A stretch of DNA of 64,000 nucleotides from Amoebidium appalachense. Taxonomy: Eukaryota > Protista > Ichthyosporea. The notes below the pieces were generated by a model that saw only the letters and a program-made list of their open reading frames with translations, ran no database searches and was not told the origin of the DNA. The stretch lies in assembly GCA_963693365.1 (NCBI GenBank), contig CAVNZM010000010.1, forward strand, positions 6,263,794 to 6,327,793, in the 5' to 3' direction. The translations under genes were made by a program, and so were the position numbers. Shown piece after piece: positions 1 through 64,000 of this stretch. Within the stretch, counting starts at the first letter, position 1, and the number at the start of each line of letters is the position of its first letter.

Positions 1-64
1 TCACTGGGGATCTACGATGGGGCTCTAAAACTATCACACTAACATTGATAATCACTATCCACAG

Positions 65-366
65 TGACCTAAAGCCCGAAAACATTCTGATGGATGCAGC
101 AGGTGAGTGCATACCCATGCTCTTTTTTACTTTCAGCCAACCAACCAAGAGATGCAATCTCCTTTGCGTCATTCCTCAATCTTACCTGTTCAAAACTTTA
201 TCCTTTCCCCGGCACGATGAAGCACACGGGTTCAAGCAGTATGTGATTCTGCAAACAGTAGTTTAAATCCACCCTGCCCGAGGGTAAAGAGAATGGGCTT
301 AGCTGGATGAGTTTTGGTGGATGAGTGGGACGGCTGGGGTCGGCGGGACCGGAATGGGGGATAGGG

Positions 367-403
<37 letters not shown>

Positions 404-759
404 TTGTACAGATGGGTAGGATGGGTAGGACTTCTGTCTCGTTGGATAATCCTTCCCACTTTCTGTTCTTCCCGACTATCTCAATCAACCTTCCCCCTCC
501 CCGCCCCTCTCACCCCCCTCCCACCCTCTCCCTCTCCCCCCCCCCCCCCCCCCATTCCCCCATACCCCATCCCCCCTTCCCCCGTCCACGTCCACGGGTC
601 TCCTTAGTCGGCAACACAAATCCCTCCCCCCCCCCCCCCCCCTCTCCCCCCCGTTTTCCAGTAACCTTCCCGGGATCACAATACCTTTCCTCCTTTTCCT
701 TCCAGCCCTACCACCTTCGTGCTAGCTGCCGAACCCATCTCTCTTTCTGCCCCTCCCCC

Positions 760-794
<35 letters not shown>

Positions 795-2660
795 ACGCAC
801 ACACACACACACGCACACACACCTGAACCCTCTCCTGCGTCACCCCACCACACACACACCCCTTCTCTGGTCTCCTGACCGACACCCACACGCCCCACCC
901 ACCCCATTCCCCTTCTTGCCCCCCCGCCCCTCTCCTTCCCTCGCACCCCCCTCGGTGGGCTCTAATCCGCATTCACTCACCACACACACATACACCTCTG
1001 CCGCTACCCTTCCCTCCCCATCGATCCAATGCCATCCATCCCTCCATCCCCCTACTGCACTACACTACACCCCATTCCACCCACTACACCATACTACACC
1101 CATCCTCCCTCCCCTCCCTCCCCCGCTTCCTCCAACACCTAATACACCACACTACACACATCCCCTCCCCTTCCCCCCCCCGTTGCCGCTCTCCCCTCCC
1201 TCCCCTCCGGCTGCCCCCCCCCCCCCCCCCCCTGCCCCCTCCCCGCCCTCCCCCCCCTCCCCCCCCCCCCCCCCCAACACACACACACATACACACACAA
1301 ACCTACTTTTTTTCTTCCCCATACGAACAGGGCACCTCAAGCTGTCGGACATGGGTCTTGCAGTTGACATCTCCATGACAAAGTCAACGGTCGGGTGTGT
1401 GGGGACCCCAGGCTACATGTGTAGGTGCACCCTTCCAATAATCGATGACCCTGCTCCACACTAGACCCTTTATTATAGTGTTTCTAGATCTGAATCCCCT
1501 AGGAGGTGTTGAAATTTGTTCACATTGAAAAAGTGATTCCACTTACCTTTTCTTCTTCTTATTCTTTTTTTTTTTTTTGGCCAGCACCGCAGGTGGTGAG
1601 TCTGGTCAACTACGACTACTCGGCTGACTGGTGGAGCTTTGGCTGTGTGCTGTATCAGCTGGCCACTGGAAGGGTATTATGTCCTCTTTCAACAAACTAC
1701 GGCAGGGTAGAAATTCATAATGATGGGTACCTAGTGAAAGTGCTTATGTTGTATTTTAGGTGGCGGAGGTGATGGCAGGGAGGAGGGGAAAGGGGGTGGG
1801 GGCGGGGGGAGGATGGAGGCAGTGGGTGGGTGGGTGAGGGGGGCGAGAGTAGGTGGGGTGGGAGGCGCTGGTTGGGGGGAGGGGGAGGGGGGAAGGGGGA
1901 ATGTGGGAGGCACAGCAATAAGTGAATCTCCATGTACATGGATAGTGGAAGTGCGTGAGTGGGTGAAAAGGGGAGTGGCAATGCACAGGTCTGTGCAAAT
2001 AAGTTATTAGTAGGGAGACACCTAGGTCCGACATCATGCAAGTATCATCATAATCATGATCTACTTTTGGATATCCGCTCTCATACTCCAAACTTGGCTC
2101 GTCTCAGCCAGCCCTAATAACAGCCCATGTCCCCCTCCCCCCCCCCCCCCCCCTCCCCCTTCCCAGCATCCTCTCTTTGCATGCGGGGAAAAGCTTTCCC
2201 CGGAGGAGCTCTACAACAGGACCCTTGAACACGTAAGACTTTAGATGCCCCAAATGGTTGTAGGGGATGGACCTAGCTAGGTTTTATGGCTGAAAAGGCA
2301 GTTAGAGGTTGGTGGGCGGGGGAGAAAAGGGGATGGGGGGGGGGGGGGGGGGGAAGGGGGGGGGGAGGAAGGGGGGAGAGGAGGGGAGAAGGGGGGGGGG
2401 GGGGGGGGAGGCATAGAAGAACCCGTAGAAGGCGGGGAGGAGGGGGAGGCAGGGTAGGATGAGAAAGGGGTAAGCGCCAGGTTGACGTTTAGTATATACA
2501 CGGCAAATAACACCCCCCCACCCACCCACCCACCCATCCCCCGAAAAATCTAAAAATGAAAGTCAAAATAATCGAGTAATACACACATGCGCGCGCGTGC
2601 GCAAGCACACCCACATACACACACATGCAAGCACACCCGCATACACACGTACACACACAA

Positions 2661-2721
<61 letters not shown>

Positions 2722-3294
2722 AACCCATTGCATACACACACACACACACACGTGTTGCACACAGCGTACATCATGGTCCGTTGCACAAAGCGTACATCGT
2801 AAAGTTTTTCAGAGTGTGAGTCAGGTAGGAAAGAGACTTATATAACACTCCTCCTCACATGTGCAGGATGTGGACACACTTGTTCCCGTGCTGGAAAACA
2901 CGGCTGGGCTTGAGCTGGTGCTGCAGCTCTGCAAAGAGGTAACACAACACAAAACATATGGTACACAATATAATACATATAGTACATAATACATTACATA
3001 TCACGGTACATAATACATTTAATATGATTATACAGTATAGCTAGTGCACGCGGCATTTTTCCGTAACTACAGCTAGAACGCTGCAACAGCGGTGTGGGGT
3101 AGGGGGGGAAGGGGGGAGGGGGGGGGGGGGGGGGGATAAGGAGGGAAATGGGGGAGGAAAGGGTAGAGAAGGGGACTGGAAAGCCCATTTTAGAGGTGGG
3201 GAAGGTAGGTGATGAAGAAGATAGGGCTTGGTGATCAGGGCGGGGGCTTGGTAGGGACGCGATGATTTGATTTTCTCTTTTTCTTTTTTTTTTT

Positions 3295-3325
<31 letters not shown>

Positions 3326-3505
3326 GGGATGAGTGGGCAGGGAGATATTGTAATGGAAACAAGGGATGGAGGTTATATGTTGGCAAGGGGAAGGCTGACT
3401 AAAGAGCACCCGAAACAATGCCGGGTCAGTTTCTTTCTCACATTTTCTGTTGGTGTAGAGGAAAGGTTTTCTTCTCTCTTTTTTTTTTTTTTTTTTTTTT
3501 TTGGG

Positions 3506-3550
<45 letters not shown>

Positions 3551-3790
3551 GAGGGAGGGGATGGAGGGAAGGAGGAGATATGACTGTCTTTTTGGAGGGG
3601 AAAGCAGGCCCCAAAGGAGGGGGGGGGGGGGGGGGGAGACAAGCAAGCTATGACATCAATTACGGAACAACTTCTTGGACAAGGAAAACCATGCTGAAGT
3701 AAACAAGATGGCAGAGAGGAAGTTTAGATAGGAATCTTCAGACGATTCGTTTGTTGTTGTTTTTTTTTTTTTTTTTTTTTTTTTTTTCTT

Positions 3791-3828
<38 letters not shown>

Positions 3829-4020
3829 CGGGGGGGGGGGGGAGGGGGGGGAGGGGGGTTGAACAGGAGCGGGTGTGGGGAAAGGGGGGGGGGGGGGGAG
3901 GTTGAACTCTGGGGGGGGGGGGGGGGGGGTATTTTTTTGGAGGGGGGGGGAAAGGGGAGGGGGGGGGGGGGGGGGGGGGGGGGGGTATTTTTTTGGAGGG
4001 GGGGGGAAAGGGGAGGGGGT

Positions 4021-4084
<64 letters not shown>

Positions 4085-5938
4085 TAACCATGTGAACATG
4101 AAATTGTGTATCCAACCCACAGCTACTGCAGAAGGAGCCCATCAACCGACTAGGCTCACGCCATGGAACAGAGACACGTTACGGCTTCAAGGTAAAAACC
4201 CTAGCTGCTATTTCAAAATCCGAGGTGTATACGTAGCTTGATGTCGTACAGTATCCGTTACGGTACAGGCTACTGTTGATACACATGCGGCATATTTAGT
4301 AACTTCTTGTTTGCAGGCAGTCCAGCAGCATGCGTACTTCAGCACCGTCGATTGGCTGCTACTTGAGTACGGTGTCCTTCCCGATGCACCCTTTCAACCC
4401 AAGGAAAGTGCTTGGAACTGTGAAATTTCGTTGGTTGCACTTATTCTATGGTTCTTTCTTCCAATTTGTCTTGCTTTCTCACATGCCAGTGTGCCTAAAT
4501 TTTTGCCCCTTTATTTTTTTTTTTTTTTAATGTAAAATTTCCTTCCCCTTTCCATCACACAGAGGTGCCCGGTGAGGGTCTTCCCCTCAGCTCTGCCTAA
4601 ACCCCAGGCAGAAGGTTATATTCTCACAAGAAAACTGATATAATCAAATGTTTTCCTCGTATAGATTTGGCCAATAATTCATGCTAGTTGTAATGGTTAT
4701 GGGTTCGATAAAAAGGTTATATACACATTGCTACCGAGCCGAGCACACGATAACAGTGCACGGCGTCCCTTCCATATGCAGGCCAACCCTACGTCTGCGG
4801 ACCACAAGGCGCCTACTGGTTGGCGCAAAGACAACAAGTGGTTCAAGCGGCGCAAGAGCACAGAGGAGCCTGCAGCAGAGGCAACCCGCAGCTTTGCCGG
4901 TGTGCTGTCCATGGCATGGCAGCAGGAGATGGTGGCATCCGGCATCTTTGACTCGGTATGTGAATGTGCTGTAGGACTGCCCGACTGCTTGCTTTTGTGA
5001 TTTTACAAGGAACATACACATACACAACCCACTACTTGTTGTGTGTTTCAAAATTGATAGGAAGGTATGTGCAATATCACATGCAGCCACATTTCCAATG
5101 TTTAAGTATGAAGGGCTTTTCCTCAGCCTAGCAGCTGCATACACACAGTCAAGAGAATTTTAAATCAGTTACGCATTGCGAAGGCTCACTGTCTATTCGC
5201 ACGTGATGTATTACACACAAAGTGCAGTATTCTATAAGCCAGGTATTATCAGTATTCTATGTGTCAGGTATTAACTTAAATTACACAATAGCACATTGTC
5301 AAGCTGCAACCCAACATAATAAAGACGGTGGTGTAGAATAAGACATTACTTAGTGCATCACTTAGTCTATGTAAACACACCAGCTTGTGTATAAGGTTGA
5401 GATATCGATAGGTCGCCACTATTCTTGATGTGAACTATGTTTACATAACCGTTACCGAAAAAAACTGACGGCCCAGAGCGTGCACACGCAGGTCACCAAG
5501 CAGATGATTGAAGCCAACCGTCGACACAGCACTCTCGAACGCAACCCAGCCCACCGCAGGTATGGCGAATCATGATCATACAGACTTGGCCTTTATTACG
5601 GCCTCCCTTTTTCTGAGTCCCATGATCCGGCACAGTGATGCACTCAGTCTGGCATACATAGAGCACATGTGCTCATATAAAACATCTCTCACACACGTGC
5701 ATTCGAATTCATGTCTTGCACATTCACCGCTGCAGTTGAAACAAGAAGAATAAAGCACCGTAAACCTAAACTTCATTGACATCACGTCTGGTGCAGAAAC
5801 TCGCCCACGCCAGCACCATCAGCACGCAAGGGTTCCGGGGAGTCCATTGGAGAGAAAGCCAGCAGCCTGGGGCAATCAATCGCTTTCCTCTTCACCGGTG
5901 GCTCTGCAAGCTCACGGAGATCAACAATGCCTGGATAG
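65..5938 (+). CDS. G protein-coupled receptor kinase (GRK)-like AGC Ser/Thr kinase, 3' part (5' exons lie outside the window)
   Basis: Approximate spliced exons 65-102 ([12 protein letters not shown]), 1331-1420 ([19 protein letters not shown]), 1585-1673 ([20 protein letters not shown]), 2168-2232, 2867-2938, 4124-4191 ([11 protein letters not shown]), 4317-4403 ([13 protein letters not shown]), 4782-4955 ([12 protein letters not shown]), 5492-5559 and 5797-5938 (TAG). SDxGLAV, VGTxGYM and the WQxEM tail motif are GRK hallmarks. The junction after 4403 is unresolved. Confidence 0.8.
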
Positions 5939-6616
5939 CCAGAGCTATCTGAGGATGCACCACAACGATGGATCCGGACACATGCTCGTGCCAGGAGAGG
6001 ATGTGAATACGTAATTGCCAGTCTGTAGATTCAATATATACGATATAATTTAACATGTTTTTTTTTAGTTTTTTTTTAGTATCAGTTAGCCCATACAGGA
6101 CAAATCCCGGGAAACAGGCGCATGTGTGCTTTGCCTGCAGCTCAGGCAAGAGCTGAGAAGAGACCTGTATCATAGGCTGTATGAGTGCTTACTAATAATC
6201 TCTCTCGTTCTCAGGTCTGTGAAGCTGTATGTACAGTAAGCAGAGCAAAAACGCTAAAAGTACCAGTGGCTCATGACCATGTACATTATATTTATACGGT
6301 ATAATAAAGAAAATGATCCGCTTGGGGCAGTAAACATCGTTACAGTAAAGCCTGTGTAGCTGCCTGAGTGAGCAAAGTGCTGAGTGACTGACTGTGAGGG
6401 ATCCGATCGATGTACCTACTTGACTGCCAGTCGTCAGTCGCAGTCGCCGAGATGGCCAAGTCGTACAGTCGTAATCGAGTCGCCGAGGGTGAAAGCTACG
6501 ACTTGAGGGCCTACGACTTAGGGCCCCCGGAGGAGGGGCAGCTTCGGTGGGGGGGGGGGGGGGGGGGGGGGAGGGGGAGGGGGCCGGGGGGGGAGAGGGG
6601 GGGGGGGGGGGGATGC

Positions 6617-6704
<88 letters not shown>

Positions 6705-6841
6705 GCAGCCCGACGTGTGCCAGCGTGTGTGTGTGTGTGTGTGTAGTGTGTGTGTGTGTGTGTTTGTGCGCGTTGTGTGCGCGCGTATGTGTGTCAGTGT
6801 GTGTGTGTATTGTGTCTGTTGTGTTGTGCGCGTATTTGTGT

Positions 6842-6884
<43 letters not shown>

Positions 6885-7003
6885 TGTGACAGTGTGTGTG
6901 TGTGTGTGTGTGTGTGCGTGTGTGTATCCGCAGTCACGTGTGCGTGCGTGCGTGTGCGCGCGCGTGTGTGTGTGTGTGTGTGCGCGTGTGTGCGTGTGGT
7001 GTG

Positions 7004-7041
<38 letters not shown>

Positions 7042-7096
7042 ATGTGTGCGTGTGTGTGTATCCGCAGTCACGTGTGCGTGTGTGTGTGTGTGTGTG

Positions 7097-7185
<89 letters not shown>

Positions 7186-7338
7186 CTACCTTTGGAGGTA
7201 GCTCTTATTTTTCAAGGCCGACAAAACTCTCCTTCCGAAGCGACTGATCACGCGCCAACTCATACCCTTGAAAAATTGCCAGTCTGAGAGTATACTTGGT
7301 CATACGGCGGCTAAGGCCACAGTTGCACGTGGCAGGTG

Positions 7339-7389
<51 letters not shown>

Positions 7390-7590
7390 TCCATACGATG
7401 CGACAACCAGGCAAAATCCTATGAATAATGTATTTCACACAGCTACCAACTGGTTTTTCAACATGCGTTTTTGGAAGCGCTGGTGAACTTTTAAAAAACC
7501 ACTGCGGACGGGAACTCGTAAAGAAAGCACGGGTGATGTATGGGTGTCCCTCAGATCGCGAGTAACAGACGAAGGAAATTACACGCTGCC

Positions 7591-7716
7591 GAGTATCCAC
7601 TTCTTGCACCGCTGGCACGGTGGTATTTGGCAATACCAGCATCCTCTGGTGACAATGAAAGACTATTCTTCCGCGCCCCGGGTACCATTTTTAGTTAGTG
7701 AAAAGAGAACGCTTAA
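7591..7716 (+). mobile_element. Degenerate hAT-family transposase C-terminal dimerisation domain
   Basis: Reads EYPLLAPLARWYLAIPASSGDNERLF, then after a frameshift VSEKRT. This matches the hAT consensus YPxLxxLAxxxLxIPASSxxxERxFS..V.xKR. Flanking frames contain stops. Confidence 0.75.
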
Positions 7717-7886
7717 CTGCGGCACGAGTATTCAGTATAGATAGTGGAGGAAATTCTCTTTTGCCACGACAACCAGCACATCTAAAAGTACTTCGACCAC
7801 CTGAAAAACTAGCTGGCTCTGGGCAAGGAGGAGGGGGTGGTGATGGATAAGGAGGCTCAGGCTGGCATGGCTTATTGTGTGTGTGT

Positions 7887-7917
<31 letters not shown>

Positions 7918-8224
7918 GCTCATGGGAAGGATTTGCATGGGAAGGGGGGGGGGGGGGGGGATAGGGGGGAAACTGGGATTGCTGGTGGGGAGGGGCGAGA
8001 AAAAGTGGGAGGTGTTGGAAGGGGGAAAGGTGGGTGGGTGAGTTGGCTTTCAGAAGTGGGGGAGGGTGGGTGGATGTGGGGGGAGGAGGGGGGGGAGGGG
8101 TGGGAGGGAGGGGAAGGGGAACAGGCATTCAGTGAGGGGTTGTTCAGCATTTCATTTGGGTGACTTATGGCCTTTGGAGTTGCTATAGGCAGCCTCAGTG
8201 ACCACTATTTGTGTATGTGGAACG

Positions 8225-8507
8225 GATGCAACCACCATGGCAGCACACATCTACATGGGCAGTCACCTAACTGACGGCAATAAATCAGCTAATTTATTGC
8301 CGTCAGTTGGGTGAGTGCACAAAGAAGGGGCTGTGATTGTGGAACCGCCTGATGTGAGGGTTCGTTCGTTTAACCCTAAAGCTTTAGGCAGGTCTTCGCA
8401 CGTGACGGAGATACTATTTCCATCAAATACAATGCACACAAACGGAGCTTTGATGTTCAATGTCCCCCCCCCCCCCCCCCCTCTCCCCCTCCCCCCCCTC
8501 TCTCCCT

Positions 8508-8551
<44 letters not shown>

Positions 8552-11415
8552 CCCCTTTCCCTCTCCCCCCGCCTCCCCTTCCCGTGTCTGTGTTGCCGTG
8601 TCTGTGTTGTCTGCCTTGATCAGCTAGTGTGTTAGTGGATTGAATGGGTGTGTGTGTGTTTGTGCAAGGATTTGTATTTGGGTGATTGGTGGATGTGTGT
8701 GGCTGTGTGTTTATGTCGAATCAGCTGGCGCTGAGCATATGGTTGGGACGGGGGAGGGGGGGGGTATATGTGTGTGTTGTGGTGGTGGGGGGGGGGGGGG
8801 GGGGGGTGGAGAGGGATGGTGGGGGAGGGGGGGGGCGAGGAGGGGGGGGGGGGAGGGGGGGGGGAGGGATCTGAATGGGTTATCTTTTACCCCTTTACCC
8901 CTTTTCTTGTTTGTGTGGTGGATGTGGTTGTTGCTGTTGGAGATCTTTCTGTTTTTATAAGGGCGAGGGGAGGGAATTGAAGTTGGGGGGGGGGGGGGGG
9001 GGGGGGAGGTGAGGCAATGTTCGAGTACCCATACCTCTCCTTCCCCCTCCCCCCCCCCCCCCCCCCATATATATATTATATGTGATATATAAATATATAT
9101 ATATATATATGATATATATATATATAACTAACAAAATGGCAAAATAAACCGGCAAAAAGGAAACATGCAGTGACCATCCATGTTTGGAATTCCCTTATCA
9201 GAGTTAGGGCTACCCCCCCCCCCCCCCCCCCCCCCCCCCACATGACACACACACCAAGGATGATAATAATAATGATAAAAGTAACTGATGCACCAATTGC
9301 AACACAAGCACTCGACCCTCCCTCCCCTCCCCCCCACCTTCCCCTCCCCCTCTTGCAAAAGGCCACATCTATCTATCCCCCAAGTGGATACGGACACACA
9401 TCTTATCGAGCCTAATTTTTAAAATTTTGTCACCTGATCACCCAACTAGGCACCACCCATGGACCACACACACACACAAATCTTCACGCTTCAGCCCTAA
9501 GCTTACCCACGGCCCCCCATACGTGTGTTACGTGTATACGGTGTACGTGCTCGTATCCAGGCTAGTACTTACCACGTACCAGCATTGTTCGTTGAAAAGG
9601 GAAAAAAGAAGAGAGGGAGGAAGGGGGAGGGGGGAGGGGGGGCCCGGGGAGGGGGGGGGGGGGGGAGGGGAGGAGGGGGAGGGGGGGGGGGGGGGGGGGA
9701 GCAGGCAGGTGTAAGCTGTCCTTGTGTGTGTGTTTTTTTCTTTCTTTCTTTTTCTTTCTTTTTTTTTTTTGGGTTTGGTTTTCTTTGCAAGAGGAATCTT
9801 TTTTATTTTTTTGGTTTGGTTTTCTTTGCGAGAGGAGAGGGGGGGGAGGGGGTTGTCGACCATGGGTTCTCGCAATTTATATGGGCAAACCTTTCAAATC
9901 TGAACCCAATGAATCAATGTCACAACACCATGAACAAGAGAGCACTTGCAACCATCATGGTGGCATGCACTTGTGTGGGCGGTCACCCAACGGACGGAAG
10001 TGAAATCAGCTGGTGGTGAATGCACAAAGATGTGGCTGTGATTGTGGGACAGAATGGTGGGCCTTTGCTGTTGTTAGAGATGTCTGCCTACCATAATTGG
10101 ATTTTTTAGGCCTGGATGTGCACGGACATCTATTAGCCTTAACGAGGATGAAACCATGGAATTGCGACTATGTAAAACGTACCAGATTTGGTGCAGTTGG
10201 TTTTTCGGTCGCTGACGCTGAACCAATTGAGTTAGAACTTTTCTGTACTGAACGTTTGAAGAAAACACTATTTACATAATTATCATGCAAAAATTATGGT
10301 TCTAGCGCAAAATTGGTATACCTTTTTGCTCTCGATGTAACCCTGTTTTTCATATGAATTTGGCCCGGAGACCGATCGCCGCAATTCCATGGTTCCAGCT
10401 ACCTTAAGTGTTTGCCTGAGGTATACAACATGCCTTTTTTGGGATGTTCCATTTCACCCCCCCCCTCCCCCCCCCCCCCCCCTCCCCCCCCCCTCCTCCC
10501 CTCTTTCCCCCCCAATATGTGTGTGTGGGCGGGCAGGCGTAGGCGTGTGTGCGTGCATGCCTGCATGCGTGTGTGCGTGCATACCGCATGCGTGTGTGCG
10601 TGCATGCCTGCATGCGTGTGTGCGTGCATGCCTGCATGTGTGTATGCGTGCATGCCTGCATGCGTGTGTGCGTGCGTGCGCGCGTGGCTGGGCGCGTGTG
10701 TGCGTACGTGCACGTGTGCATGCGTGCGTGTGAGTGCATGAGTGCGTGCTTGCCTGTGTGCGTTTTTCTTTTCCGTTTTCCTTTTCCTATTTTTTTTCGT
10801 TCTTTCTTTCTTTTCTTTCTTTTTTTTGGAGGGCGGGGGGTGGGGGGGGGAAGGGGGCACTTGCTGCATACAGGTGGGTGTAAACGAGGTTGGGGTGAAA
10901 CAGAAGTTGGTTAGAAGGTGAGATATCATTTTGTCGTGTGTGGGGGGAGGAGGAAGGGGAGCGGTGGGGGGGGGGGGGGGGATGTTAGAAAAGTTGCCTG
11001 ATGGAGATGACTGTAGAGGATTAACGGACTTGTTCTGCCATGTCTGTCACATGATAACGGCCTCAGTCCAACATAGTCGGTATAGACCGTAGAATATATC
11101 CAAAAACGTACAGGTTTCTGGTAGTGGATGAACATCTGTTCTAGCGGTGGTGGTGGTATGTGTGTACCTGGTTGGGTGGGTTGGTGGGTGGGGGGTGGGT
11201 GGGGGGGACAACATGCATTGCAGATTTGAGTTATCAAAACTAATGTGGGGGAACGATTGATTTTTAGGCTTGTTATAGCAGCCGTACATGACCCAAGAGC
11301 TGCTTGCAACCACCATAGTGGCATGCACTTGTGTGGGCGGTCACCCAACTGACGGGAGTGAAGTCAGCTGGTGCTGAATGCACGAAGATGTGGCTTTGAT
11401 TGTGGGACAGAATGT
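8225..11415 (+). repeat. Three diverged dispersed direct copies of a >=110-bp sequence (about 8225-8345, 9946-10055, 11305-11415)
   Basis: Shared pattern gcaacca(c/t)cat..ca...t...tgggc.gtcacc.aac.gacgg...tcagct...tgcac.aaga..ggct.tgattgtgg in all three copies. Confidence 0.8.
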
Positions 11416-11909
11416 GGGCTGGGATCAGTGTGTTGCTTTCGACTGCTTCTAGATCTGGGCGTACACGTGGCAGGAATTGGATATAGGTCATATCCGCTGT
11501 TATTTGTGAGCATTGGTTTAATTGATGCTAACAAATTCCGTCACCCGCCCCCCCCCCCCCCTCCCCTCGCCCTCCCCTCACCAACCCACTACCCCCCCCC
11601 CCCCCCCCCCCCCCCCTCCCTCCCTCCCCCCTCCCCCCCCCCCCACACACACACCCACACACAACGGAAAGAAAAAAGAAAGAAAAGAAAGAGAGAAAAA
11701 AGGAAGGGCAAACGTCTTTGCATCTTATTAAAAGGAAAGGAAGGAAAGGAGAGAACAGCAACAGGAAAAGGAAAAGAAACAAATACTGTGAGAATACATT
11801 CCAGGTAAAACATTACCCTCCCAACCCAGCACCACCACCAAGTTTCCTGTTACTACAATTACCCCCCCCCCCCCCCCCCCTCCCTCGCGCCTTAAAAAAA
11901 ACAAATAAA

Positions 11910-11956
<47 letters not shown>

Positions 11957-12601
11957 CCACTGCCTGAATCCCTTGTCACACTCTTCCCCCTAATGATGAA
12001 ACCTTCCCAAACTCCTCTGCAGGGAGTGCTCCATCCTCCCCCCCCCCCCCCCCCCCCCCCCTCCCCCCGGCCCTCCCCCCTCCCGCCCCCCCCACCCTCC
12101 CCCCACCCTCCCCACTCTCACCTTCCTTCTCCCCCTTTGGGCAAAAAGGGGACCGAACGTACTTTAAGGGGCAGTCAACTACGATTTGGTGTAAAGATAT
12201 TCATAGAGATCCATGTACGAAAAAAAAGAGGCAGGGTTCTTGGTGTTATGCCTGCAGCAAGTGGTGAGAAATTCGAGGTTAGTGAGCGTAGTTTGGGTGG
12301 CGGATTCATATAGGGAAGACTTCTCAGGCCGTGGTAGTGTTCATGGGGGGAGGGGAGAGAAAGGCTGCTGCTGCTACTGTTGGTGTGCGTGTGTGTGTGC
12401 CCCCCGGCCCTCTCTCCTCAACCCATCAGCACCCCGCCATCATGTCGAGTCGTAGCCGAGTCGTTGGGAAACCACCGACTCCAGTCGTAGTCATAGTCAC
12501 CAAAATCCCAAAACTTGACTTATTTTCAAGTCGAGTCATAGGCAGAGGGCTGCTGCAGTGCTGACACGGTCTGTCAAGATCCTTTGCGTAATATATGATA
12601 G

Positions 12602-12702
12602 CCAATGAAACACAAGAGAATTTATGATTGGCTGGATCCAAGAAGATAAGAATTCAGTCCTCAATAAGCTACTTTTGGTAACAATTATCTCTTACTGATT
12701 GG
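12602..12702. promoter_or_regulatory. CCAAT-box cluster upstream of the TMCO4-like gene
   Basis: CCAAT or ATTGG at 12602, 12627 and 12698, in a repeat-free region 300-400 bp before the ATG at 13006. Confidence 0.45.
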
Positions 12703-13005
12703 ATGCTGTCAGTCGCTGACTTGAACGTTAGCCAGCTGTGCTGACTCAGAGCGGCTGACAGACAGAGCCGGCCCAGCCAGGCTGAAAAACAAAAGCTGCA
12801 AAGCCAAAACCGTGACTCGAGAGTGTTCTCAGAGTGCTTTAGAATAAAAACAGCTGCACATTCGCAGGTTCGCCTTGTCACATTTTTTTTGGGCTGTTGG
12901 GGTGTTCCACCAAAATCTGCCCCAGTTATAGGTGGTCTTCAAGGTTTGTCCAGAAACTTAATGGCATAACGAAGTTTCCAGCTCTATATGCTCCAACCGC
13001 CGATC

Positions 13006-24501
<11,496 letters not shown>

Positions 24502-26369
24502 ATGCATGTGTGTGGGTGGGTGGGTGTGGGAGGATGTGTGTGTGTTTTTCTTCTTTCTGTCTTCTTCTTCTTTTTTTTTTTTTTTTTTTTTGGGGGGGGG
24601 GGGGGAGGGGGGGCGGGGGCATAGTTGCATTTGCACGAGTATTTTTACACTCTAAATGGCTAGGGCATGTAATCATAAGCATCAGATTTGTCACGAATGA
24701 ACCAACGTGTTCTTGTCAGTCTGGAATGGAAAAGGGTAGGGGTCTCTACTGCTCTGAACGGTGCATTGTGTTGTACATATCAGTATGGCTGGACGTTACG
24801 ATAGCCGAGAATATGAGCGAATGAATGCGAAACTTAGATTTTTATCTGGCCACGGACAGGTGTTTATTCAATGTTTTTGTACAGGGGTGCGGAGTAGGAA
24901 TGGTACAACATGAACGACTGTGCGTTATATAATCTGAAGTATGCAACTGGGCTTGCAAGGCATGTTATCACGAGGGAAACCAATGAACAGCACAATGTCA
25001 TACTGTATCCCCCCATATGAAGGGCTCGTAATACTATATACCAACTTACGGTCCAGGCTGTGGTATGATATATACAGGTGATGGGGTACTGGATAAGCAC
25101 ACACGCCCACGCTGCATACACGACGAGAGAAACACTCACGATGCACATACCGTTGTGCACATGTCCTGGACAGAAACATTCCCCACCAAAAACAGATATA
25201 TAAGATATATATTAGTGCTGTATGCAATTTGGGGGCTTTACTATTCCTGGGTCACCCACGTATACACGTAGTACTACTAGGTTGCCCCTTTACATATGCA
25301 TGTGCATATATACTTGAAATTCACGGCTAATGCATGTGCAGAGTTGATAAAAGAACACACCAGAGGATTGCGCACAGAGAGGCACAGAGAGCCGCACACC
25401 TGCATGCAGAATTGCAACCACAGGCATGCACAGGCAGAGACACACTCGAACACACGCACACACATGCGCGCGCACACACACATACATACACATTCACACA
25501 CACTGAGTAGCACAGAGCACATATGTACACAAACCGAAAAAACTGAGGAAGTATTTTATTAGCAAAATAAGAAATTCACGCATATGTACGAGCGAATGGA
25601 CCAGCCATTTCGTCTTTAAGTACAAATTTACGAGGCATCCATGAGCCCACATATCTACATGTATATACAAGGTTGAATGAGTGTTTATCAGTCCGTAATA
25701 CAGGAAAACTTAGTACAAGAGGATGTATATACAGATTATCAACAAGGCATTTGCGACTCTGTGTCTATAGCTACTATTTATCGATCCTTACATTCTTTCT
25801 TTTAGAGTTCTACACGAACATATGAAAATGTTGCCTTTAAACTCATGACCACACAAGGGAAAACCACTCTCGGCCACCTTCCCCCCCTCCACCCCAACAA
25901 GGCATACACCCACGTGCACTAGTGACACTCACAGTCCTACCTCCCTCCTCCCCTCCCACCCCCTCCCTCGGCGCGCCATCGTCCCCCCTCCACTAAAAAA
26001 AAAAAACCCAGTGACACACACGCTGCGTGTCCCCCCCCTCCCCCCCCCCCCCCCCCCCCCCAAAGCACACACGCCACATGCACACACTCTCCCTCAGCCC
26101 CGTCCCTCATCCCCCCCCCCCCCCCTCCCCCCCTCCTCCACCTCCACCACCTTTGCTACCCTCTCGTCAATTTTGTCCCGCACTTTGCTCCCAAAGACTC
26201 AATCCTCTTCCCTAACAATACCAAACCAATCGAACGTGCACGCACATCTCACAGATCTGGACACACACATTGACACACAGACACACATGTACACACACCC
26301 ATGCACACACACGCACACGCGCATGCACACGCACAAACACAAACACACGTATACACACACACACACACA

Positions 26370-26420
<51 letters not shown>

Positions 26421-26446
26421 CCACATGCACAAAATATCCATAAACC

Positions 26447-34482
<8,036 letters not shown>

Positions 34483-34853
34483 GGCTCGGCCGAAATTTGT
34501 GGCATGACACTGCAAAGGGGATATGTTCGGTGAGAGTGAATACAGGGGGGAATGAAGAAGGGGGTAAGAGTAGCCAATACAGAGAGAACAGAAGGGCTGA
34601 AGGGCAACGGGGTTGCAGGATAACAGCCCAGGCGGAGGGAAACGAAGGGGACGGGAACGGAGGGGAAGGGGGGGAGAGGGATAGGCGGGGGGGGGGGGGG
34701 GGGGGCACGCAATATTAAACAACGAAGAAACGAGGCTTAGAGAGGCAGGAGGGGGGGTGGGGGGTGGGGGGTGGGGGGGGGGGGGTACCGAAGAAGGGGG
34801 GGAAGTAGAGTAACCGGGGAAGGGTGGGGGGAGGGGGGGGGGAAGGGAGATAT

Positions 34854-34884
<31 letters not shown>

Positions 34885-35176
34885 GTGTGTGAAGAATGTG
34901 AGGTTGATGGCTCTAGAACACTTGCTGGAAAAGTATTGCGACCAAACGATATTTCCAAAAATGAAGGGCAGGGGGGACACGTGGCAAAAAAAAGAAAAAA
35001 GGGGCGAAGGCAGCAGGAAGGTGAAGCAAACAGGACGGGGGGGCGAGGGGGGGGGGGGGGGGGGGGGGGGGGGGCTCCCCGTTAGGTTAAGTTTGTCTAG
35101 GAGAAAGGTTCAGCACGGGCAGTGACCAGGCGGGGGCAGAGGGGGGGGGGGGGGGGGGGGGGGAGGCGGGAAAGGG

Positions 35177-35361
35177 TAGATTGCGTAACAGAGTACCAAG
35201 TACAGATTCACAAAAGAAAAAACAATGCAAATTTTGCAGAGCACACACAAAAGGGGGTGGGGGGGAGGGGAAAGGGAGGGGTAAAGGGGTAGATTGCGTA
35301 ACAGAGTACCAAGTACAGATTCACAAAAGAAAAAACAATGCAGATTTTGCAGAGCACACAT
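35177..35361 (-). mobile_element. Two tandem (period 113 bp) about 72-bp 3'-end fragments of a diverged subfamily
   Basis: Near-identical copies start at 35177 and 35290. On the minus strand they end gaatctgtacttggtactctgttacgcaatcta followed by ccc. Confidence 0.6.
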
Positions 35362-35437
35362 AGAAGGGGGGGAGGGGAGGGGGGGGGGGGGGGGGGGGGG
35401 GGGGGAGGGGGAGAAAGGGGGGGGGGGGGGGGGGGGG

Positions 35438-35580
35438 TAGAGCGTGTTATAGAGTACGGAGTACACATTCATACCGGACAACACAAGGCAGAGTGCAAAC
35501 CACACACTAAGAGTACGCGTAGTAAGCAGAGCACATCCTCAGGGGGGACCTGAGTCATCCACAGTATCCGAGTTTCGACG
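35438..35580 (-). mobile_element. Structured retroelement, subfamily C (5'-truncated)
   Basis: Minus strand reads tcGAAActcggatactgtggatgactcaggtccccCCTGAGGAtgtgctctgctta...gtgtactccgtactctataacacgctcta then poly-C. Colinear with subfamily B but diverged. Confidence 0.8.
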
Positions 35581-37493
35581 CATGGGTGGGTGGGTGGGTG
35601 GTGGTGGGTTGAGGGGGAGGGGAAGGAGGGGGGGGGGGTGGGGGGGTGGGGGATTGGGATTACAGCGAAGGCCGGGGTGTAGGTGAGTGGATGTGAACTC
35701 GACAAGGAGGAGACGAAAAAATCAGAAGCAGGAGTTATTCTTTACACAGTATCCTGAACCAGGGGGGGACCGGGGGGGGGGGAGGGGGGGGGGGGGAAGG
35801 GAAGGGGGGGAGGGGGGAGGAAGGGGGGGGGGGAGCGGGGGGGGGGGGGGGGGGGAGGGGAACCTGGGGGAAGGAGGGGGAGGGAGGGGGTGGGTTGGGA
35901 GCCGGCGGGAGGGGGTGAAGGGGGTGAAAGAGAGATGGAGAGAAGTTGGGAAGGGGGGCAGGGGGGGGGGGGGGGGGGGGGAGGATCTGAAGGTGATGAA
36001 TGAGAGGCAGCGAGAGAAAAAATAGTCGGGAAAGGTGGGGAGGGAGAGAGGGGAAGGGGGGAGGGGATGGAGGCATCGAGAGGGAGGAGGAGGGGGAGGG
36101 GAGCCGAATAGGACGAAGGGAGAGGGTGGGTGAGGTGAGACAGAAACGAGGTGCCAAAGGAAGATCCCTGTAATCTATTGTGGATACAGGAAGGTGGATG
36201 AAAGTTAAAGATAGGGGGTGGCAGATGCCGCCGTGCCAGTAAGCTCAAACCGATCTTGGTGACTTCAAAACAAAGACAGGAAGTGCAGACAGGCGTGCGG
36301 TGGGGGGATCCGAGAGGGGGAGGGGGGTGGGGGGGGAGAAGCGAGAGAATCAGGAGATCCGGGGGGGGGGGGAGGGGATCCGGGGGGAGGGGGGGAGGGG
36401 GGAGGGAGGGGGGAGGGATGGGCGGGGGGGGGGGGGGGGGGAGGAGCCGGGGGGGAGGGGGGAGGGGGAGGGGGGAGGGGGGATCGGCGGGAGGGGGGGG
36501 GGGGGGGAGAAGGAGGCTTGGGGAACGAAGGGGTTAAAGAAAATGTGAAGCCAAAGGGAGTGTGGAATGAGGAGGAGGAAAAGAGAGGCAGGAGGAGGTG
36601 TGGCACAAAGTTGGTTATTTGAAAACTGGGGTGGAAAGGAGTCAGCCTGTGTGAGGAAGAAAACTGACAGTGCTAGAGAGGGAGAAGAAGAATGAAGGAG
36701 ATAGAGCCGGTGTTTGGCCTGTGGGGTGAGAAAAAGACAGAAAATTCCGACACTGTACATGAGCAGGTAAAAGCGTTCCGGGCTTGAACAGCGATGGGCT
36801 GCAAAAAGAAGACACTGAGAACGAGCAGATTCTCGATGACAGGGGAGAGGGCAGGGAGGAGAGGCAGCAGGAAAATGAGACAGGGAGAAAAAGAAAGGGG
36901 TGGACAAATGTGTGGTGCCTACTGCACACACTGAACATGCTAGAGCATGGAGCAGTGAAGGGTGCTAGGCCCTACCAGTCAATATAATCTTCGCCGGGCG
37001 TACGTAGGAAAAGTCTAACTTCCCTTCCCCGGAAACCGGCCCCAGAGTATAAATTCTATAACTTTATACTTAGAGCTGAAAAAAAGACACTACTCACAAC
37101 GGCTTCGTGGAATGAGCTTCTGATCATTGAAACAAAAAATAGCAGCAGAACTGACTTAGATCTAGATCCAGTGGGTGTGGCAACTTCAAAGGTCGGCCGG
37201 GATCCTGCTTATCCAGAGAAACGACCAGTGTAAAAAAAAAAAAATTTAATAAAAAAAAAGGCTACAAGAAGAGGCTTTCCTGCTTATTCTGAAGCTTTGT
37301 GTTGCTGCGCTGTAAGTTACCGAGTTGCCCTAAATAATGATTAGCTCCCTCATGCATATGACGTTCGTTTCTCGACTGTGCCACCTCTCGTGCCACCGTG
37401 GTTCATGCCAGCATCCGTTTCATGTTGAAGTTGTCACCCCGGTGCCGGTGCCCGGTGGCCGCGTTGCGAATAATTTCCTTTGGAATGTGTGCA

Positions 37494-39129
37494 CCAATCA
37501 GCTAGCTTGAAATAATTTATGTTCAAGATCTGCCAATCAAATGGAAGCCGGCATTTTTTCGCTTGCCGGCAGGAATGCCACACAACTTGGACGTCAAAAG
37601 GCTTCTAACTTCCAGGGGCCTGAATCTTCCTGAATCGCTGTTCTACAGCTTAGGCCGTAAATGAATATGGCACAAACCGCGTGGACAACTGGTCAATAAA
37701 TACGGTGGAAGCAGATAATAGCAACAACAATGATACCCACTCTGTATATGTACAAACCTGGCTAAAAGCGCTGAGCCGCCTCGGCATGCAGGCGAGTCGC
37801 GACCCGGAGAATTTGATTGCAGAGCCAATCAGGTGAGGGCAGCATTGGTCGGCTCACATTCCAAGCGCCGCAGTGCCGCTGCACTTCTAGTCCCGGGGCA
37901 ACTTTTGAAAGCCGAAAGCAACCTTCAAAAGCTAGGTAAAGCTGTATATTTGGCTATAATGTACCCACTACATCTGATTATTCGTGTATTGATCGTTGTT
38001 GAGGCTCAGGTTTTGTTATTAGTGATTTTCCTCAGCGGCTACCGCCATAAGTGCCAGGTTACGAGTTCGACACATATTTGGTCACCGGCTGGCCAATAGA
38101 AAAGGTGATGAACGTTTTTGGAAATAATTATTTTCAATCAAGTATTCGATTGGTTCCCGCCATTCAAAATCTTACAATCTCCCATGTTTTTCTCCGCTCT
38201 AAGACAGCGAAGTGGCTTGAAAAAAGCACCAGTATTTGGAAAATTCTTCACACAATCAGTTAAAGGATTATGAAAAAGCTTCCTGGGGGTACCAAAGAAT
38301 GCCAAAGAAAAAACGAAACTTGAAACCTGGGTGGTGATCGGGTATTGAAATTGTGGGTCACACCCTGCTACAGTAGTCAACGGAACGATGGATGCATGTG
38401 ACTGTCACGCGGGGGTGCAGTCTTCTAAGATGGCATGTGTGTCTTTCATGAAATGCGAATGGCAAAAGTATATAACCATCATCTTCTCTCCATACAGATT
38501 TGTTTTAGATTTGTCAGTTTTTTGGCTGTTTTCTCCCATCAAGACTCGAGTGCACGGGGGCTGGGGCCTAATTCATCGATATCGTCAATCCATCTGTACT
38601 ATTGTTTACCTTTACCTGCTAAATTTGGTTATCTAAATGAGACTGCTGTTGTTGGGGGGCAAAAAAAGCCTGAACGAGTGGGTATTTGCATCCAGGTTTG
38701 AGCAAATACTTATAACTTCCGCAACTAAAATTGTCTAATTTATGTATTTTTGAGAACTTTGGAGTATGTTTTCTTAGACGCTCTTAGCTTATTAACAGCT
38801 TATGTAAGAGGAAACAACAGGCCGTTACTGCCCTTCTCAAAGGTTCCTCGACCCTACTCTAAGTTGCTGCCGCCAACCAACTACAAAGCGCGATCGACTT
38901 GGTATTTTACGTCAACCAACCAGAAACTAGAGGTTTCCCTCGATGAAACTCTAGACCGGCTACAGAGTAGTACAGATTGCCACCCTTTGATCCAATCCAA
39001 TCACTCAAACTGGTTTTTACATTTTAGTAAGAACAACTCCCTAGATACCAAAGGTAGCCGCAATGGAATTATCAGGCGTTCACTGTGACATTGCCGTGTA
39101 CTGGAAGCAAGGCATTTGCATTTGATTGG
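37494..39129. promoter_or_regulatory. CCAAT-rich, repeat-free region between divergently oriented genes (SGNH gene and phosphorylase)
   Basis: CCAAT or ATTGG at 37494, 37533, 37825, 38093, 38149, 38992, 38997 and 39125. The region lacks the microsatellites found elsewhere. Confidence 0.45.
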
Positions 39130-39220
39130 CTCTTTTCCCACGCGGCAGAGGAACATGGCGCAATAAAGAGCAAAAAAAAAAAATTGGAGTTGCAGTTTTC
39201 GTTTGTTCCCACTTTTCACC

Positions 39221-41285
39221 ATGGCTTCCAACCCCAAGGGTCCGGAGAGACGTCCGTCTCTCCGCAAGCAGATTTCTCTCCGTGGTATCCCAGAGATAGA
39301 AAACGTTGAGGAAGTCAAGACAGCCTTTAACAGGCATCTGCACTACACTATCGGCAAGGTAATAGTTACGAAGATTAGGACGGAGAACGGTGTTCACAGG
39401 TGTCACACAAACCTGCTAAATGTTAGCTCTTAGCCGAACGTTTTCTCTTCAAAACCAGGAAGAATCATGTGTGTTTTTCCAACTCCGGTGTCGAAATCCG
39501 CAAAGCTTTATCAGAATAACAAACACGTCCTTGATTTCAGCCCACATGCCCTGTTACACACCAAACACCTGCATACCAGACACGAGTATGATGAAGAAAC
39601 GTGGAGCTCTCCTTCAAATGTTCTCTCGGAATGCCTTTGATTTCCGCTTACACAAGGAAATTGTTATTGATCAGCACACCTGTCACATGTAGGGCACCTG
39701 GCTGTGCACATTTCGAGCTATGTGCATTCATACAGTTATTGATTCAAGTGTTTACTACTTATGACCTGCCTGCCCTGATGTCTGTTTGTGCTTGCTTGCC
39801 GAGAACTACTCGTTTAGCTGCTGTTTAACAGAGTGTCGGGGGGGGTAACAACAGGATCGTAATGTTGCCGAGCCGTTTGACTACTCCAGTGCTCTGGCAC
39901 ACACCGTGCGTGACCAGCTGATTGGCAAATGGATCCGCACTCAGCAGCAGTATTACGAGCTTGACCCCAAGGTGTGTATTCTGCTTCTTGTTCCAATCAC
40001 ACAGTTGTATGCTCGCAACCCCCCTTTGGCTGTTTAACTCTCCTTTCTGAGACGGAGCAGTCAACATTCACTCTCTCCCACTCGGTGACTCTCATCTCCT
40101 GTTGCAGTTTCATTCTAAGCTTCCCCATCCCCTCTCTCTCCCTGCCCTGCCTGCCCCCACCGTGCATTCCCTTGCTACCACCCCACTGCTTCATTTCTCG
40201 TTTTTTCTCTCTTGCTCTTGCTTTAAGCCCAACCAGATACCCAACACTGCTCAGCATTGCCCCATTAACATGAATTGCCTGCTGGAACTGTGTACCATTG
40301 ACCTGCCCACGAGCCACTTTTGCATTTCGTCCCTTCCTCATGCCCCCCCCCCCCCCCCCCCCCCAACCGTTACTTGCCGCGAACCCTGATGATATACTCT
40401 GCCGTTTAATCATAATGCCCCCATTCCCTCGCCCGCCATCTCTATCCTCGACCTAGCCCAATGTTAGCTGTGCTCCTGGCCATCTATGGTGTATGGATTA
40501 GCCTAGACATGTTCGTTTTCCTTTACGCATTGGCATAGGTATGTTCGTGTGTCTCTTCTCTGAACGTGTGTGTTGACAGTCAACGGAGTGGCACCACATG
40601 CGCCTCCCCCCCCTCCCCCCTCCCCGAATCACCATCACCACCACCACCCCTCTCCCCCGGGGGCAATGCCCATACGCGCATGTTAATGTTTCCTCCCGCA
40701 GCGCGTGTACTACCTGTCCATGGAGTGGTACATGGGCCGCACCCTGGGCAATGCCATGCTGAATCTGGGCATCCAAGGCGCCTGTGAGGAGGCCATGTAC
40801 CAGATGGGGCTGATGATTGATGAGCTCGAGGAGTTCGAGGAGGATGCCGGCCTGGGCAACGGTGGTCTGGGCCGTCTGGCTGCCTGCTTTATCGACTCCA
40901 TGGCCACTGTCGGCCTGCCCGCCCACGGTTACGGAATCCGCTACGAGTACGGTATCTTTAAGCAGGAGATCCGTGATGGGTTCCAGCATGAGCTGCCGGA
41001 TGACTGGCTGCGCTATGGCAACCCATGGGAGATCAGCCGTCCCGAATACACCATCCCCGTGAACCTGTATGGTCACGTTGAGGACAAGGTGTGATTTTCC
41101 CCCACTCCCACCCCCATCACTCTCTCCCCCCCCCCCCCCCCCCCCCACCCTCCCAATCCCCCTCATATCCTATCCTATCACCCCACCACACCACACCATC
41201 AGCCAACTTCTATCCAGTCGCCTGTATATCGTGCGCATACTGTGTGATGTAAGGTTGACAAGCAGAGTGCTCGTATGATCATCCC

Positions 41286-41321
<36 letters not shown>

Positions 41322-44300
41322 GGAGTATTTAGATGCCCTTCCCTTTGGCTGAACTCGGTAACACACCCTTTATACTCCCCGTCATATCTACCACCCCAAA
41401 ACTGCATTTGGATGATGTGTGCATTTAACAAACCTCCATTCTCTCAGGACGGCAAGAAGGTGTGGGTCAACACCCAGAAGGTGCTTGCCATGGCCTACGA
41501 TACCCCCGTGCCGGGCTACAAGAACAACGTGGTCAACACCCTCCGTCTGTGGTCTGCTAAGTCCTCCAACGACTTCGAGCTGGGCTACTGTACGTGTTTC
41601 TCCCCCACCCACCTTCCGTATCGCGTTCCCCCTCCCCCCTCCCCTACACACACACACACACACCAACCAGCACCGCCTCCGCTTATCGGCTCTCCTCTCC
41701 ACATTCTCTCCCTCCTTCCTTTTCCGGCACCACAACCCGCTTTCCAACCCCCCTTCCCCTCCCTCCCGAGAGGGGGCCCTTTTACCCCCCACAGACAGCA
41801 AAGGTACACACTATCATATCACCACTTCCGACCTCTGTCACCTCATCCCCTCCGTCCCCTCCCCCTCTCCTCCTCCTCCCCCCCCTCTCCCCCGGGTGGT
41901 TCTTCCCCCGTTTCATATGACAGTCAATTCATACCTTAAATGCCCGATAATCCGCTTTGGCTAGCAATTGATGGTTTTCCCCAAACAGTCAACAGCGGTG
42001 ACTACATCGGTGCCGTGTTGGAGCGCAACCAGGCTGAGAACATCTCCCGTGTGCTCTACCCCAACGATAATGTAGGTCACCCTTTCCCCCGTTCCTATTA
42101 TGCACCTTTCCCCCTTCCCCCTCTCTGTTTTGCAATTAAAAGCCAACATAGCCTGCAAGTGAATCTCCGGTGCATTATATCTTTCCCTGCCCTCTTCCCT
42201 CTCCGCCCCCTCCCCCTCCCCCCCCCCCCCCCCCCCCCCCCCAATCACACACACAGACACACGCGCACACAAGCACAAACAAGAGGAAGTGAAAGGCGGG
42301 GGGGGGGGGGGGGGGGATTGTACTTGTATGCCGACAGTTCCGTAAAAATATGGAGAACTGACGTGGCCTGCATCCATCAGTTCTTCGAGGGCAAGGAGCT
42401 GCGCCTGAAGCAGGAGTACTTCCTGTGCGCCGCCTCGCTCCACGACATCATTCGCCGCTACAAGAGTTGCGAGTTTGGCTCCAAGTCCAGCAAGCGTTCC
42501 TCATTCAATAAGTTCAGCGAGAAGGTCGCCATCCAGCTGAACGACACCCACCCAGCCCTGGCTATCCCGGAGCTGGTATGTTGGTCTTCACACATGCACC
42601 TCATTTGCTTTCTCTTCCTCCCCCCCTCCCCCCCCCCCCCCCCTCCCTAACATCTTTACTTCCATGCAACCGGGCATGGTTGCTCTGTGTCGTGCATCTG
42701 TAAGCACATACGCGTTTTTCGCTGCACTGCATTAGTTTGCACACACATCTTCACCGTTCTGCTCACCTTGCTTGCATAAGCAACCCTGCTCGTCTTTGAT
42801 CAAGACGGGTTGACCCACCCAAGTTCAGTTGATGCTGCTGTTTGAGTTGGAGCGTCGTATATACGCGGGCTAAGGGGTCGAAACTCAGACGCAATTGATG
42901 ACTTGGGCCCTCCCTGAGGATGGGCTCTGCTTATGACGCATACTGTGCGCATGGCTGATGTTGCATACTTGAATGTTTGCCTTTGCATGTGTCCTGCACC
43001 ATGCTTCTCATCGTGTATGCGTACTTTGTACTGTGTTCCGCATTCAAACCCCCCCTGTCTTCTTTCAGAGGTGTCCTTTCAGGACAGACCACTGTGTGGA
43101 GACATCTTTACTTCCATGCAACCGGGCATGGTTGCTCTGTGTCGTGCATCTGTAAGCACATACGCGTTTTTCGCTGCACTGCATTAGTTTGCACACACAT
43201 CTTCACCGTTCTGCTCACCTTGCTTGCATAAGCAACCCTGCTCGTCTTTGATCAAGACGGGTTGACCCACCCAAGTTCAGTTGATGCTGCTGTTTGAGTT
43301 GGAGCGTCGTATATACGCGGGCTAAGGGGTCGAAACTCAGACGCAATTGATGACTTGGGCCCTCCCTGAGGATGGGCTCTGCTTATGACGCATACTGTGC
43401 GCATGGCTGATGTTGCATACTTGAATGTTTGCCTTTGCATGTGTCCTGCACCATGCTTCTCATCGTGTATGCGTACTTTGTACTGTGTTCCGCATTCAAA
43501 CCCCCCTCCCTAACCAACCCACCCACGAACACACACACATACACAGACAGACACTGACGTAAATACACGCACATACACCACCCACTCTAGTCTGTTCTTT
43601 CTGGCAGGGCTGCTGAAGGGGACTGCTGGAAAGGGGGGGGGGGGGGGGGCTTTTCTGGCAGGGCTGATGAAAGGGAATGGAGGGAGGGAAGGGGGGGGGG
43701 GGTTGCCTTTGTCGCGGATGTTAAGTTCGGCACGCAGATGCGCATTCTCGTGGACGAGGAGGGCATGTCGTGGGATGACGCCTGGGACATCACCATCAGC
43801 ACGATGGCCTACACCAACCACACGGTGCTGCCCGAGGCCCTCGAGCGCTGGCCATGCTCCCTGATGGAGCGCCTGCTGCCCCGCCACATGCAGATCATCT
43901 ACCACATCAACTACCTGCACCTTGAGGCCGTCAAGCTCAAGTACCCCGGCGACTGGGACCGTGTCCGCCGCATGTCCATCATCGAGGAGGGCGGTGAGAA
44001 GAAGGTCAGCCCCCCCCCCCCCCCCCCCCCCCCCCCTTCTCCTGCTCCCGCCCCTTCCCCGAGCATCTTTCATGACTGACTGCTTAGGGGCCCCACTGAG
44101 GACGGGGTCTGTGTATGAAGCATACTCATTCTTGTGCTGTTGCAATCTGTCTTGTTGCCATGAATGTGTACTTTCTACATGCTTTTTCCGCATTCCATGA
44201 AATGGTGTGCTGTGTACTGACCGGTATGCTACAGGTGCACATGGGCTACCTGTCCGTGGTGGGCAGCCACGCCGTCAACGGGGTCGCAGCTCTTCACAGT

Positions 44301-45054
44301 GAGCTCATCAAGCAGACCATCTTCAAGGATTTCTATGAGATGTACCCCGAGCGCTTCCAGAACAAGACCAACGGCATTACTCCCGTAAGTGTTTAAGGCA
44401 TTTAATTGCATCTGACAGCCATCAAACAAGATTGGGTTCGAGTTTTGTTGTTAGAAAAAATGGCTGTTGCCCGAGTTGCGCAGGCTGTTACCAGCATGCT
44501 GAGGCAGGAAGAGGAGACACGATAGCTGACATGAATATCCCCTACAGCGCCGCTGGATTGTCAAGTGCAACCCCGCACTCACCAACATCATTGCCGAGAA
44601 GCTGGGAGGTGAGGAATGGATCACGGACCTGTTCAAGCTGCGCAAGCTGTTGGACTTTGCCGGCGACACCGAGTTCCTGCGCCAGATCCAGGTCGGTACC
44701 TTGGTCACAAGGTTGCTTGCCTGCTTGCCCCCCCCTCCCCCCGCATATTCTTGATGTATGGTTCATGTGTATTTCGTACTTTATGGCGCATTCAAACCCT
44801 AGCCAACCACCCCACCCCACCCCACTCACCACCACCTGAACAAATGATGTGTGTATAAACAGGGCTTAGTCCCTGTACTATGCACACCACGTATGCTTGT
44901 TGAATGCCCTTGTTCTGCTCTGGTTTATTGATTGCAAGCATCAGGTTTCGTACTCCCCCCCGCCCTCCTCCTTCCCAACACCACCACACACACAAACACA
45001 CATAGCACCGACCACCCCCTCTCCCCTCACCCCCCCACCCAACCCCGACCACCT

Positions 45055-45085
<31 letters not shown>

Positions 45086-45891
45086 GAACACTCTCTACAT
45101 CTCTCTAAGGCACAGCTTGTGGATTTTCTATGTTTCCTCGTAGATAACATATATGTTGTGTTTGGCGATACCCTCTACAAACAGGACATTGGTATCCCCA
45201 TGGGTACAAACTGTGCTGTTTTCTTGGCTAATTTCTATCTCTTTACTTATGAGTTGGATTTTGTTCGCAAGCTTATTGCACACGAACGCATTGATGTCTT
45301 GGTAGATTTTCAGTTTACTCGCCGCTACATAGATGATTTGATCTCCCTTCATAATCCTCGCATTCTCTCCCACCTCTATTTAGAAGATTGTGATTTCGGT
45401 CTATATCCCAAGACCAGCCTTCAACTCAACCCTGCCGGTTCCTCCCCCTCTGTCCCCTACCTCGACTTGCATATCACCTGCACTAATCACGGCATTCACA
45501 CAACCATCTACAACAAGCTCGACACACCCACGTTCAATACACTAGACATCGTTCGTTTCCCACATCACGACTCATTCATCTCCCGCACTGCAAAATACGG
45601 CATCATGACAAGTCAAATGCATAGCTACCAGCGCAAATGCTCCACACTTGCTGCATTCACCACATGCACTGCACGACTTGCTAAAACATTGCTTAACAAA
45701 GGCTACTCGTTTAGACTCTTGCACCACAAAATGCACAGCTTTCTCGCCACACACCCGCACATATACCGTGGCGTTCACTCCTCTCACATACTCTCCATCA
45801 TCACTAAAAAGATCAACACTCCCTAGTCCCCCACTCTATCCCGGTTCCCCCCCCCCCCCCCCCCCCCCCCCCCCCTACCAGCCCCTACACC

Positions 45892-45928
<37 letters not shown>

Positions 45929-46833
45929 CCTCTCTCTCTCCCTCTCTCTCTCCCTCTCCCTCTCTCTCCCTCCCTCTCTCTCTCTCTGTCTCCCTCTCTC
46001 GCTCTCTTTCGTTCTCTCTCGTTCTCTCCCTCCCTCTCTCTCTCTCTCCCTCTCCCCCTCTCTCCCCCTCTCCCCCCCCCTTCCCCCTCCCCCCCCCCCC
46101 CCCCCCCCTCTCTCTCTCTCCCCCCGCTCCTTTTCCCAAACAATTCCCCCGCCGTTCTTCTTTCTCAGCCGGCTAGGTTTTTTGGGTTGCCTGGTAAGTT
46201 TTGAAATGGAGGTCTCGTCTCTGATCTGTCCACCACAGGGTTTTTTTTTTTTTTTTTTTTTTTTTTTTCCCTCCCTCCCTCCCCTCCCTTCCCTCCCCTT
46301 CCCTCCCCCCCCCCCCCCCCCCTTCCTTTTTTTTTTTTTTTTTTTTTTTTTTCCCTTCTCCCTCCCCCCCCCCCCCCCCCCCTTCCCCTCCTACCTTCTT
46401 TTTCCCCCCCCCCCTTCCCCCCCCCCCCCCCCCCTGGCCAAACCCTGTATACACTCTTCTCATCAGCAGGTCTCTAACCCACTCTGCAGAACGTTTTACG
46501 CATTTCTCCCCTCGGAGAACTTGGTCGTTGGTGCGTTTTTGTCTGACATCTAACGACTCTGCAGGGTCCCCTGAGACTACTGACACTCTAACATTCCCTC
46601 CCCTCTCTTACTTCCCCCCCCCCCCCCCCTCCCCCTTTCCCTCCTCCTTCCCCTCCCATTTTCTCTGCACACCCAACAGGTCTTAACCAGATCTGCACAT
46701 CGTTAGTCACAATCTTCTCACATATATGAGAGAATGATCGTATTGGTACGATTTGTCTAATATCTGACGATTCTGCAGCATCCCTAAGACCCCCCTCCCC
46801 CCTCCCCTCCCCCTCCCCCCCCCCCCCCCCCCA

Positions 46834-46920
<87 letters not shown>

Positions 46921-46925
46921 TTCCT

Positions 46926-46973
<48 letters not shown>

Positions 46974-47034
46974 GCGCCTGTTGTTTTGCTTGTCATTTGT
47001 TGTTCTGGTTGATTACCTGTAATCTTCGCTTATT

Positions 47035-47071
<37 letters not shown>

Positions 47072-48501
47072 TGTGCGGGGTTGCACATACCGGTGTCTAC
47101 TTTTCTTCTTACTGTTTTTCTCTCCACACACTTCATCTGTCCACTTCTGCATACCCCCTTTCATAGCTATAGACACACTTCACACATTGCGTTACGCGCA
47201 CGCATGCACACACCGCTCTGTTGGCGACAGCTCCCTTGGAACCCATGCGGCATGTTACCCGCCGGCGTAACATAACTCGGACTATCGGTTTGGCTTTTTT
47301 CAAGCCCAAAGCAATGGGTGATACCATATTTCCGGCTGACATCCGGGGGCATAGCTTTCCGTTCGAAGACGATAAAGTTCCGCCCTAGTAAGCGTGTTAC
47401 TACCCTGCGGCGTGGGTCAAATCTCATATTTTCCCCTCTGATTACGAATTCTGTGGCCTTCGGGACTTAATTCTTTTCAGCTGGTGTAGTATGTTAGCCA
47501 GGGAAGTATCGACTTAGGTATCGACGGGGGAGCTTCCTAGAAGCCCCGTCTCCTGAGTTCCTATCTATATTTTTCTTGCTTCTGCTTACTGCTGCAACTT
47601 TAACCCCCGGCCTTTCCCACTGCCCTTGCCTGCATAAGCAACCCTGCTCGTCTCTGATCAAGACGGGTGACCTACTCATGTTCAAGTGAAACAGTATCTG
47701 AGTTGGGTTTCGTTAACGAGGGGAATAGGTCGAAACTCGGGTACTGTGGATGACGTGGGCCCCCCCTGAGGATGGGCTCTGCTTATTATGCATACTCTTT
47801 ATGTATGGCTTGCATTCTGCATCGTGTTATCCGTTTGTTCTTGTGTACTTCGTACTTTTTGACGCATTCAAAACCCCCCCCCCCCCCCCCCCCCCCCCCG
47901 CCCACACACACACACACACACCCATCACCGACCTCCCCCGCTACCCATCTACCCCTTGCAATTTCACGTTCTTCCCAAACCATATTTGCTAACCACACGT
48001 GATGGCTGCAGCACGCCAAGCGTGAGAACAAGATGCAGCTTGCTGCCCTGATCAAGAACGACTACAACATCGACATCAACGTGGACTCGATCTTCGATGT
48101 GCAGGTCAAGCGCATTCACGAGTACAAGCGCCAGTTGCTCAACGTCCTGCACATCATCACCCTGTACAACGGTAAGCCCCCCTACCCCCCCCCCCCCCCC
48201 CCCCCCCCCCCCCACCCACCCACCCACCCACCCACCCTTTTTCTGAACTCACATACACACGCGCGCACTCTGCAGGCTGCAGGGCATCATTTGGTGGTTT
48301 TATTATTTCTCGTTTGCCTTCAGGAACCTCCAACAACAACAACAACAACAACAACCCCCTCCGGCCACATGTGATCAACGCTCCTCACGGCCATGCACTA
48401 ACCCCGTGCCTTCTTCATGCAGACATCAAGCGTAACCCCAACGCAACGTGGGTGCCGCGCACGGTGATGTTTGGCGGCAAGGCTGCGCCCGGCTACTTCA
48501 T

Positions 48502-48538
<37 letters not shown>

Positions 48539-48835
48539 AAGAAGGTCAACAACGACCCCCTGGTGTCCAAGTACCTCAAGGTCGTGTACTTCGAGAACTA
48601 CCGCGTGTCTCTTGCCGAGCGCATCTTCCCCGCCGCCGATCTGTCCGAGCAGATCTCCACTGCCGGCACTGAGGCCTCCGGCACCGGCAACATGAAGTTC
48701 CAGGTATGTTGATGAATATGTGTGTGTCACATGTAGATATGCCACGGGATGTAGATACACCACGGGCTGCGTGTGTTTGAAGCGTCATGTTTACCCATGG
48801 TCACAGGGTTACGTCCACTTGAAAGCAAGTCACTT

Positions 48836-48874
<39 letters not shown>

Positions 48875-49299
48875 CGCCCCCACACACACACACACAGCTG
48901 AACGGTGGCATGACCATCGGTACCCTGGATGGTGCCAACGTGGAGATGCGCGAGGAGATGGGAGCCGAGAACTTCTTCCTGTTTGGCATGACGGTCGAGG
49001 AGGTGCAGGAGCTCGAGCAGAAGGGCTACGACCCCCTCGAGTACTACTCGTCCAACCCGTCCCTGCGCGAGGTCATTGACCAGGTATGCACATGTTAATA
49101 TCTCCCGTGCTCCAGACCAGGCCTGCTTACCCATCCCTTGGTCTTTTGCCCTTCTCCCACTCTTCTTCAACCACTGCTTTTCTCTATCCATGTGTTTATC
49201 TCCTGGCCCGAAGTTTTGTGGTCTAGCATTCTGCCGCTCTCTGCTCGTTAGTGTATCTTGTTGCCTGATCCCCTCCTCCCTCCTTCTTCTCCCCCCCCC

Positions 49300-49352
<53 letters not shown>

Positions 49353-49900
49353 CCAACCTACCTGTGCTTCGATCAATCTGCCTCGTCGCTCGCCACCGAT
49401 CCATGTACATCCGATCCGGCACACATGCCCACACACACACGTACAACCTCACGAATACCTGCATCCCAACAACTATTCATGCTTCCCCACTATTTACCTT
49501 CTCCATGGCATTGAGCATGGATGTGTAGCATGGCACATAAACTATGAAAGACTGATCAAGGATGTCAAGCTTCAACCCTGATCAAACACATAACAGTGCA
49601 CTTCTAACACCAACCCCCTCCACCCTCGGCACACAGATCCGCGATGGTGAGTTCAACCCCGAGGACCCGTCTCTGTTCCACCCGATCGTCAACTCGCTGC
49701 TGCACGGTGACCGCTACATGCTGCTTGCCGACTACCAGAGCTACATCGACTGCCAGCGCAAGGTGTCCGAGACGTACCTCAACCAGAAGAAGTGGTTGAC
49801 CATGGCCCTGCACAACATCGCCACCGTCGGCAAGTTCAGCTCCGACCGTACCATCCGCGAGTATGCAAAGGACATCTGGGGCGCACAGTGCCTGTGCTAG
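39221..49900 (+). CDS. PYG: Glycogen phosphorylase (GT35), complete, 13 exons
   Basis: Exons 39221-39358, 39855-39971, 40702-41088, 41448-41589, 41989-42071, 42381-42575, 43738-44003, 44235-44384, 44548-44691, 48011-48171, 48423-48703, 48898-49083 and 49637-49900. All are GT-AG and phase-compatible. Motifs include [68 protein letters not shown] (PLP lysine) and [11 protein letters not shown]. Confidence 0.97.
42651..43500 (+). mobile_element. Structured non-coding retroelement, subfamily A: about 1.9 head-to-tail copies of a 452-bp unit, in PYG intron 6
   Basis: The unit restarts at 43103 and the copies appear identical. Flanked by the direct repeat cccccctccctaac (42638-42651 and 43501-43514). 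Confidence 0.92.
44743..44796 (+). mobile_element. Degenerate, internally deleted 3'-end fragment of subfamily B in PYG intron 9
   Basis: gcatattcttgatgtatgg..gtgtatttcgtactttatggcgcattcaaa+ccc, compared with 47790-47873. Confidence 0.65.
45085..45826 (+). CDS. Penelope-like element reverse transcriptase, 5'-truncated (C-terminal core motifs and thumb)
   Basis: [55 protein letters not shown] and LLNKGY. The ORF stops directly after the thumb, with no C-terminal GIY-YIG domain. Confidence 0.9.
47566..47873 (+). mobile_element. Subfamily B structured terminal repeat (pLTR-like)
   Basis: Near-identical to the reverse complement of 55823-56129 and highly similar to 19667-19927. Confidence 0.9.
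47634..47786 (+). ncRNA. Conserved structured RNA motif of about 155 nt; candidate atypical hammerhead-like ribozyme
   Basis: Stems covary between subfamilies A and B. GUU, GAAAC and CUGAGGA are invariant (see findings). Confidence 0.55.
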
Positions 49901-50814
49901 GCAACTGTGTATACCAAATGAGTATGTGAGTGCATTTGGAAGATTTGCGCTGCCCTGCTATAGATTGGTGGGTGGTGCACGTGGCTATGGCGTATGTATG
50001 TTATCCAGTCACCGTGTACATGTGTGTAAAGGTACTCAGTGGAAGTCTTTTGTTATGTGGTACCTTCGTGAGTTTGTTCTCAGGGCTCCACCGGTGATGG
50101 AGTCAAGCACCCCTCCTTCGTTTATAAGTTTTCGATCGAGCGGTGTGAGAACATGTCCACAAAAATATTACAGAAACCTTATAAATATAAGATGTAGTAG
50201 TTAGTGTAGGTTTTTCCTTGCAAAGAAGGACTGGCAAGGCGCCGTCCCCCTGCCTAGAAAAAAATAAATTCTTGTCAAATGACTATTCCCTGCGTACAAG
50301 CATGGTGTCCAACTTGTCATTTTGGTTCCAACCCCCCCCCCCCCCCCCCCCCCCCCCCGCCCCCCGGGCGCCTTTTTCCTCAGTAGAGGCAAAAAAAACA
50401 ACGTTACCACCACAACCCCGGGCACACACACCACGAACATTATTCTCTTGAAGTGAACCACCCTCAGTCTATTCTTTTGGATTTAGCGGAGCTATGTCTC
50501 TATCCCATGTTCTCCCCTCCCCTCACCATACAAACAATCAATTGCAAACCCCTCCAAATCCGAGTCCTCCTCTCACGTGTACGTTCGATGTTGAACTCGG
50601 GTACATGACCTGTGAGACGCTTTGAAATTCGCTCTTAAGTACATATGTTCGTTCTCGATCAGATGAATTAGGCCCCCTCAGATGTTCTTTGGACATGGGC
50701 TATATTTGCAAAATGCATTGTGCCTTTTTGTGTAGTCCATTATCCATGTGTGTGTGTACCTTGTAGTCTGTCAGCCCCCCCCCCCCCCCCCCCCCCCCCC
50801 CGGCCCTCCGTCCC

Positions 50815-53800
50815 CACCGTACCACGGTGACAACCACCACCAAGTACGGCCTGTGACACGGTCTTTATTTAGGAGCCCTCCCCTCCCTCCTCCCTTCCCT
50901 CCCTCCCTCCCTTTTCACCACCACCAGCAGGTTTACACGGTCTGTATTTGAGAGCCCCCCGTCCTCCCTCCCTCTCGAGGTTCTCCCCACTACCACCACC
51001 ACCACCAGGTTTATATACAAATTCAACTCTACATTGGTCGACACATCCACACACCCCGGTTACGCGAAAAACCGAGGCATTATTGTACTTGCCGCGCCAC
51101 ATGTCGAGTGAGAGTGAAGTGCAAACCGGTACCGGTAGCAAAAACGGAATTCTCGGTTTCTATAGAGTTTCTTTCTAATGTTTTTACTTTTGTATATTAC
51201 CCACCATCTATGTCGGTTGCCGAATTGACTCACGAGTTGTCACAGTTACCAATGTCCACTGTTATTTTAGGTGATTTTAACACGCGACTCCACAACACAG
51301 ACACACTGCAAGTGAGTGTCGGGTACCCATCTAAGCCGCCGGAGCGTGCTATCCCTTTAGCAAGGTATGTCCAAAGTCACACTTTGCGGTTCCCTCAAAT
51401 ATCCCATGCCCACAACACCGACTGAGGAGTGGCCTTTTGGCCATCAACCATGTCAAAACTCTCTCCCCCTCCTAACCTCTCTAGGTCATCGATATCTGAC
51501 CACTCTCCTATCCTTTTCCTACCTAAGATCTCCCTTGATCTGCTCCCCCCTCCTCCTCCCACCTTTCGCCTCCGTCTATCCCAGCTTAAGTCACAGTGGG
51601 GCAGAGTTGATGTATGTGTATGCTATGCAACGAAACACCCTATATATATGCGCCTATTAGAATCTGCACAAGCCAGACCAGATTCACATCTCGTACTAGA
51701 TACATGCACTAACTTTATTGTTGATTATTTAATAGATCTCGGTGATTATGCTGGTGGTGGTAGGAAGGAATATCCCGATGCTCTCTTGTTACCAAACACC
51801 ACTCCCGCTAGACTAGGTGAACCCCTGTCTCAAAAGGAAAGCTTGCGCCGGCTTGCTAGTATGAATCAATTTGGCCCCCCTGCTCGTAATATTGGTGATA
51901 CCACTGGAGACCCCCTCCTAGACTCTGATAAGTATTTCTCGGAACTGTTTAAAGATAGGACCCCCGCTCAGAAACCTACTGTGTGGCCTGTAGACCCATC
52001 TATCCCCATAGAATCGATCCTCCCCTTTTTCAGTCCCCATACCATATGGTCTGTGATATCTAGTTATAGCTCTAGTAAGTCTTGTGGACCTGATGGACTC
52101 CCTGCTCGGTTTCTTAAAATCCTTGTTCCCTCCTACCCACAGAAGGAAAGTGATCGTGCTATTAAACCTGATCTTACTATTATGTTAAGCTCTCTCTTTT
52201 CTTGGTGTGTTAAATGTGGACATGTCCAGTCATCTTGGTTAGATACCTTAGTGATCCCCATAGTTAAGAAGGACTCTGAGGGCCCCATATCATCTTTTCG
52301 CCCCATCACACTAACCCAGGTTGTTCGTAGATTCTTTGAAGCTTGCTTACTTAGGTTATTTGCACAACACCCTAGGTTTCAATCTATTCTTCACATACAC
52401 CCATGCCAATCCGCTTTTCGTAAAAACAATTCATGTTATGTTCAAATAATGGCACTGCACGATTCTATGCAAGTTGATGCACACGATATGTTGGCTTTAT
52501 TGATTGGAAAACTGCTTACGATTCTGTCTCCCCTGGTATCCTATGGGAAAAGCTTGCTGCACGGGGTGTACCACACTGCATTGGTGTTCTGTTAGAAGCA
52601 CTCTTGTCTCAAACCTATGGTAGAGCTTTGGTTAATGGGCATCTTTCATATGGTTTTGCTCGTACTAGAGGTCTCTTGCAGGGTTCATTGCTTAGCCCCT
52701 TTTTGTTTAACCTATTTATAGATGATTTGGCTGTCAAGATTTATGCCGAAAACGATGACCCTATTAATAACTTTTCGCCTGCACTTCTCTATGCTGATGA
52801 TCTGTCCCTCCTTGCCCGTACCCCTAGACGCCTTCAAAGATTGTTCGTTGTAGTGTCAGAGTGGTGCAAGGCAAACCTTATGATCTTTAGCATAGACAAA
52901 TGTGGTGTTCTTGTACCTGATATAGCTAACAATTTACACACATTTACATTATCATCTAAACCTGTACCTATAGTTCCAGAATACAAATATCTTGGTGTTC
53001 CGGTTAATTCTGTTGGTGTTATGTTTTCCCATATGGTCGAAAAGAGGGTAGAGTTGGCTCGTAAGCGGTTAGCTTTCTTCTCGACTAATATTTTTAAAGA
53101 CACACCCCTCCATCCTTCTATTAGACTTACATTTATTCGCACTTTTGTCTTCCCGGCATGTGAATATGGTTTACCCCTTCTCGCCGCTTGGATCAAGAAA
53201 GAAAGAACTAGGGTTAAACCCTTGGCAAATATCCTTGAAGCAGAAGTTGCCTCCTTCCTATCTAACAACTGTTGTAGGGCCTGGGCCTGTAACACTCTCG
53301 ATATATGGTCTGGTCCCAATAGCTGCTAGAGTATCCTATCTCGCGCTGAAATTCAATAAGCACATAAGCCGCTTAAAGAAGTATTTGCCCTCCCACCCTC
53401 TCTTCTCTATCCGACCTGTCCCCTCCTCCCCTCTCCCCTCTTTCCTTCCCTCTCACTCCCCTTCTCCCCTGGGCACAAATACAAATAAACCCCGCAAAAG
53501 TGTGTGTGAGAGTTTGGACTGCCACTTACTTATTAAACATGTACACAATCACAAGATAATCACGCAATATAACAAATGGAAAAAGATACCACACGACACT
53601 AGACCCGATAAAAGCAGACACCTTGAAAAACTAAGCCTTATGTCTCGTTTTATATATACTGACCGCCTCAACCATATTGCCAAATATGGCACTCGCAAAT
53701 GTATAACACCTAAATACATATTACCTTCCTGTAGAACTGGTCTTTCTCTAGCTGATGGTATTATTGATCAATTTGGGCCACGCTTTTACTGTACACGTGC

Positions 53801-54085
53801 TATACAGTGGAGCTGAGTACTATGATAAGTATAAGGTGGCATCGTTTGCATGCCCAAGCAACACACACACACACCAGTTTAAACGGTCATGTATCGCCAA
53901 ATGTAGTTTGATAGACCACATAATACCGCAACACACACACGTCACATTCACAACAGACACCCAGAAAGATAGCCTACCTGTAAATTACTACTAGCTTGAT
54001 TTTATACTAAACACGCGTCACTACGACCTGTTTATTAGATGTATCAGTGATTGGCTTGAGAAACACATCACTACAAAATTCTAGC

Positions 54086-54152
<67 letters not shown>

Positions 54153-54186
54153 CCAGCTGATACCGAGTGTCCCAGGGGAGCCCCAG

Positions 54187-54234
<48 letters not shown>

Positions 54235-54638
54235 AAAAAAAAAAAAAAAAAAACGGGGAACCCCAACTAATTGATTTTTCTTAGTCTTTATGGTGTCTCG
54301 TAGAGAAAGTAAACCCTGATATATCATATTACATCACCCGACATCTATGTACGTGATCATGATATACCGCTGAGGGGATATTCCGAGCAAAAAACCCCAT
54401 ACCTGATACTGGTCTCTCTTTGCCTCGAGTAAACAGCGTAAACCCCCAGGTTTATATACACGGTCTATATTCATATTTGGGACTGCCCCCACTCCCTCCC
54501 TGAGGCCTCCCGGGCCCTCCCCACCACCGTCCACCAGCAGGTTTACGCGGTCTATATTTGGGAGCCCCCCTCCCCCCCCCCCTCCCTCGAGGCCTCCCCA
54601 CCACCACCACCACCAGGTTTACAAGGTCTATATCAGGG

Positions 54639-54642
<4 letters not shown>
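50815..54642 (+). repeat. Degenerate tandem minisatellite (about 70-85-bp unit) split by the LINE (left arm 50815-51019, right arm 54446-54642)
   Basis: Recurrent unit ccaccacca(gca)ggtttacacggtct.tatttgggagccccc on both sides of the element. Confidence 0.75.
51020..54445 (+). mobile_element. Non-LTR retrotransposon (APE endonuclease + RT), 5'-truncated and frameshifted, with 15-bp TSD
   Basis: EN motifs VYYPP, ILGDFN and SDH. RT motifs KSCGPDG, FRPITL, QSAFR, GLLQGSLLSPFLFNLFIDDL, LYADD and YKYLG across ORFs 51108-51425, 51429-52595, 52604-53329 and following frames. TSD ccaggtttatataca at 51005-51019 and 54446-54460. Confidence 0.92.
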
Positions 54643-54684
<42 letters not shown>

Positions 54685-55414
54685 TGCAACACACACACAC
54701 CACCTGAAACACACACACACACACACACACACACACGGTGTCACGCATGCGCAAGGCCTTTTCTGTCTACATATGGAACACATGTGCATGCTGGTCAGCG
54801 TGGTGTGCACGTATGTGCCCACCACCAAGGGGCCACCCAATCGTACATTTACCGTGACGCCACCAGGACACCTCCAGTACCAACACTTTCAAAGCCTCCA
54901 GACGATTAATGTGAACATGGACAAGCAATCTATGGTATCCAGCCTATCGCCAAATGATATCCCAGTTGAAGTATACACTCAGAAATACAGCCCCTGGCCG
55001 CCCCAGGGAGAAGGGGGGGGGGGGGGGGGGGGGTAACGTGTATACGATACGGGAAAGACTCATGACATGAACCTAATATTATCACGTAAGGTTTATTCCC
55101 GGGGCTGGCTGGGGCTGGCTTGGTCAAAATCTGTCAGGCAGCCCGTGGCCTCACGCATCATGATCTTATGTACACGGCATGCATCCCCAGTAGCTACCAG
55201 GCCGCATGGGTAGTCTGCATGCTGAATCATCTCATCAAATGTCGTTATTCGACACTTTTACGTCTATTACTTAATGGCACTTTTGTGCAAATCGTCTAAA
55301 ATACAATTACTGGAGCCATTACTAACTTTTGCTTGCAAAGCGAGAGCACAATTACATGTTTTCTATAATATCTTTGCGAATAACAGGAAAGAAGAAAGAT
55401 AGATGGAGGAAAAT

Positions 55415-55790
55415 TTATGCTGCGGTGGTGGCTGCAGGCACGGCTGCCGGGGCAGTTGCATTTGCGGCGGCAGTGGCATTGGTGGTGGTGTTGGCTGCTG
55501 ATGATAAAGAGCCAATCAGTAATCAAATATTAACCAATGATGATATGGGAAGATGGTATGTGGTTATCGTGGGGAAGAACTCCGAGGGAGAAGGGGACGA
55601 GGAGGGAGGTTGGGTGGGGATGGGGATGAGGTGGAACGAAGGGCGAACGAGATAACTAAGAAGGGAAAGCTGAAGGCTAAAGAGTGTGGAATACAACCTA
55701 CGGGCTAAGGTAGGTGGGAGAAGCGGGAAAGCATGGGGTAGATGCCGGGATGGGGGGAAGTGGTGGTGGCGGCGGTGGTGTGTATTTGGT

Positions 55791-55824
<34 letters not shown>

Positions 55825-56463
55825 GAATGCGTCAAAAAGTACGAAGTACACAAGAACAAACGGATAACACGATGCAGAATGCAAGCCATACATAAAGAGT
55901 ATGCATAATAAGCAGAGCCCATCCTCAGGGGGGGCCCACGTCATCCACAGTACCCGAGTTTCGACCTATTCACCTCGTTAACGAAACCCAACTCAGATAC
56001 TGTTTCACTTGAACATGGGTAGGTCACCCGTCTTGATCAGAGACGAGCAGGGTTGCTTATGCAGGCAAGGGCAGTGGGAAAGGCCGGGGGTTAAAGTTGC
56101 AGCGGTAAGCAGAAGCAAGAAAAATATATATGGGGGGATTGTGAGGACTAAGTCAAACCCCGATAACAATGAATGTTGATATATGTCTGTGTGTTCTGCC
56201 GACGAGAGGAGACTATGGCGAAAGAAAAGTGGGGGTTAATGGGGGTTGTGAACGGGGGCTTTGTATGGCTGCTCTGACTTTTTGGGATGCGCCTAAAATT
56301 GTGGGAGTCGAGCCCACTGTAGAAAACAAAGAATTTTAGGTAGCAGGAAAGGGCGACGAACATGAAGGGATAATTAGTGGACAGGCGAAAGCAAAACGTA
56401 TACGGTGCCTATAATTCATGTGCGCGTGCCGTGTAGAGGGATGGTGGTGGGTGTATGTATGGT

Positions 56464-56511
<48 letters not shown>

Positions 56512-57892
56512 GGGAGGGAGCAAGGGACAATGGGAGGGTGTGAGAGACCCCGGGAGCCGGGGGCGAGCCAGAAAACCGGAGAACCTGGAGGGCAGGGCGG
56601 AATGGAGGAGGAGGAAGACGAGAACTCACCCGGCACGAAGTAGTCATAGCTGATGGCGCCGATGGGGTCATCGGTCTCAATGTTGCACTGGCCCTTGATG
56701 GGCGTCAGCCACAACTCACCAAAAGCAAGCTGTGTGCAGTTTGCATCCCAGAAGTCTCCCGTCACCAGCCACTCACCAACAACCACCGTCTTGACGTACT
56801 GCGGGCTGTCTGGCATGGTGAAGTTGGTTGCAGGGTATGTGTGGCGCGTGGTGATGTTGTTCTCGGTCACCTCATAAACAGTGTCCGCCACACTGCATTT
56901 ACCAACGATGTTGACAGATGTCGTGCGGTTAACTGGGAATTTATCCATAGTTGGGCAAAATACAGGGGTGTGAACGTTGCGCTCGAGACCATCATCGGCG
57001 TCGGTGACCTTGTGCTCGCCCTCGATGGATGGGGCGGAGAAATTGAAGGTCCAGTTTTCAACGCGGTAGATCTCGGACACGTTGAACATGTCCTCCTCGT
57101 CCTGCAGATTTGAAACATAGTTATGTCAGCAAGGGTCGTTACAAGCATGTATGCTTGGAAAAGGAAATATAAACGGCAGAGCTGACAACTTGTATTCGAG
57201 AGCATTGGATTTTGCTAGCAATCAGGCTAGTGAGCCCAAAAGCCCATCCAATAAACTTCGAGATTGCACCGTGCGTACCCACACACAGATCATTCACCAC
57301 CCACCTCAAGGATTAAAGATAACTGCTTCTCTGGACTTAGGAGCTCCTCCCCCCCCTCCCCTCCCCCCCTCCCCCCGGCCCCACCGCCGCCACCACCACC
57401 ACCACGCGCTCACACGTTCCTAAAGTCAAACCAACTATAGGTGTCTTTAGCGCCCACCTCATAAACATAGTCCGAAGTTGGAATGCACGTATCCAACGGG
57501 TAGACGCTCTTTGTGTCATTACTGGCCGGGGTGCAGGTGCCGTTTGAACTACGGAAAGTTGTGAACGTAACGTGTGTAGTGTTGACGGTGGCCTTGCGGG
57601 CAACAGCAAGTGTTACGTTGTTGATGGAGTCCCACATATGAAACGTGACGCACTCATCAAGTGCCCACACCTTATCATCAAACATGCCAACGGTAGAGCT
57701 GCACCCCGTACCCCACATAGAGCGGTGAACAACTACACGTCCAGTTGTGTTTGTACTGTTTGAAGGCGCGGAAATGATTGTTGGGGGGGCGGCCACGTCA
57801 GCGGCCTGCCGCCGGCCGAAACCGAGGCTCCATGCGGAGGTGGCTTGAGCCATGAGGGCCGCGGCCACGATTTTAACGATGGTGGTGGCCAT
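55415..57892 (-). CDS. Secreted, heavily N-glycosylated protein of unknown function (3 exons)
   Basis: Exon 1 57892-~57416 carries a signal peptide (MATTIVKIVAAALMAQATSA). Exon 2 is ~57101-56630. Exon 3 ~55497-55415 encodes an Ala/Thr tail ending in TAA. Splice sites are GT-AG and phase-compatible, with many NxS/T sequons. Confidence 0.75.
55823..56129 (-). mobile_element. Subfamily B structured retroelement in intron 2 of the secreted-protein gene
   Basis: Reverse complement is nearly identical to 47566-47871. The 3' end abuts poly-C on the minus strand. Confidence 0.9.
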
Positions 57893-58077
57893 ATCTAGAG
57901 TTTTTACTACAGTGTTAGAAATAAGGTCCGGTGGTTTAATTTTGTGCCTGTTTAGCGGATAGCTTTTGAAGAGGAACCCATCTGTGCATGTTTGGCTTTT
58001 ATGTAGCGATCGCTGCGCATGCGGCCAGAGTCGCGGCCGGGGCTGGGCTTGAAAACATGAAACATGGCATTTTTTCA

Positions 58078-58457
58078 CCAATCGGAGTGAAGGATCTAGG
58101 ATTGATTGGTGCAAAGAACCCAATAGCTTAAATTAGCTTTCGATCATGGAACATTCTTGCAGCCAATCAAAATACTGAAATGATATAATTGGACAGGAAA
58201 GCACCACCTTCTATGACCTAATCGGACGAACGGGTGCTTTTGACTAGTTGTGTGCGGTGTGAGCTTCAATGGTGCACTATTACCGACCATATTTCTATAA
58301 GTTTTGTTTCTGTGTCGAATGACTCTTGTAAAATCTGTATACTTAAGGACCATCTATCGCAAACATCTACAGATCTATATAATGAATTCATCATCATGAA
58401 TCTTGGAACCGTTGAGTCCGTCATCTACTGTCCTTCGAAATAGAAGCATCCGATTGG
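58078..58457. promoter_or_regulatory. CCAAT-box cluster upstream of the secreted-protein gene
   Basis: CCAAT or ATTGG at 58078, 58105, 58120, 58163, 58188 and 58453. Confidence 0.45.
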
Positions 58458-58961
58458 CAAAACGTTTACTCCATCAGGGTGTGAAATCTATTTTTGGCTA
58501 AAACAAATGTCAAACAAAATAAAGCACATTACCGTCCCAAATGCAAATACATAGATGGGCCTATATGATGTGCCACCATCCGTTGTAAGGCCTTTTTAAA
58601 ACAATAGTTTTGGCTGTAGGAAGGGCCACTGGCTGAAAAGTTAGTAGCCTAACCTCAAGAAACTGGTTACACCTTCCGAGGCCGGGCTGGGCCATAAATA
58701 TACCCCTCCTTGCAATTGAACCGCTTCACTAGTACTGAGCCCGAAGGCTGTATGCATAATTCGAACAAGATTATTTTCCCTAGGCCTTGCTCCCCTCTGC
58801 AAGTAAGACCTACGTCAACCGATATCGATGCATAATAGGTCTAATATTAACAGGTGTTTGGGGTACCTACAGTATACGTAGATGCAGCCCCAGTTCTCAC
58901 AAGATGTTTGAGATAATTGTATGTATTTGCCGCTGGTCCCCCCGGGCCCCGGCCCCCCCCT

Positions 58962-58992
<31 letters not shown>

Positions 58993-59274
58993 CTCCCCCC
59001 ATCGTAGTACATGTATTATTTATGATTAAATAATCCCCCTGTAGCCCACAAGGTCACATGGTCAACCAAACACACCCTTCCAACTTGGCTTTCATCCCTT
59101 TCTCCCACCCAACAACAATTTCTCACTCACTCATATCATGATCAACGGTACCGGCCCTGACGTCAGCGCAATGATTTGGATGGCGTATACGTAACGATAT
59201 TATTATTATGTATGCGTTGGTTATAATTTATGACCTTAATACGTTGTATTTGTGTGTTTGTGTGTTTGTGTACA

Positions 59275-59360
<86 letters not shown>

Positions 59361-59416
59361 CGTGTGTGTGCGCGCGCGCGCGTGTCGTGTGTGTGTGTGT
59401 GTGTGTATGTGTGTGT

Positions 59417-59511
<95 letters not shown>

Positions 59512-59723
59512 CCGTCTGTGTCGTGTGTGTGCTTGCTGCATGCATGCGCATGGTAACTCTGACACTAGTACTATATTATAGATAGTAGTGAACTGCATCT
59601 GCAGTAATAGACATCATCATCATGTTGTTTGGAGTCCACTTTGGACGGATGCAGTGATCTGTGCGATGAGGTTTACACACCATTTTATCAATTCCATCAT
59701 GTGCATGCCGCATGTCACGTGTG

Positions 59724-59855
<132 letters not shown>

Positions 59856-60831
59856 ACAGTGTGTTCAAATTGGGTGCATGCCGCAACGGTATGTACCATA
59901 AAGACATGCCTAGCTGTAGCATCTGCCTGTGCTCCAGCTGGGTTTGCCCGTGGACGAAGGAATGTCTTCTGTCACAGAGGCAGAGAGAATGTCTGTGTGT
60001 TTGGGTGAGCATGGATGCGCGCCTTGAACGTATGCCTGTACTTCTGTACAAATATTATTTTTCCTCTCTTCATATATTTTGTCTTTACTTTTGTATTTGC
60101 GGGTGTGTGTGTCTTTTTTTTTCGATGCGTCCTGCGCACCAATAGTAAGGCACACACACACCGGGTGTGATCGATACGACCATGTCTGCGTGGCAACTGG
60201 CACGGCCCTCTGAAAAAAGTGCAACTGGCCAACTTGAGTCCACAGAGGCAGTGTTTTGTCGGAAGCGAGCGCAGAAATAACCCGCGGAGAAAAGAGGGAA
60301 ACTCGATTTGCAAAGTAGCTTACATTGTTGAGAATGGCTCGACTAAGCTTGTGTGCGGCCTTTTTTATTACGGAGGTGACCGTGTGCGGGCGAGTGACAG
60401 ACTGACACTTCATAGTAGTCTTACCCGACCCCCTACTGACGTCACACCCCACAAGGATCGCAGAGTAGAAAGGGCTTCCACCTTGAAGAAGAAGCTTGCC
60501 GCAGGGAGACAGCATTCAGCATCACTGCAGCTGAGCATGGTGAGCTACAGCTGCGAGCCTGCGCGGCACCAACCAAACCTGTCCCGAGTCATCGAATTCT
60601 GTACTCATGCATGCGCATGTGCCAAACTCACGGTGATCACACTCTGACGTTGCGTATGCTAGCTAGCCAGCACCACGACGCCTCAGCCTGACCGATGTTT
60701 GACTGGGTTTCGCATAACGAATATGACACGAATAGAAGAATTACGATGAAGGAAATGTGAAATAGTGTTCTTTTACACATTATAATCTGTCATATGCATG
60801 ACAATGTGCTCTTGATCACGATCCCTATTAT

Positions 60832-60909
60832 AGCCAACCCCTTGAAGTTGCATTAATGCAGCCAACCCCTTGAAGTTGCGTTGAAACCCCTTGAAGTTGC
60901 ATTAATGCA
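60832..60909. repeat. Short tandem repeat of aaccccttgaagttgc (3 copies)
   Basis: Directly visible. Confidence 0.8.
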
Positions 60910-61310
60910 TTGTGCCCCCCCCCCCCCCCCCCCCCCTCCCCCCCCCTCCCCCCTCCCCCCCCCCCATCCCCCCCGGGGCCCTCCCCCCCCCTCTCCGACA
61001 ATGATCCGAGTCTTACCCCCCTCCCCTCCCCCTCCCACTGGCATGCCCACGTGCACACGTGTCACACCGGATCCCCTTTCTTGTAAAGGATTTTTGAATT
61101 TGAAATGGGGGGGGGGGAGTAGTAAATATCGATGTCCCCCCTGGTGGTACCCCCCTCCCCCCCTCCCGGCGGGGGGGGGACCCACCCCCTCCCGGCCCCC
61201 CCCCCTTACCCCCCTGCGTGCGCGTGATCATGGCATTAAAGAGTCCCCGAAATTTTCACCCTCCTAAGACGGTATTCTTTTTGGCAACTGATGCATATCC
61301 CCATCCTCTT

Positions 61311-61341
<31 letters not shown>

Positions 61342-61648
61342 TTCCCCCCATTGTACACCCATACACACACACACTCACGTGCACACACACACGCACGCAC
61401 CACACACGCGCGCACGCGCGCGCAGTCACCCATACATGCACACACACACACTGTGGCACGTGCACGCGCGGCCGTACACGCACACGCACACGCACACGCA
61501 CACACACACACACACACTGTCACACACACACACAAACACACACATACACACACACGCGCGCACACGTCACACAGACACACACACACGTGCACGTGACTGC
61601 GCGCGTGTCTGTACACACACGCGCACACACGCACACACACACACAGTG

Positions 61649-61694
<46 letters not shown>

Positions 61695-61896
61695 TTCTGC
61701 ACGCGCGGCCGTACACGCACACACACACGCATACACACACGCATACACACACACACAGTTTCACACACACACACAAACACACACATACACACGCACGCGC
61801 GCACACACACACAGGCACACACGCGCGCGTGTGACTGCGCGCGTGTCTGTACACGCACACGCACACACGCACACGCATGCGTGCGCACACACACGT

Positions 61897-61928
<32 letters not shown>

Positions 61929-63460
61929 GCGCGCGCGCATACGTGGACGCGCGGCCGTACGTACACGCACACGCACACGCACTTCCAACCCGTTCGTGCC
62001 CTGGGGTGGGGGAGAGGGGGGAGGGCAGGGAAGGGGGGGGGGGAGGGGAGGGGAGGGGAGGGGGGAGTATGACCGTATGGCATAGTCTGAGTTTCAGGTG
62101 ATCAAGGAACTCTATTAGCCTCAATCAAAGTTTACGTTTTGGCATTGTATGCATGCATATGTAAGCTGCTGCTGAATATAGTACTCTTATGTGATCAGGT
62201 TTTATGATACAGTCACATGATGTCAGCCTATAGGGTGGGCGGTGGGTCCCCTCCCCCTCCCCTCCCCCTGCTAGCCGGAGGGGTGGGTGGGTCCCCCCCC
62301 CCCGCAACGTTACTACTACCCCCCTCCCCGTTCAAAATCAAGAATCCCTAACCCCCTTTCCACCCTCCCATATTTCCCCTCCTACCACATACCTCCCAGA
62401 TTCTGATGACAACCCCTTCCCCCCCCCTCCCCCCCCCCCAACCCACCCATGTGCATATCCACCACCACCACCACACACGTGTACACAAAAATCTTCGATT
62501 TCAACACTACATATACCTATAAACACAGCCTTGTCAACCAGTTGCATAAATGCATTGCCTTTTACTTTATTACACCACCGAGTCAATACATTTCTGCAGT
62601 GGTATGGATAGTGGAACCTGTCAACAGCTGCAACCATACAAATTCATAATTCAGCCACCCGGGCTGAAGATTTCAAGTAGTATAACTAGTACTGGTGCAA
62701 AAGGTTCATATAACAATAATATATCACAATTGGCAAAGAACCACATCCTTTCCAGTGCGTTGATAAACGCAAAAAAAAAAAAAAAAAAAAACCTAAACGT
62801 GCAGTGTTTGCATGTTTGCTAAGGCTGTAAAATAACTGTTTTCATTCCTGATATACGACATGATGCAATACAGTAATTACCACGTGCATTCACATAACGT
62901 GCAAACAAACCATTATTGGTGCACGATATGTCAGGTTTAAACGAAAAGCAGGAAAGCAATCCTATGCAATGCACCGAACAGTGTTAGCAGCACTGTCTCC
63001 CCCCCCCCCCCCCCCCTCCCTCCCTCCCCCGCTGCGCAAAACACACACACACACACACACACACACAACGAAAAAGGGGGGGGGGGGGGGGGGGGAGAGA
63101 AGGAAAAAAGAAGGAAAAAAGAAGGGAAAAGAAGAAAAAAAGAACCCCTCCTCCGGGTTCACCGTCCCTCCCCTATGCTACTGTTCACTGCACGGTAAGG
63201 AACAAGCAGCAATTATCCGATTTCCGAATTGAAAAACAATGTCTTCAATCTGTATATGATGGTTGGGATCCCAGCTCAGCTTCACAGCTCACGGCGCAAG
63301 CTACCGTCATATTTTCACCTCGCGCGTCAGGGGCAAAATAAAAATGGAAATAAAAAATGAAAATATGAAAGAAAACAGGGATAGCATGAAGACATGAATC
63401 GAAGAGACGGTGACCGGAAAGGCCGTTCAGAATCTCATCGGACGGAAAACTGTCGCATTA

Positions 63461-63621
63461 TTACCGGATTTGGGTAAATGGGGACAGGAGGGACGTTGAC
63501 TCCTGTGGGCTCTGGGATTTGTTAAAGACACTCCAAAACCGCAGCGTCTCATCCCCAGCACCCGTGACGATGTTTTGGCCGTCGGGGGACATGGCAAGGT
63601 AGAGCACCCGGTACGTGTGGC
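63461..63621 (-). CDS. FZR1: Last exon of Fizzy-related/Cdh1 APC/C activator (remainder outside the window; absent from the ORF track)
   Basis: After the acceptor aag the exon reads GHTYRVLYLAMSPDGQNIVTGAGDETLRFWSVFNKSQSPQESTSLLSPFTQIR*. This is the final WD40 repeat plus the IR tail typical of Cdh1. Confidence 0.93.
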
Positions 63622-63622
63622 C

Positions 63623-63676
<54 letters not shown>

Positions 63677-64000
63677 CGGGTGGGGGTGGGGGGGAGGGGG
63701 AGCTTATGAGCAGCGAGTCCGGGAGTTGTATTATGGTACATGGATAATAAGAGTGCAACATGGAGTGGAAAGTCTTGGATGAGGTAGGGCGGGAGACAGA
63801 ACTTACACATACACCATTAGTTTTCGCTCTCTCTCTCCTCCACCCCCCCCCCCCCCCTCCCCCCACCCCCTCTTCCCCCTGTGCAGGGCAGGTGTCACTC
63901 TCGTTCCCTCTTTCTATTTCTTTCTGCACCTGTGTGTGCGTGCGCGTGTTTGTGTGTGGTTGCATGTATGTTCAATACAGTGGGTGTGCAGTGTTGGACT

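What the first reader, a model, noticed from the sequence alone, without database searches (positions are those of the whole stretch)
47634..47786. Candidate new hammerhead-ribozyme topology: complete core in non-canonical, pseudoknotted strand order
Seen: subfamilies A (42776-42934) and B (47634-47786) differ widely in sequence, yet their pairings covary. Stem III: cagtatctgagU/Actcgggtactg (B) vs gctgt(t/c)tgagU/Actcagacgc (A), placing GUU at the cleavage position (47702-47704; 42846-42848). Stem I: ggg/ccc (B) vs ggag/ctcc (A), directly before an invariant CUGAGGA (47766-47772; 42914-42920). Stem II: gaccta/taggtc (B) vs gaccc/gggtc (A), directly before an invariant GAAAC (47732; 42880). 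There is also an extra covarying helix (ctcatgttca/tgacgtggg vs cccaagttca/tgacttggg) and a closing stem ataagca/tgcttat. Subfamily C also keeps GAAAC and CUGAGGA. Established: types I-III hammerheads are circular permutations of the order NUH, CUGANGA, GAAA, and PLE terminal repeats carry hammerheads. Inference: here the order is NUH, GAAA, CUGANGA, and A9 reaches stem II only through an inserted junction (closing stem plus hairpin). Standard descriptors would miss this, so it may be an undescribed self-cleaving architecture, possibly assembled as a dimer.
Basis: partly seen in the sequence, partly recalled or inferred. Interest (0 to 1): 0.88.

Follow-up and report, generated by a model that had tools for sequence, protein, structure and literature searches.

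The report
Split-core scrambled hammerhead in Penelope retroelements
The tail of a very abundant jumping-gene family in this genome carries every piece of a hammerhead self-cutting RNA in a scrambled order published in 2023, plus a new twist (one helix supplied by a distant strand), so it is likely the ribozyme that this class of retroelements was reported to lack, although cutting is only predicted.

Summary
Observation confirmed: seven window copies (two subfamilies) hold GUU, GAAAC and CUGAGGA in that order with stems I, II, III and four extra helices. The order itself is not new: it is type SGC (Eckert 2023, cleaves in vitro, known only from metatranscriptomes). New is the split of the CUGAnGA-stem II block, which that paper assumed unbreakable: stem II's 5' strand lies 34 nt upstream of the cut and is rejoined to A9 by a predicted four-way junction. 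The same layout, with different letters in every helix, sits in the 3' UTR of two distant Naiad/Chlamys-type RT relatives (L099, L109; 2 of 120 loci), L099 having no G after A9; a third family (6 loci) has the SGC core. By eye, published Naiad consensus tails hold 7 type-CSG and 3 split-SGC cores, explaining their 'HHR_half_core' label. The window family inserts in C-runs, is 5'-truncated, includes a 452-bp partial tandem and lies behind a Chlamys-type RT fragment. Cleavage is untested; a dimer is not needed. This scan already noted the same motif in animal genomes (AI notes, not independent). New variant of a known kind; interest 0.78.

The parts
47634..47786 (+). Full motif, subfamily B (split type-SGC hammerhead candidate)
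47634..47644 (+). Closing helices, 5' strands: P0 (47634-47640, pairs 47780-47786) and P0b (47642-47644, pairs 47774-47776, starting one U after A9)
   Evidence: P0b letters differ but pair in L099 and L109
47646..47668 (+). Hairpin H5 (8 bp, palindromic loop), abuts the stem II 5' strand; arm of the predicted four-way junction
   Evidence: equivalent hairpin in L099 and L109
47669..47674 (+). Remote stem II 5' strand (G10.1 = 47669), pairs 47726-47731
47675..47684 (+). Extra helix P 5' strand, pairs 47751-47759; likely holds stems I and II together (inferred)
47691..47707 (+). Block S: stem III 3' strand (47691-47703), H17 = U47704 (predicted cut 3' of it), stem I 5' strand (47705-47707)
   Evidence: site by analogy
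47710..47719 (+). 10-nt perfect palindrome in the S-G linker (a different 10-nt palindrome in subfamily A)
47726..47747 (+). Block G: stem II 3' strand, GAAA (47732-47735), stem III 5' strand
47763..47772 (+). Stem I 3' strand and CUGAGGA (47766-47772)
47075..47874 (+). 3' part of the high-copy, 5'-truncated element that carries B; ends GCATTCAAA before a C-run, 165-170 nt past the predicted cut
45080..45826 (+). 5'-truncated RT fragment, 99.6% identical to residues 691-938 of P0002 (N-terminal GIY-YIG, CxC, DKA: Chlamys-type); same strand, 1.8 kb upstream of B; continuity with B not shown
42650..43500 (+). Subfamily A partial tandem (399 + 53 + 399 bp, period 452) with two full motifs, 42776-42934 (cut 42848) and 43228-43386 (cut 43300); no ORF; retrozyme-like
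26980..27693 (-). Second, 5'-truncated insertion of the same A tandem; motifs with predicted cuts at 27633 and 27180
19669..19927 (+). B copy, motif 19690-19842, predicted cut 19760
55823..56128 (-). B copy, motif 55908-56060, predicted cut 55990
35417..35579 (-). Subfamily C, truncated just before GAAAC
44088..44196 (+). Diverged 3' stub with CUGAGGA only

Best explanation
This is the 3' terminal repeat of a high-copy Chlamys-type Penelope-like retroelement family, and it likely folds into a self-cleaving hammerhead of the non-circular SGC class whose stem II is supplied by an upstream strand and is predicted to be rejoined to A9 through a four-way junction. Shown in the sequence: the order P0b5'-H5-II5'-P5'-III3'-GUU-I5'-II3'-GAAA-III5'-P3'-I3'-CUGAGGA-P0b3', the pairings, and their conservation with changed letters in distant elements. 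Inferred: stem III and helix P fold first, stems I and II close as pseudoknots, the A9.G12 pair, P0b, H5 and stem II form a junction with 0-1 unpaired bases per corner so that stem II stacks on the core as in an ordinary hammerhead, and the RNA is cut 3' of U47704 (U42848, U43300). Inferred role: processing of read-through or tandem transcripts; two cuts in the A tandem would release a 452-nt monomer that could be circularised as retrozyme RNAs are, and reverse transcription starting internally at the C-run 165-200 nt past the cut would give the observed fixed 3' end, C-run targets and 1.6-1.9-unit partial tandems.
For: Core intact in 7 of 7 full-length window copies; no variant at 3% or more in GUU, GAAAC or CUGAGGA across contigs of 4 runs, while 47673 T>C and 47727 A>G restore the stem II pair. 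Remote stem II duplex -7.3/-8.5 kcal/mol against -2.2/-5.4 for the adjacent alternative. L109 and L099 were picked by descriptors asking only for the core and stems I and III; remote stem II, P, H5 and P0b were then found at the same places with other letters, RT identity to P0002 only 25% and 27%. In L099 A9 is followed by CCUC, so no adjacent G10.1-C11.1 can form. SGC-order cores in 7 of 102 RT-relative 3' flanks against a shuffle mean of 0.4 and 0 on the opposite strand; 8 of 120 against 0-1. Full descriptor: 0 hits in 30 shuffles of 579 kb; with the core kept and the 5' flank shuffled 0, 1, 0, 0 of 400. By eye in the Craig 2021 consensus file: the same split layout in two octopus and one ostracod Naiad (the last also without G after A9), and complete CSG cores in seven nematode Naiads. 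GUU-type sites and an extra base after A9 are common in PLE and SGC hammerheads. Internal RT initiation is shown for another PLE (PMC11167929).
Against: No cleavage data. Window covariation is one subfamily split. Each remote stem II alone is weak against a shuffled flank (p 0.02 B, 0.14 A, 0.12 L004 family, 0.08 L109). Stem I is only 3-4 bp (-3 to -4 kcal/mol) and the GGG after A9 could also pair with the C-run before stem I (-9.5) or in an adjacent stem II. The full descriptor and its thresholds were written after seeing these motifs, so its nulls are not blind. 112 of 120 RT-relative loci show no such core (many are short: 69 have 500 nt or more of 3' flank); the six-locus family nearest to P0002 in the tree has the SGC core but no H5/P0b. 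No step in depth or pile of ends at the predicted cut (contigs only). Three intact copies lie in sense orientation in introns of a glycogen phosphorylase gene, which suggests slow or conditional cutting. In another PLE the hammerhead cut only with protein and was dispensable for insertion in vitro. That B is the UTR of the adjacent RT copy is not shown.
Confidence: 0.72

Rival explanations
1. An ordinary type-SGC hammerhead with block C intact: after a 1-2 nt insertion the GG(CU) following CUGAGGA forms a weak adjacent stem II, and the upstream GACC strand is a folding scaffold or an off-switch that is displaced for catalysis.
For: Adjacent register gives 4 (B) and 6 (A) pairs with 2-3 G.U; L109 has a 3-bp adjacent GCC/GGC; natural stems II of 1-2 bp and U10.1 mismatches exist (PMC3088659); published SGC often has an extra U after A9.
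Against: Weaker by 3-5 kcal/mol; needs a 2-nt insertion and uses the same bases as P0b; impossible in L099 and, by eye, in the ostracod Naiad; the A/B double change sits in the remote pairing.
Confidence: 0.11
2. The core is real but assembles only between two copies (dimer or tandem) or only with the element's protein, as for minimal PLE hammerheads.
For: Perfect 10-nt palindromes of different sequence in the S-G linker of A and B and a palindromic H5 loop give self-dimers of -15 to -27 kcal/mol; A occurs as a tandem; PLE hammerheads act as dimers or need protein.
Against: The known reason for dimers is a 1-2 bp stem III; here stem III has 8-13 bp; L099 and L109 have 2- and 5-nt linkers with no room for a palindrome; any hairpin can self-dimerise on paper.
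Confidence: 0.1
3. A catalytically dead or non-catalytic structure (decayed hammerhead kept as a binding or priming signal for the RT).
For: Short stem I, long S-G linker, tolerated in sense introns, hammerhead dispensable for insertion in vitro in another PLE, absent from most relatives.
Against: Single-stranded catalytic bases are invariant between subfamilies about 80% identical and in elements with 25-30% RT identity, while helix letters change; related permutations cleave.
Confidence: 0.07

Closest known systems
Type-SGC hammerhead ribozymes (HRIMA-1 and variant; Eckert et al. 2023, PMC10085705; read parts 1-6 of 8, supplement passages and part 18 of 42)
   Same: Block order S-G-C, full core, pseudoknotted stems I and II, extra U after A9, stem II letters often GACC/GGUC.
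   Different: There stem II 5' follows CUGAnGA within 1-2 nt (assumed unbreakable), the S-G linker is about 3 nt, a helix encloses block C, and all 583 came from metatranscriptomes, none from genomes of known organisms. Here stem II 5' is upstream of block S, with H5/P0b/P helices, an 18-22 nt linker, in genomic retroelement DNA.
Type-CSG hammerheads (same paper)
   Same: Same non-circular class; if P0b/H5 are viewed as closing the chain, the window motif is that class opened between A9 and G10.1. Nematode Naiad tails read as complete CSG by eye.
   Different: Known from two metagenomic sequences; block C intact and first.
Naiad/Chlamys PLEs and their 'HHR_core'/'HHR_half_core' (Craig et al. 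2021, PMC8557442; passages, section 9, supplement parts 1, 2, 15 of 59 and search passages)
   Same: N-terminal GIY-YIG, CxC, DKA, (C)n/(CA)n targets, 5' truncation, partial tandems; core halves 34 nt apart in reversed order.
   Different: The paper reports no canonical hammerhead in them and gives no structure for the half cores.
Non-LTR retrozymes and PLE pLTR hammerheads (PMC7229834 and PMC4209133, passages; bioRxiv 10.64898/2026.07.22.740005, part 1 of 5)
   Same: Non-coding tandem repeat of about 450 bp with one ribozyme per unit, derived from a PLE end.
   Different: Those carry type I (circularly permuted) hammerheads, often minimal and dimeric.

Membership tests
Hammerhead ribozyme | Core C3-A9, G12-A14, A15.1-U16.1, H17 | tested here: met
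   7 of 7 full window copies
Hammerhead ribozyme | Stems I, II, III abutting the core | tested here: met
   I and III abut on both strands; II abuts G12 but its 5' strand is not contiguous with A9
Hammerhead ribozyme | Site-specific self-cleavage | not testable with these tools
   no assay; contigs cannot show RNA ends
Hammerhead types I-III (Rfam models) | Circular order NUH, CUGAnGA, GAAA; score at gathering threshold | tested here: not met
   order reversed; 0 hits; best 14.2 of 34 bits
Type-SGC hammerhead | Block order S, G, C | tested here: met
   against definition
Type-SGC hammerhead | Block C uninterrupted (stem II 5' within 1-2 nt of A9) | tested here: not met
   remote strand favoured; only a G.U-rich adjacent alternative; none in L099
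Type-SGC hammerhead | Helix enclosing block C (I-II interaction) | tested here: inconclusive
   a 5-6 bp candidate exists but competes with P, P0b and the adjacent stem II; clear in the L004 family
Type-SGC hammerhead | Short (about 3 nt) S-G linker | tested here: not met
   18-22 nt in the window; 5 in L109, 2 in L099
Naiad/Chlamys PLE | N-terminal GIY-YIG, CxC motif, DK(A), RT | tested here: met
   P0002: GIY-YIG at 27-79 (21.3 bits, just under the 22.6 cut-off), CPC, DKA, RYIDD; window holds only residues 691-938
Chlamys (versus Naiad) | No CCHH / CX2-5CxxC around the endonuclease | tested here: met
   one cysteine in the first 140 residues of P0002; definition
Naiad/Chlamys PLE | Insertion-in-fingers domain | not tested
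   no reference alignment run
Naiad/Chlamys PLE | (C)n/(CA)n targets, 5' truncation, partial tandem | tested here: met
Naiad/Chlamys PLE | Motif physically part of an RT-coding element in this genome | tested here: inconclusive
   same strand, 1.8 kb downstream of the RT fragment across microsatellites; no bridging record examined; link shown only in relatives
Non-LTR retrozyme | Non-coding tandem units each with a hammerhead | tested here: met
   452-bp period, two motifs, two insertions
Non-LTR retrozyme | Type I hammerhead | tested here: not met
   SGC order
Non-LTR retrozyme | Linear and circular monomer RNA in vivo | not testable with these tools
   no RNA holder listed

The most novel reading that the evidence does not exclude
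A seventh natural hammerhead connectivity: the chain is opened inside the catalytic core, between A9 and G10.1, and rebuilt by a four-way junction; together with type CSG it is the missing ribozyme of the Naiad/Chlamys retroelement clade, making non-circular hammerheads abundant genomic elements of animals and other eukaryotes rather than a metatranscriptome rarity, and driving a retrozyme-like circular RNA cycle here.
Probability: 0.6. Interest if true: 0.88.

Novelty: new variant of a known kind. Interest (0 to 1): 0.78.

Why it matters
It breaks a stated rule of hammerhead architecture (CUGAnGA must run straight into stem II), supplies genomic, high-copy examples of permutations known from environmental RNA (SGC) or two sequences (CSG), and answers a published puzzle, why Naiad/Chlamys elements seem to lack the ribozyme that other PLEs carry, with constructs of about 150 nt that can be tested in a day. 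Families with intact block C (CSG), both options (L109) and split block C (window, L099) offer a series for asking how non-circular permutations evolve.

Tried and rejected
No whole genome is held for this window, so copies were limited to the window and run contigs. Family-specific pattern: 0 hits in metagenome contigs. RT alignment: no relative in viral contigs. No RNA holder listed among 24 runs; X12 is only a guess at RNA, so expression is not claimed. A finer variant table over the motif was not obtained, so genome-wide covariation at 1% frequency is open. MAFFT did not align window, L099, L109 and L004-family blocks in register, so no covariance model was built and cross-family pairs were counted by script. 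Descriptor hits dropped as chance for lack of stem II or context: window 43508 and 5066, L007 CSG/CGS extras, L110, L006 second site, L064, L111, L114. L009, L095, L087, L079, L063, L085 have CUGAnGA downstream of the RT but no complete core by script or eye. A second GAAAC in B (47688) is absent in A and was rejected as G12-A14. The idea that truncated copies start at the cut is not supported here: depth rises mainly at 47750-47776 and loose ends cluster at 47749 and 47760 (27-nt bins, contigs). One ostracod passage and all Chlamys consensus passages shown gave no non-circular core; places 9-14 of GCGAAAC and some of TCGAAAC were not viewed. Single origin of the motif was not tested beyond a quick tree (at least 3 changes forced; L015 was labelled SGC though truncated, L099 unlabelled). 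Not-in-print claim rests on searches; PMC13725137, PMC10761166 and PMC11662667 mention non-circular permutations and were seen as listings only; subscription journals and preprint supplements were not visible.

Full report
1. Observation. The window holds seven copies with the complete core (three B: 19690+, 47634+, 55908-; four A: 42776+, 43228+, 27094-, and 27547- which lacks the outer closing strand), one C copy truncated just before GAAAC and shorter 3' stubs. On five full copies the proposed structure pairs in 97.7% of 220 cells, with one both-sided change each in stem I (G-C/A-U), stem II (U-A/C-G), stem III (A-U/G-C) and helix P (U-G/A-U); slid controls give 27-45%. These changes all come from the single A/B split, and the count of such pairs is matched by 206 of 500 shuffles, so the window alone is suggestive, not proof. 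Rfam gives nothing at gathering score; a 14.2-bit Hammerhead_1 match picks the same stem II and GAAAC. Nested folding is not unusual for B (z -1.15) and moderate for A (z -2.66).

2. What carries it. The window is eukaryotic, microsatellite-rich, and the copies near the finding sit in introns of a glycogen phosphorylase gene. All full copies end in GCA(T/A)TCAA followed by a C-run; most begin in C- or CA-rich DNA. Contigs of four runs cover 47075-47872 throughout, with summed depth in X1 rising from 1e5 to 1.7e6 toward the 3' end while listed single records have depth 13-57: a very abundant, 5'-truncated family (the tool warns that this is no copy number). 1.8 kb upstream of B, on the same strand, lies a 5'-truncated RT fragment 99.6% identical to residues 691-938 of P0002, a 938-aa protein with N-terminal GIY-YIG, CxC, DKA and no CCHH, the marks of Chlamys elements in PMC8557442. 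Whether B is the UTR of that very copy is not shown. Subfamily A is a non-coding partial tandem of period 452 found at two insertion sites.

3. What is already known. PMC10085705 defines blocks S (cut site), G (GAAA) and C (CUGAnGA with its flanking stem strands) and shows natural type-SGC and CSG hammerheads that cleave in vitro at 0.004-0.19 per min; SGC came only from metatranscriptomes, CSG from two metagenomic sequences, and the blocks were assumed unbreakable. PMC8557442 reports that Naiad/Chlamys elements lack canonical hammerheads but flags 10 'HHR_core' and 8 'HHR_half_core' cases with the second half 35-50 nt away on either side.

4. Testing the unusual part. In the window the strand before GAAA can pair with an upstream GACC(U/C) (5-6 Watson-Crick pairs, -7.3/-8.5 kcal/mol) or with GGCU two bases after A9 (G.U-rich, -2.2/-5.4). 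To decide, I fetched 120 loci encoding relatives of the RT (80 best of 524 in a partial metagenome scan, 40 from genome bins). A descriptor asking only for the core and stems I and III found SGC order on the sense strand downstream of the RT in 7 of 102 loci with 150 nt or more of flank (shuffle mean 0.4, opposite strand 0), and a whole-locus scan added L099; 8 of 120 pass with stem II required (shuffles 0-1). They are three unrelated sequences: a six-locus family, L099 and L109. L099 and L109 (RT identity to P0002 27% and 25%) repeat the window's whole layout with other letters: a short helix starting 0-1 nt after A9 (P0b), a hairpin H5, the remote stem II 5' strand, one base, helix P, then S, G, C. 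In L099 A9 is followed by CCUC, which pairs with GAGG before H5 and cannot make an adjacent stem II. The full descriptor finds nothing in 30 block-shuffles of 579 kb, and 0, 1, 0, 0 of 400 when the core is kept and the 5' flank shuffled; it was written after seeing the motifs, and each remote stem alone has p 0.02-0.14. The six-locus family, nearest to P0002 in a quick tree (support 88), has core and stems but no H5/P0b. 112 of 120 loci show no core; 51 of them have under 500 nt of flank.

5. Published consensus sequences, read by eye only (part 15 of 59 plus passages around 12 search terms, not the whole file). Two octopus Naiads and one ostracod Naiad show the split layout, the ostracod with CCCC after A9; seven nematode Naiads show complete CSG cores; one spider Naiad shows another split form. 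Several are the paper's HHR_core/half_core entries. No non-circular core appeared in the Chlamys passages shown. These readings were not run through any program.

6. Mechanism. Shown: order, pairings, conservation of the single-stranded core while helix letters change. Inferred: the A9.G12 end of the core, P0b, H5 and stem II meet in a four-way junction with 0-1 unpaired bases per corner, letting stem II stack on the core; P, linking the strand after stem II 5' to the strand before stem I 3', would take the place of the stem I-II contact; the cut falls 3' of U47704. The geometry of the A9/G10.1 site is from my knowledge of hammerhead structure, not from a call; tolerance of a base between 9 and 10.1 is in PMC4209133. 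Role (inferred): two cuts release a 452-nt A monomer (42849-43300) that could be circularised like retrozyme RNAs; internal initiation of reverse transcription, shown for another PLE, at the C-run would explain the fixed 3' end beyond the cut and the partial tandems. Against: stem I is short, alternative pairings compete, intact sense copies are tolerated in introns, no sign of copies starting at the cut, and another PLE hammerhead needed protein and was dispensable in vitro.

7. Novelty. Searches found 'type-SGC' only in PMC10085705 and no paper that, by listing, links non-circular hammerheads to PLEs or describes a core opened between A9 and G10.1; three papers that mention non-circular permutations were not read, and subscription journals and preprint supplements were not visible. 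This scan has noted the same kind of motif in five animal-genome findings (unchecked AI notes); none for this genome or this sequence. This window adds a Chlamys-type, C-run-targeting family and a retrozyme-like tandem. Verdict: works like a hammerhead (likely), fails membership of types I-III and of strict type SGC, and is best filed as a new variant, a split-core SGC hammerhead of Naiad/Chlamys retroelements. Confidence 0.72, interest 0.78.

Noticed in passing
PMC8557442 supplement File S5: By eye, complete type-CSG hammerheads at the 3' ends of seven nematode Naiad consensus sequences (a Pristionchus element, Naiad-1/-2/-3_Nbra, Naiad_Hcon, Naiad_Hpol, Naiad_Asuum; some names inferred from file order), with covarying stems I-III and a long helix enclosing block C. 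Type CSG was published from two sequences only.
   Followed up: partly
PMC8557442 supplement File S5, part 17: By eye, a spider Naiad tail has SGC order with stem II formed by a local hairpin between blocks S and G and the bases after A9 pairing into its loop: another way of splitting block C.
   Followed up: no
L004:3758-3900, L006, L007, L010, L014, L070 (decayed in L013, cut short in L015): A family of Chlamys-type elements with an SGC core (GUC site, stem III 8 bp, stem I 5 bp, 7-bp helix enclosing block C) 130-330 nt after the RT match, no adjacent stem II and no H5/P0b: a further sub-architecture.
   Followed up: partly
L099:1-2640: The Naiad-like RT ORF carries a C-terminal ubiquitin-specific protease domain (Pfam UCH, E 5.6e-27).
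   Followed up: partly
window 40700-48600 +: Intron-rich glycogen phosphorylase gene, closest to animal enzymes among solved structures; its introns hold three intact sense copies of the motif and the RT fragment.
   Followed up: partly
window 50952-53816 +: A separate, frameshifted LINE-like element (RVT_1, E 2e-21 for 52478-53326).
   Followed up: no
L009:1367-1900 and L095:2364-3010: About 290-300 nt tandem repeats downstream of the RT, each with CUGAnGA flanked by a helix but no recognisable GAAA block.
   Followed up: partly
L081-L120: 40 loci of eukaryote-type PLE RTs lie in prokaryotic genome bins, likely host or eukaryotic contamination.
   Followed up: no
window 9929-10062 and 11287-11419; 50921-51013 and 54531-54621: Two other short repeat pairs (85-90% identical), unrelated to the motif.
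   Followed up: no
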